Positions 1 to 64,000 of a stretch of DNA of 64,000 nucleotides are shown here, one piece after another (position 1 is the stretch's first letter; every line of letters begins with the position of its first letter). The notes under the pieces are model-generated. The model saw only the letters and a list, made by a program, of their open reading frames with translations. It was not told the origin of the DNA and ran no database searches. The DNA comes from Syntrophales bacterium (lineage in GTDB: Bacteria; Desulfobacterota; Syntrophia; Syntrophales; UBA2210). The position numbers and the translations under genes were made by a program. The stretch is taken from positions 512,001-576,000 of the forward strand of contig CAXXNF010000001.1 of assembly GCA_963666365.2 (NCBI GenBank), written 5' to 3'.

Positions 1-1
1 G

Positions 2-1489
2 GCCTGAAAATTTTCCTGCTTCGGCGCCTGCCACCACAATATGAATCATTTCGTTCGCCGCAAACTTCGGAACCGGACGCATTTGTTCGGCTTCGGTATT
101 ATGCTCCGGCGGCAAAGGACTGATGCCCTCGCCGGTCAGCGCATCAGGCACCCGCTCCCGCCGCGGCACTGCGGTGACTTCCTGAATCCGCCGGCGCAGG
201 TCGTCCTTCGTATAGCCTCCCGTCTCCAGCGTATCGATGTGCTCCGGGCACACCACCAGGACACAGTCCATTACCTGCAGGCGCGGGTGGAAAATACCCT
301 GCATCACCAGCCCCATGCTTGCCGCAAGCTGGTCCGCCCTGCGCGATTTCTGATCGACGATGAGCTGCGGCCCGCTCGTCACGGGGAAGACGGTCACCAC
401 GGAATCGGTACGCGCAAATCCCCGCTCCACGTGCAGCGGCGCCCAATTGCTTCGTTCCTCCCACTCGGCGAAACACATGGTAAACTTCATCGGATTGCCC
501 AACGTTGAACGCTCGATACCTCCCGGTTTGGCACCGCCGATATTCCTTAAAACCAGCCGCAGTGCCCGTCCGATACACGCATTGGCCCGGTTTCCCTGCC
601 CCAGGGCGCCGAGTTTCATATTCATGCCGATTCGTTCGCGGATAGGACCGTTTACGATCATAAGCGGGCTTGCGCCCATCGTCGTCGACATAAGGCCGTG
701 TACATTGAAGGTGTCCGTGCAGACCGCCTCCAGCGCGGCAATCACGACCGGCAAGTATTCCGGCCGGCAGCCGGCCATGACCGCATTGACGGCGATTTTT
801 TCAACCGTTGCCGGTGCAAGATTGGGCGGCACCGATGCGACGACTTCCTGAGGATCGCGCAGGGTGCCGGCGAGCATGCGGAGCACCCTCTCCGGTGTGG
901 GCGGCACGACCGGCAGCCCGTCCGTGAAACCCCGGTCGAACATGAACTCGAATTCATCATCAGCCGGGGCAATATCGATGCGCCGGGCGCGCAAGGGGCT
1001 GTGTTCGGCTTCCGCCCGCAGGCGGTCCGCAATCAGGGGATCACAGGATTTCGAGCCGCATCCCGGCCGCCAGAGAGGCAGGCTGTTCCACTCGACTCCG
1101 CCGCAGCCCAATTCAGCAAAAAAACGCTGCCATTCCTCCCGGCTGAAGCCGATTACGCGTTTTATCTCGCGGCCTTCGGCATCGGTAAACAGCAAAGTGG
1201 GCACTGTTTCAATGCCCCAGGCAAAAGAAACCTTAAGTGCCGAATCGTCAAGGAGCGGTGTTTTCAGGGTATGCCGTTCCATCAGCAATCGATTGCCGGT
1301 TTCTTCCTGTCCGATAATGAACACTGCGATATCCGGCAATGACCCGAGCCGATCCAGCAGCGGCATTACCAGATGGCAGACCGGGCAGTCCTCTTTGACG
1401 AACGCAACGATGCCGGGGCTGCCGGATGGAAACCTGTGTGTGTGTCCACGACTGTCACATAATGAAAAAGACGGCATATGAGGTGTCAT
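2..1489 (-). CDS. Thioredoxin/TlpA-like CxxC domain fused to a GxTDGLPVVPPT-motif domain protein; runs off the left edge of the window
   Basis: Hand translation (missing from the ORF track because there is no stop in the window): ATG at 1489 after GGAGAG, MTPHMPSFSL..FVKEDCPVC..RPGCGSKS..RGFTDGLPVVPPTPERV..AVNAVMAGC..NRANACIGRA; open to position 2. Confidence 0.85.
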   Translation of the reverse strand, partial: MTPHMPSFSLCDSRGHTHRFPSGSPGIVAFVKEDCPVCHLVMPLLDRLGSLPDIAVFIIGQEETGNRLLMERHTLKTPLLDDSALKVSFAWGIETVPTLLFTDAEGREIKRVIGFSREEWQRFFAELGCGGVEWNSLPLWRPGCGSKSCDPLIADRLRAEAEHSPLRARRIDIAPADDEFEFMFDRGFTDGLPVVPPTPERVLRMLAGTLRDPQEVVASVPPNLAPATVEKIAVNAVMAGCRPEYLPVVIAALEAVCTDTFNVHGLMSTTMGASPLMIVNGPIRERIGMNMKLGALGQGNRANACIGRALRLVLRNIGGAKPGGIERSTLGNPMKFTMCFAEWEERSNWAPLHVERGFARTDSVVTVFPVTSGPQLIVDQKSRRADQLAASMGLVMQGIFHPRLQVMDCVLVVCPEHIDTLETGGYTKDDLRRRIQEVTAVPRRERVPDALTGEGISPLPPEHNTEAEQMRPVPKFAANEMIHIVVAGAEAGKFSG

Positions 1490-1528
1490 TCTCTCTCCGT
1501 TAACAAAAAAGTAAGATAGGGAGCGTCC

Positions 1529-2254
1529 CTAATAATCGGTGTTGAAGTTTTCGACTACCGCTTTTCGGGTTTTAGCGATAAGCTGATCGACGGTATCGAG
1601 GGAATAAGACCGGCTGTCAATAGGATCGCCGATAACGACCTGAATTTTCCCGGGTCTCACGGCCAAGCTCTTCTTTGGCAATACGTGCCTGCTTCCATTA
1701 ATGGTAATCGGAAGAATCGGCATTTTCCGCATGACCGCCGGTATGAATCCCCCCTTTTTAAAGGCATGAATTCGTCCATCAACCGATCTGGTCCCCTCGG
1801 CGAATACCATGACGCTGACGCCTTCTGGCAGCCGGTCCATTCCCTTGTTGATGCTTTCAACCGCTTTGGCAGTATTGGAGCGATCGATGAAGATGTTGCG
1901 CGACGCGTAGAGGGCGTAGCCGAAAAGCGGTACTTTCAGCACCTCCCTTTTTATGAACCAGCGGAATTGCACAGGAAGAGTCGTAACCAGGGCGAGTATA
2001 TCGTAGAGCGACTGATGGTTGGAAATAATGATATAGGATGTTCCCTTGTGAATCTTTTCCGTATTCTTTATTTCCCTTCGGACAAAAGAAACACCGAGCA
2101 TAGTATATGCCCACAGCTTTGAAATGGAAAAGGCGAGATTGCCGGTGCGGCTCAGCAGGCCCGAAACGGTCATGGGAATGAACAGGACGATGCTTGCCGC
2201 CGTCGCCCACAGGCCAAGCCATGCAACACAAAATATTTTATAAAGTGAGTGCAT
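1529..2254 (-). CDS. plsC: 1-acyl-sn-glycerol-3-phosphate acyltransferase
   Basis: NHQSLYD (HX4D), FIDR, FAEGTRS and FKKGGF motifs; start moved to ATG 2254 (MHSLYK). Confidence 0.9.
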   Translation of the reverse strand: MHSLYKIFCVAWLGLWATAASIVLFIPMTVSGLLSRTGNLAFSISKLWAYTMLGVSFVRREIKNTEKIHKGTSYIIISNHQSLYDILALVTTLPVQFRWFIKREVLKVPLFGYALYASRNIFIDRSNTAKAVESINKGMDRLPEGVSVMVFAEGTRSVDGRIHAFKKGGFIPAVMRKMPILPITINGSRHVLPKKSLAVRPGKIQVVIGDPIDSRSYSLDTVDQLIAKTRKAVVENFNTDY

Positions 2255-2841
2255 AGGGCGACGTTCCTTCAGCAGAATAATTTCGTCTCGTCCATCTGAA
2301 TGACCGATTCCCATATAGACGACGCCCGTTGGGCTTCGGGTCGGAAAGACATCGAATGTATTATGCCCATTGAGTCGGCACACCGAACAGATGAACAATC
2401 GTATATCTTTTTTTTACCGATATTTCAATGAAAGATATAGCAACAGCCTTTCCATGGGGCTACAGATATCGGGATCATTGACAAGGTAAAGAATGCGGCA
2501 CGCTGCGATGAAAGGGGGGTTCTAAAGACAAACACTACGCTGCCGGCGGCGCAGGCGGCCTTCAGACACAAGGAGCTGCGACACGTTGAGCAGGTCTTGC
2601 GGGACATGACGTCTGCAACGGAAACCCGTCCCATCTCATCTGCCATCAACTCGATGAAACCATTCACGAACAAGTCTTCTGCAGCTTTCTTGCACCGGTT
2701 CTTCGCAAAGAACTGGACCGTCGACTGGAGAAGCCCGACCACTCCTTTCCCGAAGTTGCTTTCAAGAAGATAAATAGTGTATTCTTAGCGGGATCAACGC
2801 ACAGGGTAGTCCAGGATGTTTTTCGGAAAAGGAGAGATGCC

Positions 2842-3627
2842 ATGAAAATTGCCGTATCGGCGGATGGTTCCACACTGGATGCGCAGGTGGCGTCACGGCT
2901 CAGCATCGCGAAATATTTTTTGATCATCGACCTTGAGAGCGGCGAGTTTGAAGCCGTCCCTTCTTCCATCGACCGGCACCGGCGGGGCGCCGGCGTGCAG
3001 ACCATCACAACAGCGGTGGGCAGAGGGGCCAGTGTCATAATCACGGGCTATTGCGGCCCCGGCATCGTCGATCAGTTGAAAGAGAATGACATAGAGGTGC
3101 TGACCGGAATAAAAGGTACCGTGAAGGACGCGTTGATGCACTACAGGGCCAGGGCGGCCGGCCCAAGCCGCACCCTGCCGGGCGGGAATGCGAGCAGCGC
3201 CGTAATTCGCGCAGCCAAAAATTCCGGCAGGCAGTTCGCCCTGTTGTTGCCGGTTTTTCTCGGTGTAGTCCTGCTTATGGGTTTGTTCAATACCTTTGTT
3301 TCAAAAGAATTGCTTCTGTCCGTTTTTTCCGGCAACGCGGCCTTTGACAGTCTTTGGGGAACCTGCTTCGGCAGTATATTCGCCGGAAATCCGATCAACA
3401 GTTACATAATAGGCGGGGAACTGCTGAAAAGCGGCATCAGCCTTTTTGCCGTTACCGCCTTCATTGTAAGTTGGGTAACGGTAGGACTAATTCAACTGCC
3501 AGCTGAGATGACGGCTTTGGGCAGAAAATTTGCGCTCATGAGAAACGGCATCTGCTTCGTAATGGCGATTCCCGTTGCCGTTCTCACCGTCCTGATTGTG
3601 AATGTTCTGGGAAGGTGGATATCATGA
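2842..3627 (+). CDS. NifB/NifX (FeMo-cofactor-binding family) domain fused to a predicted permease domain
   Basis: N-terminal MKIAVSADG..A.YFLIID..GAGVQ..IITG.CGP..L..IEV typical of the NifX family; hydrophobic C-terminal half with GNPINSY; RBS AGGAG. Confidence 0.8.
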   Translation: MKIAVSADGSTLDAQVASRLSIAKYFLIIDLESGEFEAVPSSIDRHRRGAGVQTITTAVGRGASVIITGYCGPGIVDQLKENDIEVLTGIKGTVKDALMHYRARAAGPSRTLPGGNASSAVIRAAKNSGRQFALLLPVFLGVVLLMGLFNTFVSKELLLSVFSGNAAFDSLWGTCFGSIFAGNPINSYIIGGELLKSGISLFAVTAFIVSWVTVGLIQLPAEMTALGRKFALMRNGICFVMAIPVAVLTVLIVNVLGRWIS

Positions 3628-4139
3628 CCCGCAATAGCAATAAGCCGGTTTTTAATTATATATTTCTTTTCCCCCTTTCCGTAGCGGCACTCTATGTCGT
3701 TTTCTTTTTTATAATGCCCGATAAGACCCTGTCGGCCCTTGCCGGGAGCGGAAAAATCCTGTTGAACATGCTGGCGCCGCTCGTGTTGATCTTTGTCATT
3801 ATGCTGCTGGTGAATCTCTTTGTGAAACCGGCGCGGGTCGCCAAGTTCCTGGGGAAAAATTCCGGCATCAGAGGAACTGCAGTGGCGGCGGCGGCGGGCG
3901 TAATTTCCACCGGACCGATATATGCGTGGTATCCCCTGCTCAAGGACCTCAGGGAAAAGGGCGCGGGAAACTATACCATCTCCATATTTCTCTACAACAG
4001 GGCGGTGAAACCCTTCCTGCTGCCTGTCATGATCGAATATTTCGGCTGGATTTATGTAATCACACTGATCGTCCTGACCTTTTTGGCATCAGTGTGTGTC
4101 GGCTGTGCCATGAGCACCGTTCAGGAAAGCGCTCGGTGA
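3624..4139 (+). CDS. Predicted permease, partner subunit
   Basis: ATGA overlap with the upstream stop; several TM helices; GVISTGPIYAWYPLLKDL motif typical of paired small permeases. Confidence 0.75.
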   Translation: MTRNSNKPVFNYIFLFPLSVAALYVVFFFIMPDKTLSALAGSGKILLNMLAPLVLIFVIMLLVNLFVKPARVAKFLGKNSGIRGTAVAAAAGVISTGPIYAWYPLLKDLREKGAGNYTISIFLYNRAVKPFLLPVMIEYFGWIYVITLIVLTFLASVCVGCAMSTVQESAR

Positions 4140-4207
4140 AGGGAAAAAGGACAATGATAACCGGTTCGGAATAGCGCGGGTACCTGCTGACCGGCTTCGG
4201 GTGCCTG

Positions 4208-5515
4208 TTATTTCAAGAGGTCAAAGTAATAGCGCATTCGCAACTCGAGGCGAACATCGTTCTGTTTCTCCCCGAACTCGGTATTCCCGGGTCCCGAAAT
4301 AAAACCGGCCTTCAGACGCAGTTCAAGATTGGTGATCCCCGTGTAAAAAATCTCGGGAGACAGGGAAAAGCTTTTATCTTCGATATTGTAGATGCAGGTA
4401 ACCGAGGGGATGAGATAGGGAATGTCAAAGGGCTCTTTCTGAGAAACCCTCAGGTAGAGATAGTCTCTCATCGGGTTTTGCGTTCCGTAGGACCCTTCAG
4501 TTACCGCACGGGCTTTCTGTAGAAAAGTTTGATTGCCGAACAGACGATAGGCGTCGATGCCGTTGTCCACGAGGCCGAAGAATTGGTTCATTTCATCGGC
4601 GGTGAAGCCTGTTCCGCTGTGGAAGTATTCCACAATAAAGGTGGTATCGGTCGTGGTGAGATACCTGATACCGAAAAGAAAATTTTCCACATCCCTGGTT
4701 GATGCGGTAAGAGTGCCGTCGCTCCGGACAACTCTGTGAGCGCTGTCGTCTATGTGGGCCAGCTCTCCGTGGATCTCGAAATTCGAGGTAATATTCCGGG
4801 AAAAATTCATTCCGAATCGGGAGGGCCTGCTGTCCCCCTTCAGGAACATACAATCGATGTCCGTATCGTAGAGAAGAAAGTACAGTTTGCCGGCATAGTT
4901 CAAGGTGTCGCGTTCGCCGAAATCAGTATTGATATGATCGTAGACCGGGAGAATCACCGGCGTGACCGCCATTGCCTTCAGGGGTCCGGAAAAACTCTTT
5001 ATGTAATCCAGCGTGGCAACCACATACCCTTCAAGGGACAATTCCGGGTCATCAGGATTTTTCGGCCGTTCCACAAAGCCGACAGGGTTCCATGCATACC
5101 CCTTCCCCCACCGCAGGGCTTTTTTACCGATACTGATATTCAAACCCGACGAAGGCTTGAGCGACAGATAGCCCTCGTCGAGCACGATGTTCCTGTCGGA
5201 ATCGATGTCCGATTCCGTTGTGTTGATATTCGCGCGGGCGTAGATCTCTGAAAGGCCCTTCGTGTATCTCCCGTCCATCGAGAGTTTAACAAAGTATTCG
5301 TCAATCCAGTTTTTGTCTGCCCTGTCATAAAAATTAAGTCTGTAGAATGCGGCGTCGGCGTCGGTATAGAACACCCTCGGCGCAAGTTCAAGGTACCCCC
5401 CTATGGCATAGGGCTTCTTTTCTATTTCAGACAGATCGAAGGAATACTCGTCCTGCGCCATGGTGCACAGCGGCAGAAGGAGTATGAAGGAAAGAATTCC
5501 GAGTATCGATTTCAT
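4208..5515 (-). CDS. Probable outer-membrane beta-barrel protein
   Basis: Signal peptide, GKK..RWGKGYAWNP motif, alternating beta pattern ending ..RMRYYF; last gene of the ABC/LolA-like operon. Confidence 0.65.
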   Translation of the reverse strand: MKSILGILSFILLLPLCTMAQDEYSFDLSEIEKKPYAIGGYLELAPRVFYTDADAAFYRLNFYDRADKNWIDEYFVKLSMDGRYTKGLSEIYARANINTTESDIDSDRNIVLDEGYLSLKPSSGLNISIGKKALRWGKGYAWNPVGFVERPKNPDDPELSLEGYVVATLDYIKSFSGPLKAMAVTPVILPVYDHINTDFGERDTLNYAGKLYFLLYDTDIDCMFLKGDSRPSRFGMNFSRNITSNFEIHGELAHIDDSAHRVVRSDGTLTASTRDVENFLFGIRYLTTTDTTFIVEYFHSGTGFTADEMNQFFGLVDNGIDAYRLFGNQTFLQKARAVTEGSYGTQNPMRDYLYLRVSQKEPFDIPYLIPSVTCIYNIEDKSFSLSPEIFYTGITNLELRLKAGFISGPGNTEFGEKQNDVRLELRMRYYFDLLK

Positions 5516-5519
5516 GTCA

Positions 5520-6248
5520 TCAGCGAAGTGAGTCGAGATTCGGCATGAAGGTCAGCGTAAAGACCTCGTCGTCGAGTGTCCGCTCTTTCATCTTCGCAAA
5601 GATCATAATGGACTTGTATCCCCTGTAGAGGGGACTGTCCGTTTCGATCACCGACGGTCGCAGGATTCCGTGGCCAAAATCTTTTAACTCTTTAAAATAT
5701 ATGGTTTTCACCAGCATGGACGCTTCTGTGAGGCATTCGATCTTCAGGGGCAGAAGCGCTTCTTTATCGGCCCACATCTTCAACTGATCATAGGCGACGG
5801 CTCTGGTTCTGGCCTTGAGATTAAGGAGATAATTATCCCCCTCCTCCTCTACCGTCTTCACGTCGTATTCGGCCGTGTAGTCAAGCCGGAGTATGTCGGA
5901 ATTGTTGAAGACGCCTCCTACAATCGACTGAAGACTGGTAATGCGGATCGGTTTCCCCACATTCGGAATATAGAGCCACATATTTTCGCCCAGCCTGAGC
6001 GTGCTCCGGCCTTCTTCACTTGCCGGGGAAATGAACAGGGCGGCGACTTTATCTTTTTCCTTCTTGATGGTAAAAAGTACGAATTCCTTCCTTTTGCCGT
6101 TCGGTTCAATATTGATCAGCTTTTTGTACGACTCATAGGAGTCGGGGTTCAAATTCCGATCAATCTGGAGCAGAAGACTGTTTCCGTCCAGGGCAGATGC
6201 CGGAGAGGTAAGAAGGAGCAACACTACAAAAATAATGTATTTTCTCAT
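5520..6248 (-). CDS. Outer membrane lipoprotein-sorting (LolA-like) protein
   Basis: Signal peptide; F.SPASEEG..L....MWLYIP..KPIRI..GG.F.NSD motif of LolA-like family proteins. Confidence 0.85.
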   Translation of the reverse strand: MRKYIIFVVLLLLTSPASALDGNSLLLQIDRNLNPDSYESYKKLINIEPNGKRKEFVLFTIKKEKDKVAALFISPASEEGRSTLRLGENMWLYIPNVGKPIRITSLQSIVGGVFNNSDILRLDYTAEYDVKTVEEEGDNYLLNLKARTRAVAYDQLKMWADKEALLPLKIECLTEASMLVKTIYFKELKDFGHGILRPSVIETDSPLYRGYKSIMIFAKMKERTLDDEVFTLTFMPNLDSLR

Positions 6249-6252
6249 GCCG

Positions 6253-6648
6253 TCACTTTCCTTTTAAGACGCTCTTTACCGCGTCGACGGCGGCGCCCTT
6301 ATATTCTACGTGAGCAATGCCGCGCTCTTTCAGCGCGTTGGCCATTTTCACCCCGAATTGTACGGCGATTGCCATGGTCACGCCTCTTTCGGCGAGAAAG
6401 GCCGCTGCGGAAGGTCCGGCGCCACGGCGTGCATTCTTCTGCGGGTTCTCTATCGTCTCGACAAAGGTGCCATCGCCGTTGAATATCAGATAGTAGGAGC
6501 ATCTGGCGGCCTCGGCGCAGACAACTGCCTGTGCCGTGTTATCGTTTGCCGCAACGGCAATCCTTGTTTCTTCACCTGCAGCGTTACCCATGCCTACACA
6601 GAGCAAAAGGGCTGCAATGCCTGTAAAAAGAAGTAGTTTTTTCATCAC
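6253..6648 (-). CDS. NifB/NifX family protein with N-terminal signal peptide
   Basis: MKKLLLFTGIAALLLCVGMGNAAG then RIAVAA..AARCSYYLIF..ENP..GAGP.AAAFL..GV..IA..FG.KM..AL; start GTG 6648 or ATG 6645. Confidence 0.8.
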   Translation of the reverse strand: MMKKLLLFTGIAALLLCVGMGNAAGEETRIAVAANDNTAQAVVCAEAARCSYYLIFNGDGTFVETIENPQKNARRGAGPSAAAFLAERGVTMAIAVQFGVKMANALKERGIAHVEYKGAAVDAVKSVLKGK

Positions 6649-6663
6649 TGATTCCCCTTCCTC

Positions 6664-7908
6664 CTATATGTGTCTCAGCGCCTCGATCGGTTCCATGCGC
6701 GAGGCCTTGAAGGCGGGCTGAAGACTTGCCGCCGCCGATACGATAAGAACGATCACTGTAATGGTCACAAGATCTTCAGCATGTACGCGGGGCTCAAGCA
6801 AAAGTCCCGTCTGTCGACCAAAATTGAAGGTAATGCGGGCAATATTAAGGATATATACTATCGCACACCCTGCGATGTTCCCGACGAGCGCCCCAAACAC
6901 GCCGATACTGAGACCCTCCAGCATAAACATGGAAAGAATTCTGCGCGGCATCGTTCCGATTGCCGAGATAGTGCCTATCTCGCGCATGCGTTCGTACACC
7001 GCCATGATCATGACATTCATGATACTGATAAGGACCATGGCGATGAGCATGATTTTTATAAAAAATGTCATGATGTCGATCATCCGTGCGATGTTGTAAA
7101 ATGGTGACAGCTTCTCCCATGTGTGGACCTCGAACGTCGGCTTTCCTGCCCTGTTCTTTTTCTCGGAAAGCGCCTCCGTAAGCGCATTGTGCACGGCGGG
7201 CATCATCTCGATGCTCCGAAGTCTCAGGGCTATTTCGCTGATTTCAACCTCTTCCATTCTCAGTACGTCCACGGCATCGTCTATATGAATGTAGCCGTCG
7301 CGGCCGCCCGGCCCGGTGACGCTTTCAAGGATGCCGGTCACGATGAACTGTTTTCCATTGACGGATCCGTCCTTGTTGGTGGCGATAATCACGATTGAAT
7401 CTCCGACGTTCACATCCATTCCCCTGGCGAGAAGCTCGGGAATAAGAACACTCCCCTTTTTAAGATCTTTATTTCCAGCGATGATTCTTTCCGGCAGAAG
7501 GGGCGTCGTGTCCAGTTCCCTCTCCGGAACGACCCCGTTCAGCCGAATATTCGTCGTCTCCGTATAATTGCTGAAGAGGCCGCCGAATTTGATGCGCGGT
7601 GAATAGGCCTCTATCTCGGGGATTGTATTTATTACATTTTCAACCGCTTTCACGGCCTTCGGATCCATCACGATGGTAAGGGGCAGGTTGTCGATGGATG
7701 CCACATACCCCTTCTTGTGAATCTGAATGTGTCCCAGCATTGAGTCGGTAATCTGGCCGATGAGAAGTTCCTTGATGGACCCCGTAACGGCGACGAACAC
7801 CAGCACAAAGACTATGCCGATTATGATCAGCGAAGACGTGAAAAGGGTTCTACGCCTGTATCGCAGGAGATTTCGGACAGCGATCTTGAAAAGATTATAG
7901 GCTGCCAT
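6664..7908 (-). CDS. ABC transporter permease, FtsX/MacB/LolCE family
   Basis: A.RNL.R.RRRT, ER.REIG...AIG and PA.KASRMEPIEALR motifs; start ATG 7908. Confidence 0.9.
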   Translation of the reverse strand: MAAYNLFKIAVRNLLRYRRRTLFTSSLIIIGIVFVLVFVAVTGSIKELLIGQITDSMLGHIQIHKKGYVASIDNLPLTIVMDPKAVKAVENVINTIPEIEAYSPRIKFGGLFSNYTETTNIRLNGVVPERELDTTPLLPERIIAGNKDLKKGSVLIPELLARGMDVNVGDSIVIIATNKDGSVNGKQFIVTGILESVTGPGGRDGYIHIDDAVDVLRMEEVEISEIALRLRSIEMMPAVHNALTEALSEKKNRAGKPTFEVHTWEKLSPFYNIARMIDIMTFFIKIMLIAMVLISIMNVMIMAVYERMREIGTISAIGTMPRRILSMFMLEGLSIGVFGALVGNIAGCAIVYILNIARITFNFGRQTGLLLEPRVHAEDLVTITVIVLIVSAAASLQPAFKASRMEPIEALRHI

Positions 7909-8599
7909 GTTTCCGTGCTCCCTTCCTTGCCGTGATTGTTCCATCCTCCAGAGTATAGAGGGTATCCGCCGATCCTACTATTTTCTGATCGTGAGTGGAG
8001 AAGATGAAGGCGGTGCCTGATTTCTCCCTCATTGCTTTCATGAGATCGATAATCATGAAAGCCGTCTTGCTGTCGAGGTTCGCCGTCGGTTCATCGGCGA
8101 GCACAAGTTCGGGCTCCGTCACCAAAGCCCTGGCTATGGCAACCCGCTGTTTCTGTCCTCCCGAGATCTGATCGGGATACTTGTCTTTATGCTGCCGCAT
8201 TCCTACCGCATCCAGAAGCGACAGGACACGGCACCTTCTGGCTTCCGATGGCACATTCTGAACCAGAATGAGAGGATACTCGATGTTTTCATAGACGGTC
8301 AGCACGGGGATGAGGTTGAAATCCTGGAAAATGAATCCCATGTGCCGCCCCCGGAAGGCCGCTCTCGCCTTTCTGTCCAGTTTCAGCACATCGACGCCGG
8401 CGATGGTGAGACTGCCGCCCGATGGGACATCGAGACACCCGATAAGGTTTAAAAGGGTGGTTTTTCCGCTCCCCGAAGGGCCGACGAATGACAGAAACGA
8501 AGCCGGTTCGATTTCAAAACTCAGATCGCTCAACGCCCGTAGACTGACCTCCCCGACCTTGTAATCCTTGTACAAATCTTTGGCTGTTATCAATGGCAT
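7895..8599 (-). CDS. ABC transporter ATP-binding protein (LolD/MacB-like)
   Basis: Walker A GPSGSGKT, signature ISGGQKQR, Walker B LADEPT, H-loop STHD. Confidence 0.95.
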   Translation of the reverse strand: MPLITAKDLYKDYKVGEVSLRALSDLSFEIEPASFLSFVGPSGSGKTTLLNLIGCLDVPSGGSLTIAGVDVLKLDRKARAAFRGRHMGFIFQDFNLIPVLTVYENIEYPLILVQNVPSEARRCRVLSLLDAVGMRQHKDKYPDQISGGQKQRVAIARALVTEPELVLADEPTANLDSKTAFMIIDLMKAMREKSGTAFIFSTHDQKIVGSADTLYTLEDGTITARKGARKHGSL

Positions 8600-8981
8600 A
8601 TACTATTCCTGAAATCCGATTTACTGACGGATGGTATCGAAGGAAGAACAACGAACATACATGCAAAGGAAATTTAAAGTGCAGTATACAGCAAAAGAAT
8701 TCAACACACAAGCAGCGGCGGGGTGCATGCTTTTCAGTCAACGCACCACCTTTGTGTACAAGAAATCGACAGCGCGGATGCGGCAAAAAACAAACAGGGA
8801 AATGCCCATTCACTGCGGAAAGAATACCGCTTCAGCGCGAAGCGTCTGCCCGACGAATCGTACTTACAGTGTTGCGTGTTAGCTACTCGATACAATATTT
8901 ACAGTAGCATCCTTACTCCCTTATTTACCTCCCGATTGGAAATATTCAATAATATGGCGCTATTTCAGTATATTAGCTCTC

Positions 8982-8997
8982 TGGCATGAATTATGCT
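8982..8997 (+). promoter_or_regulatory. Candidate sigma-54 (-24/-12) promoter
   Basis: TGGCATGAATTATGCT: GG-N10-GC spacing, about 65 bp upstream of the methyltransferase start. Confidence 0.55.
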
Positions 8998-9062
8998 AAA
9001 ATGAGTATAAACAAATATAAGAACGAACAGGAACACCAACCAGAAGAAAGAAAAGGACTCCC

Positions 9063-9761
9063 GTGAAGCAATCAGCTCACAGTGCACATAGATCCTCTGT
9101 ATTTGATTTCAGTCCGCTCGCCAGTGAATACGACAAGTGGTATGAAACCGCTGAAGGTCATATATATGATCTGTTGGAAAAAAGGGCTATGCGGCACATC
9201 ATAGGGCAGGTCGAAGACGGGAAAACGATGCTTGAAGTGGGCGCAGGCACGGGGTGGTGGAGCAGTTTTTTCGGAGGATTGGGTTACCATGTGACCGGCG
9301 TGGATATTTCAAAGGAGATGGTTGAAACTGCATGTTTGAAAAGAATCCCCCATGCCCGCTTTCAAAGAGCCGACGGACACAGACTTCCCTTTCCCGATCA
9401 CAGCTTTTCCGCTTCAGCGGCTGTGACATCTATCGAATTTACAAGAAATCCCGCAACGGTTGTCAGAGAAATGGTTCGATGTATAAAACCCGGGGGAAGT
9501 CTTTTTCTTGGCGTACTTAACGAGGACGCACCGCTCAATAAGGAAAGACAAAAAAAGGGGAAGGTGTTCCTATCGGCCCGGTTCTATAGGGCAGATGAGC
9601 TTTATACATTGCTTTCCCCTTACGGCAAGCCGGTGATACGGCCATGCGCGTTCCCGTTATCCATAAAAATGCCGAAATCTCTGACCGGTATAGCTGATGA
9701 CCTTCAAGTCTTGCTGAAAATGTCATCAGGCGCACTTATCGCCGCACGGGTGGATATATAA
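9063..9761 (+). CDS. Class I SAM-dependent methyltransferase
   Basis: LEVGAGTG, GVDIS.EM, ADG..LPFPD.SF and E..R..KPGG motifs. Confidence 0.9.
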   Translation: MKQSAHSAHRSSVFDFSPLASEYDKWYETAEGHIYDLLEKRAMRHIIGQVEDGKTMLEVGAGTGWWSSFFGGLGYHVTGVDISKEMVETACLKRIPHARFQRADGHRLPFPDHSFSASAAVTSIEFTRNPATVVREMVRCIKPGGSLFLGVLNEDAPLNKERQKKGKVFLSARFYRADELYTLLSPYGKPVIRPCAFPLSIKMPKSLTGIADDLQVLLKMSSGALIAARVDI

Positions 9762-9842
9762 AAAGGCGAGGCATCAGCACAAACCGCCCACGAAATAGCA
9801 TAAGAGGCTATGCGTGCAGGCCTTAAAAGGAGACAACACATC

Positions 9843-10818
9843 ATGAAATTTCAGGAAAATATTCGCTTCGGCAGCAGGAAGAGCAGCGGCGGCCGGGGCG
9901 GATCTTATTGACTTGCAAGCCGGGCACCGTTATCTGCTCAGTCAATTTTACTCACGACGAGCCAATACACGCAACGACCAGTGGGGGAATTCAGAAAAAT
10001 TTGTCAAAGAAGTGGTGAATTCCGTCATGAACGCAGCCGGATCGATACCGATAATTGCAAGAATTTCGGGCAAGGAATTTGTCGCATGAGGATTGGATCC
10101 GGAAAACCAACTCGAGCTTTTCGCCCTTCTGGAACAAAAAGGGGTGGCCGCTCTGCACGTCGGCTTTGATAATTCTTGTGATAATCCTGCCTGGTATTTC
10201 GGCCACATGGCGCTTCCTGAGGAACCGCAGTATGAGATGCTTCGAAAAATACGATCGGAAGTTTCCATTCCGATTATAGCGGCGGGTCGCATGGGATACC
10301 CCGAACGGATTGAGAAAGTCATGAATGAAGGCATGGCTGATTGCATCGCTTTAGGCCGTCCGCTCATAGCCGATCCGGATTTCCCGAATAAAATTTTGAA
10401 TGGTGAACATGATTCAATATTGTTGTGCGGCGCCTGTCTTCAGACGTGTCTGAAAAAAGTGAGATCGGCCGCTCCAATTGCCTGCATGGCTAACCCATGG
10501 GTCACGGCTTCCTCCCCTAACCCAACGAAACATCCCAAACACGTCATGGTGGTGGGATCGGGCCCTGCCGGCATGGCGGCGGCGGTTACCGCATCGCAGA
10601 GGGGACACCACGTATCGCTCTATGAGCAACGTAATTTCGTCGGCGGACAGTTTGCTTTTGCCGTAAAGGCTGCGGGTAAAACCACCATATCGAGGGTGCT
10701 TAAGGGAATGTACAGGGTGTGGCAGCGGGCAGTGAAATCTGAGCAAGAAAAGAATAATGCCAGAGAAGGCGATGCCCGGGCGGTCAATTCGCCTTATCTC
10801 CGGCTTTCCTTTGATTGA
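9843..10818 (+). pseudogene. Degraded NADH:flavin oxidoreductase (old yellow enzyme / DCR-like)
   Basis: RBS and MKFQENIRFG, then out-of-frame FASAAGRAAAAGADLIDLQAGHRYLLSQF..NTRNDQWG; in-frame TGA at 10087-10089; GRPLIADPD, C..C...C cluster motif and GSGPAG FAD motif; C-terminus truncated. Confidence 0.85.
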
Positions 10819-10861
10819 AGGACTTTTTTCTCTTTACTCATCAATATCGCTATCCTTGGAT

Positions 10862-11140
10862 TCATTCCCTTTTTGCGGCCAAATCCAAAATCTCCTTCAC
10901 TAACTCAGGCTCTTTGAGGAAATAACATCTCAAGTTTGCGTCCTTTCGGCAGTCTATGATGCCACAGCGCTTTAAAACCGCCAGATGTTGAGAAATATTT
11001 GCCTGTCTTGTTCCCGTGAATTTTTCCACTTCGTTCACACATTTTTCACTCTTGACAAGTTCCATCAGTATTTTCAGACGCGTGTGATTGCCAGCGGCTT
11101 TAAAAAAATCGGACATCTTCTTGTAATCACCACTATTCAT
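10862..11140 (-). CDS. ArsR/SmtB family transcriptional regulator
   Basis: FKAAGNHTRLKIL..CVNE..QANISQHLAVLK..G motif. Confidence 0.9.
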   Translation of the reverse strand: MNSGDYKKMSDFFKAAGNHTRLKILMELVKSEKCVNEVEKFTGTRQANISQHLAVLKRCGIIDCRKDANLRCYFLKEPELVKEILDLAAKRE

Positions 11141-11225
11141 ATATAACCTCAACTTTTCAGTGTACGCCTATTCTTTTTTCAGTTTTTCCACCTGCCATGA
11201 ACACGAATCACGGGCGGTGCATAAT

Positions 11226-12575
11226 TTATGCGGGCGTTTTTAACGGAATGACCGCCTTGCATGCCGCATTGACGATCGGGTACATAATCGGCGACGAGGT
11301 GAGCGCCGGATGGGTTCCCATCTGAAATTTTACAATGTCGTCCGCAGTCATTTTATGCATGATACAGGCGCTCAGCACGTTTATCATTTCCCCTACTGGT
11401 TTGCCCCCGCATATGGAACCACCCAGAATCACCCCTGTATCTTTTGCGAATATAAGTTTTACCTTTGTGTGACAGGAGTTGGGCATGCCCCCCGGATGCG
11501 TATCCGGCGCCTCCGCCCTACCGATGACGATCTTCGCGCCCACCTGGTTTGCACATCTTTCGGTCAGGCCCGCCACGCCAAAAGCCCTTCCGTTGATGAC
11601 TGTGGAAAAAACGCTGATGGCGCCGCAATTCTGGTGAGTAGGAGAAAAGAGGTTCGCGCCGGCAATCCGCGCTTCCGAAGTGGCAATCGATGCAAGCATG
11701 ACCCCGATTGGCCTTCCGTCGAAGAACGATTGCTTTTCAGCACAGTCGCCGCAGGCAAAAATATCCGGATCAGTATAGGTTCGCATGTATCGATCCACCT
11801 TTATCGTATTTCTGAATCCGAGCTCCAACCCCGCCTTTTTCGCAAGATCGGTGTTGGGCAGCGCACCAATTCCAAGAATAACCATGTCTGCCTTGAGTTC
11901 GCTTCCTCCTGATAATTTGACTCCGTATACGCTTCCATTTCCCAGGATGGCTTCCACCGTCTGATTCACCAGGATGTGCACCCCCGTTTCTTCAAGCTTC
12001 GCCTGCGCCTCCTCACAATATTCATTGTCCATGGCCGCTTGCAGACAATGGGGCATGGCCTCGACCACAGTGACGTTTATTTCCCTGCCCTTTCTGCATT
12101 CATCGGCAAATTCCATGCCTATGAAGCCTCCGCCGATGATTACCAGATCTTTTACTTTGTTCATTTGGTTGTGGACTTCCGACAAATAATCGAATTCCTT
12201 TTTAACAGGATAGACATTCTTTTTATCGATACCCGGAATTGGCGGCACAAGCGGGACCGAACCGGTTGCAAATACGAGTTTTTCGTAGCTTATAATCTCC
12301 CCGTTTTTCATAACGACGGCTTTGTTTTCACGGTCGACATCAACTGCCTCGCCTCTGATCAGTTCAATGCCGTCATTTTCCAGAAGGCCGTCTGGAATCA
12401 CGTTGTTTTCCGGACCGCCCACGGTACCGTAAATATAAGGGATACCGCACGGTACAAGCACGGTCCCTTCTTTTCTTATGAGGATAATTTTCTTGTCAGG
12501 ATAATGTCTCCGGCAACTGATTCCCGCTGTAATACCAGACAATCCACCTAGAACAACCACATCCGCTTTCTTCAT
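11226..12575 (-). CDS. FAD-dependent pyridine nucleotide-disulfide oxidoreductase (NADH oxidase / CoA-disulfide reductase family)
   Basis: VPCGIPY single redox Cys, ATGS, IIGGGFIG.E, FACGDC, C-terminal HP.LT; start ATG 12575 with RBS GAGG. Confidence 0.9.
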   Translation of the reverse strand: MKKADVVVLGGLSGITAGISCRRHYPDKKIILIRKEGTVLVPCGIPYIYGTVGGPENNVIPDGLLENDGIELIRGEAVDVDRENKAVVMKNGEIISYEKLVFATGSVPLVPPIPGIDKKNVYPVKKEFDYLSEVHNQMNKVKDLVIIGGGFIGMEFADECRKGREINVTVVEAMPHCLQAAMDNEYCEEAQAKLEETGVHILVNQTVEAILGNGSVYGVKLSGGSELKADMVILGIGALPNTDLAKKAGLELGFRNTIKVDRYMRTYTDPDIFACGDCAEKQSFFDGRPIGVMLASIATSEARIAGANLFSPTHQNCGAISVFSTVINGRAFGVAGLTERCANQVGAKIVIGRAEAPDTHPGGMPNSCHTKVKLIFAKDTGVILGGSICGGKPVGEMINVLSACIMHKMTADDIVKFQMGTHPALTSSPIMYPIVNAACKAVIPLKTPA

Positions 12576-12613
12576 GTAACTTCCTCTTTTTTCATAAATA
12601 AGCCATAACCAGC

Positions 12614-13330
12614 TTAGCAGGCGCTTTCCACTCTTGTGTCGTTTTCCGAAGTCAAATTTACGTGCGCGCAGATTCCACGAAATCCTGATGCAGCAACAGG
12701 ATAAACACTGAATGACCGGTGTCCAAGCTGCAAAAGGATTGGAATAGCTTGAGGTTGTGCAAAAGTTTCCCCGCAAATTGTTACGTCGAGCTCACGACCC
12801 AAATCTCGGGCTTGATGGATTATAAATTTCATCAACCACAAAAATGCCGGATTTTTAATGTTCTTACAGTGGATAGCCTGCTCATTGTCGCGATCGGCCA
12901 CCATAAAATACTGCAGAAGATCGTTGGTACCTATGCTCACGAAATCAACCTCTGATAATATTTCTTTTACCGCAATGGCTGCCGCCGGTTTTCAATCATG
13001 GCCCCGAGGGTAACATTTTCGGAAAATGCAAGACCACTCTTTCGCAATTCATTTTTTACCGAGACGAAATGCCTTTTTACCTCCACCACATCATCTATCG
13101 TGGTAACCATGGGAATTAAAATTCCTGCATGGCCTTTGGCACCGGCATGGATTATGGCCCGCTGCTGCGCACGGAATTCCTCCGCCTGGCCCAGCAGATG
13201 CTGCCGGATACCGCGAACGACCAATGAGGGATTTTCACCGGTGCATTCCTGAAAAAGAACCTTTTTATCGGCGCCGATATCGAATGCCCGAATTTCAACA
13301 GTCCTGCCAGCAGATTTATCAATGGCATTG
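12614..13330 (-). pseudogene. C-terminal remnant of PEP-protein phosphotransferase (enzyme I, PtsI/PtsP)
   Basis: EIRAFDIGADK, ENPSL..RGIR, ILIPMV and GAMIE, then a frameshift to DFVSIGTNDLLQY..ADRDN and ICGE; N-terminal domains absent; upstream boundary approximate. Confidence 0.85.
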
Positions 13331-13584
13331 CACCGATCTATATCACAACAATTGAATATATGGAAGAATGAATATTTCTACCCCCCTCAGGAAACAAAGC
13401 TTTTCAGCAAATTTTCAAAGTGAGGCAATCCTGCCTATAGATACCGATATCTTCAGTAAGCTCGCAGCGCCACCTGGCCACAGCGGTTCACCACATTACT
13501 CTCCTCTGACGGTTCTTTACAGGGTTTCTGACCATCATGCCCCGTTACAAAGATATCGCTATCGAAACCCTTCAGAGAGAATAC

Positions 13585-14021
13585 ATTACACGATTCATGA
13601 ACTGGAAGAACTCATGGAAAAGAATGGGGGCGACGTGCGCTTTGCCATCCATCCCGTTGCAGGGCGCATGCCGGGGCATATGAACGTCCTCCTCGCCGAG
13701 GCCAACGTGTCGTATGACAAGCTTGTCGAGATGGATGATATCAATCGGACGATCGCGGGGGTCGATGTCTGCATCGTGGTCGGCGCCAACGACGTGGTCA
13801 ACCCGGCCGCCCGTGAGAGTAAGGACAGTCCGATCTACGGCATGCCGATCATCAACGTGGATCGGGCAAAGACGGTCATCGTTCTGAAGCGTTCCATGGC
13901 GCCTGGTTTTGCCGGGATCGAAAACAATTTGTTCTATAAGGAAAACACCCGGATGCTCTTCGGCGACGCGAAGACGAGTATCGAAGCATTGTCTCCGAAT
14001 TCAAGCAAAAATGATGATTGA
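13585..14021 (+). pseudogene. pntB: C-terminal (dIII) remnant of NAD(P) transhydrogenase beta subunit
   Basis: FAIHPVAGRMPGHMNVLLAEA, GANDVVNPAA, PIYGMP and KRSM..GFAG.EN.LF motifs; membrane domain missing and the upstream part of the ORF is unrelated; left boundary approximate. Confidence 0.85.
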
Positions 14022-14453
14022 AAAGCAGCAAGGCCCTGCATACAAAGAAAAAATGAGAACTGAAAGAAGGAAAATTTGTATGTGTTGCAGTGAAAACAGA
14101 CAGTATCGCCGATGCCGTACAGATGATACACGAAAATATGGGACTGATAGAAAAGGCCAAAAGCGAAGGAGATGAGAGAAAACACATTGTTCCGAAACGA
14201 TCGGCAAAGCTTTAACAAGAATTCGCCGTTCGGTTCCATAGAATCAATTATATGGTAAAAACTGAATTTTCTGGACATAATGTGCAGGAAACACCCATTA
14301 ACATGTCCCCTTAATTTTATTATGGCAGAAACATGTAACCCATCCCGGCGATCAGGCGACTATAAAATTAAAGCGAAACTCTTCATGAGATCGCACTCGT
14401 AAACCGAAGCTGCGATATTCTCATAAAGAAATTCAACGTAAAGGAGGCTGATC

Positions 14454-14816
14454 ATGAAACGGGTTATTGTGGTGGCACTTGCCCTATTTTTACTGGGGTT
14501 TGCCATGCCGAAACAGAGCGAGGCGGGCAATGCATGGGTGCCGGCGGCAATTATCGGCGGCATTATTGTGGGCGCTGCGATCTCTGAAGCGATGGACGCA
14601 GGCCGTGTGCATGCCTGTTACTCCCCTGCTCCGGTGTATGTCCATCGCCCGCCGGCGTGGACGTACATCCATCACCCACCGGCACGGGTGTATGTCAATC
14701 CTCACCACAGGGACACACATGCATATTACCGAGGACATGGGAAGAAATATGGACATCTGAATGGCACAGGGAAGGTGGGACCAAGACACAACCGCCGGCC
14801 TTTTCCTCATCGATAA
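14454..14816 (+). CDS. Small secreted Pro/His/Tyr-rich hypothetical protein
   Basis: Strong RBS AAGGAGG, signal peptide, glycine-zipper-like AAIIGGIIVGAAI, P.VY..PP repeats. Confidence 0.7.
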   Translation: MKRVIVVALALFLLGFAMPKQSEAGNAWVPAAIIGGIIVGAAISEAMDAGRVHACYSPAPVYVHRPPAWTYIHHPPARVYVNPHHRDTHAYYRGHGKKYGHLNGTGKVGPRHNRRPFPHR

Positions 14817-14889
14817 CAATGAGCGGAAGCGGCCCTCCCGGCCTTGCGATCCAAGAGGGCCCTTCACTGAAAATTTTTTAGAGATCGAT

Positions 14890-15460
14890 CTATTTGCCGG
14901 CCATCATTGCCGTAATATCATCCTGCACTGTGCCTATCGGTCTGATGTCGAACTTCTCAACAAGGACATTGGCGACTGCCGGGGACAGAAAGGCCGGCAG
15001 GGTCGGCCCAAGGCGGATGCCCTTGACACCCAGGAACAGCAGGGCGAGCAGAACGGCAACGGCCTTCTGCTCGTACCAGGCGATATCGTAAGATATGAGC
15101 AGCTCCTTGATGTCATTGAGACCGAATACATCCTTAAGCTTCAGCGCAACGACGGTCAGAGAGTATGAATCATTGCACTGTCCGGCATCCAACACACGGG
15201 GAATGCCGCCTATTTCGCCGAGATCGAGTTTGTTCTAGCGGTATTTCGCGCAACCCGCCGTCAGAATAAGGGTATCATCCGGGAGATCTTCTGCTACCTC
15301 GATAAAATAGCTTCGTGCCTTCTGACGGCCGTCACAGCCCGCCATGATCGGTATAGGCGGCAACTCCCTTGAGATTAATGATCAGCAGTTCTCTCGAGGA
15401 ACACACATCCTCGTTTCCGGTCGATGTAATGCGCACCTCGTCAGAGACGGCCTTTGCCAT
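14890..15460 (-). pseudogene. hcp: Hybrid cluster protein (hydroxylamine reductase) remnant
   Basis: [20 protein letters not shown] joined out of frame to [17 protein letters not shown] (TAG at 15237-15235)..[28 protein letters not shown]; upstream boundary approximate. Confidence 0.9.
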
Positions 15461-15588
15461 GATATCCAATCTATCAAACTTGTAATCCAAATTGTAATGT
15501 AACCGTACGACCAACTCATCTTTCGCTTGAACGCACATTGGATTATAGCTTCCCGTCATGAACACATTTCATGATTGGAGGATGCCCT

Positions 15589-15900
15589 ATGACACAACAA
15601 GAACGCACCGCCCACTGGTCGGCCATCGTAGAGCGGCAGATCGCAAGCGGGATGAGCGGTCTGGCCTGGTGCCAGATGCATCAGATCAATACGGCAAGTT
15701 TCTACTCCTGGCGCCGGAAACTCACTGAACCGCAAGGACAACAGGGATTTATCGAACTTGCATCCTCGACGGCCGACTATGCCGGCATTCGCATTTGCAT
15801 GGGGCCGCTTCTTTCCATCGAAGTGGAACGCGGCTTCGATCCCGTTACCCTGCGCACCGTTATTGAAACGCTTCATAATGGTTCCCCATGTTCGGCCTGA
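15589..15900 (+). CDS. tnpA: IS66 accessory protein TnpA
   Basis: W..IV.R..ASG.S..AWC..H.I..SFY.WRRKL HTH pattern; RBS GGAGG. Confidence 0.9.
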   Translation: MTQQERTAHWSAIVERQIASGMSGLAWCQMHQINTASFYSWRRKLTEPQGQQGFIELASSTADYAGIRICMGPLLSIEVERGFDPVTLRTVIETLHNGSPCSA

Positions 15901-16229
15901 CAGCATCGGCACGCATCTATCTTTATCGCAGCCCCTGCGACATGCGCAAGTCCTTCGACGGCCTGTGCGGCATTGTCCGCGCCGAACTTAGCGCCGATCC
16001 CCTTTCGGGATCACTCTTCGTCTTCGTCAACCGGCGGCGGAACATGGTGAAGCTCCTGTACTGGGACAGCGACGGCATGGCCATCTGGCTGAAACGTCTG
16101 GAGCAGGGGTCCTTCGTGCTGCCTTCCCGGCAGTCCCGCGACGGTCATATCGAGCGCCGGGATCTGGCCATGCTCCTTGAGGGAATCGTGCCGAAAAAAG
16201 TGGGAAAACGGTACAAAATATGTGCATAA
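15888..16229 (+). CDS. tnpB: IS66 accessory protein TnpB
   Basis: DMRKSFDGL, LFVF.NRRR..VKLLYWD.DG..KRLE.G.F. Confidence 0.95.
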   Translation: MFGLTASARIYLYRSPCDMRKSFDGLCGIVRAELSADPLSGSLFVFVNRRRNMVKLLYWDSDGMAIWLKRLEQGSFVLPSRQSRDGHIERRDLAMLLEGIVPKKVGKRYKICA

Positions 16230-16281
16230 AAAATAATATAAACACTTGACATTATTATAGTTATGTGCTATACGCCCGCTC

Positions 16282-17892
16282 ATGATATTGACGGAAGCAC
16301 AAGAGATTATCGACCGAAAAGATGCTGCCTGGATTCTGGAATTTGCCGCCCAAAAGGATGCCCAGATCGAAGCGCTTACCCAGAAGCTCGAATCCGCCCA
16401 GCGCCAGTTGACCACCCTGCAGCATCAGATGGAACAGCTGCTGAAACGGCTCTACGGCCGCAAGTCCGAAAAGATCAACCCCGGTCAGCTGATGTTCGAC
16501 GACATGGTGCTTCAATCATTAGAGCAGAATGCGGCGGTGAAAGCACAGTTCGAAGACGCTTCTGCCACAGAGACTGTCAAGAAGCCCCGCAAGGCCTCCC
16601 GGCATCACGGCCGGGTTCCCATTCCGGAGCATCTCGAACGGGTGGAGATTCTGCTGGACGTGCCCGAGGATGAAAAGATCGATGCGGACACGGGCGCACC
16701 CCTGAAGGTCATTTCCGTGGAAGTCTCGGAGAAGCTGGAATACCGGCCGGGGAGACTGATCGTCAACGTCTACAAGCGGCCCCAGTATGCGCTGCCGGAG
16801 GCATCGGAATCTACCGCCGGCGTCATCGCCGCCTCGCTGCCCGATCACCCCATCGCCAAGTGCAAAGCCGACGTGGGGCTGCTTTCTCATCTGATCGTCA
16901 GCAAGTACGCCGATCATCTGCCTCTCTACCGACAGAACAGCATTCTGGAGCGGGAAGGAGTGGACATTCCCCGGGCCACCCAAACCAGCTGGCTCATGCA
17001 GGTCTATGAGAGCATTCGTCCCTTGGAAACAGTGCTTCAAAAGGCCGTCCTTGAGAGGGACGTGCTCTTTACCGACGATACGCCCGTTCCTCTGCAGGTC
17101 AAGGGAAACGGCAAGGTAAAGAAGGCCCGTCTCTGGGTCTATCTGCGGGGCGGTCCGGGACCGCCGCTGACGGCCTATGACTTCTCCATTGATCGGAGCA
17201 AGACGCGCCCACTGGAGTATCTCAATGATTACCAGGGGTACGTCCATGCCGACGCCTACGGCGGCTACGACGAACTTTTCAAAAAAGAAGAGATTATCGA
17301 AGTGGGTTGCTGGGCCCATACCAGACGGAAGTTCGACGAGGCGGTTTCATCGCGTCCTCAAGAGGCCACGGACATCCTTGCCCGCATCGCCCGGCTCTAT
17401 CACGAGGTGGAGACCCCCTGTGCCGAGATGACGCCCGAGGAGCGGCGCCGTTTCCGGCAGGCGCATGCAACGCCGCTGCTTGAGGGAATCTTTGCAAAGA
17501 TTGAGGAACTGAGGCCCCGGACGACGCCCTCGGAGCCGTTGCGGACGGCCATCAACTACGCCCTGAATCAGCGGGAGGCGCTCTGCCGCTATCTGAAAGA
17601 CGGACGGTTAAGACCCGACAACAACCTGGCGGAAAACGCCATTCGGCCCATAGCGGTAGGTCGAAAAAACTGGCTCTTCGTGGGCAGCGAACGGGGCGGC
17701 CGGGCGGCGGCCCTTTATATGGGTCTCGTTCAATCTTGCAAAAACTGCGACGTCAACCCCTGGGAGTACTTTGACGACATGCTTCGGCGGATCATGAGCC
17801 ATCCCGTAAACCGCCTGCGGGAACTGCTTCCCGATCAGTGGAAGCCTGTGCCCAGGGATGAACGGGGCCTGATCATCCAGGGAAAACAATAA
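16282..17892 (+). CDS. tnpC: IS66 DDE transposase TnpC
   Basis: G.KSE, K.ADHLPLYRQ, TDDTPV, ADAY..Y, CWAH.RRKF and DNN.AE..IR..A.GRKNWLF motifs. Confidence 0.97.
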   Translation: MILTEAQEIIDRKDAAWILEFAAQKDAQIEALTQKLESAQRQLTTLQHQMEQLLKRLYGRKSEKINPGQLMFDDMVLQSLEQNAAVKAQFEDASATETVKKPRKASRHHGRVPIPEHLERVEILLDVPEDEKIDADTGAPLKVISVEVSEKLEYRPGRLIVNVYKRPQYALPEASESTAGVIAASLPDHPIAKCKADVGLLSHLIVSKYADHLPLYRQNSILEREGVDIPRATQTSWLMQVYESIRPLETVLQKAVLERDVLFTDDTPVPLQVKGNGKVKKARLWVYLRGGPGPPLTAYDFSIDRSKTRPLEYLNDYQGYVHADAYGGYDELFKKEEIIEVGCWAHTRRKFDEAVSSRPQEATDILARIARLYHEVETPCAEMTPEERRRFRQAHATPLLEGIFAKIEELRPRTTPSEPLRTAINYALNQREALCRYLKDGRLRPDNNLAENAIRPIAVGRKNWLFVGSERGGRAAALYMGLVQSCKNCDVNPWEYFDDMLRRIMSHPVNRLRELLPDQWKPVPRDERGLIIQGKQ

Positions 17893-18026
17893 TCAGTGCA
17901 CCGTATTCCGGCGGTTGAATCCCGTAATCATATTATCAAAGAGCACCGGCTGTACCGGTTTTAGGTACAGCGTACTTCATGTAAAATTCTTTTGCTATAT
18001 GAGTTGGTCGTACGCTTACATTGTAA

Positions 18027-18055
18027 TTGACAGGCAAAACAAATCTAAGTATATT
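18027..18055 (+). promoter_or_regulatory. Sigma-70-type promoter
   Basis: TTGACA-17 bp-TATATT immediately right of the IS66 target duplication, upstream of ORF 18136. Confidence 0.6.
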
Positions 18056-18135
18056 TAGTTCTTCAAAGATCGGTCTCCCTCATACAAACAAATAAAATCA
18101 ACTTATGGCTTGGAGTTTGCAAAAAGGAGGATTTT

Positions 18136-18399
18136 ATGCGTTTTTATTCACTTTTCAAAGCAAAAGGCCTGTGGATTTATTCAGTGGTAGTGCTGCTGAT
18201 CGGAATTTTGGTCGGTGGCGGATTGACCACGGCGGTGTTTTCTGCTCCCTCCTGTGGTACCAGTGGATTAAATGTCTTCGTAAAATTAGGGCTGAATGAA
18301 ACAGCTTCAATCGAGGTCAAAGACAAAAACACGCAAAAATTGGTTGTACAAGACTATTATGGCGGAGATATCGTTATCATCAGGGTTGAAGCAAAATAG
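18136..18399 (+). CDS. Small membrane-anchored hypothetical protein
   Basis: Strong RBS AAGGAGG; one N-terminal hydrophobic helix. Confidence 0.6.
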   Translation: MRFYSLFKAKGLWIYSVVVLLIGILVGGGLTTAVFSAPSCGTSGLNVFVKLGLNETASIEVKDKNTQKLVVQDYYGGDIVIIRVEAK

Positions 18400-18523
18400 C
18401 AGGAATTCTCAAGGAATCTGATCAGGGAACTTTATAATCATAAATTTCTACTGTCATCGGCTGCGTGCAGCGTTCGGTTTGGTTTGCTTTATTTCTTACC
18501 GCGAAAGCAGAGGAGGTTGCAAG

Positions 18524-21500
18524 ATGCCTGAACAGGTCAGGGGATTCGTGGTCGCATTTCTGGTGCTATCTGCGTTCTTCTGGCATATTGTGCCCGCGGT
18601 AGATCCTGTGCGTGCTGAATTTCCGCTCTGGAATCTGGATGAGCGGCCGTACACGGAAGAAGAGCTGCGCACACAACTGCCCTGGTATCTCAAGGATTAT
18701 CAAGTTATCGACGGGGAGGCCGCCTGGAACGCCATTACACCGACGGAAGGGGGCTATGACGCCTACAAAGGCCATGTTGCCGCTACCCTGCCGCTGTTAG
18801 GCAATGCCCGCATAGATGCATCAATAACTATCGAACGGGGCGTGGCCTATGAACCGACGCCCGAGGATCTGGCCCGGGTTGAGGAAAGTACCCTGCCGGT
18901 CTATGGCGTTACCTTTACCCCGACGGAACAGGACGGCCGATTGATCACAGCCGCAGTCTGCTACATTCCGGAAGAAGTGCTGGAAACAGCGGCAGCCGCA
19001 CATCAGGGAACCAGGGTACTCGCTGCCTCCGTCTCTGCAGCGGGGCAGTATGTGAAGATAGTCCAAGAAGTCGCAAACGCGACAAGTCTCGGCGCCACCG
19101 TCCAGGGCGCCTGGGATACCATGGGCCGGCATGAACAGCTGATGCGCATGTTGGATCTGGCCAATGATATCGTTGACAACGAATCACGGGATCTCATTAT
19201 TCGCAAATTGAGCGCCATGGCCTATGACGCGAGTTGTAATGAGTTTTTCAAAGGGGGGTCAGGGATAGGATCAGCGGTTATTTGCATTGTTGCAGCGCCG
19301 GAGACCTTGGGGGCCAGCCTGGTGGTTGGCGGCAGCGGATATTTGTACGGAATGATGTTGGACTGGAGCTTGGATCGTAAGATAGAGCAGATAAAGCAGG
19401 AAATGATCGATCTGGGCGTCGACTTCGACCGACCGGCCGGGACCGTGGACAAATCGGGGCTGGAAGCCCTGGTGACCGAAATCGAACAACTGGATGAGGC
19501 TGATTTTACCGCGGCAAGCTGGTCGCGGTTGTCCGAGGCGCTTGCTCAAGCGAAACTGACACTGGGCAATCCTGATATGACCCAGTATCACATAAATCTC
19601 GCACTGCAATGGTTGTCAAAGACCCGCAGCACCATGGAGGACAATCAATCTGGATTTGAAGCGGCCCCGGCGGTAGCGGGGGATAAAAAACGCGGAACTG
19701 CTTTCGACCTGAAGATCACCGGCGCCAGAAATGAATACGGGATACCGCATTCATCAGGGTTTGTCGTCATGGTAACCAGCAATCTGGAGCACGGTGCGCT
19801 CTATAATGGAGAGGCGGTCTTCGCCGGCGGAACCGCCACAGTACCCATTACCCTGTACACAGAGGGCGCACATACCCTGACGATACAGGTGGCAGCTGTG
19901 GCACGGTCCCGGACCCTGTCCGTAACCGTCGTGGTTTCACAGGAGGCGTGGAACGGCATCGTAACCATCGATGACACATTTGATTTTCTTCCCCGTACAG
20001 ACGGCATCCGCGATACCTGGGTGAAGCAATTAAGCGCGACTGCCGATGTCATAACAGCCGCAGTAATGTATCGGGACGAATCCGGCATAGGGCAGATAGG
20101 CGCCATAGAGGTATCGGCGCGGTTGGCTACCCCGCTCGCCACTGTCAGACTGGAAATAGACAAGGGATGGGTCTTCTGGCAATTTCTCAATGTAAGTGCA
20201 CACTACGAAAGCTGGATATATGATCCGGGAACTGCCAAGGCTACCAGGATTCTTACCGCCTCCGATGCCGATGCCCCCGCATTCGGTTTCCAATTTCAGG
20301 GCGGCAGGGTGCTCTGGGTGGACACTGCTCAGGGATTGATGTGTTTCAACGGCGCCGCATCCATCAAACTGGCCGACAAGGACACCTTTTTTGATCCTGT
20401 GCTCAATAACGGCTGGGTGGTCTGGAGAGAGCGACCGGCTGATGCCGTTGCCTGGAACGCATCTCACGTCAAGCTCTACAATGGCAGCGAAATTCTGAAT
20501 CTCAGCCTCATGGGCGATGCAGGCGATTATATCGGGCACTATCAGGCAACGACCGATGGCTGCCGGGTGGTGTGGAAGGGACAGAAATATCCGAACAGCT
20601 CTATAGAGGACCTCTTCTCCTACGACGGCGCCACTGTCAGGCGCCTTACCACCGATAACCCGGGACCTATCCGACACCTTCGGTTCTGGATGGACCGGGT
20701 GGTGTGGCAGCACGGGGCATACGAACTGTACCTCTGGGACGGGCAGAAAGCATCACTTATTATCGACAGCCTTCCCGCAGAAACCGAGTGGAGCACCCGC
20801 CGCCACTGGGACTTCCGGGAAGGGAAGGTGGTGTGGCACGAACATCTGGATTTTCAGAAGGAAGGAAATACGGGGTGGTGGGGCGGACCTGCGGGACCGA
20901 TTCACCTGTACGATACCTCTACAAAGACATCTCGGCAGCTCACCTGGGAAGGCAGCCAGTACGATGGGTGGAGCATAAGGAATCTGCAGTTCGATGGCCG
21001 GGGAGTATTCTGGGCCTTCACCAGATTTTCCGGCGATCCGGATTATCTCTATCAGCACGTTCTGATGCTCTATAATTGGGAAGCCAATGGGAATATGACA
21101 CTTGACCACTATAATGATCCTGCGGGCTACTATGTTACGTCTTTTTATGACAAAGGCTTTGTGGCGTGGTCCAGACGGGAACTCAGCCCGGAGGCACGGT
21201 GGTGGTTTTGGGAAGTGCCGGATGCCGGCGGCGCCAGGCAATGGATGATGGATAAGCTGGGCGATGATGACTATCCCTGGTATGATACGGAAGTATTCCG
21301 CTACTCGCCTTACACAGGGATCCAGCAGCTGACCAGACAGGATTATGAACCTGATGATGCCCAATTGGGAGGACTGAATGCCGGAAGGGTCATCTGGGCA
21401 GGACTGAGGCTCCCTGCCGGAAGCGAATTGCCCCCGGTCGGCCCGGGCACAGTCAGTGGGTCGATCTGGAACCAGCGTGATGCCTGGAGGGAGATTTACG

Positions 21501-21676
21501 CCAGGGTGACGCCGATATCTTCAGAGGATTTTGTGAAATCCGCACTGCAGGGTTTTGCAGTTCTTTGCGGTATAGCCATAGATCTCAATATCAGCGACAA
21601 CGATTTTAATAAAAATGGAAAAATTGATCTCGGAGATATTGCCTATGCCCTTCAAAGAGCTGGCGGATTGAGATAA
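18524..21676 (+). CDS. Large secreted multidomain protein: helical/hydrophobic-hairpin region, FIVAR-like domain, Ig-like domain, beta-propeller-like repeats, C-terminal dockerin-like tail
   Basis: RBS AGGAGG and ATG 18524; signal peptide; VDKSGLEALV..FTAASW..L..AL..A (FIVAR-like); repeated G.VVW blades; DFNKNGKIDLGDIAYALQ..GLR. Confidence 0.75.
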   Translation: MPEQVRGFVVAFLVLSAFFWHIVPAVDPVRAEFPLWNLDERPYTEEELRTQLPWYLKDYQVIDGEAAWNAITPTEGGYDAYKGHVAATLPLLGNARIDASITIERGVAYEPTPEDLARVEESTLPVYGVTFTPTEQDGRLITAAVCYIPEEVLETAAAAHQGTRVLAASVSAAGQYVKIVQEVANATSLGATVQGAWDTMGRHEQLMRMLDLANDIVDNESRDLIIRKLSAMAYDASCNEFFKGGSGIGSAVICIVAAPETLGASLVVGGSGYLYGMMLDWSLDRKIEQIKQEMIDLGVDFDRPAGTVDKSGLEALVTEIEQLDEADFTAASWSRLSEALAQAKLTLGNPDMTQYHINLALQWLSKTRSTMEDNQSGFEAAPAVAGDKKRGTAFDLKITGARNEYGIPHSSGFVVMVTSNLEHGALYNGEAVFAGGTATVPITLYTEGAHTLTIQVAAVARSRTLSVTVVVSQEAWNGIVTIDDTFDFLPRTDGIRDTWVKQLSATADVITAAVMYRDESGIGQIGAIEVSARLATPLATVRLEIDKGWVFWQFLNVSAHYESWIYDPGTAKATRILTASDADAPAFGFQFQGGRVLWVDTAQGLMCFNGAASIKLADKDTFFDPVLNNGWVVWRERPADAVAWNASHVKLYNGSEILNLSLMGDAGDYIGHYQATTDGCRVVWKGQKYPNSSIEDLFSYDGATVRRLTTDNPGPIRHLRFWMDRVVWQHGAYELYLWDGQKASLIIDSLPAETEWSTRRHWDFREGKVVWHEHLDFQKEGNTGWWGGPAGPIHLYDTSTKTSRQLTWEGSQYDGWSIRNLQFDGRGVFWAFTRFSGDPDYLYQHVLMLYNWEANGNMTLDHYNDPAGYYVTSFYDKGFVAWSRRELSPEARWWFWEVPDAGGARQWMMDKLGDDDYPWYDTEVFRYSPYTGIQQLTRQDYEPDDAQLGGLNAGRVIWAGLRLPAGSELPPVGPGTVSGSIWNQRDAWREIYARVTPISSEDFVKSALQGFAVLCGIAIDLNISDNDFNKNGKIDLGDIAYALQRAGGLR

Positions 21677-21763
21677 ATATTTCTCAAATTCAGAAAATAA
21701 TATATCACATGATCCATGGAACGGCACCAAACATTAAATAGAAACCTATAAGGACATCACCCT

Positions 21764-22660
21764 ATGAGCGAATTTTCCGTAGCGATTTCCAACAGAAAAA
21801 AGACCCGCTTGTTGGCGTTTATGATGATGATGGAGATATACACCCTAGGCGTCTCCGCCATCGGTATGTTCACCTCAAATTCCGTGGTATTCGTGGCCAA
21901 CTTCGTCATTGCCTTTACGGGCGCACTGGCTGCGGGACTTTCGTTGTATACGGTCAGAATGATGTCCCGCGGAATGGATCTGCGCAATACCTACGGATTG
22001 GGAAGAATGGAAACAATCTCCAGCATTGTGGTGGGCGTCACCATGGTGCTCGCCGCACTGTTCGTCGGGTACGAAACGATAATGAAGGTGCTCCATCCCG
22101 TCACACAGCATGGCGGTTTTGCGGCACTGCTGTTGACCTGCGTTTCTTTCATCGCTTCCCTCTGGCTCTGGATAAGCAATTACCGGTTGAGCAGAAAGGA
22201 ACATTCCCCGATATTTGACTCGATGTGGCGTATGGCCAGGATCGGAGCGCTCGAGGATTCACTCATCATCCTGGCCGTCGGCATCGCGCTTATTTTTCAT
22301 GGCGCCGTCTGGACACGCTATCTTGATGTCTGTGCCACATCAATCCTTATGATCAGCATCATCAAATCCATATACGACGTCTTTTCCAGTTCCCTGTCCG
22401 ATCTGCTGGATCGCAGTCTCGATGAATATCACATGCTCATTATTCTGCGCGAACTCGTAGCCAATTTTGACGCCTATGACCAAATTCACGGATTTCGAAC
22501 CCGCCGTTCGGGCAGCCAGGCCTTTATTGAGCTGTTTCTGGAATTTAATCCCGACACCAGAATGGAAGCGCTCTATGATCTGCTGGACCGTATGGAATCG
22601 GCACTGAAGGAGCAGATACCGCAGGCGCAGGTGTTGATTATCCCCAGCCGCTCGTCATGA
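21764..22660 (+). CDS. Cation diffusion facilitator (CDF) family transporter
   Basis: YGLGRME.I, about 6 TM helices, L.DLLD, H..RTRRSGS..FIE C-terminal dimerisation domain. Confidence 0.8.
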   Translation: MSEFSVAISNRKKTRLLAFMMMMEIYTLGVSAIGMFTSNSVVFVANFVIAFTGALAAGLSLYTVRMMSRGMDLRNTYGLGRMETISSIVVGVTMVLAALFVGYETIMKVLHPVTQHGGFAALLLTCVSFIASLWLWISNYRLSRKEHSPIFDSMWRMARIGALEDSLIILAVGIALIFHGAVWTRYLDVCATSILMISIIKSIYDVFSSSLSDLLDRSLDEYHMLIILRELVANFDAYDQIHGFRTRRSGSQAFIELFLEFNPDTRMEALYDLLDRMESALKEQIPQAQVLIIPSRSS

Positions 22661-22716
22661 CGGGCACAGGGATGTCGTGCGCCACCATGATTATGCAGCG
22701 TAACATAAAGGGATTC

Positions 22717-23706
22717 ATGATGTATGAAATGTTAATGTGTGTGCAGGCCGCAAAAAAGTATGCAGGCTCGCTTTCAGGCCTGCTGCTGTTATCAGCAGTG
22801 CTGGCATCAGGGACATGGGCGGGAAACGAATCCCCTGATATGGGCCGATATTTCTTCTCCGGTAACGGCGTGCTCACCATAACAAGCGAGCAGACCACAC
22901 AATCATTTTCCGGTGTGTACCGCAAGGGACGGGGAAATTACGACAGAGAGGCGATTCGTCGGATCTGCCGCGTATTCAACGCCCCCTGTAAACCTTCCCG
23001 CATGGAACTCTCTTTGCGTCTCATCGAATTTATCGATTATCTTGAAGATCAATTGCACAGAGGCGCCAAAATCACCATTACCTCAGGCTACAGAAAACCA
23101 CGCTACAATACCATGCTGAGAGATGAGGGACATCTGGCGGCCAAGGCCAGTCTGCACCAGTATGGCATGGCGGTGGATCTCAAAATAGAGGGGGTCCACC
23201 CAGAGACGCTCTGGCGGTATGTCCGGGATCTCAAATTCGGCGGCGCCGGGTATTACCATGGAACGATAGTGCATGTTGATGTGGGGCCGGCCCGTTTCTG
23301 GGATGAAACCACCTCCGGCGTGGGGACGGGAATCTCCGACGACAACAAGCTCATCGGCATTGTCACCGACTACGATGTGTACCGTCCCGGCATGACCATA
23401 ACGCTTCGATTTATTCGCATGACCGCCTTCCCCATCCACGTTGCATCATCGTTCTCATTACTGCGTCAAAACAGCCGAGGAGAATTTGAAGCACACGGGA
23501 CTTTCATTCCTCTATTCCCCCTTTCGTCTTCAGGCGAATGCACCGGGTTCGAGAACATCGATGAAATGAATTACATCACATGGCGTCTGCCAATCGACAC
23601 ACCCCCAGGCCGCTATAAAATACAGGCCCATTTCTGCGAAATGAAATGGCCCGACATGCCCCCATACATCGAAACCCCGGCCTTTGAAGTAAGAACCGCA
23701 CAATGA
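22717..23706 (+). CDS. YcbK/DUF882 family M15-type zinc peptidase with C-terminal extension
   Basis: ITSGYR...N..L, S.H..G.A.D and GG.GYY....HVDVG..R.W motifs; start uncertain (22657-22730). Confidence 0.8.
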   Translation: MMYEMLMCVQAAKKYAGSLSGLLLLSAVLASGTWAGNESPDMGRYFFSGNGVLTITSEQTTQSFSGVYRKGRGNYDREAIRRICRVFNAPCKPSRMELSLRLIEFIDYLEDQLHRGAKITITSGYRKPRYNTMLRDEGHLAAKASLHQYGMAVDLKIEGVHPETLWRYVRDLKFGGAGYYHGTIVHVDVGPARFWDETTSGVGTGISDDNKLIGIVTDYDVYRPGMTITLRFIRMTAFPIHVASSFSLLRQNSRGEFEAHGTFIPLFPLSSSGECTGFENIDEMNYITWRLPIDTPPGRYKIQAHFCEMKWPDMPPYIETPAFEVRTAQ

Positions 23707-23709
23707 CGA

Positions 23710-23723
23710 GGGGGGGGGGGGGG
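23710..23723. repeat. G14 homopolymer tract
   Basis: 14 consecutive G between two convergent genes. Confidence 0.9.
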
Positions 23724-23760
23724 AGGGGAGTGACACTGCTTCGAAATAAGCAGCACACTA

Positions 23761-25446
23761 TCATTTCAAGCGAATCTGCCCCTTTTTAATCTTCCTGTAT
23801 ATGGTCGATGGGTTGATATGAAGAAGCTCAGCGGTTTTTTCGATGGTGCCCGATTCCTGATAGGCCCTTTTGACAAGGATTTCCTCCACCTTATCAAAGG
23901 CATCCCTCAGCGGCATCACGCCATGTACCGAAATATCTTCTTTCTGTTTTTCCGATGATTTGACTTCCAGTTGATTCACAAGATCGTATTCCGCTTCATC
24001 GACCTCATCAGAACTTGCGACGACAAGCAGTCTCTCGATGACATTTTTCAGTTCACGAACATTTCCTGGCCAATTGTAATGATAGAGGCGGGGAATCAGA
24101 GAGTTGCCGATTCTGACGTTTGAACCGTACTTCAGGTTGAGCGTTTTCAGGAAAAAGCGGATGAGGGGCAGGATATCATCGCGCCTGTCCCTCAGGGGTG
24201 GGATATGAATCGGAATGACACTTAAACGGTAGAAAAGGTCCCGTCTGAATCCCGTCCCATCGGTCAGCTGTTCCCTGGTGAGATTGGTCGAAGCGATGAT
24301 CCTGACATCGGTGGAAATTGTCTTATTTGAGCCCACCCGCATGTATTCATTCTCCTGAATGACCCGTAGGAGCTTGCTTTGCATTCCGAAAGGGAGTTCG
24401 CTGATCTCATCGAGAAAGAGGGTCCCCTTTTCCGCTTCATCAAAGAGCCCTTTTCGCCCTCCCTTTTTCGCCCCCGTGAAGGCCCCTTCCTCGTAGCCGA
24501 AAAATTCCGATTCCAGCAGTTCGGAGGGAACGGCAGAACAGTTGACGCCGACAAAGGGACCGGAATTTCTACTTCCCGCCTGGTGGATCATCCGCGCGAT
24601 CATCTCCTTGCCTACTCCCGATTCACCCCAGATAAAAACCGGCGAATCGAATTTACCCGCCTTGACGGCGACCTGCACCACCCGCTTCATCTGTTCGCTG
24701 GAATAGACGATACGATCCTTTTCTAGAAGAACCTCCAGAGTATTCAGTCGTTTATAATACTGATCTTTCAGCGTCTCGGAACTCGTGAGATCGCTCTCAA
24801 GTTGAATCATCCTGGTCACGTCCCGTCCTGTGCTAATCACCTTTCGAATTTTCCCTAGGCTGTCACAAAAAGGGGTGCTTCGCCACTGGAGGGTGAAACC
24901 CGAACCGTAGGTAACATTCGTGCTCGTTGGTTTCTTCCCTTTCAGCGCATTCAGGGAGGCCGATCCCGACAAGGCCCGTTCTTCAACGAGTTTGTGCAGA
25001 TTCATACCGATCCATTCCTTTACATCGACACCGATATATTTGGACAGAGTTTCGTTGAGATGCTCAAGCACACCATCCTGGTCGGTAACCGCAACCCCGA
25101 CATCAATGGTGTCCAGAAACATATCGAAATCCATCACCTTGAGAATATCCGCCGTATCGAAAAGGTAGAGGTGGCCTCTTCCTTTTCCTTCCAGCTCGAT
25201 GGGAAAGACCGTGATCCGACGCGGCGTCTTTCCGATTCGGATGATGCGCGGCGCCCGCAAAACCTCGACAGATTCATGCGTTCCGAAGTGGGGATCGATG
25301 CCAGATAGGTTGTCAAGAGAAGAGAAACCCGCAGAGCGGAGTATTAATGCCGCCGGATCATTCGTCAGAAGGATACGCCCTCCTTCATCAGCAAGGAGGA
25401 CGGGATTAACCAGTTGCTTTAGAATATCTTCTTCAACAGCGATCAT
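23761..25446 (-). CDS. PAS-domain sigma-54-dependent enhancer-binding protein
   Basis: GESGVGKE, ESEFFG, GAFTGA, LFLDEI, FRRDLFYRL, WPGNVREL, C-terminal Fis-type HTH. Confidence 0.95.
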   Translation of the reverse strand: MIAVEEDILKQLVNPVLLADEGGRILLTNDPAALILRSAGFSSLDNLSGIDPHFGTHESVEVLRAPRIIRIGKTPRRITVFPIELEGKGRGHLYLFDTADILKVMDFDMFLDTIDVGVAVTDQDGVLEHLNETLSKYIGVDVKEWIGMNLHKLVEERALSGSASLNALKGKKPTSTNVTYGSGFTLQWRSTPFCDSLGKIRKVISTGRDVTRMIQLESDLTSSETLKDQYYKRLNTLEVLLEKDRIVYSSEQMKRVVQVAVKAGKFDSPVFIWGESGVGKEMIARMIHQAGSRNSGPFVGVNCSAVPSELLESEFFGYEEGAFTGAKKGGRKGLFDEAEKGTLFLDEISELPFGMQSKLLRVIQENEYMRVGSNKTISTDVRIIASTNLTREQLTDGTGFRRDLFYRLSVIPIHIPPLRDRRDDILPLIRFFLKTLNLKYGSNVRIGNSLIPRLYHYNWPGNVRELKNVIERLLVVASSDEVDEAEYDLVNQLEVKSSEKQKEDISVHGVMPLRDAFDKVEEILVKRAYQESGTIEKTAELLHINPSTIYRKIKKGQIRLK

Positions 25447-25478
25447 GAATGTCCTCAGCTCTCAGGCATTGTTATTTT

Positions 25479-25540
25479 CTGCACGATGCAAGATATTCTT
25501 GCATAATGCAAGATATTTTTGCATAAAGCGAGATTTCTTA
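25479..25540. promoter_or_regulatory. Three 20-bp tandem imperfect palindromes (TTGCATAATGCAA-type); probable enhancer (UAS) for the adjacent activator
   Basis: TGCACGATGCAAGATATTCT / TGCATAATGCAAGATATTTT / TGCATAAAGCGAGATTTCTT, 60-120 bp upstream of a -24/-12 promoter. Confidence 0.7.
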
Positions 25541-25596
25541 TGAATTTCGGAAAGGGTCTTTATATAAAATGAAGTAAATTCATATCATTGCAGTAA

Positions 25597-25612
25597 CGGC
25601 ACGGCTATTGCT
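25597..25612 (+). promoter_or_regulatory. Sigma-54 (-24/-12) promoter of the acyl-CoA operon
   Basis: CGGCACGGCTATTGCT matches YGGCAC-N5-TTGCW. Confidence 0.8.
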
Positions 25613-25653
25613 TTCGCTGAAGAACAAGTACGGAAGAAAAGGAGAAAAAGAAG

Positions 25654-26550
25654 ATGACAATCCGTTTCGATCAGCGAGTCGCGATAGTAACGGGTGCAGG
25701 AGCGGGGCTCGGCAGAAGCTATGCTCTGGAACTCGCCGCCCGTGGCGCGCGAGTGGTGGTAAACGATGCCGGCCTCCTTCCCGACGGCGCCTCCCGTGCC
25801 CTTGCGGTGGTTGAAGAAATCCGCCGTCAGGGCGGCCGTGCCGTCGACAGTTGCGACAGAGTGGGGAATCGGGATGCAGCGGTAAAGATCGTTGCCGCGG
25901 CCATGGAGCACTTCGGGCGGCTTGATATACTCATCAACAATGCGGGGATTCTCAGGGACAAGAGTTTTCACAAGATGCCTCTCGACGATTTCGAAGAGGT
26001 GCTTCGGGTCCATCTTCTCGGGTCCGTCTATCTCACCAAAGCCGCCTTTCCACTCATGCAAAATGCACATTACGGGAGAATCCTTCTGACCACATCGACT
26101 GCCGGTCTTTACGGCAATTTCGGGCAGACGAATTACGCCGCGGCCAAGCTCGGCCTTGTGGGATTTATGAATGCCCTTAAACTGGAAGGATTGAAATACA
26201 ACATTACCGTAAACACTATTGCGCCCATCGCCGCTACGGGAATGGCGGGAGGAACATTTCCGGAAGAGATTTCCGACAGGATCACACCGGAACAAGTTAC
26301 ATCGATGGCCCTCTATCTCGTGAGCGAGGAATGCAGGGTCACGGGAAGGATTCTATCGGCAGGGGGAGGTTACTACTCGAGCGCGCACATGATCGAGGGA
26401 ATGGGGGTGCGTTTCGAGCCCGGAAGTTCTGTCACAGTGGAACAGGTCGCGGAACGGTTTTCAGAAATCATATCCATGAATGAGCCGCGTCATTACGAAA
26501 ACGCCGCTGAAAACGTGGTGCGCATACTGTCTCCCCTTGTCGGGGAATAG
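25654..26550 (+). CDS. SDR oxidoreductase resembling the MFE-2-type 3-hydroxyacyl-CoA dehydrogenase domain
   Basis: TGAGAGLG, NNAGILRD, GLYGNFGQTNYAAAK (YxxxK). Confidence 0.9.
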   Translation: MTIRFDQRVAIVTGAGAGLGRSYALELAARGARVVVNDAGLLPDGASRALAVVEEIRRQGGRAVDSCDRVGNRDAAVKIVAAAMEHFGRLDILINNAGILRDKSFHKMPLDDFEEVLRVHLLGSVYLTKAAFPLMQNAHYGRILLTTSTAGLYGNFGQTNYAAAKLGLVGFMNALKLEGLKYNITVNTIAPIAATGMAGGTFPEEISDRITPEQVTSMALYLVSEECRVTGRILSAGGGYYSSAHMIEGMGVRFEPGSSVTVEQVAERFSEIISMNEPRHYENAAENVVRILSPLVGE

Positions 26551-26599
26551 CGGGATACGCGGCAATTCATTATCAACAAAGAATATATCGGGAGGGTAT

Positions 26600-27892
26600 A
26601 TGAAAGATCGAATCTATGTCATCGGAGTGGGCATGACGCCGATCACCAAAGACGGCGGTTCCTATGAAGACTTGTGTCGCGCCGCAATTTCCGAAGCCAT
26701 GGAAGATGCAGGACTCAGTTTTGAAGGGGACCAGAATGCCATCGGCGGCATCTGGTACGGCAATTGCGGACAGGGCATGCTCACCAGCCAGCACAGCATT
26801 CGGGGCCAGGTGATCCTGAGGCGGCTCGGCTTCGAGTGCATGCCCGTCGTGAACGTCGAGAACGCCTGCGCCACGGCATCCACGGCATTGAATCAGGCGG
26901 TGAATCACATACTGGCCGGAGCATCCGATTTGACGCTGGCGGTGGGAATTGAAAAGATCATGCCCGATTTCACTACGCTTGACGACTTTCCGGAAATTGC
27001 CGCGGCCCTTCCCCATCTCGGACTGGCCGCATTCTGGGTAGGATGCGAGCAGGACAAAAAGAAACTGTACATCGAGAAATGGCGGCGGGAAAAATCGGAA
27101 GTCCTCGGGATTCCCTATGAAGAAACAAATGTAGGCGGCGACCGGAGCCCCTTTATGGATTATTACGCCGTAAAGGCCCTGAAAGTCATGAAGAAGTACG
27201 GCTACACCCAGGAACAACTGGCCAGGGTCTGCGCCAAAACCCATCACCACAGTTCGATGAACCCGAAGGCGCAGTACCGGAAGGACATGACCTGGGAGGA
27301 CGTCATGGCGGATAAGCCCATCACCTATCCCCTGACCCGCCCAATGTGCGCGCCCACGGGCGAGGGGTGCGCCGCGGCCATAGTCTGCTCAGAACACTAT
27401 CTGGAGGAGCACAGAAATATAAATGATCCGATCCGGATTCTCGCGTCGGTCATCGTATCGGGACGTGCACGGGGAGATTTCGATCAAGACATATCGGGCC
27501 GGGGGGCTGAGATCGCCTTTCAACAGGCGGGGGTAGAACGGAAGGACATTGATGTGCTGGAGCTTCATGACGCGACAACCTTCGGCGAAATCTATCAGAC
27601 GGCCCAGGCCGGTTTCTGCCGCGCGCAAGACGCCGGTGTGTACTGCTCTTCCGGGGCGACCGCCCTGGGTGGAGAGCTGCCGACAAACGTAAGCGGCGGC
27701 CTTATTTCCCGCGGCCACCCTGTCGGCTGCACCGGTCTCGCCCAGGCATACGAACTGGTGACCCAACTGCGGGGGCGCGCCGGCGAACGGCAGGTAAAAG
27801 GGGCAAAGACCGGCATGCAGATCAACGGAGGCGGCGTGATCGGCGTCGAAGAAGCAGCACTGGGAGTGCATATCTACCGCAAAGAGGAATAG
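26600..27892 (+). CDS. Thiolase, SCP-x/non-canonical type
   Basis: VENACATAS, ELHDA, SGGL.SRGHP.G.TG; start ATG 26600 with RBS GGAGG. Confidence 0.9.
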   Translation: MKDRIYVIGVGMTPITKDGGSYEDLCRAAISEAMEDAGLSFEGDQNAIGGIWYGNCGQGMLTSQHSIRGQVILRRLGFECMPVVNVENACATASTALNQAVNHILAGASDLTLAVGIEKIMPDFTTLDDFPEIAAALPHLGLAAFWVGCEQDKKKLYIEKWRREKSEVLGIPYEETNVGGDRSPFMDYYAVKALKVMKKYGYTQEQLARVCAKTHHHSSMNPKAQYRKDMTWEDVMADKPITYPLTRPMCAPTGEGCAAAIVCSEHYLEEHRNINDPIRILASVIVSGRARGDFDQDISGRGAEIAFQQAGVERKDIDVLELHDATTFGEIYQTAQAGFCRAQDAGVYCSSGATALGGELPTNVSGGLISRGHPVGCTGLAQAYELVTQLRGRAGERQVKGAKTGMQINGGGVIGVEEAALGVHIYRKEE

Positions 27893-27916
27893 AAAAAATT
27901 TCAAGGAGGAAAGATC

Positions 27917-29152
27917 ATGGAAACTACACTGCCTTTGGAAGGAATCAAGGTTCTGGATTTCAGCACCTATGCAGCCGCACCGATCTGCGCGATGACCCTG
28001 GCGGACTGGGGCGCCGATGTCATAAAAATAGAGTCGCTGACGGGCGACATGTTCCGGTTCTTCGGTTTTATCATGCACTGTCCGGTTCAGGAGGACGACA
28101 ATATTCAATTTGAGATGGACAATAGAAACAAGCGCGGAATCTCGCTGAATCTGAAAACACAGGAAGGGAAGGAAATCATAGGAAAACTGCTTGAGACGGC
28201 GGATGTTCTTGTCACGAATTACCGTCCCAAGGCGCTGGAAAGTCTCGGTCTGGATTATGAAAGCGTATCCCGGAACCATCCCCGCATTGTTTATGCATAT
28301 TTAAACGGTTACGGAGACAGGGGACCCGACAAAGACAAGCCCGGCTTCGATCTATCCGCATTTTTCGCCCGTTCAGGCATTCTGGTCGAGATGCCTGAAC
28401 CTGGATCGCCTCCCCTGCCGCCACTGGCCGGATTCGGAGATCACCCGACGGGCACAATCCTCGCCGGCGGCATATGTGCCGCCCTTATCCAAAGAGAGAG
28501 AACCGGAATGGGATGCAAGGTCCAGACATCTCTCTTTAATTCGGCCCTTTGGAGCCTGCAGTTGAATATCGCCGCGGCCAATAACAACGCTCACCTGCCT
28601 GAGGAGGAATACAACAAGATAAAAGGCCAGCGGACAAAACCCCGCTCGGCCTTGATGAATACGTATCAATCAAAGGACGGCCGATGGATCACGATCATGG
28701 CCCTCGAATACGACCGCTACTGGAAACCTTTCGCTGAAATAGTGCTCAAGCGGCCGGACTTGGCGGACGACCCGCGCTTCAACAATCAAACGGCCGGTTT
28801 TCAACATGCCGAAGCACTGACGGCCCTTATAGATAGGGTTTTAGGAACTTTGACCGAAGAGGAAATAGTGACAAGACTGAAAGCGGCCGACATCGCCCAT
28901 GAGGTAAACCTTCGCTGGAAGGAGATCAAAGACGACCTTCAGGCGAAAGAAAACGGTTTTATCATGGAATGCACAATGCCGAGCGGACGCATGGACTGGG
29001 TAATGGGAAACCCGGTGCGTTTCAACGGAGAAAAGACCTCGATCCGAAGGTATGCGCCCCGTCTGGGAGAGCACAATGACGAGATCCTTTCCGAGATGGG
29101 CTACGGTGCCGAACAAATTGCAGCCTGGCGAACAAATATGATCATCAAATAG
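27917..29152 (+). CDS. CaiB/BaiF family (class III) CoA transferase
   Basis: LEGIKVLD, LADWGADVIKIE, NRNKR, GFD, APRLGEH. Confidence 0.95.
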   Translation: METTLPLEGIKVLDFSTYAAAPICAMTLADWGADVIKIESLTGDMFRFFGFIMHCPVQEDDNIQFEMDNRNKRGISLNLKTQEGKEIIGKLLETADVLVTNYRPKALESLGLDYESVSRNHPRIVYAYLNGYGDRGPDKDKPGFDLSAFFARSGILVEMPEPGSPPLPPLAGFGDHPTGTILAGGICAALIQRERTGMGCKVQTSLFNSALWSLQLNIAAANNNAHLPEEEYNKIKGQRTKPRSALMNTYQSKDGRWITIMALEYDRYWKPFAEIVLKRPDLADDPRFNNQTAGFQHAEALTALIDRVLGTLTEEEIVTRLKAADIAHEVNLRWKEIKDDLQAKENGFIMECTMPSGRMDWVMGNPVRFNGEKTSIRRYAPRLGEHNDEILSEMGYGAEQIAAWRTNMIIK

Positions 29153-29178
29153 AACGTTCCGAATAAGAGGAGTCGGCA

Positions 29179-29946
29179 ATGAAAATAAAAGACTGTATCT
29201 GTGTGGTGACCGGCGGAGCCTCCGGCCTGGGAGAGGCCTGCACACGATTTCTGATTGCCTCCGGCGCCAGAGTTGCGATTCTCGATCGCAATATTTTTAA
29301 CGGTGAGCGACTTGCCGATGAACTTGGCAAAGACGCTCTATTTCTGGAATGCGATATCACCAATGAAGCGAGTACGGAAGAGGCCCTGAAAAAGACCGAT
29401 GAAACCTTTTGCGGGTTAAATGCCGTCATTAATTGTGCCGGCATGGGATATGCGGAAAAGGTTGCCTCAAAGCGGGGTCCGGCATCACTCTCCATTTTCG
29501 GCCAGATCGTTCAGCTCAATCTGGTCGGGACTTTCAACGTCATCCGGCTTGCCGTTCAGCATATGCTGAAAGAGGAACCCTCTGACAGTGGCGAAAGGGG
29601 CGTTATCATAAATACGGCCTCTGTGGCGGCCTTCGACGGACAGGTTGGACAGGCGGCCTACAGCGCCTCGAAGGCGGGCGTGGTCGGCATGACCCTTCCG
29701 ATTGCCCGGGAATGCGCCGACTATGGAATCAGGATTCTCACGATTGCACCGGGAGCATTCGACACTCCCCTGCTTTCCCTCCTTCCACAGGAGTCGCGGG
29801 ATGCCCTGGTCCAATCAATGGCGTTTCCCAAGCGGCTGGGGCGCACAGCGGAATTCGCGATGCTGGCCGGCCATATCATAGAAAACCAGATGCTCAACGG
29901 AGAAGTGATACGACTCGACGGTGCAATGCGCATGGCGGCCCGGTAA
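29179..29946 (+). CDS. SDR 3-hydroxyacyl-CoA dehydrogenase (HSD17B10/type II-like)
   Basis: TGGASGLG, NCAG, GERGVIINTASVAAFDGQVGQAAYSASK, NGEVIRLDGA.RM. Confidence 0.92.
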   Translation: MKIKDCICVVTGGASGLGEACTRFLIASGARVAILDRNIFNGERLADELGKDALFLECDITNEASTEEALKKTDETFCGLNAVINCAGMGYAEKVASKRGPASLSIFGQIVQLNLVGTFNVIRLAVQHMLKEEPSDSGERGVIINTASVAAFDGQVGQAAYSASKAGVVGMTLPIARECADYGIRILTIAPGAFDTPLLSLLPQESRDALVQSMAFPKRLGRTAEFAMLAGHIIENQMLNGEVIRLDGAMRMAAR

Positions 29947-30018
29947 ATATCCGGGTAACAAAAGAAGATTTTTCATTCGTTGGAAAACTGAACCTCCAGG
30001 ATATAAGGCAAAATAACA

Positions 30019-31086
30019 TTAATCACCTGTATGGTGATTTTCGTTTTTCTTTTGCAGGCTGCTCGCTCTTACGCCGACCAGTCTGACTTTCTTGGAAAGC
30101 TCGATTCGTTTCAGACAGGCGAAGGCCGCCTTTCGAATCTCCTCTTCCGAGTGTGTTATCCACTGAAGAGTAGTTGAACGGGTAAAGGTGGAAAAATCGT
30201 CGAATCTTATTTTTATTGTTACTGTCTTTGCCGCGTACCCATGCCGCTCCATATCTTCGACCACTTTCCTGGTCAGATCGGCCAGCGTGGCCGCAATATG
30301 CTGCCATCGGCTCACATCTTCCTGAAAGGTTGTCTCGCGGCTTACCGATTTCGGTTCCCAGTGTGTGACAAGGGGACTGTCGTCGATCCCTCTTGATGCA
30401 CGATACAGATAACGGCCGTAGGAATTACCGAAGCGTTTGAGCAGGAAATCGAGGGGAAGCGCCGCGAGCTGTCCGATGGTGTCAATCCCATGATCTCTGA
30501 GTCGGACCTCCGTTTTCGGCCCGACACCGTAAAGCTTTCTTATCGGAAGAGGCCAGAGGATGCGTTCGATATCGGCCTCTTCCAGTACCGTCAGTCCGTC
30601 GGGCTTGTTCATGTCCGAAGCGATTTTTGCCAGGAGTTTGTTGGGGGCTATACCGATGGAACAGGTCAACCCGATTTTTTCTTTGATTCCTGCCTTGATC
30701 CGTGCCGCAATTGTTTCATTGGAATCATTCTGTTCGGTAATGTCCAGAAAGGCCTCGTCAATACCCACGTCTTCCATGAGGGAGCCGACGCCCCGAAGCA
30801 CATCCTTAAACCGGATGGAAACAGCCGCATAGGCCCTGTAATCAACGGGAAGAAAGACGGCATACGCGCATAGCGCACAGGCCCTTTTCAGAGGCATCCC
30901 CGAATGGATGCCGTATTTCCGGGCCTCGTAGTTTGCCGTGGATACCACGCCTCTTTTGGACGGATCACCCCTCCCCCCGATGACGACGGGCTTTCCCGCC
31001 AGTTCAGGTCGCCGCCGCTCTTCGACGGCGGCAAAAAAGGCATCCATGTCGATATGTAGAATTCTTCTTTTACGGTATGCGGTCAA
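30019..31086 (-). CDS. dinB: DNA polymerase IV
   Basis: HIDMDAFFAAVE, STANYEAR.YG, IDEAFLD, KLLAKIASD..KPDG, little-finger VRLVGV. Confidence 0.95.
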   Translation of the reverse strand: MTAYRKRRILHIDMDAFFAAVEERRRPELAGKPVVIGGRGDPSKRGVVSTANYEARKYGIHSGMPLKRACALCAYAVFLPVDYRAYAAVSIRFKDVLRGVGSLMEDVGIDEAFLDITEQNDSNETIAARIKAGIKEKIGLTCSIGIAPNKLLAKIASDMNKPDGLTVLEEADIERILWPLPIRKLYGVGPKTEVRLRDHGIDTIGQLAALPLDFLLKRFGNSYGRYLYRASRGIDDSPLVTHWEPKSVSRETTFQEDVSRWQHIAATLADLTRKVVEDMERHGYAAKTVTIKIRFDDFSTFTRSTTLQWITHSEEEIRKAAFACLKRIELSKKVRLVGVRASSLQKKNENHHTGD

Positions 31087-31124
31087 GATCTCGGACCCCG
31101 GCGCAAGGAGGCAGTCGGATTACA

Positions 31125-31367
31125 TTATAAAAGAATCCTCGCCAGAATGGGAACAAGAAAGAGAAGGGAAAGCACTATAATGGCACTACAGGCCCGATCG
31201 ATCCATGGCGTATGAAGCAGCGTCTCATCCCAGTCGGTCGATTCAACGGCATGACAGAGGCGTGCGAACAGGGGCGCCGCAGTCGGACGGCCGACGGTCA
31301 TTGACCGGGGATGGTTCACAATTCCTGATGAAACAGTAGCGGCTGGTTCCATGTTCGCAATCCTCAT
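31125..31367 (-). CDS. Small hypothetical membrane protein between lexA and dinB
   Basis: Fills the gap co-directionally; C-terminal hydrophobic helix; start uncertain. Confidence 0.45.
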   Translation of the reverse strand: MRIANMEPAATVSSGIVNHPRSMTVGRPTAAPLFARLCHAVESTDWDETLLHTPWIDRACSAIIVLSLLFLVPILARILL

Positions 31368-31409
31368 TTAACACCATAATCGGTTGATTCCCCGATATCT
31401 TTAGTAAAT

Positions 31410-31997
31410 TTATTTGTGGTATTTCCTTATGACGGCAGTGACGACCCCGCCCAGCCGAAGCTCGGTGCGGGGAATGATAACCGGATAGCGCGGATTCGCT
31501 GCTTCCAGGACCGTCTTTCCGCCCTCTCTTCTGAAATATTTCATGGTCCACTCACCATCGACCTCGGCAACCACCACGTCACCGTTTTTGGGTTCCCGCC
31601 CTTTTTCAACGATTACAAGATCCCCTTCCATAATCCCCGCCCCCACCATGGAATCGCCGTTCACCTGCAATATGAAGGACGTTTCGGGCCTTGCAATCAG
31701 ATACTCATCCATGGACATGATATCACAGAGGGTCTCCTCCTCGGGCGAAGGAAACCCCGCCTGGACCGACCCGACCATGGGAACGGCAAAAGACCGCGTG
31801 GTGAGCGACAGATGCCCCTTTGCATCCTTTTCGAGCATCCCGGCCTCGACAAGCTTGGCAACCCAGAAGTTGACAACGCTCTTCGATCGGACCTCCAGGA
31901 GATCGACCATCTCGGCATAGGTGGGCATTCGCCGGTTTTGGCGGAAGAACCGGACGATACGTTTTTGAACCGATTGCGGGGTGCGTTTTTCTTTCAT
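31410..31997 (-). CDS. lexA: LexA family repressor (S24 peptidase)
   Basis: N-terminal winged HTH (RRMPTYAEM..RSKS.V), Ala-Gly site VQAGFPSP, GDSM serine, TMKY lysine; start ATG 31997. Confidence 0.9.
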   Translation of the reverse strand: MKEKRTPQSVQKRIVRFFRQNRRMPTYAEMVDLLEVRSKSVVNFWVAKLVEAGMLEKDAKGHLSLTTRSFAVPMVGSVQAGFPSPEEETLCDIMSMDEYLIARPETSFILQVNGDSMVGAGIMEGDLVIVEKGREPKNGDVVVAEVDGEWTMKYFRREGGKTVLEAANPRYPVIIPRTELRLGGVVTAVIRKYHK

Positions 31998-32004
31998 GGT
32001 CCCC

Positions 32005-32033
32005 ACAATATAGAACATACGTTCTATTGTCAA
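32005..32033 (-). promoter_or_regulatory. lexA promoter with palindromic operator TAGAAC-N4-GTTCTA in the spacer
   Basis: Minus strand TTGACA-ATAGAACGTATGTTCTA-TATTGT-GGGGACC-ATG. Confidence 0.8.
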
Positions 32034-32156
32034 GGGGAAAATGAGAAACCTGCGTGAAAAAACTGGATACCGGCCTTCGCCGGTATGACGAAATTGCTGC
32101 TGCTACAAGGTTCTGCAAGGGTCTCAATGAGAACTCCCAAGCCATAGATCGATTCA

Positions 32157-33086
32157 TTAAGAAATCGGCCGCATCTCCGCGGTTTCTCTCTTCGTCTGCT
32201 GCAAATCGGATGTAATTTTTTTATCGTTCATCAGCACCACCGATGAACCCAGCAGGCGTTGCGCCGAAATGTCCTTGTTGCAGTAATGCCGTGCCGCCGT
32301 TTCAGGGATAAAGAACCGGTATTCTATTTCGGTTATCGGACCGTTTCTGTCGCAGAGGCAGCTAGTGTAGCCGATCACCGTCACCTCATACCCGTAGAAA
32401 CCGTCTTTTGCGTCGAAGTGGGCGATCAATCGCTCCAAAGCGGGGGTGACCACGGCATGGAACAATTTACCGGCAATCTGCGGTCCGTCGTAAAATAGGT
32501 CATTGTATACCAGTCCCGACGCAAAGGCGACGCGGAGATAGTCTCTGTTTTCAAATGACACCAGGGCAATCGATCGTGTCGCCGCATATGTCTCCGGAAC
32601 AGGGTTGTCACGCACTATCGTATCGACAAATTCAAGTATCTTTCTGCCGAACATCGAGCCGGCGAAGTAGGCGCCGAAGTTCGCATCAAGATAATCGGAA
32701 GGCCGACTCAGGGTTACCTCGACATGCTTCGTGACCGTGCCGTCAGAGGCATCCTCGGAAGGAAAGGAAATGACTCCCGCTTTCTCGTAATATTCATCTT
32801 TCGATATTCGAAAGCGCAATCGCACTGCATCAGTCGCTGAAGAGAACGATTCCTGAAACAGGCCGCGTCCATCCGTGGTGACGGTCGCCGCCTTTATCTG
32901 AGTGCCGCCTTCGTTGACGGCATAGTCAACAGTCGCTTTATCGACAGGAATGCCGTCAACATCGACAATATTCATGATGCATCGGCATTGGAGGGGGGAA
33001 TGGTGATTCTGCACAATGCCGGGAGCGCATCCCCACAGCCACCACACAAGAAAAAAGGCGACGCAGAGCCCTTGTATTTTTTTCAT
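32157..33086 (-). CDS. Hypothetical lipoprotein
   Basis: MKKIQG..LWGC lipobox-like signal, RBS GGAGG; N-terminal beta-sandwich-like region. Confidence 0.6.
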   Translation of the reverse strand: MKKIQGLCVAFFLVWWLWGCAPGIVQNHHSPLQCRCIMNIVDVDGIPVDKATVDYAVNEGGTQIKAATVTTDGRGLFQESFSSATDAVRLRFRISKDEYYEKAGVISFPSEDASDGTVTKHVEVTLSRPSDYLDANFGAYFAGSMFGRKILEFVDTIVRDNPVPETYAATRSIALVSFENRDYLRVAFASGLVYNDLFYDGPQIAGKLFHAVVTPALERLIAHFDAKDGFYGYEVTVIGYTSCLCDRNGPITEIEYRFFIPETAARHYCNKDISAQRLLGSSVVLMNDKKITSDLQQTKRETAEMRPIS

Positions 33087-33302
33087 ACCGATGCCTCCGG
33101 AAATATTTTCCCTGAACTGTATCACAGGTCTCCCCTCCCGGCAAAATTCTTTGAAGAACCTGGCGTGACTTTTTCTCACACTGCCCTTCCTGCTCCTTTG
33201 CGTTCACCATGACACGTTTTTCCAGCCCGATTCTCAACGTTCCGCAGTTTCGGGACGGTATCCGATATTTATGCGGCGTCTAGCGCCGACGAATTTCAGG
33301 AT

Positions 33303-34883
33303 TCACTCCGCCGCTCTGTTATTCTTCGTCCAATACCACTCAAGGGTATCTCCTGCATGGCGTGTTTTTACAAGTCCCTGATCAATGAACCATGCCACTG
33401 CCGCATTTACTATGCCTTCTTCACAGCCTGTGGTCTCGCACAGCCTCTGCGCCAATATATCCGAGGCCCGCATGCCGTCAGAGGCGGCAATGACGCCTTC
33501 GCGCTCAATTAAATTTTTCGACAGTATTTCATGCACCAGCTTGAGCCGGTACTGCCCCGCGACACGAAGATTGTCTTCCTCGGAATTTGTACCGTCCCAA
33601 TACCCCCTTTCCATGGAGTCCCATTTTTTGTTTATCACCGTGTTGAAGCGTTCGATCATCTCAATCGCCCTCTCCGGACTCAGTTTCGATGTTCTTGTAA
33701 CCGGACTGTTCGCATCGTAACGGGACCAGTCAAAGGTCAGAATTTCAAGGTCATATTTTTCCCTTTTCTCCATCACGGTAGTGCCGGGAAAGGGGGCAAG
33801 GAAATGAAACCCATAATCGATGCCCAACCCTTCCGCGAAGGTCATGGTTTCTTCAAGCGTTTCCGGAGATTCGCCGGGTAGTCCCACTACAAAAGAGCCG
33901 TGGGGGTGTATTCCGGCTTCTTTGCATAAATGAACGGCCTGTCGGGCCTGGTCGAGCGTTGCCGCCTTCTTGATCCTTTTGAGCATATCCGCATTCCCGG
34001 TTTCAAGACCGAAGCTGATCCATTGGCATCCCGCTTTTTGCATCATCGCCAATGTTTCGCTGTCCACCGTATTGACGCGGGCAAAGGCGGTCCATATAAA
34101 GTGCAGCCCCCTTCTTTCTATTTCCCCGCAGACCTGACGAACCTTTTCTTTGTTTGCGGTGAAAAGATCGTCGGCGATATTGATCATTGTGAATCCATAC
34201 GACAAGATTTGTTCAATTTCTTCAACAATATAGGACGCACTGCGCTGCCGCGGCTTTTTTCCCACCATGCGTCTTCCCAGGCAGAAGATGCATGAGTAAG
34301 GGCAGCCGCGGCCGGTAATCATGCTCGGAGGGTAACCGAGTGCCCTGTAACGAGAAAGGGGAAGAAGATGTCGTGCGGGAAGGGGAAGTGAATCGAGATC
34401 TTCGATGAAGGGACGCGGTTCGGTCACCACCACCTGTCCGTTTTCCCGATAGGCAATGCCCCCTATGTTTCTCCAGAGAGAACGATTTTTAATCACCGGC
34501 ACAAGATCCGCAATAGTTGCTTCACCTTCTCCAATGACAATCATATCGATGGATGGGTACTGCTGCAGGGTGTTGGTCACATCGAAAGAAACGTGGGGAC
34601 CCCCCATAATGGTGATAATTTCAGGGTTATGTCCTTTTACGGCGGCAATGATGTCAGCGGCGCGCGGAAAGTTGAGCGTCACCGAATTTGCCCCCACAAC
34701 ATCGGGCTGCAACGTATCCAGCTGCACCTTCAAATGCTCGGGACTGTAGGGATTGATTACGTAGTCAATGATTTCGACCTCTGCACCGGCGGCCTCAAAA
34801 GCGGCTGCCACGTATGACAGGCCGAGCGGCACGGTGGGAATCTCCTCCAAGGGATAGGGGGACGCAATAAGCGCAACTTTCAT
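33303..34883 (-). CDS. B12-binding radical SAM protein (class B methylase-like)
   Basis: PLGL.Y.AA, GGPH, GEGE, RGCPYSCIFC (CX3CX2C), DD.F, GLETG, GLPGE, PFPGT. Confidence 0.92.
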   Translation of the reverse strand: MKVALIASPYPLEEIPTVPLGLSYVAAAFEAAGAEVEIIDYVINPYSPEHLKVQLDTLQPDVVGANSVTLNFPRAADIIAAVKGHNPEIITIMGGPHVSFDVTNTLQQYPSIDMIVIGEGEATIADLVPVIKNRSLWRNIGGIAYRENGQVVVTEPRPFIEDLDSLPLPARHLLPLSRYRALGYPPSMITGRGCPYSCIFCLGRRMVGKKPRQRSASYIVEEIEQILSYGFTMINIADDLFTANKEKVRQVCGEIERRGLHFIWTAFARVNTVDSETLAMMQKAGCQWISFGLETGNADMLKRIKKAATLDQARQAVHLCKEAGIHPHGSFVVGLPGESPETLEETMTFAEGLGIDYGFHFLAPFPGTTVMEKREKYDLEILTFDWSRYDANSPVTRTSKLSPERAIEMIERFNTVINKKWDSMERGYWDGTNSEEDNLRVAGQYRLKLVHEILSKNLIEREGVIAASDGMRASDILAQRLCETTGCEEGIVNAAVAWFIDQGLVKTRHAGDTLEWYWTKNNRAAE

Positions 34884-35297
34884 GACGCACCTCATGGCGT
34901 GTTCGCCTCACGGTATGGGGTAGTTCCTCCAGGCGTCCCGTACCGCCTCATTGTATCGAACAGAGAAATCCCGATATCGTTAATGTCGTTGTGTGTCCCG
35001 CATCTGCATATACACTATCGGCGGAACTTGCTGATCTTGTATAAATCAAAGGCATCAATTCCGCAACTGAAACATTTCATGCGGAGATTTCAGAAAAGGA
35101 TTCCCTATTACACGCTTGAAATAGCCGTGATAATTATCTATAAGAAAGTGAGTCGAGTTCGGCCGTCGCCAAGGCGCCTCTTATCCGAGACCGTTCAAAG
35201 AACACTGAAATGATCCCAGGCACAATCAGCGCGAACGCTTTCGGCCCTCTACGGCATGAAACCACTACCACATCACAGGAATAAAGAGGATACACAC

Positions 35298-36731
35298 ATG
35301 GGTCATAAGGAAGGCTTGGATGTTATGTTTCACCCGCGCACAGTTGCGGTAATAGGAGCACCCCGTAAAAGACCAGTCGGATGGCCGGGGATTTTTGGAT
35401 CCATAAGGGATTACGGATATCAGGGAACACTCTATCCCATTAATCCCGGCGCCTCGGAAGTTGAAGGAATCAGGGCCTATCCCGACCTCGTTTCGGTTCC
35501 CGAACCTATCGATCTGGTAATTATTTCCGTTCCCGCACCTGCTGTTCCGGCTGCACTTCGGGACTGCGTCGCCTCGGGAAATAAAAACATACATATCTTT
35601 ACCGCCGGATTTAAGGAAACCGGTGAAGAAGAAGGACTGCAACTACAGGCCGAAATTGAGACAATCGCCCGCGAAGGCGGCTTGCGGGTGATAGGGCCCA
35701 ACTGCATGGGAATATTCAATCCCCGAGAGCGCCTCGTCACCTGGATAGGGGCGCCCGAGCAATCCGGACCGGTAGCCTTCGTAAGCCAGAGCGGGGGACA
35801 CTCGCAGGACTTTACCAATTTCTGCAGTCGCCTGGGCGTCTATTTCAGTAAGGTGATCAGCTATGGAAACGCCTTGACGCTCGACAGCACAGACTTCCTG
35901 GAGTATCTCGCAGACGATCCGGAAACGGAAATCATCACCATGTATCTTGAAGGCGTCAAAGATGGCCGTAAACTGCTTGAACAGGTAACCGAAATCAACA
36001 GGACCAAACCAGTCATCATATTAAAGGCGGGATTGACGGAGGCAGGAACCAAGGCGGTTTCATCTCACACGGGATCACTCGCCGGGGGAGAAAAGGTCTG
36101 GAATGCCTTTTTCAAAAAGAGCGGCGCCGTGAATGCCACCAGCCTGGAGGATATGGCTTTTCTCGCACTCGCCTTTCGGCGTCTTAAGGAAACGAAGGGG
36201 CTGCGCATGGCCGTAATCAGTCACGGAGGCGGTATCGCCGTTTCCGCAGCCGACGCGTGCAGCCGAGCGGGTCTGGAAATGCCGAGCTTCACCAAGGAGA
36301 CAGAACGGCAGCTCCGCGCTGTAATCCCCTCCGGGGGGAACATCATCAGAAACCCCATTGATGCCATGCCGATATTCCGGAACATGGAAGTGTTTCAGCA
36401 TATGCTGCATCTTGTTTCATCGGAGCCTCAGATCGACATGCTGGTCCTATCTCTGTCTCTTGATTGGCTCTATGGCGTTGACAAAGGAAAGCAGATCGAA
36501 CGGATAACCGATTTTCTTGCGGGTCCGGCACGGGATTTCATGAATGGAAAGCCCTATGTGGTAAGCTGGAGGTCTTACAGAAACGATCCCACCATAAGAA
36601 ACGAAGGGTTTCGGCTCGAACGCAGGCTCCTTAAATCAGGAGTGCCCGTGTACCGGGGCTTCGAGCAGGCATCAATGGCCCTGTCACGATGGGCGCGCTA
36701 TCATCTTTTTCAGCAACGTCACAAGTCCTGA
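35298..36731 (+). CDS. CoA-binding protein, ADP-forming acyl-CoA synthetase alpha-subunit family
   Basis: P..VAVIGA, GF.E.G, GPNCMG, SQSGG, SYGN, YLEG, SSHTGSLAG (phospho-His), NPID. Confidence 0.9.
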   Translation: MGHKEGLDVMFHPRTVAVIGAPRKRPVGWPGIFGSIRDYGYQGTLYPINPGASEVEGIRAYPDLVSVPEPIDLVIISVPAPAVPAALRDCVASGNKNIHIFTAGFKETGEEEGLQLQAEIETIAREGGLRVIGPNCMGIFNPRERLVTWIGAPEQSGPVAFVSQSGGHSQDFTNFCSRLGVYFSKVISYGNALTLDSTDFLEYLADDPETEIITMYLEGVKDGRKLLEQVTEINRTKPVIILKAGLTEAGTKAVSSHTGSLAGGEKVWNAFFKKSGAVNATSLEDMAFLALAFRRLKETKGLRMAVISHGGGIAVSAADACSRAGLEMPSFTKETERQLRAVIPSGGNIIRNPIDAMPIFRNMEVFQHMLHLVSSEPQIDMLVLSLSLDWLYGVDKGKQIERITDFLAGPARDFMNGKPYVVSWRSYRNDPTIRNEGFRLERRLLKSGVPVYRGFEQASMALSRWARYHLFQQRHKS

Positions 36732-36846
36732 GCATCGGAACAACGGCAACGTGCACACCCGCACCGGCAGGTCCGCACGTTGCCTTTCCTGAACCATCAT
36801 ATAATGAGCAATTTCGTTCGCAGAACACAGAACTACACAGCAGATA

Positions 36847-37077
36847 TCAAAGGGAAAGGGAAAGCACAATTCCTGCAAAGCAGATACTGGAGAGTCCCAT
36901 AACAATCCACATATAGGTTTCCAGATTTTTCTCCGCTTCGTGGAGCCACTCATCCCACAATTGAATAGATACTCTTCCTTTGTGAAGATATGCCATGGCA
37001 TCGATGGGAAGGTTCGGACTATGCATTGTTTCCGTTTTTTCAGGGTGTGATAGTTGCTTTTTCATCATCGCATTCAT
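36847..37077 (-). CDS. Small hypothetical membrane protein
   Basis: 76-aa ORF with C-terminal TM helix; no recognised family. Confidence 0.4.
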   Translation of the reverse strand: MNAMMKKQLSHPEKTETMHSPNLPIDAMAYLHKGRVSIQLWDEWLHEAEKNLETYMWIVMGLSSICFAGIVLSLSL

Positions 37078-37622
37078 TCCATCATGAGGCGCACTGCCAC
37101 ATTAAGCACGCTGCTTTATTTTTATTATGACTCTTTTTGAAGCCTTAGCACTATTTCGTCGTCGCTTTCTTTACGGATTGAGGGCAGTACAACCGGAATA
37201 CCGTATTTCACGCATACCCCAGAAGGCCCTTATGCCACCGTGCCATCACTTCCGCTCTTGTCATCCATGCCTCTATTTCATGTAAAGAGGCGTTCTTTTT
37301 GTGTTGAAGTGGCCGGCAGCCTTACTTATACTATCGGTTCAATTCTGAAATTCTTTAACGCAAAAATAGTGCCACACAATCTAGCCCGGTCTTTTATGAG
37401 CAAACATTTGTATATATTTACTTATTTTACTTTTCAGCGCCCTTTCACTCCACATCTTCGAGGCGCCGCCCCGTCCGTCTATTGACATGGTATGCCGCCT
37501 TTCGATACAATGCAGCCTGTAAACGGACATCGATATCCATCGTCTGTTTTCACTGCCTGTTGATAGACGGACAAAAAACCGAAGGAACCACAGACTGCTT
37601 CGTGCTTACAGGAAGTTCTCCT

Positions 37623-40600
37623 ATGCTCATGGATGCACCCGGCCACATACTCGGCATCGACATCGGCTCTGTTGCCCTCGCTGCGGCAGAAATCGACGCA
37701 CATAAACAGGTTATAGGCTCCACCTATGTCTTTCATCATGGTGATATAAGGGGGGCACTGCACACCGCGCTTTCCTCATTCGACCTCTCGAAGATAGGGG
37801 CTATCGCCGCCACATCGTCGACACCGAAGTTTCTGCGAACTACCCGAATCTACGACAATCCTGTTGCCGTCATCGCTGCATGCCGGCATTTTTTTCCCCG
37901 TATCGGATCAATCCTGCTGGTGGGGGGCGAGCGTTTCGGCGTCATACATTTCGATGAGGAGGGAAATTATAAAAAATTCAGGACCAACAGCTCCTGTGCG
38001 GCAGGAACCGGAAGTTTTCTGGACCAGCAGGCGCGCCGGCTTAATCTTGAAGGCGCAGAGGAACTGGCCCGCATTGCCCTGAAACACGAAGGCGGAATTC
38101 CTAAAATCGCCTCGCGGTGCGCAGTCTTCGCCAAAACCGATCTGGTGCACGCCCAGCAGGAGGGCTATTCGCTTGCGGCCATCTGTGATGGTCTCTGCCG
38201 GGGATTGGCAAAAAATATCGTTGATACCCTGTTCGAAAAGGAAAGCTCCCTTTCACCCATTATATTCGCCGGAGGTGTGGCAAAGAACAGGGCCGTAGTA
38301 CACCATATTTCGTCGATACTGGGGGAAGAGATCATCACCGATGAGAAGGCGCCCCTCTTCGGCGCCCTGGGCGCCGCCTTTTCTCTGGTCGATGAACCTG
38401 CCCCCGCGGGTGCGTCGATGCAGCTTCGAACTATTGAGGACGTTCTAATACGAAAATCAGGTACAATCTCTTACGCACACCCTCCACTGGAGCTTACGCT
38501 TTCCTCGTACCCCGAATTCACCAGCGAAGAGAGTTATCACTATCAGGACGAAAATTCCCCGCGTGCCTGCCCCATAGAAGTGGACGTCTATGCCCGTACC
38601 GAACCGGGAACACACATGGAGGCATACCTGGGAGTGGATATCGGCTCCACAAGCACGAAGGCAATAGTGTATCTTACGAATGAAACCGTGCTGGCAGCCT
38701 TTTATACCAGGACTGCGGGACGACCGATTGACGCCGTCCAGGAGATCATGTCGGCCATTGCCGATATGATGGAACGAAGAAAGGTGCATCTCACCTTCCT
38801 TGGCGCCGGCACCACCGGTTCAGGCAGAAAATTCATAGGGAACATAATCGGCGCCGATCTCATCATCGACGAGATTACCGCCCATGCCCGCGCCGCCGTG
38901 CACATCAGACCCGATGCCGATACAATCATTGAAATCGGCGGACAGGATTCAAAGTTCACTACCCTCGGCGACGGCATGGTCACCTTCTCAACTATGAATA
39001 CGGTCTGTGCCGCCGGTACGGGCAGTTTTATCGAGGAGCAGGCACAAAAACTCAACTGTCCCCTTTCCGAGTATGCAGACAGGGCGGAACACCGGAAATC
39101 CCCCGTCGCAAGCGACCGATGTACCGTCTTCATGGAACGTGACCTGAATTATTATCTTGGCGAAGGATATTCGCGGGATGAAGTACTGGCGTCGGTTCTT
39201 CATTCGATCAGAGAAAATTATCTTACCAAGGTGGCCACAGAGGGAATGATTGGTGACTGCATTCTCTTTCAGGGCGCCACTGCAAAAAACCGGGCACTGG
39301 TCGCCGCATTTGAAGCCCGTCTGAAAAAGCCGATCCATGTGTCCCGCTACTGCCATGTGACCGGGGCCCTCGGCGTCGCACTGATGCTTCAGGAAGAACG
39401 CATCCGCACCACATCCTTTCGTGGAATGTCTCTCATTGGTACAACCATCCCCGTAAGATCCGAGGTATGTGACCTGTGTACCAATCACTGTAAGATCACC
39501 ATTGCCGAGATTGAGGGAGCCCATGTGGCCTACGGATTTCTCTGCGGAAGAGACTACGAAACCAAGCGGTATGTCGCCAGGAATCGTTCAGGATTCGATC
39601 TTATGAAAGCCCGCAAAAAAATAACCTCGGTGACGCCCCCCGATACCCTGAGGGACGACATCGTAATAGGCATTCCCGCGGCACTTTACCTCAAGGACGA
39701 TCTTCCTTTCTGGAAAAAATTTTTCGCAGAGCTTTCCATAAGAACCATTACCAGCGAAGAGTACCGTACCGCCGTGATCGACGGCAAGAGATTGGCGGGG
39801 GCCGAATTTTGCGCACCCCTGGAGGCAATGCACGGCCATGTTGATTACCTGCTGGGGAAGGCCGATTTCGTCTTTCTTCCCTTTTATATGGAACAGAAAA
39901 CGGACGATCGCGCCGTTCGCCGCCACTACTGTTACTATACACAGTTCGCCCCCACACTGGCGGCGGCCATGGCGGACCACAGGCGGGACCGACTGCTTAT
40001 GCCCCTCGTGCACTATCTCTACAGCGGGCTTCATACCAAAGGGGAACTTTACCGGACACTCAAGCCCCTGATGAAAGGACCGCCCAGCTACTTCGAGATA
40101 TCGTCGGCCTATGAAAAGGCCACTGTGTTCAAACAATCATGCCTTGAAAAATTCAGGAAACGTTACCGGGAAGAAACTGCCGGCAAGAATGAAATGCATG
40201 TGGTGTTTCTGGGAAGACCCTATACGATGCTGGACGAATCGATGAACAAAAGGATTCCTGCAGTTTTTGAATCACTGGGAATAAAAGCGTTCTATCAGGA
40301 TATGCTCTCCTCCGGTGATAATATCCTCTCGCCGATCGCACCGCTGCTTCGTGAATTTCACTGGCATTATGCGGCACAGATTCTTGAGGCCTCCCGCATT
40401 GTCGCCGCATCGAAGGACGCCTATCCGGTGTTTGTCACATCCTTTCGATGCTCCCCTGATTCCTTTGTCATTGAATATTTCAAAAAGATCATGGAATCTC
40501 ACGGAAAACCCTATCTGATCCTGCAACTCGACGAACATGATTCGAATGTGGGCTATGAAACACGAATTGAAGCTGCCGTCAGATCCTTCAGAAATCACCA

Positions 40601-41879
40601 TGCAAAAGCGAATATCGCAGGTCATATTCATTACCGCCCCGCACTCATCCCGTCGTCCATCACCAGACTTAACGGAAAAACACTGATCTTTCCCAATTGG
40701 GATGCCCTTTCACTCAAACTGCTCATGGTATGCCTTCGACAGAGGGGAATCGATGCCAGGCTTCTGGAAGAAAGCGAAGGTGCGATTCAGGAAAGCCTTC
40801 ATTTTAACACGGGCCAATGTATTCCGCTCAATATCATCGCCATGGAATTCATCGACTATGTAAGGCGCCACAATCTCGATCCCTGCAACACGGCGCTCTG
40901 GATGATGGACTCGGTCATCCCCTGCAATCTTCGCCTGTTTCGACATCATATCAAAAACCTCTGTGCCTCATACGGCAATGGGATGGAACAGGCGGCAGTC
41001 TATGCCGGAGGACTTTCAATGGCGGATCTGTCACTGAAAGTTCCCCTGGATGCATATTTTGCCTTCATGTTCGGGGGACTTTTGAGGAAAATGGGATGCA
41101 GGATCAGACCCTATGAAACGATAAAAGGCGCCACCGATAGGGTAATCGATGAGAGTATTGCCGTTTTTTCCGATGCCTTTCGTGGAAAATGTTCTAAAGA
41201 AGAAGCCGTTGCAGAAGTGGTGTCGCTATTCGAGGCCATAGAAACGAGCAATGGCAACAGACCCCGCCCCAAGGTTGCCATCTTCGGCGATCTTTATGCC
41301 CGCGACAATGAGGTGATGAATCAACACCTGATTCACTTCATAGAGGAACAGGGAGGGGAAGTCATCACCACTCCGTACAGTTCCTATGTCAAGATGATCA
41401 CCGGTCCCTATTTCAGAAAATGGTTCTTTGAAGGGCGCCTTCTCGAAGTCCTCTCTTCAGGGGGACTGATCACCCTCATCAAGAGGCTGGAAGACCGCTA
41501 TCTACAGTATTTCAATCGCATTCTGCCGCATGCGGAACCGGCCTACGACGAACCTTCCCAGCGCATTCTCTCGAAGTACCACATGAGAATAGAACACACG
41601 GGAGAATCGATGGATAACATCCTCAAAATATTCTACCTCCTCAGGCATTATCCCGACCTTTCGCTTTTCGTCCAGACAAGTCCCGCCTTCTGTTGTCCTT
41701 CTCTTGTGACGGAGGCAATGGCGAACCGGATCGAAGCAGAGACGGTCATCCCCATTGTGTCCATAACCTACGATGGAACGGGAGGCAACAAAAACAATGC
41801 AATCACCCCCTATTTGACCTTTCCCCGTCGCCTTCCCGCAAAGCGCGATGACCTGCGCAGGGCCAAGGCTGTGTCGTAA
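37623..41879 (+). CDS. Fused acyl-CoA dehydratase activase (two BadF/BadG/BcrA/BcrD ATPase domains plus DUF2229/dehydratase-like domains)
   Basis: GIDIGS and GVDIGSTSTK; CAAGTGSF twice, RC.VF, EIGGQDSK, C..C.N.C, SFRCSPDS, DEH..G..TRIEA; start 37623 or 37629. Confidence 0.9.
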   Translation: MLMDAPGHILGIDIGSVALAAAEIDAHKQVIGSTYVFHHGDIRGALHTALSSFDLSKIGAIAATSSTPKFLRTTRIYDNPVAVIAACRHFFPRIGSILLVGGERFGVIHFDEEGNYKKFRTNSSCAAGTGSFLDQQARRLNLEGAEELARIALKHEGGIPKIASRCAVFAKTDLVHAQQEGYSLAAICDGLCRGLAKNIVDTLFEKESSLSPIIFAGGVAKNRAVVHHISSILGEEIITDEKAPLFGALGAAFSLVDEPAPAGASMQLRTIEDVLIRKSGTISYAHPPLELTLSSYPEFTSEESYHYQDENSPRACPIEVDVYARTEPGTHMEAYLGVDIGSTSTKAIVYLTNETVLAAFYTRTAGRPIDAVQEIMSAIADMMERRKVHLTFLGAGTTGSGRKFIGNIIGADLIIDEITAHARAAVHIRPDADTIIEIGGQDSKFTTLGDGMVTFSTMNTVCAAGTGSFIEEQAQKLNCPLSEYADRAEHRKSPVASDRCTVFMERDLNYYLGEGYSRDEVLASVLHSIRENYLTKVATEGMIGDCILFQGATAKNRALVAAFEARLKKPIHVSRYCHVTGALGVALMLQEERIRTTSFRGMSLIGTTIPVRSEVCDLCTNHCKITIAEIEGAHVAYGFLCGRDYETKRYVARNRSGFDLMKARKKITSVTPPDTLRDDIVIGIPAALYLKDDLPFWKKFFAELSIRTITSEEYRTAVIDGKRLAGAEFCAPLEAMHGHVDYLLGKADFVFLPFYMEQKTDDRAVRRHYCYYTQFAPTLAAAMADHRRDRLLMPLVHYLYSGLHTKGELYRTLKPLMKGPPSYFEISSAYEKATVFKQSCLEKFRKRYREETAGKNEMHVVFLGRPYTMLDESMNKRIPAVFESLGIKAFYQDMLSSGDNILSPIAPLLREFHWHYAAQILEASRIVAASKDAYPVFVTSFRCSPDSFVIEYFKKIMESHGKPYLILQLDEHDSNVGYETRIEAAVRSFRNHHAKANIAGHIHYRPALIPSSITRLNGKTLIFPNWDALSLKLLMVCLRQRGIDARLLEESEGAIQESLHFNTGQCIPLNIIAMEFIDYVRRHNLDPCNTALWMMDSVIPCNLRLFRHHIKNLCASYGNGMEQAAVYAGGLSMADLSLKVPLDAYFAFMFGGLLRKMGCRIRPYETIKGATDRVIDESIAVFSDAFRGKCSKEEAVAEVVSLFEAIETSNGNRPRPKVAIFGDLYARDNEVMNQHLIHFIEEQGGEVITTPYSSYVKMITGPYFRKWFFEGRLLEVLSSGGLITLIKRLEDRYLQYFNRILPHAEPAYDEPSQRILSKYHMRIEHTGESMDNILKIFYLLRHYPDLSLFVQTSPAFCCPSLVTEAMANRIEAETVIPIVSITYDGTGGNKNNAITPYLTFPRRLPAKRDDLRRAKAVS

Positions 41880-41881
41880 CA

Positions 41882-41908
41882 GTTTGGTCTGTTTGGTCTG
41901 TTTGGTCT
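41882..41908. repeat. Tandem repeat (GTTTGGTCT)x3
   Basis: Three exact 9-bp copies just after the activase stop codon. Confidence 0.9.
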
Positions 41909-41911
41909 GCC

Positions 41912-41990
41912 TGTCTGACCGACTAAATCTATTCTGCGACAAAATGAAATGTAATCGGCGACAAGGAAATGAAATCGGCGACAAAATATA
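41912..41990. repeat. Putative prophage end: TGT terminus plus repeated transposase-binding sites
   Basis: TGTCTGACCGACTAAA, then GCGACAA at 41936, 41958 and 41978 (AATCGGCGACAA twice). Confidence 0.65.
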
Positions 41991-42085
41991 TACGCTTAAT
42001 TCAGGGCGCAAAAATCCTGTCGGTTCAGAACTTGATGTTTGTAAAGGCTCGAACCAGCAGGGGAATGGTCTTTATGTGTTAATGT

Positions 42086-42865
42086 CTATGCCGTATTCGG
42101 CTTGTAATTCATAATCAGCAGTTCATTGGCAGCCTTTCTTTTGTCGCCGCCAGCCGCAGTGTAGGTCGTGGCCACCTCCTCGATGTGAAAATCTTTGTAC
42201 AAATCCCGGATTAATTCAGTGTCGTTGATAGACATAATAAATTGACCTTGAATGATGGCCAGGATATCTCGCAGCACTTTGAAGTCTTTGTGGCTAAATA
42301 TGCCGTCTCCATAGTAGTTTTCAAACCCATGATAAGGCGGATCGATATAAAAAAACGTGTGCGGCTTGTCGAACCTCTTGATTAGGTCAGCATACTGTCT
42401 GTTCTCAATGTAGACGCGTGAAAGACGCAAGTGGGCCGCCGAGAGATCCTCTTCAATCCTAAGCAAATTCAGGCTTGGCGGTCTTGTGGCGCTGATGTTG
42501 AGCGAGGGGCTCTTGATGCGGGCGGCATAGCCGGTTCGGAGAAGGTAATAAAACCTCACTGCCCGTTGGATATCTGTGAGCGATTCCGGGGTTTCCGCCT
42601 TAAAACGTTCGAACTCCTCCCTTGCTACAAGGATCCATTTAAGATATCGAATAAATTCTTCCAGGTGGTTCTTCACAACCCGGTAAAGCGTTACCAGGTC
42701 AGTGTTAATGTCGTTGATGATCTCCACCTTCGATTCTTCCTTCCTGAACAAAAGCCAAGCGGCACCCGCGAAAACTTCACAGTAACAGGTATGTTCCGGT
42801 ATTTTCTCAATTATCCTTTTTGTCAGTAATGATTTTCCACCCATGTACGATAAAAAGCTGTTCAT
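42086..42865 (-). CDS. DNA adenine methyltransferase (D12/Dam class)
   Basis: YMGGKS, EVFAG, INDIN, FYIDPPY; occupies the Mu mom-equivalent terminal position. Confidence 0.93.
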   Translation of the reverse strand: MNSFLSYMGGKSLLTKRIIEKIPEHTCYCEVFAGAAWLLFRKEESKVEIINDINTDLVTLYRVVKNHLEEFIRYLKWILVAREEFERFKAETPESLTDIQRAVRFYYLLRTGYAARIKSPSLNISATRPPSLNLLRIEEDLSAAHLRLSRVYIENRQYADLIKRFDKPHTFFYIDPPYHGFENYYGDGIFSHKDFKVLRDILAIIQGQFIMSINDTELIRDLYKDFHIEEVATTYTAAGGDKRKAANELLIMNYKPNTA

Positions 42866-43137
42866 AATATCTCCCTCAGATCTTGTGCTTGAGGGACGAC
42901 TCTGCTACAAAGCCCGGTTTATCTAGTACAGCGGATGGTAGCGGGTCATCCCGTCCTGTCTATACACAGGGTCTGGGGAGCGTCACCTCCCTGGAATACT
43001 GTCCGCGTTTTTTTCTTTCTTTTTTTCTATTAGGTTGCTATATTCGGCTTCACTGGACCATCGGGACGTGCGGGTGGCGCTTATACCGATACAGCATCCT
43101 GTTATCCGATTCATGGCCTCCTCTTCTGCCGCCCGCA

Positions 43138-44502
43138 TTACCTCTTGTATGATTTTTCCCGCTTTTTCTTTATTTTCTTTACCGATACACCATCCGGCCT
43201 CGGGATGATCCGTTTTTTTGCGCGGACGGGCCCGCCCGCGGGCATGAATCTCCAGTCGACGCCGGTCGGCAGCCCGACGGTGATTTCTTTGTCCGGCCAG
43301 GCTGCCTCGGCTTCGTCGTCTATTTCGTATTCCTTGCGAATCACCTCGGCCAGGTCGCGGGCATTACCGGTGCGCTGCGTCATTTCGCGCAAGGTTTTCT
43401 CGTCCGGGTTGACGACGATCAGTTCGTAGCGGTCTGTGTTGTACGCCCCGAAGGGGTGCGGCACGGCTTCCGGGTCGCCGCCGTTGCCGAAACAGGGGTG
43501 ATCCGGGGCCTGGTATACGGCGGCCAGCGCGCCGGTTTCACGGTCTCTCAGGGCGAATATCCAGTATACCTCGCCCGATGAGGTGACGTAGGTCTGCTGT
43601 GCGTAGGACGCAAGGGTCATGTCGGACCCGGACGAAGTTTCGCAGTCCTGCCGCAGGTAGATGCGCGTCAGATAGGTGGATCCGATGTCCTCGGCCTCTA
43701 CATGGCGCGCCGTCATGGTTTTCGACACCCAGACCGGGGAGCTTCCGCCCGCCGCCTGTTTGAATTGCGGTTGAAAGCCGTAGGCGCCGCCGGGCAGTGT
43801 CAGATGGGCGCTCTCGCTGCGGGTATCGGTCCCATTCCAGGGGCCGTCGGATATGGACACGCTGCCGGAGCTGGTCTTGAGCGCGCCCTGCGTGATGGCG
43901 TCGTCGATGTCGATGCCGTCAAAATAGGCGCTTCCGGCTACGTCGGTGTCGGTATAGCCGCCGATGAGGATGATTTTGAGGTACCGCGCCGTAGCGGGGA
44001 CGGTGAGCCGTGAGGTGTAGCCCGTGGCCGTGGTGGGGTTCGACGTGCTTGTGTAGAGGTCCTCGCTCGATATTTCCACTTTCGCCGCCGTGTAGTAGGT
44101 GATCCGGACAATGTTTTTCATGCCCGCGGCGGAGGCCCAGGTGATGTAGCGCAGCACATAATCAAGGTTCGGCGATATCTCCAGGTAGCCGCTTGTAAGG
44201 CTGCCGCCGCCGTTTCCCGCGCCGCCCGGATGGGTGAATTTATAGGCCTGTGCGCCGTGCGCCGGGCTTGTGGTTTCTATTGCGCCGGCGCCGCCTGAAT
44301 AAAGCGACTGCGTCCAGTTGTCGGGCACGCCGTCGCTGTCGCTGTCGATCTCGAAGGACCCGTTGGGGACGCCCGCCCCGGCGGATTGTGACATGACCAG
44401 GCTGTAGAGGTAATCGAAATTATCCTTTATTTTTCTAAAGAGAGATTGTTTCCCCGGTTTGCCCGCCGTGGTTTCCGTTGTGGTCAATGCGTTGTATGAC
44501 AT
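43138..44502 (-). CDS. Phage tail fibre/receptor-binding protein with carbohydrate-binding-module-like domain
   Basis: NGSFE.D.D.DGVPDNW..VPATARYLKI..AYFDGI (CBM4/9-like); distal tail position. Confidence 0.65.
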   Translation of the reverse strand: MSYNALTTTETTAGKPGKQSLFRKIKDNFDYLYSLVMSQSAGAGVPNGSFEIDSDSDGVPDNWTQSLYSGGAGAIETTSPAHGAQAYKFTHPGGAGNGGGSLTSGYLEISPNLDYVLRYITWASAAGMKNIVRITYYTAAKVEISSEDLYTSTSNPTTATGYTSRLTVPATARYLKIILIGGYTDTDVAGSAYFDGIDIDDAITQGALKTSSGSVSISDGPWNGTDTRSESAHLTLPGGAYGFQPQFKQAAGGSSPVWVSKTMTARHVEAEDIGSTYLTRIYLRQDCETSSGSDMTLASYAQQTYVTSSGEVYWIFALRDRETGALAAVYQAPDHPCFGNGGDPEAVPHPFGAYNTDRYELIVVNPDEKTLREMTQRTGNARDLAEVIRKEYEIDDEAEAAWPDKEITVGLPTGVDWRFMPAGGPVRAKKRIIPRPDGVSVKKIKKKREKSYKR

Positions 44503-44511
44503 GGTATGCTC

Positions 44512-46284
44512 CTAATAAATATCGTATCCATCGGTTTCATCCGGCATGTCGCCGGAGTCTGCGGTAATGTAGCCGTATTCCCTGTCGTCTTCGTCGGCGT
44601 CGTCGTAGTCCGGGGCGTCGTCCGGGGCGATGATGAATATTTTTCGCTTCGGCAGTTCCATGAGGGACAGGGTGATGACGCCCTTTTGTTCCTCCCTTTT
44701 CACGACTTGATACCGGCCCAGGGTGACGGGGTTGCCTTCTCTGTCCTCCAGCTCGTCGGTGGTCAGGCGCACATAGCCGCCGGTCCTTATTTCGCTGTCT
44801 TTGATTTCCACGGCTACTTTGACGATGGGGTGGGCTTCCCGCTGGTTTATGACGCGCCGTGCCGCCAGATCGCCGATAAAGCCGGTCATTTCCTCTTCTG
44901 AATGCTCGCCTGTTCTCATCCACCGGCAATAGAGGATCTTTTCCGCTTCCTCGCCGTAGGCGTTCTCTCCTTCGCTTTCCGCGTCGACGGCAATGTCAAT
45001 GCGCTTGTAGTTCGTTTCGTCGTCCACGTCCTCGATGACGCTTCGCCGGTCCCAGTAGACGACGACGCGGGAGATCCTGCTGTCCGGGTTGAGATCCGCC
45101 GCCCCGGAGGCGTGGACGTTATTCGCCTCGTCGGTCAGCGCGGTATATGCCCGATCGCCGCGGTTGGGGGTGTTCCGGGCGATGGTGATTTTGAGATCCT
45201 CTGCTACCCAGGTCTTGCAGTCCAGTAGGTCGATCAATTCAAAATAGAGCTCGGAGAGCTTCGTCGGTTCGCTGATCATCGCCGATATATCGATTTCGCC
45301 GCCGGGCCAGTCCTTTGCGTCGTCGAAGGCGTCCGTATCGATATACTCGGTGTCGATCTCTGCATCGGCCTGGAGCATTTCCGTGTTTAGGATGTCGAGA
45401 GGATTGTCCCAGTCGTAATACCTGCATGGCTGGACTTTGTCGTTTTCGTCGTGGCTGTCCGCCTCGGTGCCAAACGCGCCCCGCGTGAGACTGGACAGGA
45501 CGCCCGTGGTGTCGTTTTTCGCGCCGTAATACATGATCTCGTCGCCGATACGGACATAGCCGGTCTCGTCGAGATCGGACGCGTCAGAGACGGTGAGGGC
45601 GGTGTCGTCGGCGTCTATGGCGGCTACCAGCTTTAAATCGACTTTTGCCGGGACGTAGATTTTTGACAGGTCTTTCAGGAGGTCCACGGCCTCGACGGAG
45701 ACTTTTCCCTTCCCCAGGGTGATCGTGTCGATTTTCATGTAATAGCGCTGCTGAAAATTGCCCTCGGCCATGCCGAGAAAGCCCTCGTATATTTCCAGGG
45801 GACGGCCTTTGTAGTGCGGATTGCGGGCCAGGAGCTTTTTCCAGAATGTTCCCTGGACGCCGGACCGCTCATCAACGTAGGGATCGACGCCGATGTCCCC
45901 GTCCTCTTCGTCGGCAAATTCGACGGTGACGCGGGCGTTGACGGTCAGGCTGTCCTTGATCTCCGTGGCCAAGGGCTTGATGGCAAGCACGTAGGGGCGC
46001 TCGCCCTCGCTGAAGGGCAGTGGAGTGTTAGTGGAGGTGAATTTGTACTCCTTGGTACCGCGGGAGTAGTGGTCTTTGTCCTTGCAGGTGCGGTAGGTGT
46101 TGTAGCAGGGCGCGCCTGTGGCGGCGCAGGGGGCCTCGCCGAAGGTGTGCCCGCAGTAATCGAGCGTCAGCACGACAAGGGACACCGGCGTCCGGGACAG
46201 GCTGTCCCGGTAGTAGTCATATTCGATGACTCCCCAGGGGATTGCGCCCCAGGGGAAGTCGCCCCAGGCCGATGTGGTCATCAA
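44512..46284 (-). CDS. Phage tail tip / baseplate-hub-like protein
   Basis: Position after the distal tail genes; Cys cluster C..T.G..PC....PCYNT..TC; G.VRIGDEI..RG.FGT.A..H repeat; acidic composition. Confidence 0.6.
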   Translation of the reverse strand: MMTTSAWGDFPWGAIPWGVIEYDYYRDSLSRTPVSLVVLTLDYCGHTFGEAPCAATGAPCYNTYRTCKDKDHYSRGTKEYKFTSTNTPLPFSEGERPYVLAIKPLATEIKDSLTVNARVTVEFADEEDGDIGVDPYVDERSGVQGTFWKKLLARNPHYKGRPLEIYEGFLGMAEGNFQQRYYMKIDTITLGKGKVSVEAVDLLKDLSKIYVPAKVDLKLVAAIDADDTALTVSDASDLDETGYVRIGDEIMYYGAKNDTTGVLSSLTRGAFGTEADSHDENDKVQPCRYYDWDNPLDILNTEMLQADAEIDTEYIDTDAFDDAKDWPGGEIDISAMISEPTKLSELYFELIDLLDCKTWVAEDLKITIARNTPNRGDRAYTALTDEANNVHASGAADLNPDSRISRVVVYWDRRSVIEDVDDETNYKRIDIAVDAESEGENAYGEEAEKILYCRWMRTGEHSEEEMTGFIGDLAARRVINQREAHPIVKVAVEIKDSEIRTGGYVRLTTDELEDREGNPVTLGRYQVVKREEQKGVITLSLMELPKRKIFIIAPDDAPDYDDADEDDREYGYITADSGDMPDETDGYDIY

Positions 46285-47045
46285 TAGCCTCGTGACGCAA
46301 GGAATTCAGACGTTATAAGATACTCTCCATACCCGTACCCGTAATTTTCTGTCGGCGTCGTGACATAGTCGGATTCGGCGAAAGAACCGGTACATGATTT
46401 ATTACTCAAAGTTCCATTTATCTCTGTCTTTTGCATGGACACAACCGCCAGGTTTATTGCTTTGAAATGATATACGCCCCTGGTCAACATGCACTGGCGG
46501 AATATTATGCTGCCGCTCTGGTCCGCAGTCGTGTGATATACGTCATTGATAAAAGCCGTTGCCGAGTAATAGATATGACACTTGTTGAATATGGCGTCCT
46601 GCGCTCCGGAAAGCCGTATCACTCCCTTGCCGTCCCAGGAATAATTGTAAAACAGTTTTATATTTTCAAAGATTCCCGACGCGCCGTTGGCAAGCCACAA
46701 CAACGCGCCGAGGCTTGATTCAGTTGTGAGCGATAGTACCGTATCTTCAGGAGATTCGCCCATGCCTCGCACAAAGATTTTCTTGCTGCCTAAAGAAACG
46801 GAATTGTTGGTCAGGTCGTGATTCCCGTAAACAAGAATCATGTCGCTGTCACCTGCCGCGTCCCATGCGGATTTGAAGTTTTCATAATCTTTTCCCGATC
46901 CTGCGGTGATGATGTTGCCGCTCCACCCGTCAGGGCCGGGCGCGCTTCCCATTCCGTTCTCAACGCCCAGGATCTTGGCGATTTTCCCGGTTTCCACCCC
47001 GCATATCTTTGCAGGCGTTATGCCCAGTATCTTAACTATGCTCAT
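46281..47045 (-). CDS. Phage fibre-associated protein, beta-helix/pectin-lyase-like; visibly lower GC
   Basis: N-terminal KILG..AKI.GV..IAKILGV repeat, then G.GKDY..F..A..AA..D.ILV parallel beta-helix entry motif. Confidence 0.55.
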   Translation of the reverse strand: MSIVKILGITPAKICGVETGKIAKILGVENGMGSAPGPDGWSGNIITAGSGKDYENFKSAWDAAGDSDMILVYGNHDLTNNSVSLGSKKIFVRGMGESPEDTVLSLTTESSLGALLWLANGASGIFENIKLFYNYSWDGKGVIRLSGAQDAIFNKCHIYYSATAFINDVYHTTADQSGSIIFRQCMLTRGVYHFKAINLAVVSMQKTEINGTLSNKSCTGSFAESDYVTTPTENYGYGYGEYLITSEFLASRGY

Positions 47046-47974
47046 TCTTCCGCCTCCGATTCGTACCAGTCCTGCGAAGGGTTGAAGTGGAAAATATCCG
47101 CCGTGTGCGCGTGCCCGGCCACGCGCACAAAGTTTCCGCCTGAAGGTGCTGTTTCAGTCAGGCCGCCAGCGGTGGCCGCGTCGAGAAACAGGGGCGCCCC
47201 TGTGGTCCAGTTCCAGTCGTCGTCCCGTATATAGGCCCCCGGCATGGCGAAATTGCCGGTACCGTCTGCATCGATGGACGACGACGCGACAACTCTCAGC
47301 ATGCCCTTTGTCGTGGCCTCCGCCGAGGCGTCGGTCTTCCACCATTTGCCGTCGCTTTTAAGATACACAAGCTGCCCGAAGGACAGCGCCTCGCCCGCCG
47401 TGCCGGGGTGTATCCGTCCCTCAACGGTATGGTCCGTGTCCGGCGTGGGGTCTGCCGTATTGCGCGTGGCTCCCGCGACCAGCGCCTTCATCTCTGCCGC
47501 CGTGACCTCGTTTGCGCCGCCTTCGTCCAGCTTCGTATCGGCGTTCTGTGTGTGCCGCTTCGATACCGCATCAGCAGCGAGTGTGTCATAGACCCATCCG
47601 TCCGTGTCTCCCGCATAGACCAGCGTAACAACCTGCCAGTTTGTACTCAGCACAAGATTGCTCTCGGCGCCGTTGATTTTTTTCCCGTTGCGCGCAAGCG
47701 TCAGGTTATTTGCGGCAAAGCTGCCGGCATAGTCGCGCACCTGGATCACTGTCCCGGCAGCGGGCAGCGCGGGCAGCGTCAATGCAAGCGCCTCACCCGA
47801 CGTGTCTGCCAGGACGCAGGTGAAGGGGCTCAGTGTCGCGGCGGAGGATACGACCTGATATCCCAAAGCCGCGTCGAGCGCGTCGAAGTTGCCGTTGATC
47901 TCGTCCCACCAGTCCTCACCGGCTTCGCCGTATGCCGGTTTGTAGAGCCCCAGCTTTGATGTCTCTGTGCCCAT
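47042..47974 (-). CDS. Phage tail fibre protein
   Basis: T.KLGL.KP..GE..W...N.NFD.LD N-terminus; TLP..P..G..V.D..G.F..NNLT..NG..ING domain; C-terminal AGE.L..G..VYL domain. Confidence 0.65.
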   Translation of the reverse strand: MGTETSKLGLYKPAYGEAGEDWWDEINGNFDALDAALGYQVVSSAATLSPFTCVLADTSGEALALTLPALPAAGTVIQVRDYAGSFAANNLTLARNGKKINGAESNLVLSTNWQVVTLVYAGDTDGWVYDTLAADAVSKRHTQNADTKLDEGGANEVTAAEMKALVAGATRNTADPTPDTDHTVEGRIHPGTAGEALSFGQLVYLKSDGKWWKTDASAEATTKGMLRVVASSSIDADGTGNFAMPGAYIRDDDWNWTTGAPLFLDAATAGGLTETAPSGGNFVRVAGHAHTADIFHFNPSQDWYESEAEE

Positions 47975-47975
47975 G

Positions 47976-48746
47976 TTATTGCTCCTTTGCCGCGCGCATG
48001 CTCAGTGTCAGCGACCGGCGGACCGGGTCGTAGGGCATGCTGAGGCGGTAGCCGTCGGCGATCTGCACAAAATAGACCTCCGACGGGTGGTTGGTGATGT
48101 CCCAGGCCCAGAAGAAGGGCCTGCCTGCATGGATGTGGCCGTCCCAGGCGGGGCGGAAGTACGTCTCGACCCAGGCGGGCGAGAGGCGCTGAAATTTTGC
48201 GGTGATTGCGATTTCGACGTAGTCCAGGAGGACGCCCAGGAGATGGCCCTGCTGGCTGTATTTAGACGAGGAGAGGGGCGATTCCGGGGCCGGATCGAAT
48301 TCGCCGGAGGGCCATTTCTCCATCGTGAGCCGCACGCCCAGCATGAGGACGGCTGTTTTCGCCGCTGTGGCGGCGGTGACGATCTTGACGCGCCAGTAGC
48401 GGGCGGAGGCGCTGGTGAAGGTTTTCAGGATCGCCCGGTCGCTCGACGGCTCGAAGGCGGCCAGGCGCCCTGTCCAATCGCTGCCGTTGTCGGACGACTC
48501 GACGGAGACGGATGCGGCGGCTGTCCCTAAATTGTGCCCCCGGATGCCCAGGCAGTCGGCTGATTTCGCCTCGCCGCAGTCCACGGTGTAGTATTTTGTC
48601 CCCGCGGCGGCGAACTGGTGCCAGGTGTAGGTGCGCAGGTCCCGGATATTGGCCGCGTAATAGCCTGATGCCGTGTCCGTAGCGGTGGGCGTGCCGTCTT
48701 CGAAACGGTTTTCATACAGTATGATCGGCTTCGCGTTCCAGGCCAT
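47976..48746 (-). CDS. Phage distal tail protein with discoidin-like (F5/8) domain
   Basis: Directly after the tape measure gene; ESSDNGSDW..SARYWRV motif. Confidence 0.6.
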   Translation of the reverse strand: MAWNAKPIILYENRFEDGTPTATDTASGYYAANIRDLRTYTWHQFAAAGTKYYTVDCGEAKSADCLGIRGHNLGTAAASVSVESSDNGSDWTGRLAAFEPSSDRAILKTFTSASARYWRVKIVTAATAAKTAVLMLGVRLTMEKWPSGEFDPAPESPLSSSKYSQQGHLLGVLLDYVEIAITAKFQRLSPAWVETYFRPAWDGHIHAGRPFFWAWDITNHPSEVYFVQIADGYRLSMPYDPVRRSLTLSMRAAKEQ

Positions 48747-50575
48747 TAGTGGACTCCGTCCTTGTAGGCTTTTTTTAAATATGGAACCAGGGTCCGGGCG
48801 AATTCGCTGTGGTCAACTACGTCGCCGAAGACCTGCACGGTCAGCTGGATGGGGCTAACGGCCTCTTTCTCCTGCGTCGGGACGGTCTCGGATGCGGGCT
48901 GATAGGGGCCGTAGCCGACGCCGGTGACCGAGGGGCTCGACGCGGATCCGGCTGATCCGGTAGCGAGCTGGCCGATGGCGGTGGCGGCGATGGCGGCCAT
49001 GTTGATGTAGGTGAGGATCATCATGCGAGCATAGGCGGCTTCCGCCAATGCCGGGCCGACGACGGGGATTCCGGCCACGGCGGAGGCGGCGGCGATGGCC
49101 GCTTGGTTCCCTTGTATCCAGGTCATTGCTGCTGCGACGGCCTTGCTGACTAAAAACATGGCGGTATTCTGCTCTTTGGAAAACGAGGCGATGGCACCGA
49201 GGACATTCATGGCGGTCTGGGCATAATTCATTGCCATGCTGAGCTTGGCCTGGTTGAGGATCCGCTCCCGGTCGGCATCCTCGCGGGCCAGTTGCTCTTT
49301 ATAGTCGGCGCGCATGCGGTCGGCCATGTATTCGGCCTCGTTGATGTCGTTGAAAAATTGGGTGCGCATGTCGTATTCGGCCTGCAGGCGTTCCGCCGTC
49401 TGCTGCATCCGCAGGTCTTCCCGCTCCTGCAGCCCTTGATTGTAGATGTCGGCGGCTTCGTTGAGGTCCGCAAAGAACTGCTGCCGCTGGGCCAGTTCTA
49501 CGGCCAGGGCCTTCGCTTTTTCGTCGGCCAGGGCCTGGACCTTGGCGTCGTCGGTTCCGCCGGCGTTTTCGGGGGGTCCTGCGCCGGCGGCCAATTTGTC
49601 GAGATAGCTGGAGGTGCGATCTCCGGACATAAGCATGGTCATATTGGTGCTGGCAAAATCCAGGGCGGCGGTTTTGGCGTCGCGGAAGCCTTTTTCTATA
49701 GTGTTCAGGTGGTCGATAAGCGGCGCCATGACATTGCCCATGCCGGGTATTTTTGCCACCGTCTCCGCGAGCATGCGATAGCCCTTGACGATTGTTTCCA
49801 AAACGATGTAGAAGCCGGCGCCCACCATGCCAAAGGCCATCTGCACCGCTTCGAGCGCCTTCAGGAGGCCGTAGCCGACCATTTCCTTTATATCTCCCCA
49901 CCAGTTGGCGATTTGCTTGAGCTGGCCGCCGTATGTTTCGATTTCTGCTTGCGCCGATCCTCCGAAGCGATCGTTGATCAGTCTGAGCACGGCGGCGAAT
50001 TTTTCTCCCTTGTCTTTCCCTTCGTCGAGCACGATCCCGTAGCGGGACAGCGTTCCCGTTTCGCCGACAAAGGCCTTGCCCACCAGCTCAGATGCCGTGC
50101 GCAGGTCGATCTGCTTGGCAGCGGCCAGGTCCATCGATGCCTTGGTAGCCTGCTGCAGGGCCTCGGTTTCCATGCCGTAGGTTTGGAGGTTGGCCATCGT
50201 GGCGATGGTGACTTCGTCGCCGTAGGTCGTCACTTTCTGGAGCTGCGCGGCGTAATCCTTCAATGCCTGGAAATTTTCGCGGGTGTAGGTCCCGGCGTTT
50301 TTCATGGCCACGCCCAGTTGCATTTCCGCTTTTTCCTGCACCATGTATAGGCTGGTGCATTCTTTGATCATCACCATCGCGCCGGCCAGCGCCGCGGTGA
50401 CGGCCAGCCAGTTTTTCCGCACGCCTTCCCACTGTGATTTCATGCGAGAGGTGGTGGTTTTGCTCTGTTTTTCGACATCCTTCATGCCGCTTTCGGTCTT
50501 GTCGGCGAAATTCTTCACCACGACGCTGCCTTTGTCGTCTACCGAAAGTTCAATCTGGATTTTGCGTTCCGCCAT
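48746..50575 (-). CDS. Tape measure protein
   Basis: Ala-rich helical protein, LQKVTTYGDE..DLAAA..L.RYGI..RFGG.A motif, hydrophobic segments; follows the tail chaperone. Confidence 0.85.
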   Translation of the reverse strand: MAERKIQIELSVDDKGSVVVKNFADKTESGMKDVEKQSKTTTSRMKSQWEGVRKNWLAVTAALAGAMVMIKECTSLYMVQEKAEMQLGVAMKNAGTYTRENFQALKDYAAQLQKVTTYGDEVTIATMANLQTYGMETEALQQATKASMDLAAAKQIDLRTASELVGKAFVGETGTLSRYGIVLDEGKDKGEKFAAVLRLINDRFGGSAQAEIETYGGQLKQIANWWGDIKEMVGYGLLKALEAVQMAFGMVGAGFYIVLETIVKGYRMLAETVAKIPGMGNVMAPLIDHLNTIEKGFRDAKTAALDFASTNMTMLMSGDRTSSYLDKLAAGAGPPENAGGTDDAKVQALADEKAKALAVELAQRQQFFADLNEAADIYNQGLQEREDLRMQQTAERLQAEYDMRTQFFNDINEAEYMADRMRADYKEQLAREDADRERILNQAKLSMAMNYAQTAMNVLGAIASFSKEQNTAMFLVSKAVAAAMTWIQGNQAAIAAASAVAGIPVVGPALAEAAYARMMILTYINMAAIAATAIGQLATGSAGSASSPSVTGVGYGPYQPASETVPTQEKEAVSPIQLTVQVFGDVVDHSEFARTLVPYLKKAYKDGVH

Positions 50576-50870
50576 TGCGCTTTCCCCTGGCCTTTTCTAC
50601 TGCGATTTTTTCCCGCTCTACTTTTATGACGCCGATCAGGCGCCATTCCTCGTCGGTAAGCTCATGCCGGCCGACGGGGCAGCCCGCCTCGATGAGGGCC
50701 AGGAAGTCGATCAGTTTGAAGATGATCGGTTCCTGTATTTCCTGATTCCACGGGCAGATGGGGCATATTTCCTCTTCTACGTATTCTGCCGGGTTTTCGT
50801 CCCAGGCGTCGCAGTCGTCGCAGGCGGGGACGCCGGCCCGCTCATCGAGGAGCCTGACGTCCTGCCTCAG
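50550..50870 (-). CDS. Tail assembly chaperone GT extension reached by -1 frameshift
   Basis: 106 open codons in the -1 frame after slippery A AAA AAC (50876-50870); fills the gap to the tape measure gene; not in the ORF track. Confidence 0.75.
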   Translation of the reverse strand: MRQDVRLLDERAGVPACDDCDAWDENPAEYVEEEICPICPWNQEIQEPIIFKLIDFLALIEAGCPVGRHELTDEEWRLIGVIKVEREKIAVEKARGKRNGGTQNPD

Positions 50871-51190
50871 TTTTTTATATCGATCTCCACCTGCTCGAAC
50901 GTCTGGAAAATTATGTCGTTTTTCCAGTTTGCCGGGATGCTGCCTTTTTTATCGACCGTAATGGGTGTGCCGTCGCGGTCGTCCAGGTTCTCCACCTCCG
51001 TGAGCAGCAGATCGAAAAAGTTAATGCGGGCCGCCAGAGAGCGGTCTTTCATTCGGTTTTTTCGGTCCACCGAGTAGCGCTCGGCCATGAATTCGTTTAA
51101 TTCCTTGTTCGTGGGTTCCCGGAGGGTGAATTTTACCTCCTCGTTGCCCAGTTTTATGATTGCCGTCGTTCCTTCGCTTAATCTGGCCAT
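50867..51190 (-). CDS. Tail assembly chaperone (gpG-like)
   Basis: Between tail tube and tape measure; F.LREPT motif; ends in ATA AAA AAC TGA. Confidence 0.8.
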   Translation of the reverse strand: MARLSEGTTAIIKLGNEEVKFTLREPTNKELNEFMAERYSVDRKNRMKDRSLAARINFFDLLLTEVENLDDRDGTPITVDKKGSIPANWKNDIIFQTFEQVEIDIKN

Positions 51191-51205
51191 TTCATATCCT
51201 CTCTA

Positions 51206-52300
51206 TCAGGCCGCCGCCGCCAGGTAGGCCGCCTGGGCGTTATAGACGGCGATCATCGCCGCCGAATTGGTTCCGTCGTCGAGCACGTTGCACTCGAATT
51301 CCTGCGTCAGTGTGTCGCCCACGCCGCCTTTAGGCAGCGGGGCCTTTACGATTTTGAACCGCGGCACGATCAGCGTGACGCCGTAATACATGGCGCCGCC
51401 CGCGGCAATCAGCGAGCCTTTGAGATTAAATTCGATGGCGAGCGGATTCTGGTTGATGAAATAATCCAGCTCCGTCGAACTGTAGAAGAGCAGGGAGAAT
51501 TTCAACTCCGCCGCGCGCCGGCCGTAGTCGTAATCCTGGAAGACGCCGCCGCCGCCGAAGCCGGGCTGCCCCGCGCCGTTGTTGTTCCAGCCGAATTCCA
51601 TCGATTTGAGGCGGGCCTTGATGGCGTCGGGCGTGTCGCTGGAGATGTTCTCGGCGCCCTGTACGAGCGCCGCACCGGCCGCAATGGAGATGTTGTCGCC
51701 CGATTCCATCCACACGGAGCATTTGTTCAATTTTAGCCAGCTTTCGGTTATCGCTGCGGCAAACGCCGTGGAGGACGTTGCCCGCGTTCCTGATCCGACC
51801 AGCGCCGCCTCCAGGGAGACCACCCCGCCCTCCTGCCCGGCGATTTTGAACGAATTGCCCTTGACGCCTTTGTAGGCGTACTGGATCCCGCCGAGCTTCT
51901 GTTCTAATTGGATCGACGGGATGGCCGTGCCGACGGCGACCGGGGTTATGACGTGCTTATAGGCGGTAAGCTCGCCGTCCTGGGTGCTCGTAATGCCGCC
52001 CATACACAACCCAGCGATTCCGGCGACCGAGTTCGGCTTGGCCCTTGCCTCTTTGTAGGCAAAGGTCGCGCCCTGCTCGACGATCTCCTGATCGTAGCCG
52101 TGTTCCTTGCCGGTCACGTCGTCTTTGTCGTTGACGACCGCGTCCGCCCATTCCGTTTCGCAGGAAAACCCCGTCATCGAACAGGCGTTTGACGAATTCA
52201 TGGTCACGCCGGAATCGTATGCCGCGGCTTCGCCGACGGGCGACTCTTTTTGAAACAGGCTCATCATGAGCTGATGATTCCAACCTTTTTTTGTCTGCAT
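51206..52300 (-). CDS. Major tail tube protein
   Basis: Position after the tail terminator; AYKH.ITP, Y.G.K..SF.I pattern, C-terminal N....Y; RBS GGAGG. Confidence 0.7.
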   Translation of the reverse strand: MQTKKGWNHQLMMSLFQKESPVGEAAAYDSGVTMNSSNACSMTGFSCETEWADAVVNDKDDVTGKEHGYDQEIVEQGATFAYKEARAKPNSVAGIAGLCMGGITSTQDGELTAYKHVITPVAVGTAIPSIQLEQKLGGIQYAYKGVKGNSFKIAGQEGGVVSLEAALVGSGTRATSSTAFAAAITESWLKLNKCSVWMESGDNISIAAGAALVQGAENISSDTPDAIKARLKSMEFGWNNNGAGQPGFGGGGVFQDYDYGRRAAELKFSLLFYSSTELDYFINQNPLAIEFNLKGSLIAAGGAMYYGVTLIVPRFKIVKAPLPKGGVGDTLTQEFECNVLDDGTNSAAMIAVYNAQAAYLAAAA

Positions 52301-52374
52301 AGGATTTACCTCCGCGATCTCTTCCTATTGTTTTTTCTTTTCCGTCTCGTTCGGCGCCATATATCCCAGGCGCA

Positions 52375-52923
52375 TTATGCAACACACCCCCAAGGAATAG
52401 AACCCCAAGCGAATTCGCCCCATTCCGCGCCTATATCGGACCGTTCCTCCTCTATGTCTAATGTTTCGACTGCGCAGAGCCTGCCCTCGGCAAAATGGCA
52501 AAGGACGGACCCGAATTTGCGAATGTCGATCGTCTCGATCTGCGGACCCCGCATACCTTGCATCGGTCCCCAGTCCGGGTTGATCGTGTCGCAGCTTTCG
52601 TTGAGATCGTCGCGCAGATTGAAGGCGCTGCACAGATCCTCGACATGGTCGTCAAAGGCGATGCCCGTTGCCTCGGCGTCCTCGAGTCCGCACAGGCGGC
52701 GAAAACGGAACACATGGGCGATCTCCGATTCTCCTGCAGCCAGAAACCGCTCTATGCGCTGGATCCTGAAAAACATAAAACCGTTGATTCTTCCGTCAAC
52801 CTTGAACAGCTCCAGAAACTTGGAATATTCGGCGCTGAACCGTTCGTAATCGTGGATCCGACCAACTCCCGGAACGCCTGATGCGATCACTCGAATCTGT
52901 TGCCGAATCGCCTCGAGACTCAT
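52375..52923 (-). CDS. Tail completion/terminator protein
   Basis: IR..I......V.G.G.IHDYER..F..VLCH.AE..L pattern of Mu-like siphophage neck genes. Confidence 0.65.
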   Translation of the reverse strand: MSLEAIRQQIRVIASGVPGVGRIHDYERFSAEYSKFLELFKVDGRINGFMFFRIQRIERFLAAGESEIAHVFRFRRLCGLEDAEATGIAFDDHVEDLCSAFNLRDDLNESCDTINPDWGPMQGMRGPQIETIDIRKFGSVLCHFAEGRLCAVETLDIEEERSDIGAEWGEFAWGSIPWGCVA

Positions 52924-53411
52924 TGCACCCTCCGCGCCGTTTCATCGGCAATGTCCGAAAGGATGGAGAGCACCCGCGCCATATTGTCGCCGATTGTGTT
53001 TTTGAACATATGCGCCCCCTCCGTTCCGCGGCGCGATATTGCGCGCGCCACCAGGAACGCCACGCTGTCCGCTTCCTTGCCGTCTATTTGCATCGTATGC
53101 ACGACCCAATGCCTGATTGCATCCACCGGCGGGAAATGCGGCTTTGTGCCGGATTCAACCGGTTCTCCGTGGACCGCCGGTGTTCCGAGGATTCCCGTGG
53201 TTGCCCCTTCGACCGATACGACCTGCCCGTAAATGGTATCCCGCAGGTGAATGGGGCCGGCCCCCTCGGGGGTTGCCTCTTTAATCAGCCGCTCAAGAAG
53301 CTGCACCGCTTCGGTAACCTTCGATTCGCGCGCCGCCCGCGATTCTGCCGGGTAGCGCTCCGAAAGCTCCTTGATGCCGGAAAGATCATATTTTATGACC
53401 GTTTCAAACAT
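52920..53411 (-). CDS. HK97 gp10-like neck protein
   Basis: TP..G.HLRD.I, VE.GTKPH.PP...I..W, ARAI...GT....MF; TGATG coupling to the upstream gene. Confidence 0.75.
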   Translation of the reverse strand: MFETVIKYDLSGIKELSERYPAESRAARESKVTEAVQLLERLIKEATPEGAGPIHLRDTIYGQVVSVEGATTGILGTPAVHGEPVESGTKPHFPPVDAIRHWVVHTMQIDGKEADSVAFLVARAISRRGTEGAHMFKNTIGDNMARVLSILSDIADETARRVQ

Positions 53412-54103
53412 CAGCGATATTTCCTCGGATGCGTCATATGGTCTTCGCCCCATGACGGCGTCGAATCCTGGTCGCCGGTTACCGACGCCGCTTTCGTTTG
53501 GCCATCCTTGATGCCCATATGATCGGCATACAACTTCCTGTACCGGGCGGCTCTCGCCGCAAAATCTCGGGATTTGCTCGTATGGTCCACGCTGTCAGCC
53601 TGGATAGTCGAATCCTGATTGCTGGCATAATAAGTGGCCAGCATCTCGCAAAAAACGGAGGCAGCCAGCGCCTGCACCGCCTCTTCGTCGAACCCGGCCA
53701 CCGTGCAGGTGGAATCTGTGCAAGCATGCATGGCCGTGTAGGTCACGCGGATCGATTCCGAAGCCGTGGGCCTGTCTTCCAGGAACCTGATTACCTGGCC
53801 GGAAGGTTTCCGATATATGCGCCATTCGCTGTCATGCAGCATATCGGGCGTCTCGTCGTCGTCATTTACCGGGTATTCGATCGATTTGACGGAGGAAAAT
53901 TCATCGTCCCACGCTTCCAGCCCTGATACCGGATAATCGAATCCGCCGTCGCCGTCCACGTCCTCAACGACAATGCGCGGTTTGTGTTTGGAATGCTCTT
54001 TCACGGCCCTGCCGATCGCCAGAATCTTATCGGCCTCGCCAAGCGGAAACTCTCCATGCACAAACCGCCCGATCGCCGCTATGTAGTCGTCTCGTGTACT
54101 CAT
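53411..54103 (-). CDS. Head-tail connector/adaptor protein
   Basis: Position after the head genes; IEYP, VTYTA.H, D.VD..SK motifs. Confidence 0.55.
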   Translation of the reverse strand: MSTRDDYIAAIGRFVHGEFPLGEADKILAIGRAVKEHSKHKPRIVVEDVDGDGGFDYPVSGLEAWDDEFSSVKSIEYPVNDDDETPDMLHDSEWRIYRKPSGQVIRFLEDRPTASESIRVTYTAMHACTDSTCTVAGFDEEAVQALAASVFCEMLATYYASNQDSTIQADSVDHTSKSRDFAARAARYRKLYADHMGIKDGQTKAASVTGDQDSTPSWGEDHMTHPRKYR

Positions 54104-54113
54104 GATCGCTCCG

Positions 54114-54569
54114 CTAATTCTTAAAAATCCCTAGGGACGACAGCGTAAACGACGTGCCGCCGACGACATATTTCAACCGAATATACTTGCCGAAATTAGT
54201 GATTGCCTGCCGATATTGCCCGGTAGCGGTGATCTGGCTTATGGACGTATGATCGTACCATGTCGAATCGTCGCCGCTGACCTGGATCGTGATATCCAGT
54301 GTGGATGTGCCGGCCTCAGCGATAACGCCTACCAGGATCTGCCCTTCGTAATACGCAGACACTTCAAAACTCGACGAATAACCGGTGGCCGCAGTATACG
54401 TCCCGGACGACAGCATGGTGACGATCCTCGTTGTCCGGTCCGAAGCCCCTGCCGGGACGGCGCTGAACAGCATAATGGCGAACATAACCGCCACAACGGC
54501 CGGAATAAGCCCTGTAAGCCAACATTCTTTCAGGCTACATCTACCTGCGTGTTCTTGCGATTGCCTCAT
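54114..54569 (-). CDS. Phage head-region beta-sandwich protein with signal-peptide-like N-terminus
   Basis: RBS AGGAGG and ATG 54569; hydrophobic LIPAVVAVMFAIMLFSAVPAGA; TLDITIQ.S.D..TWYD..YIRLKYVVGGT domain. Confidence 0.7.
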   Translation of the reverse strand: MRQSQEHAGRCSLKECWLTGLIPAVVAVMFAIMLFSAVPAGASDRTTRIVTMLSSGTYTAATGYSSSFEVSAYYEGQILVGVIAEAGTSTLDITIQVSGDDSTWYDHTSISQITATGQYRQAITNFGKYIRLKYVVGGTSFTLSSLGIFKN

Positions 54570-54626
54570 TTTTGCCCTCCTGGTGCGTTTTTCCCGCCCC
54601 TCGATATCCAATGCTCGAGAGTCCGG

Positions 54627-54657
54627 AAAAACGGGGCGGGGCGAACCCCGCCCGTTT
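54627..54657 (-). terminator. Rho-independent terminator
   Basis: Minus strand GGGCGGGG-TTCG-CCCCGCCC followed by CGTTTTT, directly after the stop at 54661. Confidence 0.75.
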
Positions 54658-54660
54658 GCA

Positions 54661-56214
54661 TTATGGTTTTTCGTATATTTCAACTACGTCGGTGCCGTTG
54701 TCGGCATAAATCGCGGTTTTAGCGTTGGCGATCGTACCGCCGCTCTGCCCCGTAACCTTGAATGTCAAAATCTGGCCGGACGTATTGTTGATAAAAAAGA
54801 TCTTGCCCGCTGTCGCTGCGGGAAGAATCGCGTTGCATCCCCCATCCGCATTCGTCACGATGATATATGTTGCCTGGGCCTCAGATGCCGACAGCGTCCA
54901 GTCCGCATGCCCGCCGCTGTAATCGTGCGATGCCGTGCTGCACACGTCTACTGTGCCGGACGCATCGGGCAACGTGATTGTCCGGTCTGCGGTCGGATCG
55001 GTGGAAGATACGGTCGTTTCGTAAGCGTCGGCCGTCGCGCCCTCGAAGACAAGACCGTTCGATGTGCCCGTCACTGCATTTGCCGCGTCGGCCCCGTTGG
55101 TTGCCAGGCTCGACAGCATCACCGTGCCGCCCGCGTCGGGAAGCACCACCGACCGGTCCGCAGTCGGATCAGTGGAAGATACGGTTGTTTCGTAAGCGTC
55201 GGCCGTCGCGCCCTCGAAGACCAGGCCATTCGATGCGCCCGTCACTGCATTTGCCGCGTCGGCCCCGTTGGTTGCCAGGCTCGACAGCATCACCGTGCCG
55301 CCCGCGTCGGGAAGCACCACCGACCGGTCCGCAGTCGGATCAGTGGAAGATACGGTCGTTTCGTAATCGTTTGCCGTTGCGCCCTCGAAGACCAGGCCGT
55401 TCGATGCGCCTGTTACCGCATTTGCCGCGTCGGCCCCGTTGGTTGCCAGGCTCGACAGCATCACCGTGCCGCCCGCGTCGGGGACCGTCACGGTCCTGTC
55501 TGCGGTCGGGTCGGTGAACGCGACAGTAGTTTCGTAAGCGTTGGCCGTTGCACCCTCCGCTACGAGGCTGTTGGCCGCGCCCCATATGCCCGTTGCGGCG
55601 TCGGGAATGGCGGCGGAGAGAATCGGCACGCCCGATGCATCGGGCAGCGTGATAGTGTTGTCCGCAGTCGGGTCGGTAACGGCAATCGTCGTTTCATAGG
55701 CGTCTGCCGACGCGCCCTCCATGATAATCGGCGATGCGCCGGAGAGCACGCCCAGGGCCGTCAGTGTTGAGCTGTCGAAGTAGTTGCCGCAGTTGACGTA
55801 ATAGTCGGTAGTCGATATGGCGATGCCCACCTGCTGGTCCCAGGATGGCGCGGATTGCGTAATCGCGCCTGCCGTTTCGGACAGATAGCCCGGCTGCCCT
55901 TCGGTCAGCGACGACCATCCGGAAAACACGCCCTGTATGACAATCTCCACGTTGGCGCCCGATGCCGCGTCCTTCCCGGCAACGCCCACGGCGGGCCGGA
56001 GGTCGGAATCGTTTGCATCGGCTGCATACGCGTATCCGTCGGCGTCTTTTATGGCCACCGCCTCTCCGGCGCTTATGGCCTCGCCTGCAACGGCGGATAT
56101 TCGCGTCCATTTAAGCTTTGCATAATAGGCCGCCTGCGCAGGCATCGCGATTAGCGCGATCAGCATCAAGGCGGCGACAATCAGCGCAATATTGAAAATT
56201 CTGATTCTTTTCAT
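54661..56214 (-). CDS. Signal-peptide-bearing head decoration/fibre protein with 57-aa tandem repeats
   Basis: MKRIRIFNIALIVAALMLIALIAMPAQA, then an AGEAI..G.AV capsid-cement-like domain, then five EGA..YETT..TDPTAD motifs. Confidence 0.75.
   Translation of the reverse strand: MKRIRIFNIALIVAALMLIALIAMPAQAAYYAKLKWTRISAVAGEAISAGEAVAIKDADGYAYAADANDSDLRPAVGVAGKDAASGANVEIVIQGVFSGWSSLTEGQPGYLSETAGAITQSAPSWDQQVGIAISTTDYYVNCGNYFDSSTLTALGVLSGASPIIMEGASADAYETTIAVTDPTADNTITLPDASGVPILSAAIPDAATGIWGAANSLVAEGATANAYETTVAFTDPTADRTVTVPDAGGTVMLSSLATNGADAANAVTGASNGLVFEGATANDYETTVSSTDPTADRSVVLPDAGGTVMLSSLATNGADAANAVTGASNGLVFEGATADAYETTVSSTDPTADRSVVLPDAGGTVMLSSLATNGADAANAVTGTSNGLVFEGATADAYETTVSSTDPTADRTITLPDASGTVDVCSTASHDYSGGHADWTLSASEAQATYIIVTNADGGCNAILPAATAGKIFFINNTSGQILTFKVTGQSGGTIANAKTAIYADNGTDVVEIYEKP
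54950..55725. repeat. 171-bp tandem repeat (3 near-identical plus degenerate copies) inside the head fibre gene
   Basis: GTCGGCCCCGTTGGTTGCCAGGCTCGACAGCATCACCGTGCC recurs at 55087, 55258 and 55429; outer boundaries approximate. Confidence 0.9.
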
Positions 56215-56243
56215 GTCATGTCCTCCATCTGAGGTTTTTAAAG

Positions 56244-56269
56244 TGAGGGCCGCAGCCTCGCGGCCCTCA
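56244..56269 (-). terminator. Stem-loop after the capsid gene (weak terminator or stabiliser)
   Basis: TGAGGGCCGC-N6-GCGGCCCTCA 10-bp stem with a short U tract on the minus strand. Confidence 0.55.
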
Positions 56270-56311
56270 ATGTTCTTGACGATAGAAACGATCCTAACGC
56301 TTTTAACGCCG

Positions 56312-58705
56312 CTAATCGGCTACAACAGCCTTGTACGCGCCCACGTAATCGAGCGGGCTGCCGCCGTATTCATGGCGCACTTTGTGCTTGATCTGATCGG
56401 CCACGAGCATGAACTGCCCGGTAGGCACATCGGCCACGAAATATTCCGGTTCCTCGTTGCCGAAAAGATAGCCCATCTCGATAATTTCGGCGATGTCGGC
56501 AGGAACGGTCAGGATCCAGTCGGTGGCGTCGCCGTTCAACAGGGGATTCGCCCGCGGAACGAGCCTGTTTGCACAGGGGTTTCTCGTTTTGGCCGTGAGA
56601 TCGTTGGAGCTGTAATAGTACGGCTCATTTGCGATGTCCTCTGCAGTAGACAGCAGATCCGCCGGTACCCACAGATTGACTTTTGTGTCTCCACCGCCAA
56701 GGATGCCGATATATTCTCCCGAATCCTTTTCCGTCATCTTCATGAGGGCGAGATAGGCGGTCCATGCATTTGCATAGCCCAGCGCGCCCGATCCCAGGTT
56801 CCCGTGGGCTTCGGTGAATATTGCCGTTCCATCGGTGCAGGTCGAATTGTCGATCAGGAATGTCCAGCAGAACCGTGCATGCGTCCGGCGCGTTGAAATG
56901 CCAAGTGCGTCAAGTATGCGGGTTGCCACGCTGATATCGTCGTTAATCAAAAATTTCCTCGAGAACGTGAGCAGATTTCCCTTCTGGAGGACCACGTAGG
57001 AGGCTTCTTCGTCCGTGATGGCCGCAATTTCATGATAATCTCCCGATTCCGGATCGACATCCTCAATATCGGGGAATCCGCCGACTTTGACCGCTTCCTG
57101 CGTTTTAAAATTCTTCGCAGATTTTTTTACGGAAACGATCATGTTTTCGTAATATTCGATCTTGTTATACGCCGCGATCAGCCGCCGCGCCATCGTATTG
57201 CCCAGGGCGTAAGTGAAGGTCGTGCTGTCGATCTCCATCATGGCGCGCTTCGGATGAAAGCGGCCCGTGACCTCGGCGTCGCCGCCGAAAAACACGTAGG
57301 CTTCCATTATGCTCTTGAACGCGGGAATTTTGTCGAACTCAGCGAAATCCTGAACGCTTCGCATATCCATAAACTTTGGTTCATGGTCCAGGCGTTCCAT
57401 TCGGGCGAACTGCTGCATCTGCTCGCCACGGAATCCGAAGAGCCGGTCCAGCCCCATCTGCGCCTTTTGCAGCGAATCGATGCCGACTCGGATCGACGGT
57501 CCTGCGGCGACGCCGTTTCCCTCGGCGGGTGCCGACATCTGCGCGATGTAATCCTTCTCCGCGCCGATGGCCGTATCGAGTTCGGCGGGCTCGAATATCC
57601 TGCCGTCAAACTGTTCCCGGACGCGCTTTTTAGCGAACGCCGGCAGGTCCGATTCGGCGAGTTTGTCTGAAAGCAGCGTGCCGCACCGGAACAGTCTGAA
57701 ATCGTCCTTTGTGGCGAAATTTCCGTTGTCGCCGCCTCCGGCCGAATCTGCCGCTTTCGGCTCCATTGCCATTCTGGCCAGCCCCTGTATATCCTGATCG
57801 GTAAGGGTCGTTGCGTCCCTCCCTTGCAGGAGGTCCGGCCGCTTCTCCCTGATAAGACTGATCATATAGTCTCTCATCTGGTCCTCCTCAAATGTGTGGG
57901 CCGGCGCTGAGGCCACCGCCCGGTTGAATTTTCCACCCGCAGCCGCACGGGTGACTATGTCCACGCTGTCGGCACTGAAAAATTTCACTATCTTCAGGAC
58001 CGTTTTGCCGTCGATCACTTCCTGAGTGGCGCGCACAGGGCAATCGAATGAAAGCCCATAGACGCGTTCGCCGTTTTCCATCGCCGCCAGCAGGTTTTTG
58101 CCAAGCCATTTCGCGGAATCCACGAAATGCAGAATGCCTTTGAGACCCTCGCCCGTCACAGCGCGCACCTTGTCGATCCAACCGACCTTGTTGCGCACGA
58201 GCAGTTGTTTGATATCAAAAAGCGGCTCCGGAAGATGCCCCGCCCGTCCGGGAAGTTCGAAGAGGTTTACATCTACGCCCTCGAAAATGCCTTCCTCTGC
58301 AACGGCGCGAATAATGTCGTCCGTGATGTACCACCCCGTCAACGTATGTCCAGGATTGCAAATCGTCACATCCCACTCGGTGCCCTCGACGTTTTTCGCC
58401 ATGCCGATGCGGCAGTCCATAACCAGGCCGCTGTCCGTCGCTTCCTGGCGGGAATTGACATCGACATATTTCTGCTCAACTTCCACGATTTCGCTTCCGA
58501 GCTGTATCGCATCGTCGATAATCGCATAGCCGACACGGTACATCTTCCCTGTGTTGTCGTCGGTGTAGATCAGATATGTGTCATATAGTTCCCTGATCCA
58601 CAGCTGATCGCCCTTGTCTTTCAACGCCGCCCAGACCATTTCCCTGATCCGGTCGAGGCTGATTTCCTGGCTGCTGCGCATATCTATCGTCGGTTTTGTT
58701 TTCAT
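56312..58705 (-). CDS. Fused prohead protease / scaffold / major capsid protein
   Basis: GLSFD and SVDIVTRAAAGG.F protease-like motifs; C-terminal Mu gpT/HK97-like capsid (NFK, K.G.L..FSR..LINDD, H.NL, KVRHEYG..LDY.G.YK). Confidence 0.85.
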   Translation of the reverse strand: MKTKPTIDMRSSQEISLDRIREMVWAALKDKGDQLWIRELYDTYLIYTDDNTGKMYRVGYAIIDDAIQLGSEIVEVEQKYVDVNSRQEATDSGLVMDCRIGMAKNVEGTEWDVTICNPGHTLTGWYITDDIIRAVAEEGIFEGVDVNLFELPGRAGHLPEPLFDIKQLLVRNKVGWIDKVRAVTGEGLKGILHFVDSAKWLGKNLLAAMENGERVYGLSFDCPVRATQEVIDGKTVLKIVKFFSADSVDIVTRAAAGGKFNRAVASAPAHTFEEDQMRDYMISLIREKRPDLLQGRDATTLTDQDIQGLARMAMEPKAADSAGGGDNGNFATKDDFRLFRCGTLLSDKLAESDLPAFAKKRVREQFDGRIFEPAELDTAIGAEKDYIAQMSAPAEGNGVAAGPSIRVGIDSLQKAQMGLDRLFGFRGEQMQQFARMERLDHEPKFMDMRSVQDFAEFDKIPAFKSIMEAYVFFGGDAEVTGRFHPKRAMMEIDSTTFTYALGNTMARRLIAAYNKIEYYENMIVSVKKSAKNFKTQEAVKVGGFPDIEDVDPESGDYHEIAAITDEEASYVVLQKGNLLTFSRKFLINDDISVATRILDALGISTRRTHARFCWTFLIDNSTCTDGTAIFTEAHGNLGSGALGYANAWTAYLALMKMTEKDSGEYIGILGGGDTKVNLWVPADLLSTAEDIANEPYYYSSNDLTAKTRNPCANRLVPRANPLLNGDATDWILTVPADIAEIIEMGYLFGNEEPEYFVADVPTGQFMLVADQIKHKVRHEYGGSPLDYVGAYKAVVAD

Positions 58706-58720
58706 CGGTCGCCGCCTCCC

Positions 58721-59014
58721 TTATTTCTTCGGGCCGGGTGTAAGCTTCTTCGACTTCGGATTCGGATTGATGCCGGTGATCTGGATCTGATTCAGAGGCG
58801 TTACCTCGTCGCCGGCTGCATAAAAAACCTTTTTTCCACCCCTGGTAACGATGACCGCCACGGTTGTTTTGCGCCTCGGATCTTGCCGCACGCCGGAGGC
58901 AAAGACGTATTTCTCGTCGATGCCGTAGGCGTCGCATGCCATTGCTATAAGCTCCTTCTTCTTGTCCGGTTTTTTTGCCGTCTCGTCGACGGCCGGGTCT
59001 TTTTTCTCCGCCAT
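58721..59014 (-). CDS. Phage hypothetical protein
   Basis: RBS AAGGAGG and ATG 59014; fills the gap between minor head and protease genes. Confidence 0.65.
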   Translation of the reverse strand: MAEKKDPAVDETAKKPDKKKELIAMACDAYGIDEKYVFASGVRQDPRRKTTVAVIVTRGGKKVFYAAGDEVTPLNQIQITGINPNPKSKKLTPGPKK

Positions 59015-59036
59015 TTTTCTGGCCTCCTTTTTGAAA

Positions 59037-59885
59037 TTACGCCGCGAGATCTTCCGCCGCCCGTTCCCAGTGCTCATGATAGGGCACGGAATAGCACCCG
59101 CAATTAATAGTGTTTTCCGCCGATCCAGCCGGATCGCGGGGATACATTAACTTTTCTCCGCCCACGTCGAACGGCTGGTCCACGTCCCTGATCTGCCCGT
59201 CCGCAGCCAGATGCGACATTCGCGGAACCTTCGCAAAATCGCTGTGCACCCATTGCTTTTTCAACCCCGGAACCGCCTTTGCCGCCTGCTCGCGCCTGGC
59301 CTGGTTCGCTGCCTCAAGCACACGGCCGCATTCGTTGCGCGTAATCGTCTCGGCCCGTGCGGCAATCGATTTGAAAATGCTCTTGTCTTTCAGGTTTTTC
59401 CCCACCGCCTGCATCACTTCGAAGGGCGATTTCCGGCCGAGCAGCCCGCGTGTAAGTTCGGCTGTGATCTTCTTGTTGGCATCCGCCGCAAGCCCCGTCA
59501 CGAGATCGGTGCCGTATCCCTGGAGAATACCGAGCATGGTTGTATCGATTTGCGGCATGGCAACGGCGATGTTCGCGCTCACGGCAGCAGAAACCGGCTC
59601 GTCTACCAGCAAAATGCCCTGGTCCCAGAAATCGAGTTGACGGTCGTTGAGATCCATATTGTACAGCTGCGCATATGACTGCATTGCCCGTTCCACGGCG
59701 CTTTTGAGCTGAGGCAGCCGATACATCTCCCATTCGGTCGATGCCACCGTGGCGGCGATCTCTTTACGCGCCGCCTCCAGAATCCTGATGGAATTTTTTA
59801 CCGCCTCGTTTTCCATCTTGGTCGCCTGTGCGATCAGCTGTTCCACTTTTTTCCTGAATGCCCGCTCCCGCTGAGATTTCGTCAT
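59037..59885 (-). CDS. Minor head protein (Mu gpF / SPP1 gp7 family)
   Basis: RA.TI.R.E, K.W.HS...PR.SH...DGQ..PF..L.YP.DP....TINCGC. Confidence 0.9.
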   Translation of the reverse strand: MTKSQRERAFRKKVEQLIAQATKMENEAVKNSIRILEAARKEIAATVASTEWEMYRLPQLKSAVERAMQSYAQLYNMDLNDRQLDFWDQGILLVDEPVSAAVSANIAVAMPQIDTTMLGILQGYGTDLVTGLAADANKKITAELTRGLLGRKSPFEVMQAVGKNLKDKSIFKSIAARAETITRNECGRVLEAANQARREQAAKAVPGLKKQWVHSDFAKVPRMSHLAADGQIRDVDQPFDVGGEKLMYPRDPAGSAENTINCGCYSVPYHEHWERAAEDLAA

Positions 59886-59887
59886 AA

Positions 59888-61312
59888 CTACCCCAGCAAT
59901 TTATCGTAATCGGTGCCGCCGTCATCCGGCGCACTCTTCGCCGCGTCGATCATTTCCTGTGCGTCGATCTCGTACCCCAGATAGGTTGCCGCATAGGCGA
60001 AGAGCTTCGTTGCCTCGTCTGCGGTGATGAACCGCTCCGATACCGCGATCGAAAGCGCCGTGGTTATCTGCGGCAATCCGTTCATGATCTTTGTGAAATC
60101 CTTTTTGGAAATCTCCGGCATATTGACAGAAAAACCCGCCTCGGCCTGCTTCTCCGACAGGCGGCCGTGAATGACCGCCTGATCCACGACGAACTGAATC
60201 ACGTCGTTCAATAAATCCGTATATTCCCGCTGCCGGTCGTCGAGATCCTTATACGGCACCGCCCCGAAGAGTTCCGCCTCGGTTTGATATGCCTTTCCGC
60301 CCTCGCCGTACCACGACGCCGGACGGCCCGCCGAACCCATGATGAACGATTTCGCCATCTCGAAACCCTGGGTCATGTCGGCCGCTTTCAGGTCCGGCGC
60401 CACTGCTTTCCATTCAACCTGCTCGTTATGCGCACGCATCGCTCCCGGCTGCGGCGCCTGGTTGTCTCGAAGCCATTTGCGGATCTCTTCCTCGTCCATG
60501 CCTTTCAGCAAAACATCCCAGATAAAATTCAGCAAAAACTCGGCACGTTCCAGATAGTTGAATCCGTAACGCTCCATAGAATCTATCCAGTCGAACAATG
60601 TCAGATAGTCGGATCTGCCCCTGGGCGAATTGGGCGGATTGTTGATCGCCATGAAAAATGCATTTCCTACCAAGCGCCCAAACTCCTTCTTTCGCGGGTC
60701 GGCCTCCTCTCGAATGATGGTGTATTTCTCGCCGGGACGTCCCATTCGGCCCTTGAGTTCCACCATCCACACCTGTTCGACATTTCGCGGGTTGACATAT
60801 ACTTCTTTTATCTGAGCCGGATCGATGTAGCGCATCCGAATGAATCCGTTAACCGGGTTGACATCGACAGGCCACAGCTGCTCGCCGAGCACCGAAAGCC
60901 ACAGGCATTTTCGCGGAAACCGCAGGGCCATTTTGTTTTCCCGGTGTTTTAAAAAACGGTCGATAACGCCCTGGACCTCCGGATCGTCCGACTGGACGGT
61001 AAAGGGCTCGCCGAATATAAAGGTCTTGTCTATCGTGGCCATGCGCTTCAGCATGGGCGAGGCGTCCCACATATAATAGGCAACCTCGAACATGCGGTCC
61101 TGCGTGATCGGAGTCAGGTCGCGTCGCGTCACCGGTTCGGCGCCGGTCTTGCGGTAACCTTCATTGTTCGGATCGTAAGACGCCGTAATCGGTACGGCCA
61201 TCTTCGCCCGCCTTACTTCCCCGGCCACCTCGACGGCCACCATTTCGCGGATTTCCTCGTCGGATCTCAGCCCAGGAGCCAGCACGCGCGCTATTTTTTC
61301 CCGAAAACTCAT
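59888..61312 (-). CDS. Portal protein
   Basis: Between terminase and minor head genes; GE, IDP..I, N....RGRSD motifs; ATG 61312 overlaps the terminase TGA. Confidence 0.8.
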   Translation of the reverse strand: MSFREKIARVLAPGLRSDEEIREMVAVEVAGEVRRAKMAVPITASYDPNNEGYRKTGAEPVTRRDLTPITQDRMFEVAYYMWDASPMLKRMATIDKTFIFGEPFTVQSDDPEVQGVIDRFLKHRENKMALRFPRKCLWLSVLGEQLWPVDVNPVNGFIRMRYIDPAQIKEVYVNPRNVEQVWMVELKGRMGRPGEKYTIIREEADPRKKEFGRLVGNAFFMAINNPPNSPRGRSDYLTLFDWIDSMERYGFNYLERAEFLLNFIWDVLLKGMDEEEIRKWLRDNQAPQPGAMRAHNEQVEWKAVAPDLKAADMTQGFEMAKSFIMGSAGRPASWYGEGGKAYQTEAELFGAVPYKDLDDRQREYTDLLNDVIQFVVDQAVIHGRLSEKQAEAGFSVNMPEISKKDFTKIMNGLPQITTALSIAVSERFITADEATKLFAYAATYLGYEIDAQEMIDAAKSAPDDGGTDYDKLLG

Positions 61313-62850
61313 CAATGAAACATCCTCTCCCTGTCGTTTCCGAACCGCCCGAAAAATCCGTCTCGGCCCCTGTTCCCGCGCCCTCCGTTGCCTCCCCACA
61401 CCGTAGGCTTAGGCTCCGGATCTGCACCGACGCAAAGCACAACGCCCTGTGTGGAGGATGCATGCACCGCAAGCCCCTTCGCCCAGAAATGATCAGCATG
61501 CCCCGTTTGTTCCGTGCGTTCGGCATCAAACCGGAAATGCTTAGTAGTTGTGGCGTATTTCTTTACCGAATGCAGTGAATTGCGTATTGTGTTCGATGCG
61601 GGGATCACACTGCCGCGATCCTCGAAATTCCTTTTCAGTCCGACTGCAAGCGCCTCCTTATTCCCAGTGCTGAAATCGATTCCTTCTACCTTCGAGCCGA
61701 AAAGCGTCTGTGCGTTTTCCGCCAACTGCTCGCCGATTCCCGTTTTATCCATGCAGGCGCGCCGCATCCGTTTCAACGTCAGCAAGGTGTGGAGCACTTG
61801 CTCCTGCACAAAGAACGGCTGTTTTTTCAGTTCGATCACGGCAAGCGAATATAGGACGTTTTGTATTTTCTGATCCAGCCAGATAACGGAAAAATCGCGA
61901 TGGCGCCCTATATCCATTCCTGCAAATAGGTCGCCTGAAAACTCCACATTTGCGAGTGCATGCAGGGGCAGAGGTGGGGAAATCTTGGTGCGTTTGAATT
62001 CATAAAAGTTAATTTCAGCCGCCTTAATCAGTATTTCCGCCCATACCGGCGTCATGACCAGTTTCACATCCTCGACAGAGGAAATCAGCTCATGCGTCAA
62101 AAACGCCGATACCTCATCGGAGGGAATGCATTCGTATTCCTCGGCCCATGCATCGTCGTCGTTCAGGGCGAGACGCAGATCCTCGGGATCGCAAGGATTC
62201 CCCTCGTCGTCTCTCAGATCCAGTCCCATTTCAACGGCCTGATAGATGTTGACGAAGTGTTTCGACCAGCCGCCTTTTTCGCCCAGGAATTCGTGATCGC
62301 GTCCGTTGAATCGCTGCAGCGTGGGCGCACCGAAAAAGAGCTCGTAAAATTTATTTGTCTTCCCCTTGAAAGTAGATATGATCCTGATTTTATAGCCGCG
62401 GGTAACCGTGGGAAAGAGAGCTTTCCAGATTTCACGGCTGTCGCGATGCAAGGCGAATTCGTCAAGAAGGATGTTTGCCGACCATCCGCGGGCCGTGTCG
62501 GGATTGGCCGGTAGGCCTACGATGCGGGATCCGTTGGGAAAGATTATCTCCAACATCCGGTATTTCGTATCCTTGTCGACCCAGTAATCTTCTTCCAGCT
62601 CCTCGACGGCCCGGCCGATGGCCCTCGCGTGCATGGCGGCCTTGCCCATGAGTTCTTTCGATTGTCGCTCTCCCGCAGAAAGAAAAACCCACATAGTCTT
62701 TTGTTCCACGCAGTCAAAGACGGCCTCGAGGGCCGTGCCGAAGGACTTCCCTCCCTGACGGGTGATCACGCCTATTTTGAATCGGCTTTTGTCCGTTACC
62801 CAGGTCCCTTGATAGTCGGTCAGGGGTATGAGGGGGCTAGAAGATGCCAT
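61312..62850 (-). CDS. Terminase large subunit (Mu gp28-like)
   Basis: RQGGKSF, SAGERQS, LPANPDTARG, LDEFA, GMDIGR..D, D.TGIG, GHADHFWA. Confidence 0.93.
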   Translation of the reverse strand: MASSSPLIPLTDYQGTWVTDKSRFKIGVITRQGGKSFGTALEAVFDCVEQKTMWVFLSAGERQSKELMGKAAMHARAIGRAVEELEEDYWVDKDTKYRMLEIIFPNGSRIVGLPANPDTARGWSANILLDEFALHRDSREIWKALFPTVTRGYKIRIISTFKGKTNKFYELFFGAPTLQRFNGRDHEFLGEKGGWSKHFVNIYQAVEMGLDLRDDEGNPCDPEDLRLALNDDDAWAEEYECIPSDEVSAFLTHELISSVEDVKLVMTPVWAEILIKAAEINFYEFKRTKISPPLPLHALANVEFSGDLFAGMDIGRHRDFSVIWLDQKIQNVLYSLAVIELKKQPFFVQEQVLHTLLTLKRMRRACMDKTGIGEQLAENAQTLFGSKVEGIDFSTGNKEALAVGLKRNFEDRGSVIPASNTIRNSLHSVKKYATTTKHFRFDAERTEQTGHADHFWAKGLAVHASSTQGVVLCVGADPEPKPTVWGGNGGRGNRGRDGFFGRFGNDRERMFH

Positions 62851-63364
62851 AGATCTCCTCTTTGATGATTCGCATCGTTTCGGGGTCTAGCGAGTTCTTG
62901 GCCGTTTTCTTTTCTATCGTTGCCAACGCCTTTTCGGCTTTCTTACGCGCCTCCGCCTGCCACTTTTTCTGCTGTACCGAGGCCCGGCTCAAGCGGGCCA
63001 CCATGACCCCCATCTTGGGGAATATTTTTGAAAATTCCTCAGGGTCCTCATCTTGCAGCCGTATCAGCACGTCGAATGCCCGTTCCTGTACAAGCCGTAT
63101 CAAGGCGTCATTCATTGCGCCCTCTTCGTCGCCGACAACGCTCGCGATCGCCTTCGCCTGTTCCGTGGCCACCTTGATCTGGGCCAGGCGTTCTTCAAAT
63201 TGCTGGCCGTACCGGTGAACCGCCGATCTCGATATTTCGTAGCCCTGTTCGGCCAGCCACTCCGCAAGCCCCTGATAATCGGAAAAACAGCTTGTCACCA
63301 GGCGTTGGTTCAATTCTTCCCTTATCTCTTCGGGAAGCTGTGTTACGGCTGATCTCTGCGGCAT
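62837..63364 (-). CDS. Mu gp27-like (DUF3486) putative small terminase
   Basis: S.V..LP.EIR..L...L....FS.Y..LAEWL...GY.ISRSAVHRYG..I.EEIYGI. Confidence 0.85.
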   Translation of the reverse strand: MPQRSAVTQLPEEIREELNQRLVTSCFSDYQGLAEWLAEQGYEISRSAVHRYGQQFEERLAQIKVATEQAKAIASVVGDEEGAMNDALIRLVQERAFDVLIRLQDEDPEEFSKIFPKMGVMVARLSRASVQQKKWQAEARKKAEKALATIEKKTAKNSLDPETMRIIKEEIYGIF

Positions 63365-63365
63365 C

Positions 63366-63680
63366 TCACCACCACTTCTTCGGGCGCGCGATTCCGGGAT
63401 GGCAGTCGATCGTGTATTCTGCCATGTCCATTCCCGCGCGGGTCAGTTTCATGTGCCACTGCGGGGTTCCGCGTCCCTCGATCTTCACCAGGTCGCGCTC
63501 CTCCAGATAATCGTATTCCCGGCGCAGTTCGATCTGCGTCGCGTCGATCGGTATCGCCTGTATCGTCGTCAGCATGATCGACTCGCTGGCCCCGATGGGA
63601 CGGGCCGCGTTGAGCGCAACCAGGATGTGCCAGCGGATGGTTTCCCGCCGCGCCTTTTCCACATCAATTCCGTTGTTCAT
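63366..63680 (-). CDS. Mu gp26-like winged-helix protein
   Basis: RRE..RW.IL.AL..ARP.G..LRRE.DYL.ER.L..LTR.G.D.AEY....PGIARP. Confidence 0.75.
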   Translation of the reverse strand: MNNGIDVEKARRETIRWHILVALNAARPIGASESIMLTTIQAIPIDATQIELRREYDYLEERDLVKIEGRGTPQWHMKLTRAGMDMAEYTIDCHPGIARPKKWW

Positions 63681-63984
63681 CGTTCGACCTCCAGCGGTCC
63701 TTTATTAACTCCATCATGTCAGCCAGCTTGTCCATTTTCGCGTAGATCACGGTTTCAAACCGGATGTGATCCTCGCGTCTGATATAGTTCAAAGGGAGAT
63801 CGGCTTTGATCTTCAGGATGTCCTTTTCGATCTCCCGCGTGTTCGCTTCCTGCGCCTGAAATTTGTTGTCATAATTTTTAAAGCACCGGTTGAGGGTGAA
63901 CCGCACCGTGGCGATTATGATCAGGCTCCACGCCGCGATCAGTCCGAGCAAAAAGAGCATCTGAAACCAGGGAACCTCGCTCAT
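63664..63984 (-). CDS. Membrane-anchored coiled-coil phage protein (Mu gp25-like position)
   Basis: N-terminal TM helix, KADLP..Y.RRED motif. Confidence 0.65.
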   Translation of the reverse strand: MSEVPWFQMLFLLGLIAAWSLIIIATVRFTLNRCFKNYDNKFQAQEANTREIEKDILKIKADLPLNYIRREDHIRFETVIYAKMDKLADMMELIKDRWRSNDEQRN

Positions 63985-64000
63985 CCATCGACCTCCCGTT

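Follow-up and report, generated by a model that had tools for sequence, protein, structure and literature searches.

Tailed phages are assembled, according to the textbooks, wholly in the cytoplasm. To our knowledge, the known decoration proteins of the gpD type, such as those of lambda (gpD itself), HFTV1, Adjutor, Patience, Pam3, TW1, and YSD1, are likewise made and bound in the cytoplasm and carry no signal peptide. The head fiber gp8.5 of phi29, in which an N-terminal capsid-binding base of decoration fold carries a distal fiber, is not known to have an export signal either. A different fold, the jelly roll, is found in the cement protein of Bordetella phage BPP-1.

Of course, phages do make use of the host Sec system. 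Filamentous-phage coat proteins and the Sec- or SAR-exported endolysins (e.g., of fOg44 and P1) are late, phage-encoded proteins with N-terminal signals. Endolysin examples of exported phage proteins are named in PMC6834076. XepA is described there as a phage late protein that is exported beyond the membrane during PBSX development and is absent from the mature particles, which makes it a precedent for an exported jelly roll. What about the parts of a tailed-phage capsid? Open papers and preprints, at the level of titles and abstracts, yielded genome reports and unrelated work, and no tailed-phage system with signal peptides or glycosylation on capsid parts. This agrees with a preliminary description of the present locus, which knew of no such system.

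A Mu-like prophage and its head module

The locus lies in a window (that is, the whole stretch of DNA that was analyzed) of 64,000 nucleotides from a Syntrophales bacterium. The prophage is Mu-like and looks complete. Two of its genes, here called A and B, lie 3' of a gene in which a prohead protease and the major capsid protein are fused (Table 1). The fusion protein matches Pfam Phage_capsid_4 (E = 4.7e-26) and phrog_4523, "major head and protease protein" (E = 3.6e-39). The preliminary description had placed two genes with good ribosome-binding sites and export-type signals after the major capsid gene, and the two minus-strand reading frames, preceded by GGAGGA and AGGAGGG, confirm this. 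The best start of gene B is the ATG at 54569; a longer frame that begins with TTG (to 54683) overlaps the 3' end of gene A. On the other side of gene B, the protein encoded by g230 has no family match in Pfam or PHROG. A Neck1-like gene comes next, and there the head module ends.

Table 1. Features of genes A and B and of their surroundings (window coordinates)
Feature	Position	Strand	Remarks
Conserved 230-aa gene (g230)	53411-54103	minus	Directly downstream of gene B; synteny
Gene B	54114-54569	minus	ORF of 151 aa: long presequence, then 109-aa jelly-roll domain
Predicted signal peptide of B, MRQSQEHAGRCSLKECWLTGLIPAVVAVMFAIMLFSAVPAGA	54444-54569	minus	Codons 1-42, ending VPAGA; predicted cleavage before SDRTT
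Ribosome-binding site of gene B, AGGAGGG	54575-54581	minus	5 nt before the ATG
Terminator-like hairpin	54634-54653	minus	8 G-C pairs, then CGTTTTTCCG; directly after the gene A stop codon; consensus match only
Gene A	54661-56214	minus	ORF of 517 aa: signal peptide, capsid-decoration (cement) domain, 57-aa fiber repeats, C-terminal tip domain
C-terminal beta-sandwich tip domain of A	54664-54942	minus	Residues 425-517; pLDDT 73-94
Fiber shaft of A	54982-55557	minus	3.4 copies of a 171-bp (57-aa) tandem repeat, 90% matches
gpD-like (beta-tulip) capsid decoration domain of A	55765-56130	minus	Residues 29-150; pLDDT >90; structure matches
Predicted Sec signal peptide of A, MKRIRIFNIALIVAALMLIALIAMPAQA	56131-56214	minus	Codons 1-28; predicted cleavage before AYYAK
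Ribosome-binding site of gene A, GGAGGA	56221-56226	minus	Spacing of 6 nt to the ATG
Fusion of prohead protease with major capsid protein	56312-58705	minus	797 aa; directly upstream of gene A

How constant is this arrangement? The order portal, MuF, small gene, capsid, A, B, g230, and neck is the same in the 57 viral contigs examined, and no related locus covering this part lacks A or B. The GC content of the two genes is 0.55 to 0.56, as in their neighbors, and rises to 0.64 to 0.65 only in the repeats. A scan by sigma-70 consensus only gave no promoter-like site on the minus (coding) strand. A moron or lysogenic-conversion insert was considered and rejected: in all 49 loci with a complete pair, A and B both have signals, and GC content and the promoter scan are ordinary, although one terminator-like hairpin does come after A.

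The prophage also encodes an endolysin (L065:2122-2574, about 10 kb from gene B) and a lipoprotein, both upstream of the terminase, and these genes imply release by lysis. Among cultured phages, tblastn searches of 50,697 phage records with the N-terminal domain of A and with B gave no match at E <= 1e-3. The best explanation for the setting as a whole is that A and B are late, core head-module genes of a lineage of Mu-like, siphophage-type prophages in diderm hosts of the Desulfobacterota type.

Folds of proteins A and B

A capsid-cement-like domain followed by fiber repeats had been proposed for protein A, and family searches bear this out. Residues 41 to 135 match Pfam Phage_cement_2 (PF09956) with 26.4 bits against a cutoff of 24, a small margin, and there is a weak match to phrog_122, "head decoration" (E = 0.0038). 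The repeats, which have low pLDDT in the model, match phrog_38058, "tail fiber protein" (E = 9.7e-32). NCBIfam searches with A and with B gave no match.

Comparison with decoration folds, a check that the preliminary description had suggested, gave a clear result for A. Residues 34 to 150 were compared by VIA, and Foldseek was also used. The highest VIA Z score was 12.3, with the decoration protein of HFTV1 (8qsy_JI; rmsd 2.7 over 110 aligned residues), followed by Adjutor (11.0; 8saj_3), Patience (10.6; 8giu_1), XM1 and Pam3 (both 9.6; 8hdt_G is listed at 9.6), the base of phi29 gp8.5 (7.7; 6qyy), and lambda gpD (5.7; 7vii_H). Foldseek also matched the domain to phi29 gp8.5 (6qyy; E = 2.8e-3, TM 0.58). 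The solved structures that match this domain, which is the conserved part of A, are thus almost exclusively capsid decoration proteins. The tip domain matches the C terminus of the Solidus tailspike (VIA Z 10.2), TSP4 of CBA120 (8.2), and the capsid spike of Pa223 (7.7). Gene A directly follows the major capsid gene, a position kept across the viral contigs examined. Protein A is read as a predicted head fiber. Because the N-terminal domain matches almost only decoration proteins, and because A and B are core, syntenic, and compositionally ordinary genes, the balance for A tips towards a virion-associated protein.

The fold of protein B is clear, while its closest counterpart is not. The mature part had been described as a small beta-sandwich, and the model, with a pLDDT of 88.8, is indeed a sandwich of eight beta strands. 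Against Pfam DUF6385 (PF19912), B scores 24.5 bits, below the cutoff of 26.8, and some homologs of B carry a precomputed PF19912 label; a relationship to this family is therefore likely, with B itself sub-threshold. By VIA, the top structural matches are PBSX XepA (Z 12.0) and SPbeta YomS (11.6), with the BPP-1 cement protein (3j4u_H) at 11.5 (104 residues aligned, 18% identity) and Ena at 11.1. Chains from the capsids of Carin1, 7-7-1, and KHP40 score between 8.7 and 9.2. In one Atlas neighbor cluster of B, PF27453 XepA is found on 23% of the members, with a score of 0.90. To judge from the models, B matches BPP-1 cement and XepA equally well and stays ambiguous.

The presequences and their conservation

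Both presequences have an n-h-c layout with an AxA end, AQA followed by A in protein A and AGA followed by S in protein B. The n-region charges are K2, R3, and R5 in A and R2, R10, and K14 in B, and the best 9-residue Kyte-Doolittle means are 3.34 and 3.03, respectively. The uncharged hydrophobic cores are rather long for Sec signals (about 18 residues for A, 21 for B), and the n-region of B is also long. In the AF2 model of A, a helix spans residues 2 to 23, after which pLDDT falls below 50 at residues 28 to 33; the presequence of B is modeled as a single helix (residues 13 to 36).

To compare proteins, a crude heuristic was used, consisting of an uncharged 9-residue core with a mean Kyte-Doolittle value of >= 2.0, a K or R before the core, and a -3/-1 small-residue site after it. 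Among the 21 open reading frames of the prophage (42086-63680), A and B are the only ones in which a strong N-terminal core is combined with the other two features. The Dam methylase, the 590-aa tail-fiber protein, and the tape measure protein have weak internal stretches only (2.1 to 2.4). Lipoprotein and Tat signals were considered for both families and rejected, as neither family has a lipobox Cys at +1 or a conserved twin arginine. The +1 residue is A, Y, or V in homologs of A and D, G, E, A, or S in homologs of B.

Are the signals kept in relatives? The preliminary description had named this as a check, and they are. The heuristic is passed by 94 of 100 family A homologs and 105 of 119 in family B, and most of those that fail look N-terminally cut. 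This conservation occurs in presequences that have diverged widely, with pairwise identities of 0.24 in A (0.62 in the mature domain) and 0.21 in B (0.71 in the mature domain). In family B, the alignment-anchored site has Ala at -1 in 110 of 115 proteins and a small or aliphatic residue at -3 in all 115, at a constant distance from the conserved DRKT start. In family A, a -3/-1 site lies 10 to 15 residues before an AGE motif in 99 of 100 proteins. Conservation of this kind across homologs places the signal far beyond chance, and a plain membrane anchor would not need an AxA-type site. Together with the fold matches, it strongly supports the view that A and B carry genuine, selected export signals on virion-type folds, as far as sequences and models can tell.

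The relatives also suggest how the signals arose. As mentioned, both genes bear one in all 49 related loci in which both are complete. In loci of a sister lineage (L054-L056), the B-like protein begins directly at the mature domain, without a signal. Of the 150 top-ranking representatives of the A domain, a presequence is present in 75, and in 34 the domain is N-terminal with none before it; more distant relatives also lack it. The predicted signal is thus present on both genes or on neither. Taken with the signal-less head proteins of the sister and distant lineages, this pairing indicates that the signal is a retained acquisition on head proteins that are otherwise cytoplasmic.

Possible sites of action and known counterparts

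Where do A and B act? The best reading, unproven and in our view about evenly poised, is that both are exported by Sec and join capsids at lysis. The route that we infer would run as follows. A and B would be translated together with the capsid genes and cross the inner membrane by export. Signal peptidase I would cut A before AYYAK and B before SDRTT, and both would fold in the periplasm. DNA-filled capsids, assembled in the cytoplasm, would meet them only once the phage lysis system breaks the envelope. The gpD-like domain of A would then seat on the capsid lattice, displaying the repeat fiber and the tip domain, and B would bind as a second, jelly-roll cement-type protein. Joining at lysis was one of two interpretations in the preliminary description, the other being that the lysogen puts virion folds to a new use on its surface. 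Export signals on virion-type folds, the premise of both, are supported by conservation and fold matches and would suit either reading.

It is conceivable, if rather unlikely, that A and B are exported as non-virion proteins whose place of action is the envelope of an infected cell or a lysogen. B could then assist in lysis or envelope remodeling in the manner of XepA, and A could be a fiber at the surface or in the periplasm that serves adhesion, receptor masking, or superinfection exclusion. Exported proteins encoded within late operons are familiar from lambda, in Lom and Bor. XepA and YomS are among the best matches of B (Z 12.0 and 11.6, as given above), and XepA is itself exported and absent from mature PBSX particles according to PMC6834076. 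In the relatives L033, L053, and L046, B is followed by further genes with signals, whose products have beta-helix, lectin-like, and deacetylase domains; a group of secreted proteins acting on glycans would show such a pattern too. Against this, almost all matches of the N-terminal domain, the conserved part of A, are to decoration proteins that sit on capsids. Both genes also occur in all related loci that cover the region and lack the compositional and promoter marks of a moron. Moreover, xepA sits in a lysis cassette, whereas B is in the head module some 10 kb from the endolysin gene, and signal-less relatives of A and B fill the same head-module slot.

The hydrophobic N termini themselves could be something other than cleaved signals. 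That they are uncleaved signal anchors or membrane tethers, or else propeptides removed by the prohead protease, seems improbable; they would then either keep the proteins on the inner membrane up to lysis or serve assembly in the cytoplasm. The long cores (about 18 and 21 uncharged residues), which are single helices in the models (2 to 23 in A, 13 to 36 in B), would suit an anchor, as would the n-regions of 20 to 50 residues that homologs of B often have, and a protease is fused to the capsid gene. However, the AxA-type site is conserved, keeps its spacing to the mature domain (for B, 110 of 115 proteins have Ala at -1; for A, 99 of 100 have a -3/-1 site), and is commonly preceded by a helix-breaking Pro or Gly, which is the signature of a signal peptidase I substrate rather than of an anchor, and we know of no prohead protease that recognizes such sites. 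It is hardly credible that the presequences are artefacts of annotation and that A and B are ordinary cytoplasmic decoration proteins with true starts downstream of the hydrophobic segments. Gene A does have further Met codons inside the frame, for residues 17 and 24, and several database homologs (e.g., P0061, P0134, and P0206) start within or after the segment. These short entries come mostly from short contigs, though, and the internal Met codons are neither conserved nor preceded by a Shine-Dalgarno sequence, whereas a strong one stands before each upstream ATG. The presequence frame and its n-h-c features also persist in nearly all homologs despite their divergence. Downstream start codons for A and B were rejected on the basis of the ribosome-binding sites and of conservation.

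If A and B do join capsids by way of the periplasm, why would a phage send head proteins on such a detour? The likely purpose would be a maturation step that can take place only outside the cytoplasm. Between A and B, 17 of 51 related loci encode a polytopic membrane protein of 365 to 406 aa, on the same strand and tightly packed. All 16 of these proteins that were scanned match Pfam Wzy_C at E <= 1.3e-5, with 12 above the cutoff, and they retain a His-containing loop motif, QAHNEY..FE.G. A search for their subfamily gave no NCBIfam match and no PDB sequence match at E <= 1. Members of the Wzy_C family, which include the O-antigen ligase WaaL and the protein O-oligosaccharyltransferases PglL and TfpO, transfer lipid-linked glycans on the periplasmic face of the membrane, and TfpO acts on a C-terminal serine of pilin. 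Short A proteins have a conserved C-terminal tail, P-x-S/T-x-G-A-G-Y. The O-antigen-ligase-family gene between A and B points to periplasmic modification in these relatives. In a third of the relatives, the step served by export would be glycan transfer by the phage-encoded enzyme; the present prophage carries a protein fiber on A instead. This prophage has no Wzy_C gene, the sole match in the genome being on another contig, so the glycan-transfer reason does not apply directly here. Disulfide formation was considered as a general reason for export and rejected, since cysteine counts of the mature proteins show no bias towards even numbers. Mature A proteins have zero (6 proteins), one (26), two (38), three (14), four (10), five (1), or six (4) cysteines, and mature B proteins mostly none (83), otherwise one (33) or two (4).

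More broadly, and more tentatively than for this one prophage, a widespread lineage of uncultured tailed phages may finish its capsids outside the cytoplasm, with Sec-secreted A and B proteins, often modified with glycans in the periplasm, being attached at lysis. The consequences would be several. (i) The outer head parts of some phages would be routed through the periplasm, adding an assembly step that depends on lysis. (ii) Periplasm-only chemistry, such as coating by lipid-linked glycan transfer, would be open to phage heads. (iii) Assembly in two compartments and possible periplasmic glycosylation of capsids, both undescribed for tailed phages, would have to be reckoned with. (iv) Genes with signals inside virion modules, which tend to be written off as morons or membrane proteins, would need to be annotated differently. 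(v) Decoration proteins matured or glycosylated in the periplasm could be put to use in phage display and engineering.

How, then, do A and B compare with the systems described at the outset? The N-terminal domain of A shares its fold with the gpD-type decoration proteins and adds to it a conserved Sec-type presequence in front and a fiber behind. In its layout of base and fiber, A is like phi29 gp8.5, but its shaft is built of 57-aa repeats as in tail-fiber and baseplate PHROGs, and its tip is tailspike-like. B has the jelly-roll fold of the BPP-1 cement protein and, like A, is encoded in the head module, close to the capsid gene; unlike BPP-1 cement, it has a predicted signal peptide, and its match to that protein ties with matches to non-capsid jelly rolls. 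XepA and YomS, in turn, are pentamers encoded in the lysis cassettes of Bacillus prophages, whereas B is a head-module protein from a phage of diderm bacteria, and its signal is of the classical kind and looks cleavable. Filamentous-phage coats and exported endolysins likewise enter the host Sec system as late phage proteins, but they are membrane-assembled coats or lysis enzymes, while A and B would be decoration parts of a tailed phage.

Two signal-bearing genes in a Mu-like prophage

Gene A and gene B follow the capsid gene of a prophage whose genes in the window all lie on the minus strand in the ORF listing (see the table), with identities in the prophage order assigned by family scans. 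The adjoining locus L065, the 19 kb past the window on the same contig, contributes an endolysin, a lipoprotein gene, Gam, transposition protein B, a 742-aa transposase, and a repressor. The gene set is therefore that of a Mu-like transposable prophage that looks complete, spans about 37 kb, and brings its own lysis genes (window 42086-64000 plus L065:1-11712, that is, G000:C1:575001-586712). It runs from the repressor through transposase A, the B protein, and Gam to the endolysin, the lipoprotein gene, and the Mu gp27-like gene, followed by terminase, head, and siphovirus-type tail genes and, beside host CoA-enzyme genes, the Dam methylase. The fusion of protease and major capsid in a single ORF is kept in related loci. 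The 256-aa protein after the tape measure scores 30.1 bits for an F5/8 type C (discoidin) domain and is probably a distal tail protein that binds glycans.

Features of the window, in prophage order, with the host ORFs last
Feature	Coordinates	Strand	Remarks
Mu gp27-like small terminase subunit	62837-63364	-	family scans
Large terminase	61312-62850	-	family scans
Portal	59888-61399	-	family scans
Mu F-like head morphogenesis protein	59037-59885	-	family scans
118-aa gene		-	between Mu F-like gene and protease/capsid fusion
Prohead protease and major capsid fusion, 797 aa	56312-58705	-	Phage_capsid_4, E 4.7e-26; phrog_4523 "major head and protease protein"
Gene A, 517 aa	54661-56214	-	next after capsid fusion
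Near-identical 171-bp tandem repeats of gene A, forming the fibre shaft	54982-55557		3.4 copies, 90% matches
Gene B, 151 aa	54114-54569	-	next after A
Conserved 230-aa gene (g230)		-	after B; then Neck1-like gene
Tail tube, tape measure, tail-tip or fibre genes		-	after Neck1-like gene; family scans
256-aa discoidin-domain protein	47976-48746	-	after tape measure
Dam-type methylase	42086-42865	-	adjoins host metabolism genes
Three host ORFs in a row (435, 242, 131 aa)	4208-6648	-	clear signal peptides

Both N termini quoted in the preliminary description are present in the sequence, as are the good ribosome-binding sites it credited to the two genes: GGAGGA lies 6 nt before the ATG of A and AGGAGGG 5 nt before that of B. 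The internal Met codons of A lack a Shine-Dalgarno site. Signals were scored by a simple heuristic that looks for an uncharged 9-residue core (mean Kyte-Doolittle value at least 2.0) with K/R before it and a -3/-1 small-residue site after it. Among the 21 prophage ORFs of the window, only A and B carry strong N-terminal signals by this measure. The three host ORFs, neighbors of a membrane protein and an ATPase-like ORF, were used solely as positive examples for this measure. In the model of A, an N-terminal helix (residues 2-23) gives way to pLDDT values below 50 at residues 28-33, exactly the predicted cleavage site; in that of B, a helix (residues 13-36) precedes the jelly roll.

A likely decoration-type fibre and a jelly roll

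What kinds of proteins are these? Mean pLDDT is 67.8 for the model of A, with confident stretches at residues 35-145 and 430-517 and low confidence across the repeats. A capsid-cement-like domain had been proposed for A, and residues 34-150 indeed match solved capsid decoration proteins in both structure searches (VIA and Foldseek): those of HFTV1 (Z 12.3), Adjutor (11.0), Patience (10.6), XM1 and Pam3 (both 9.6), and FCWL1 and Sf11 (both 9.0), the N-terminal base of the phi29 head fibre gp8.5 (7.7), and lambda gpD (5.7), along with decoration proteins of E217, YSD1, TW1, and P23-45. The fibre repeats claimed for the same protein follow this domain and are of a kind found in tail-fibre PHROGs; beyond them, residues 425-517 resemble the terminal domains of tailspikes and of a capsid spike (Z 10.2, 8.2, and 7.7). 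With this base, these repeats, and a spike-like C terminus, A looks, as modeled, like a head fibre, its base being comparable to the decoration-type base of phi29 gp8.5. In relatives the length of A ranges from about 150 to 604 aa, so the repeat part seems to be expanded, shrunk, and swapped freely. Two related loci (L026:4165-5707 and L061) hold two A-type genes in a row, of 324 and 174 aa, both with hydrophobic N termini; this looks like a duplicated decoration gene, and the 174-aa protein has a weak Phage_cement_2 match (E 9.3e-4).

B had been described as a small beta-sandwich of virion type. The sandwich holds, as an eight-strand jelly roll at residues 47-150 (model pLDDT 88.8); the fold leaves the virion role undecided. 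Its best solved matches tie, namely, XepA (Z 12.0), YomS (11.6), the BPP-1 cement protein (11.5), and a Bacillus Ena pilin (11.1), followed by capsid chains of Carin1, 7-7-1, and KHP40 (Z 8.7-9.2). Among the look-alikes of B in BFVD are many small, uncharacterised phage proteins.

Signals and neighbors in related loci

Conserved signals in homologues, which the preliminary description named as support for its reading, were found in both families. Family A was gathered with residues 1-160 as the query, taking the best 100 (E 3e-53 to 6e-33) of 3314 candidates, and family B with B itself (132 among 159 candidates; 120 listed, including the window's own protein). The heuristic is passed by 94 of these best 100 A proteins and 105 of the 119 listed B homologues, the failures being mostly entries that start inside the signal. 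Nearly every listed homologue has basic residues, a hydrophobic stretch, and AxA right before the conserved mature start. Pairwise identity is 24% (A) and 21% (B) in the presequences versus 62% and 71% in the mature domains. Among listed B homologues, with the site anchored on the invariant DRKT start of the mature domain, 110 of 115 have Ala at position -1 (the others being Gly 3, Tyr 1, Cys 1), and all 115 have A/V/G/S/L/I/C/T at position -3. In family A, a -3/-1 site lies 10-15 residues ahead of an invariant AGE motif in 99 of 100; the script takes the site nearest the domain, so the exact cleavage position is not fixed. Since their features are kept despite sequence turnover and a peptidase-type site is conserved, the presequences behave as would be predicted of functional cleavable signals.

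The comparison covered 63 related loci: 57 viral contigs and 6 MAG contigs (Deltaproteobacteria, Syntrophorhabdus, Smithellaceae, and Syntrophobacterales labels). Both genes are complete in 49, and every one of these has the signal on A as well as on B. In 7 further loci one gene is truncated at the contig end or falls outside it, and the scorable gene passes; the heuristic failed in L009 and L057, and B was not recovered as an ORF in L049 and L052. Three more distant viral contigs (L054-L056), counted as a sister lineage outside the 49, have B-like proteins after the capsid gene whose first residues already belong to the mature domain. The Atlas clusters closest to B consist of viral proteins 109-114 aa long, which is what B would measure without its signal. 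When the mature N-domain of A was searched against 1.84 billion representatives, 1494 proteins matched at E ≤1e-3; among the best 150, a presequence precedes the domain in 75, 34 begin with the domain and lack one (a few look truncated), the domain is internal in 29, and 12 are other cases. On these comparisons, the signal is probably a trait of the lineage, carried by head proteins that are otherwise cytoplasmic. In the sister lineage the B-like gene is tandem-duplicated (112-118 aa, then 203-224 aa), both copies without a presequence, and the capsid gene is separated from the pair by a 305-332-aa gene that does not resemble A.

The viral contigs examined share the gene order portal, MuF, small gene, capsid, A, B, g230, neck. 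Of the 51 loci holding A and B, 17 (16 viral loci within L002-L053, plus L064) have a polytopic membrane ORF of 365-406 aa inserted between the two genes and read from their strand, in many cases adjoining its neighbors directly or overlapping them by 4 nt. All 16 scanned match Pfam Wzy_C, the O-antigen ligase family (E ≤1.3e-5; 12 above the 31.7-bit cutoff); the seventeenth, in L064, was judged by size and predicted transmembrane segments only. Two sequence features recur in these ORFs: a GRGLGSW..IFPLL.SGD loop, and a QAHNEY..FE.G motif whose His is nearly invariant. A is short in all 17 loci (signal plus decoration domain, about 158 aa), and the gene is absent from all 28 loci with a long, fibre-bearing A and from 6 whose A is short. 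At their C termini the short A proteins share a conserved P-x-S/T-x-G-A-G-Y tail. Wzy_C enzymes such as WaaL, PglL, and TfpO act at the periplasmic face, where they transfer undecaprenyl-linked glycans; TfpO uses a C-terminal serine of pilin as its target. A predicted periplasm-facing transferase wedged between two presumed exported proteins lends independent support to an A/B module that would work outside the cytoplasm. The pattern further suggests that, as ornaments of the head, a glycan and a protein fibre may replace one another. The window phage has the fibre version of A and no Wzy_C gene, the genome's sole match being on another contig.

The position between the A and B homologues that Wzy_C takes elsewhere is filled in L051 (5101-5697) by a 198-aa TPR-repeat protein. 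Immediately after B, L033 (6398-12381), L053 (6512-11749), and L046 (7592-10267) show a hot spot with up to five extra genes with signal-peptide-like N termini, some having beta-helix, ConA-like lectin (Laminin_G_3), or polysaccharide deacetylase domains.

Proposed routes out of the cytoplasm

How might exported proteins reach a head? A and B would cross the membrane by Sec export, be cleaved by signal peptidase I, and fold in the periplasm, where in some relatives they may be modified; once endolysin-based lysis breaks the envelope, they would attach to expanded, DNA-filled heads. We consider this the most likely course, with middling confidence. The addition of gpD to lambda capsids in vitro makes late, external addition of such proteins physically possible. 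As for why export should occur at all, cysteine counts give no support to disulfide formation, and the window phage encodes no glycan transferase.

The main rival, that A and B are exported without becoming part of the virion, seems unlikely to us even with a precedent in XepA, which PMC6834076 describes as being exported while PBSX develops but missing from the particles. The conserved domain of A has a capsid-specific fold, both genes behave as core genes, and they have an ordinary composition and no promoter-like site of their own in a sigma-70 consensus scan; these points speak against the rival, more for A than for B. Long hydrophobic cores would suit an uncleaved anchor or propeptide, a distinctly improbable reading that leaves the conserved AxA site unexplained. 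That the presequences are artefacts of misplaced start codons is the most improbable of all, being contradicted by the ribosome-binding sites and by presequence conservation.

Attachment at lysis would make for a surprising and directly testable finding. The preliminary description knew of no such system, and searches of open papers and preprints likewise found no account of secretion signals on tailed-phage capsid decoration proteins, nor of any phage enzyme of the O-antigen-ligase type that acts on parts of the capsid. The parts of A and B belong to known families; it is their proposed routing that is new.
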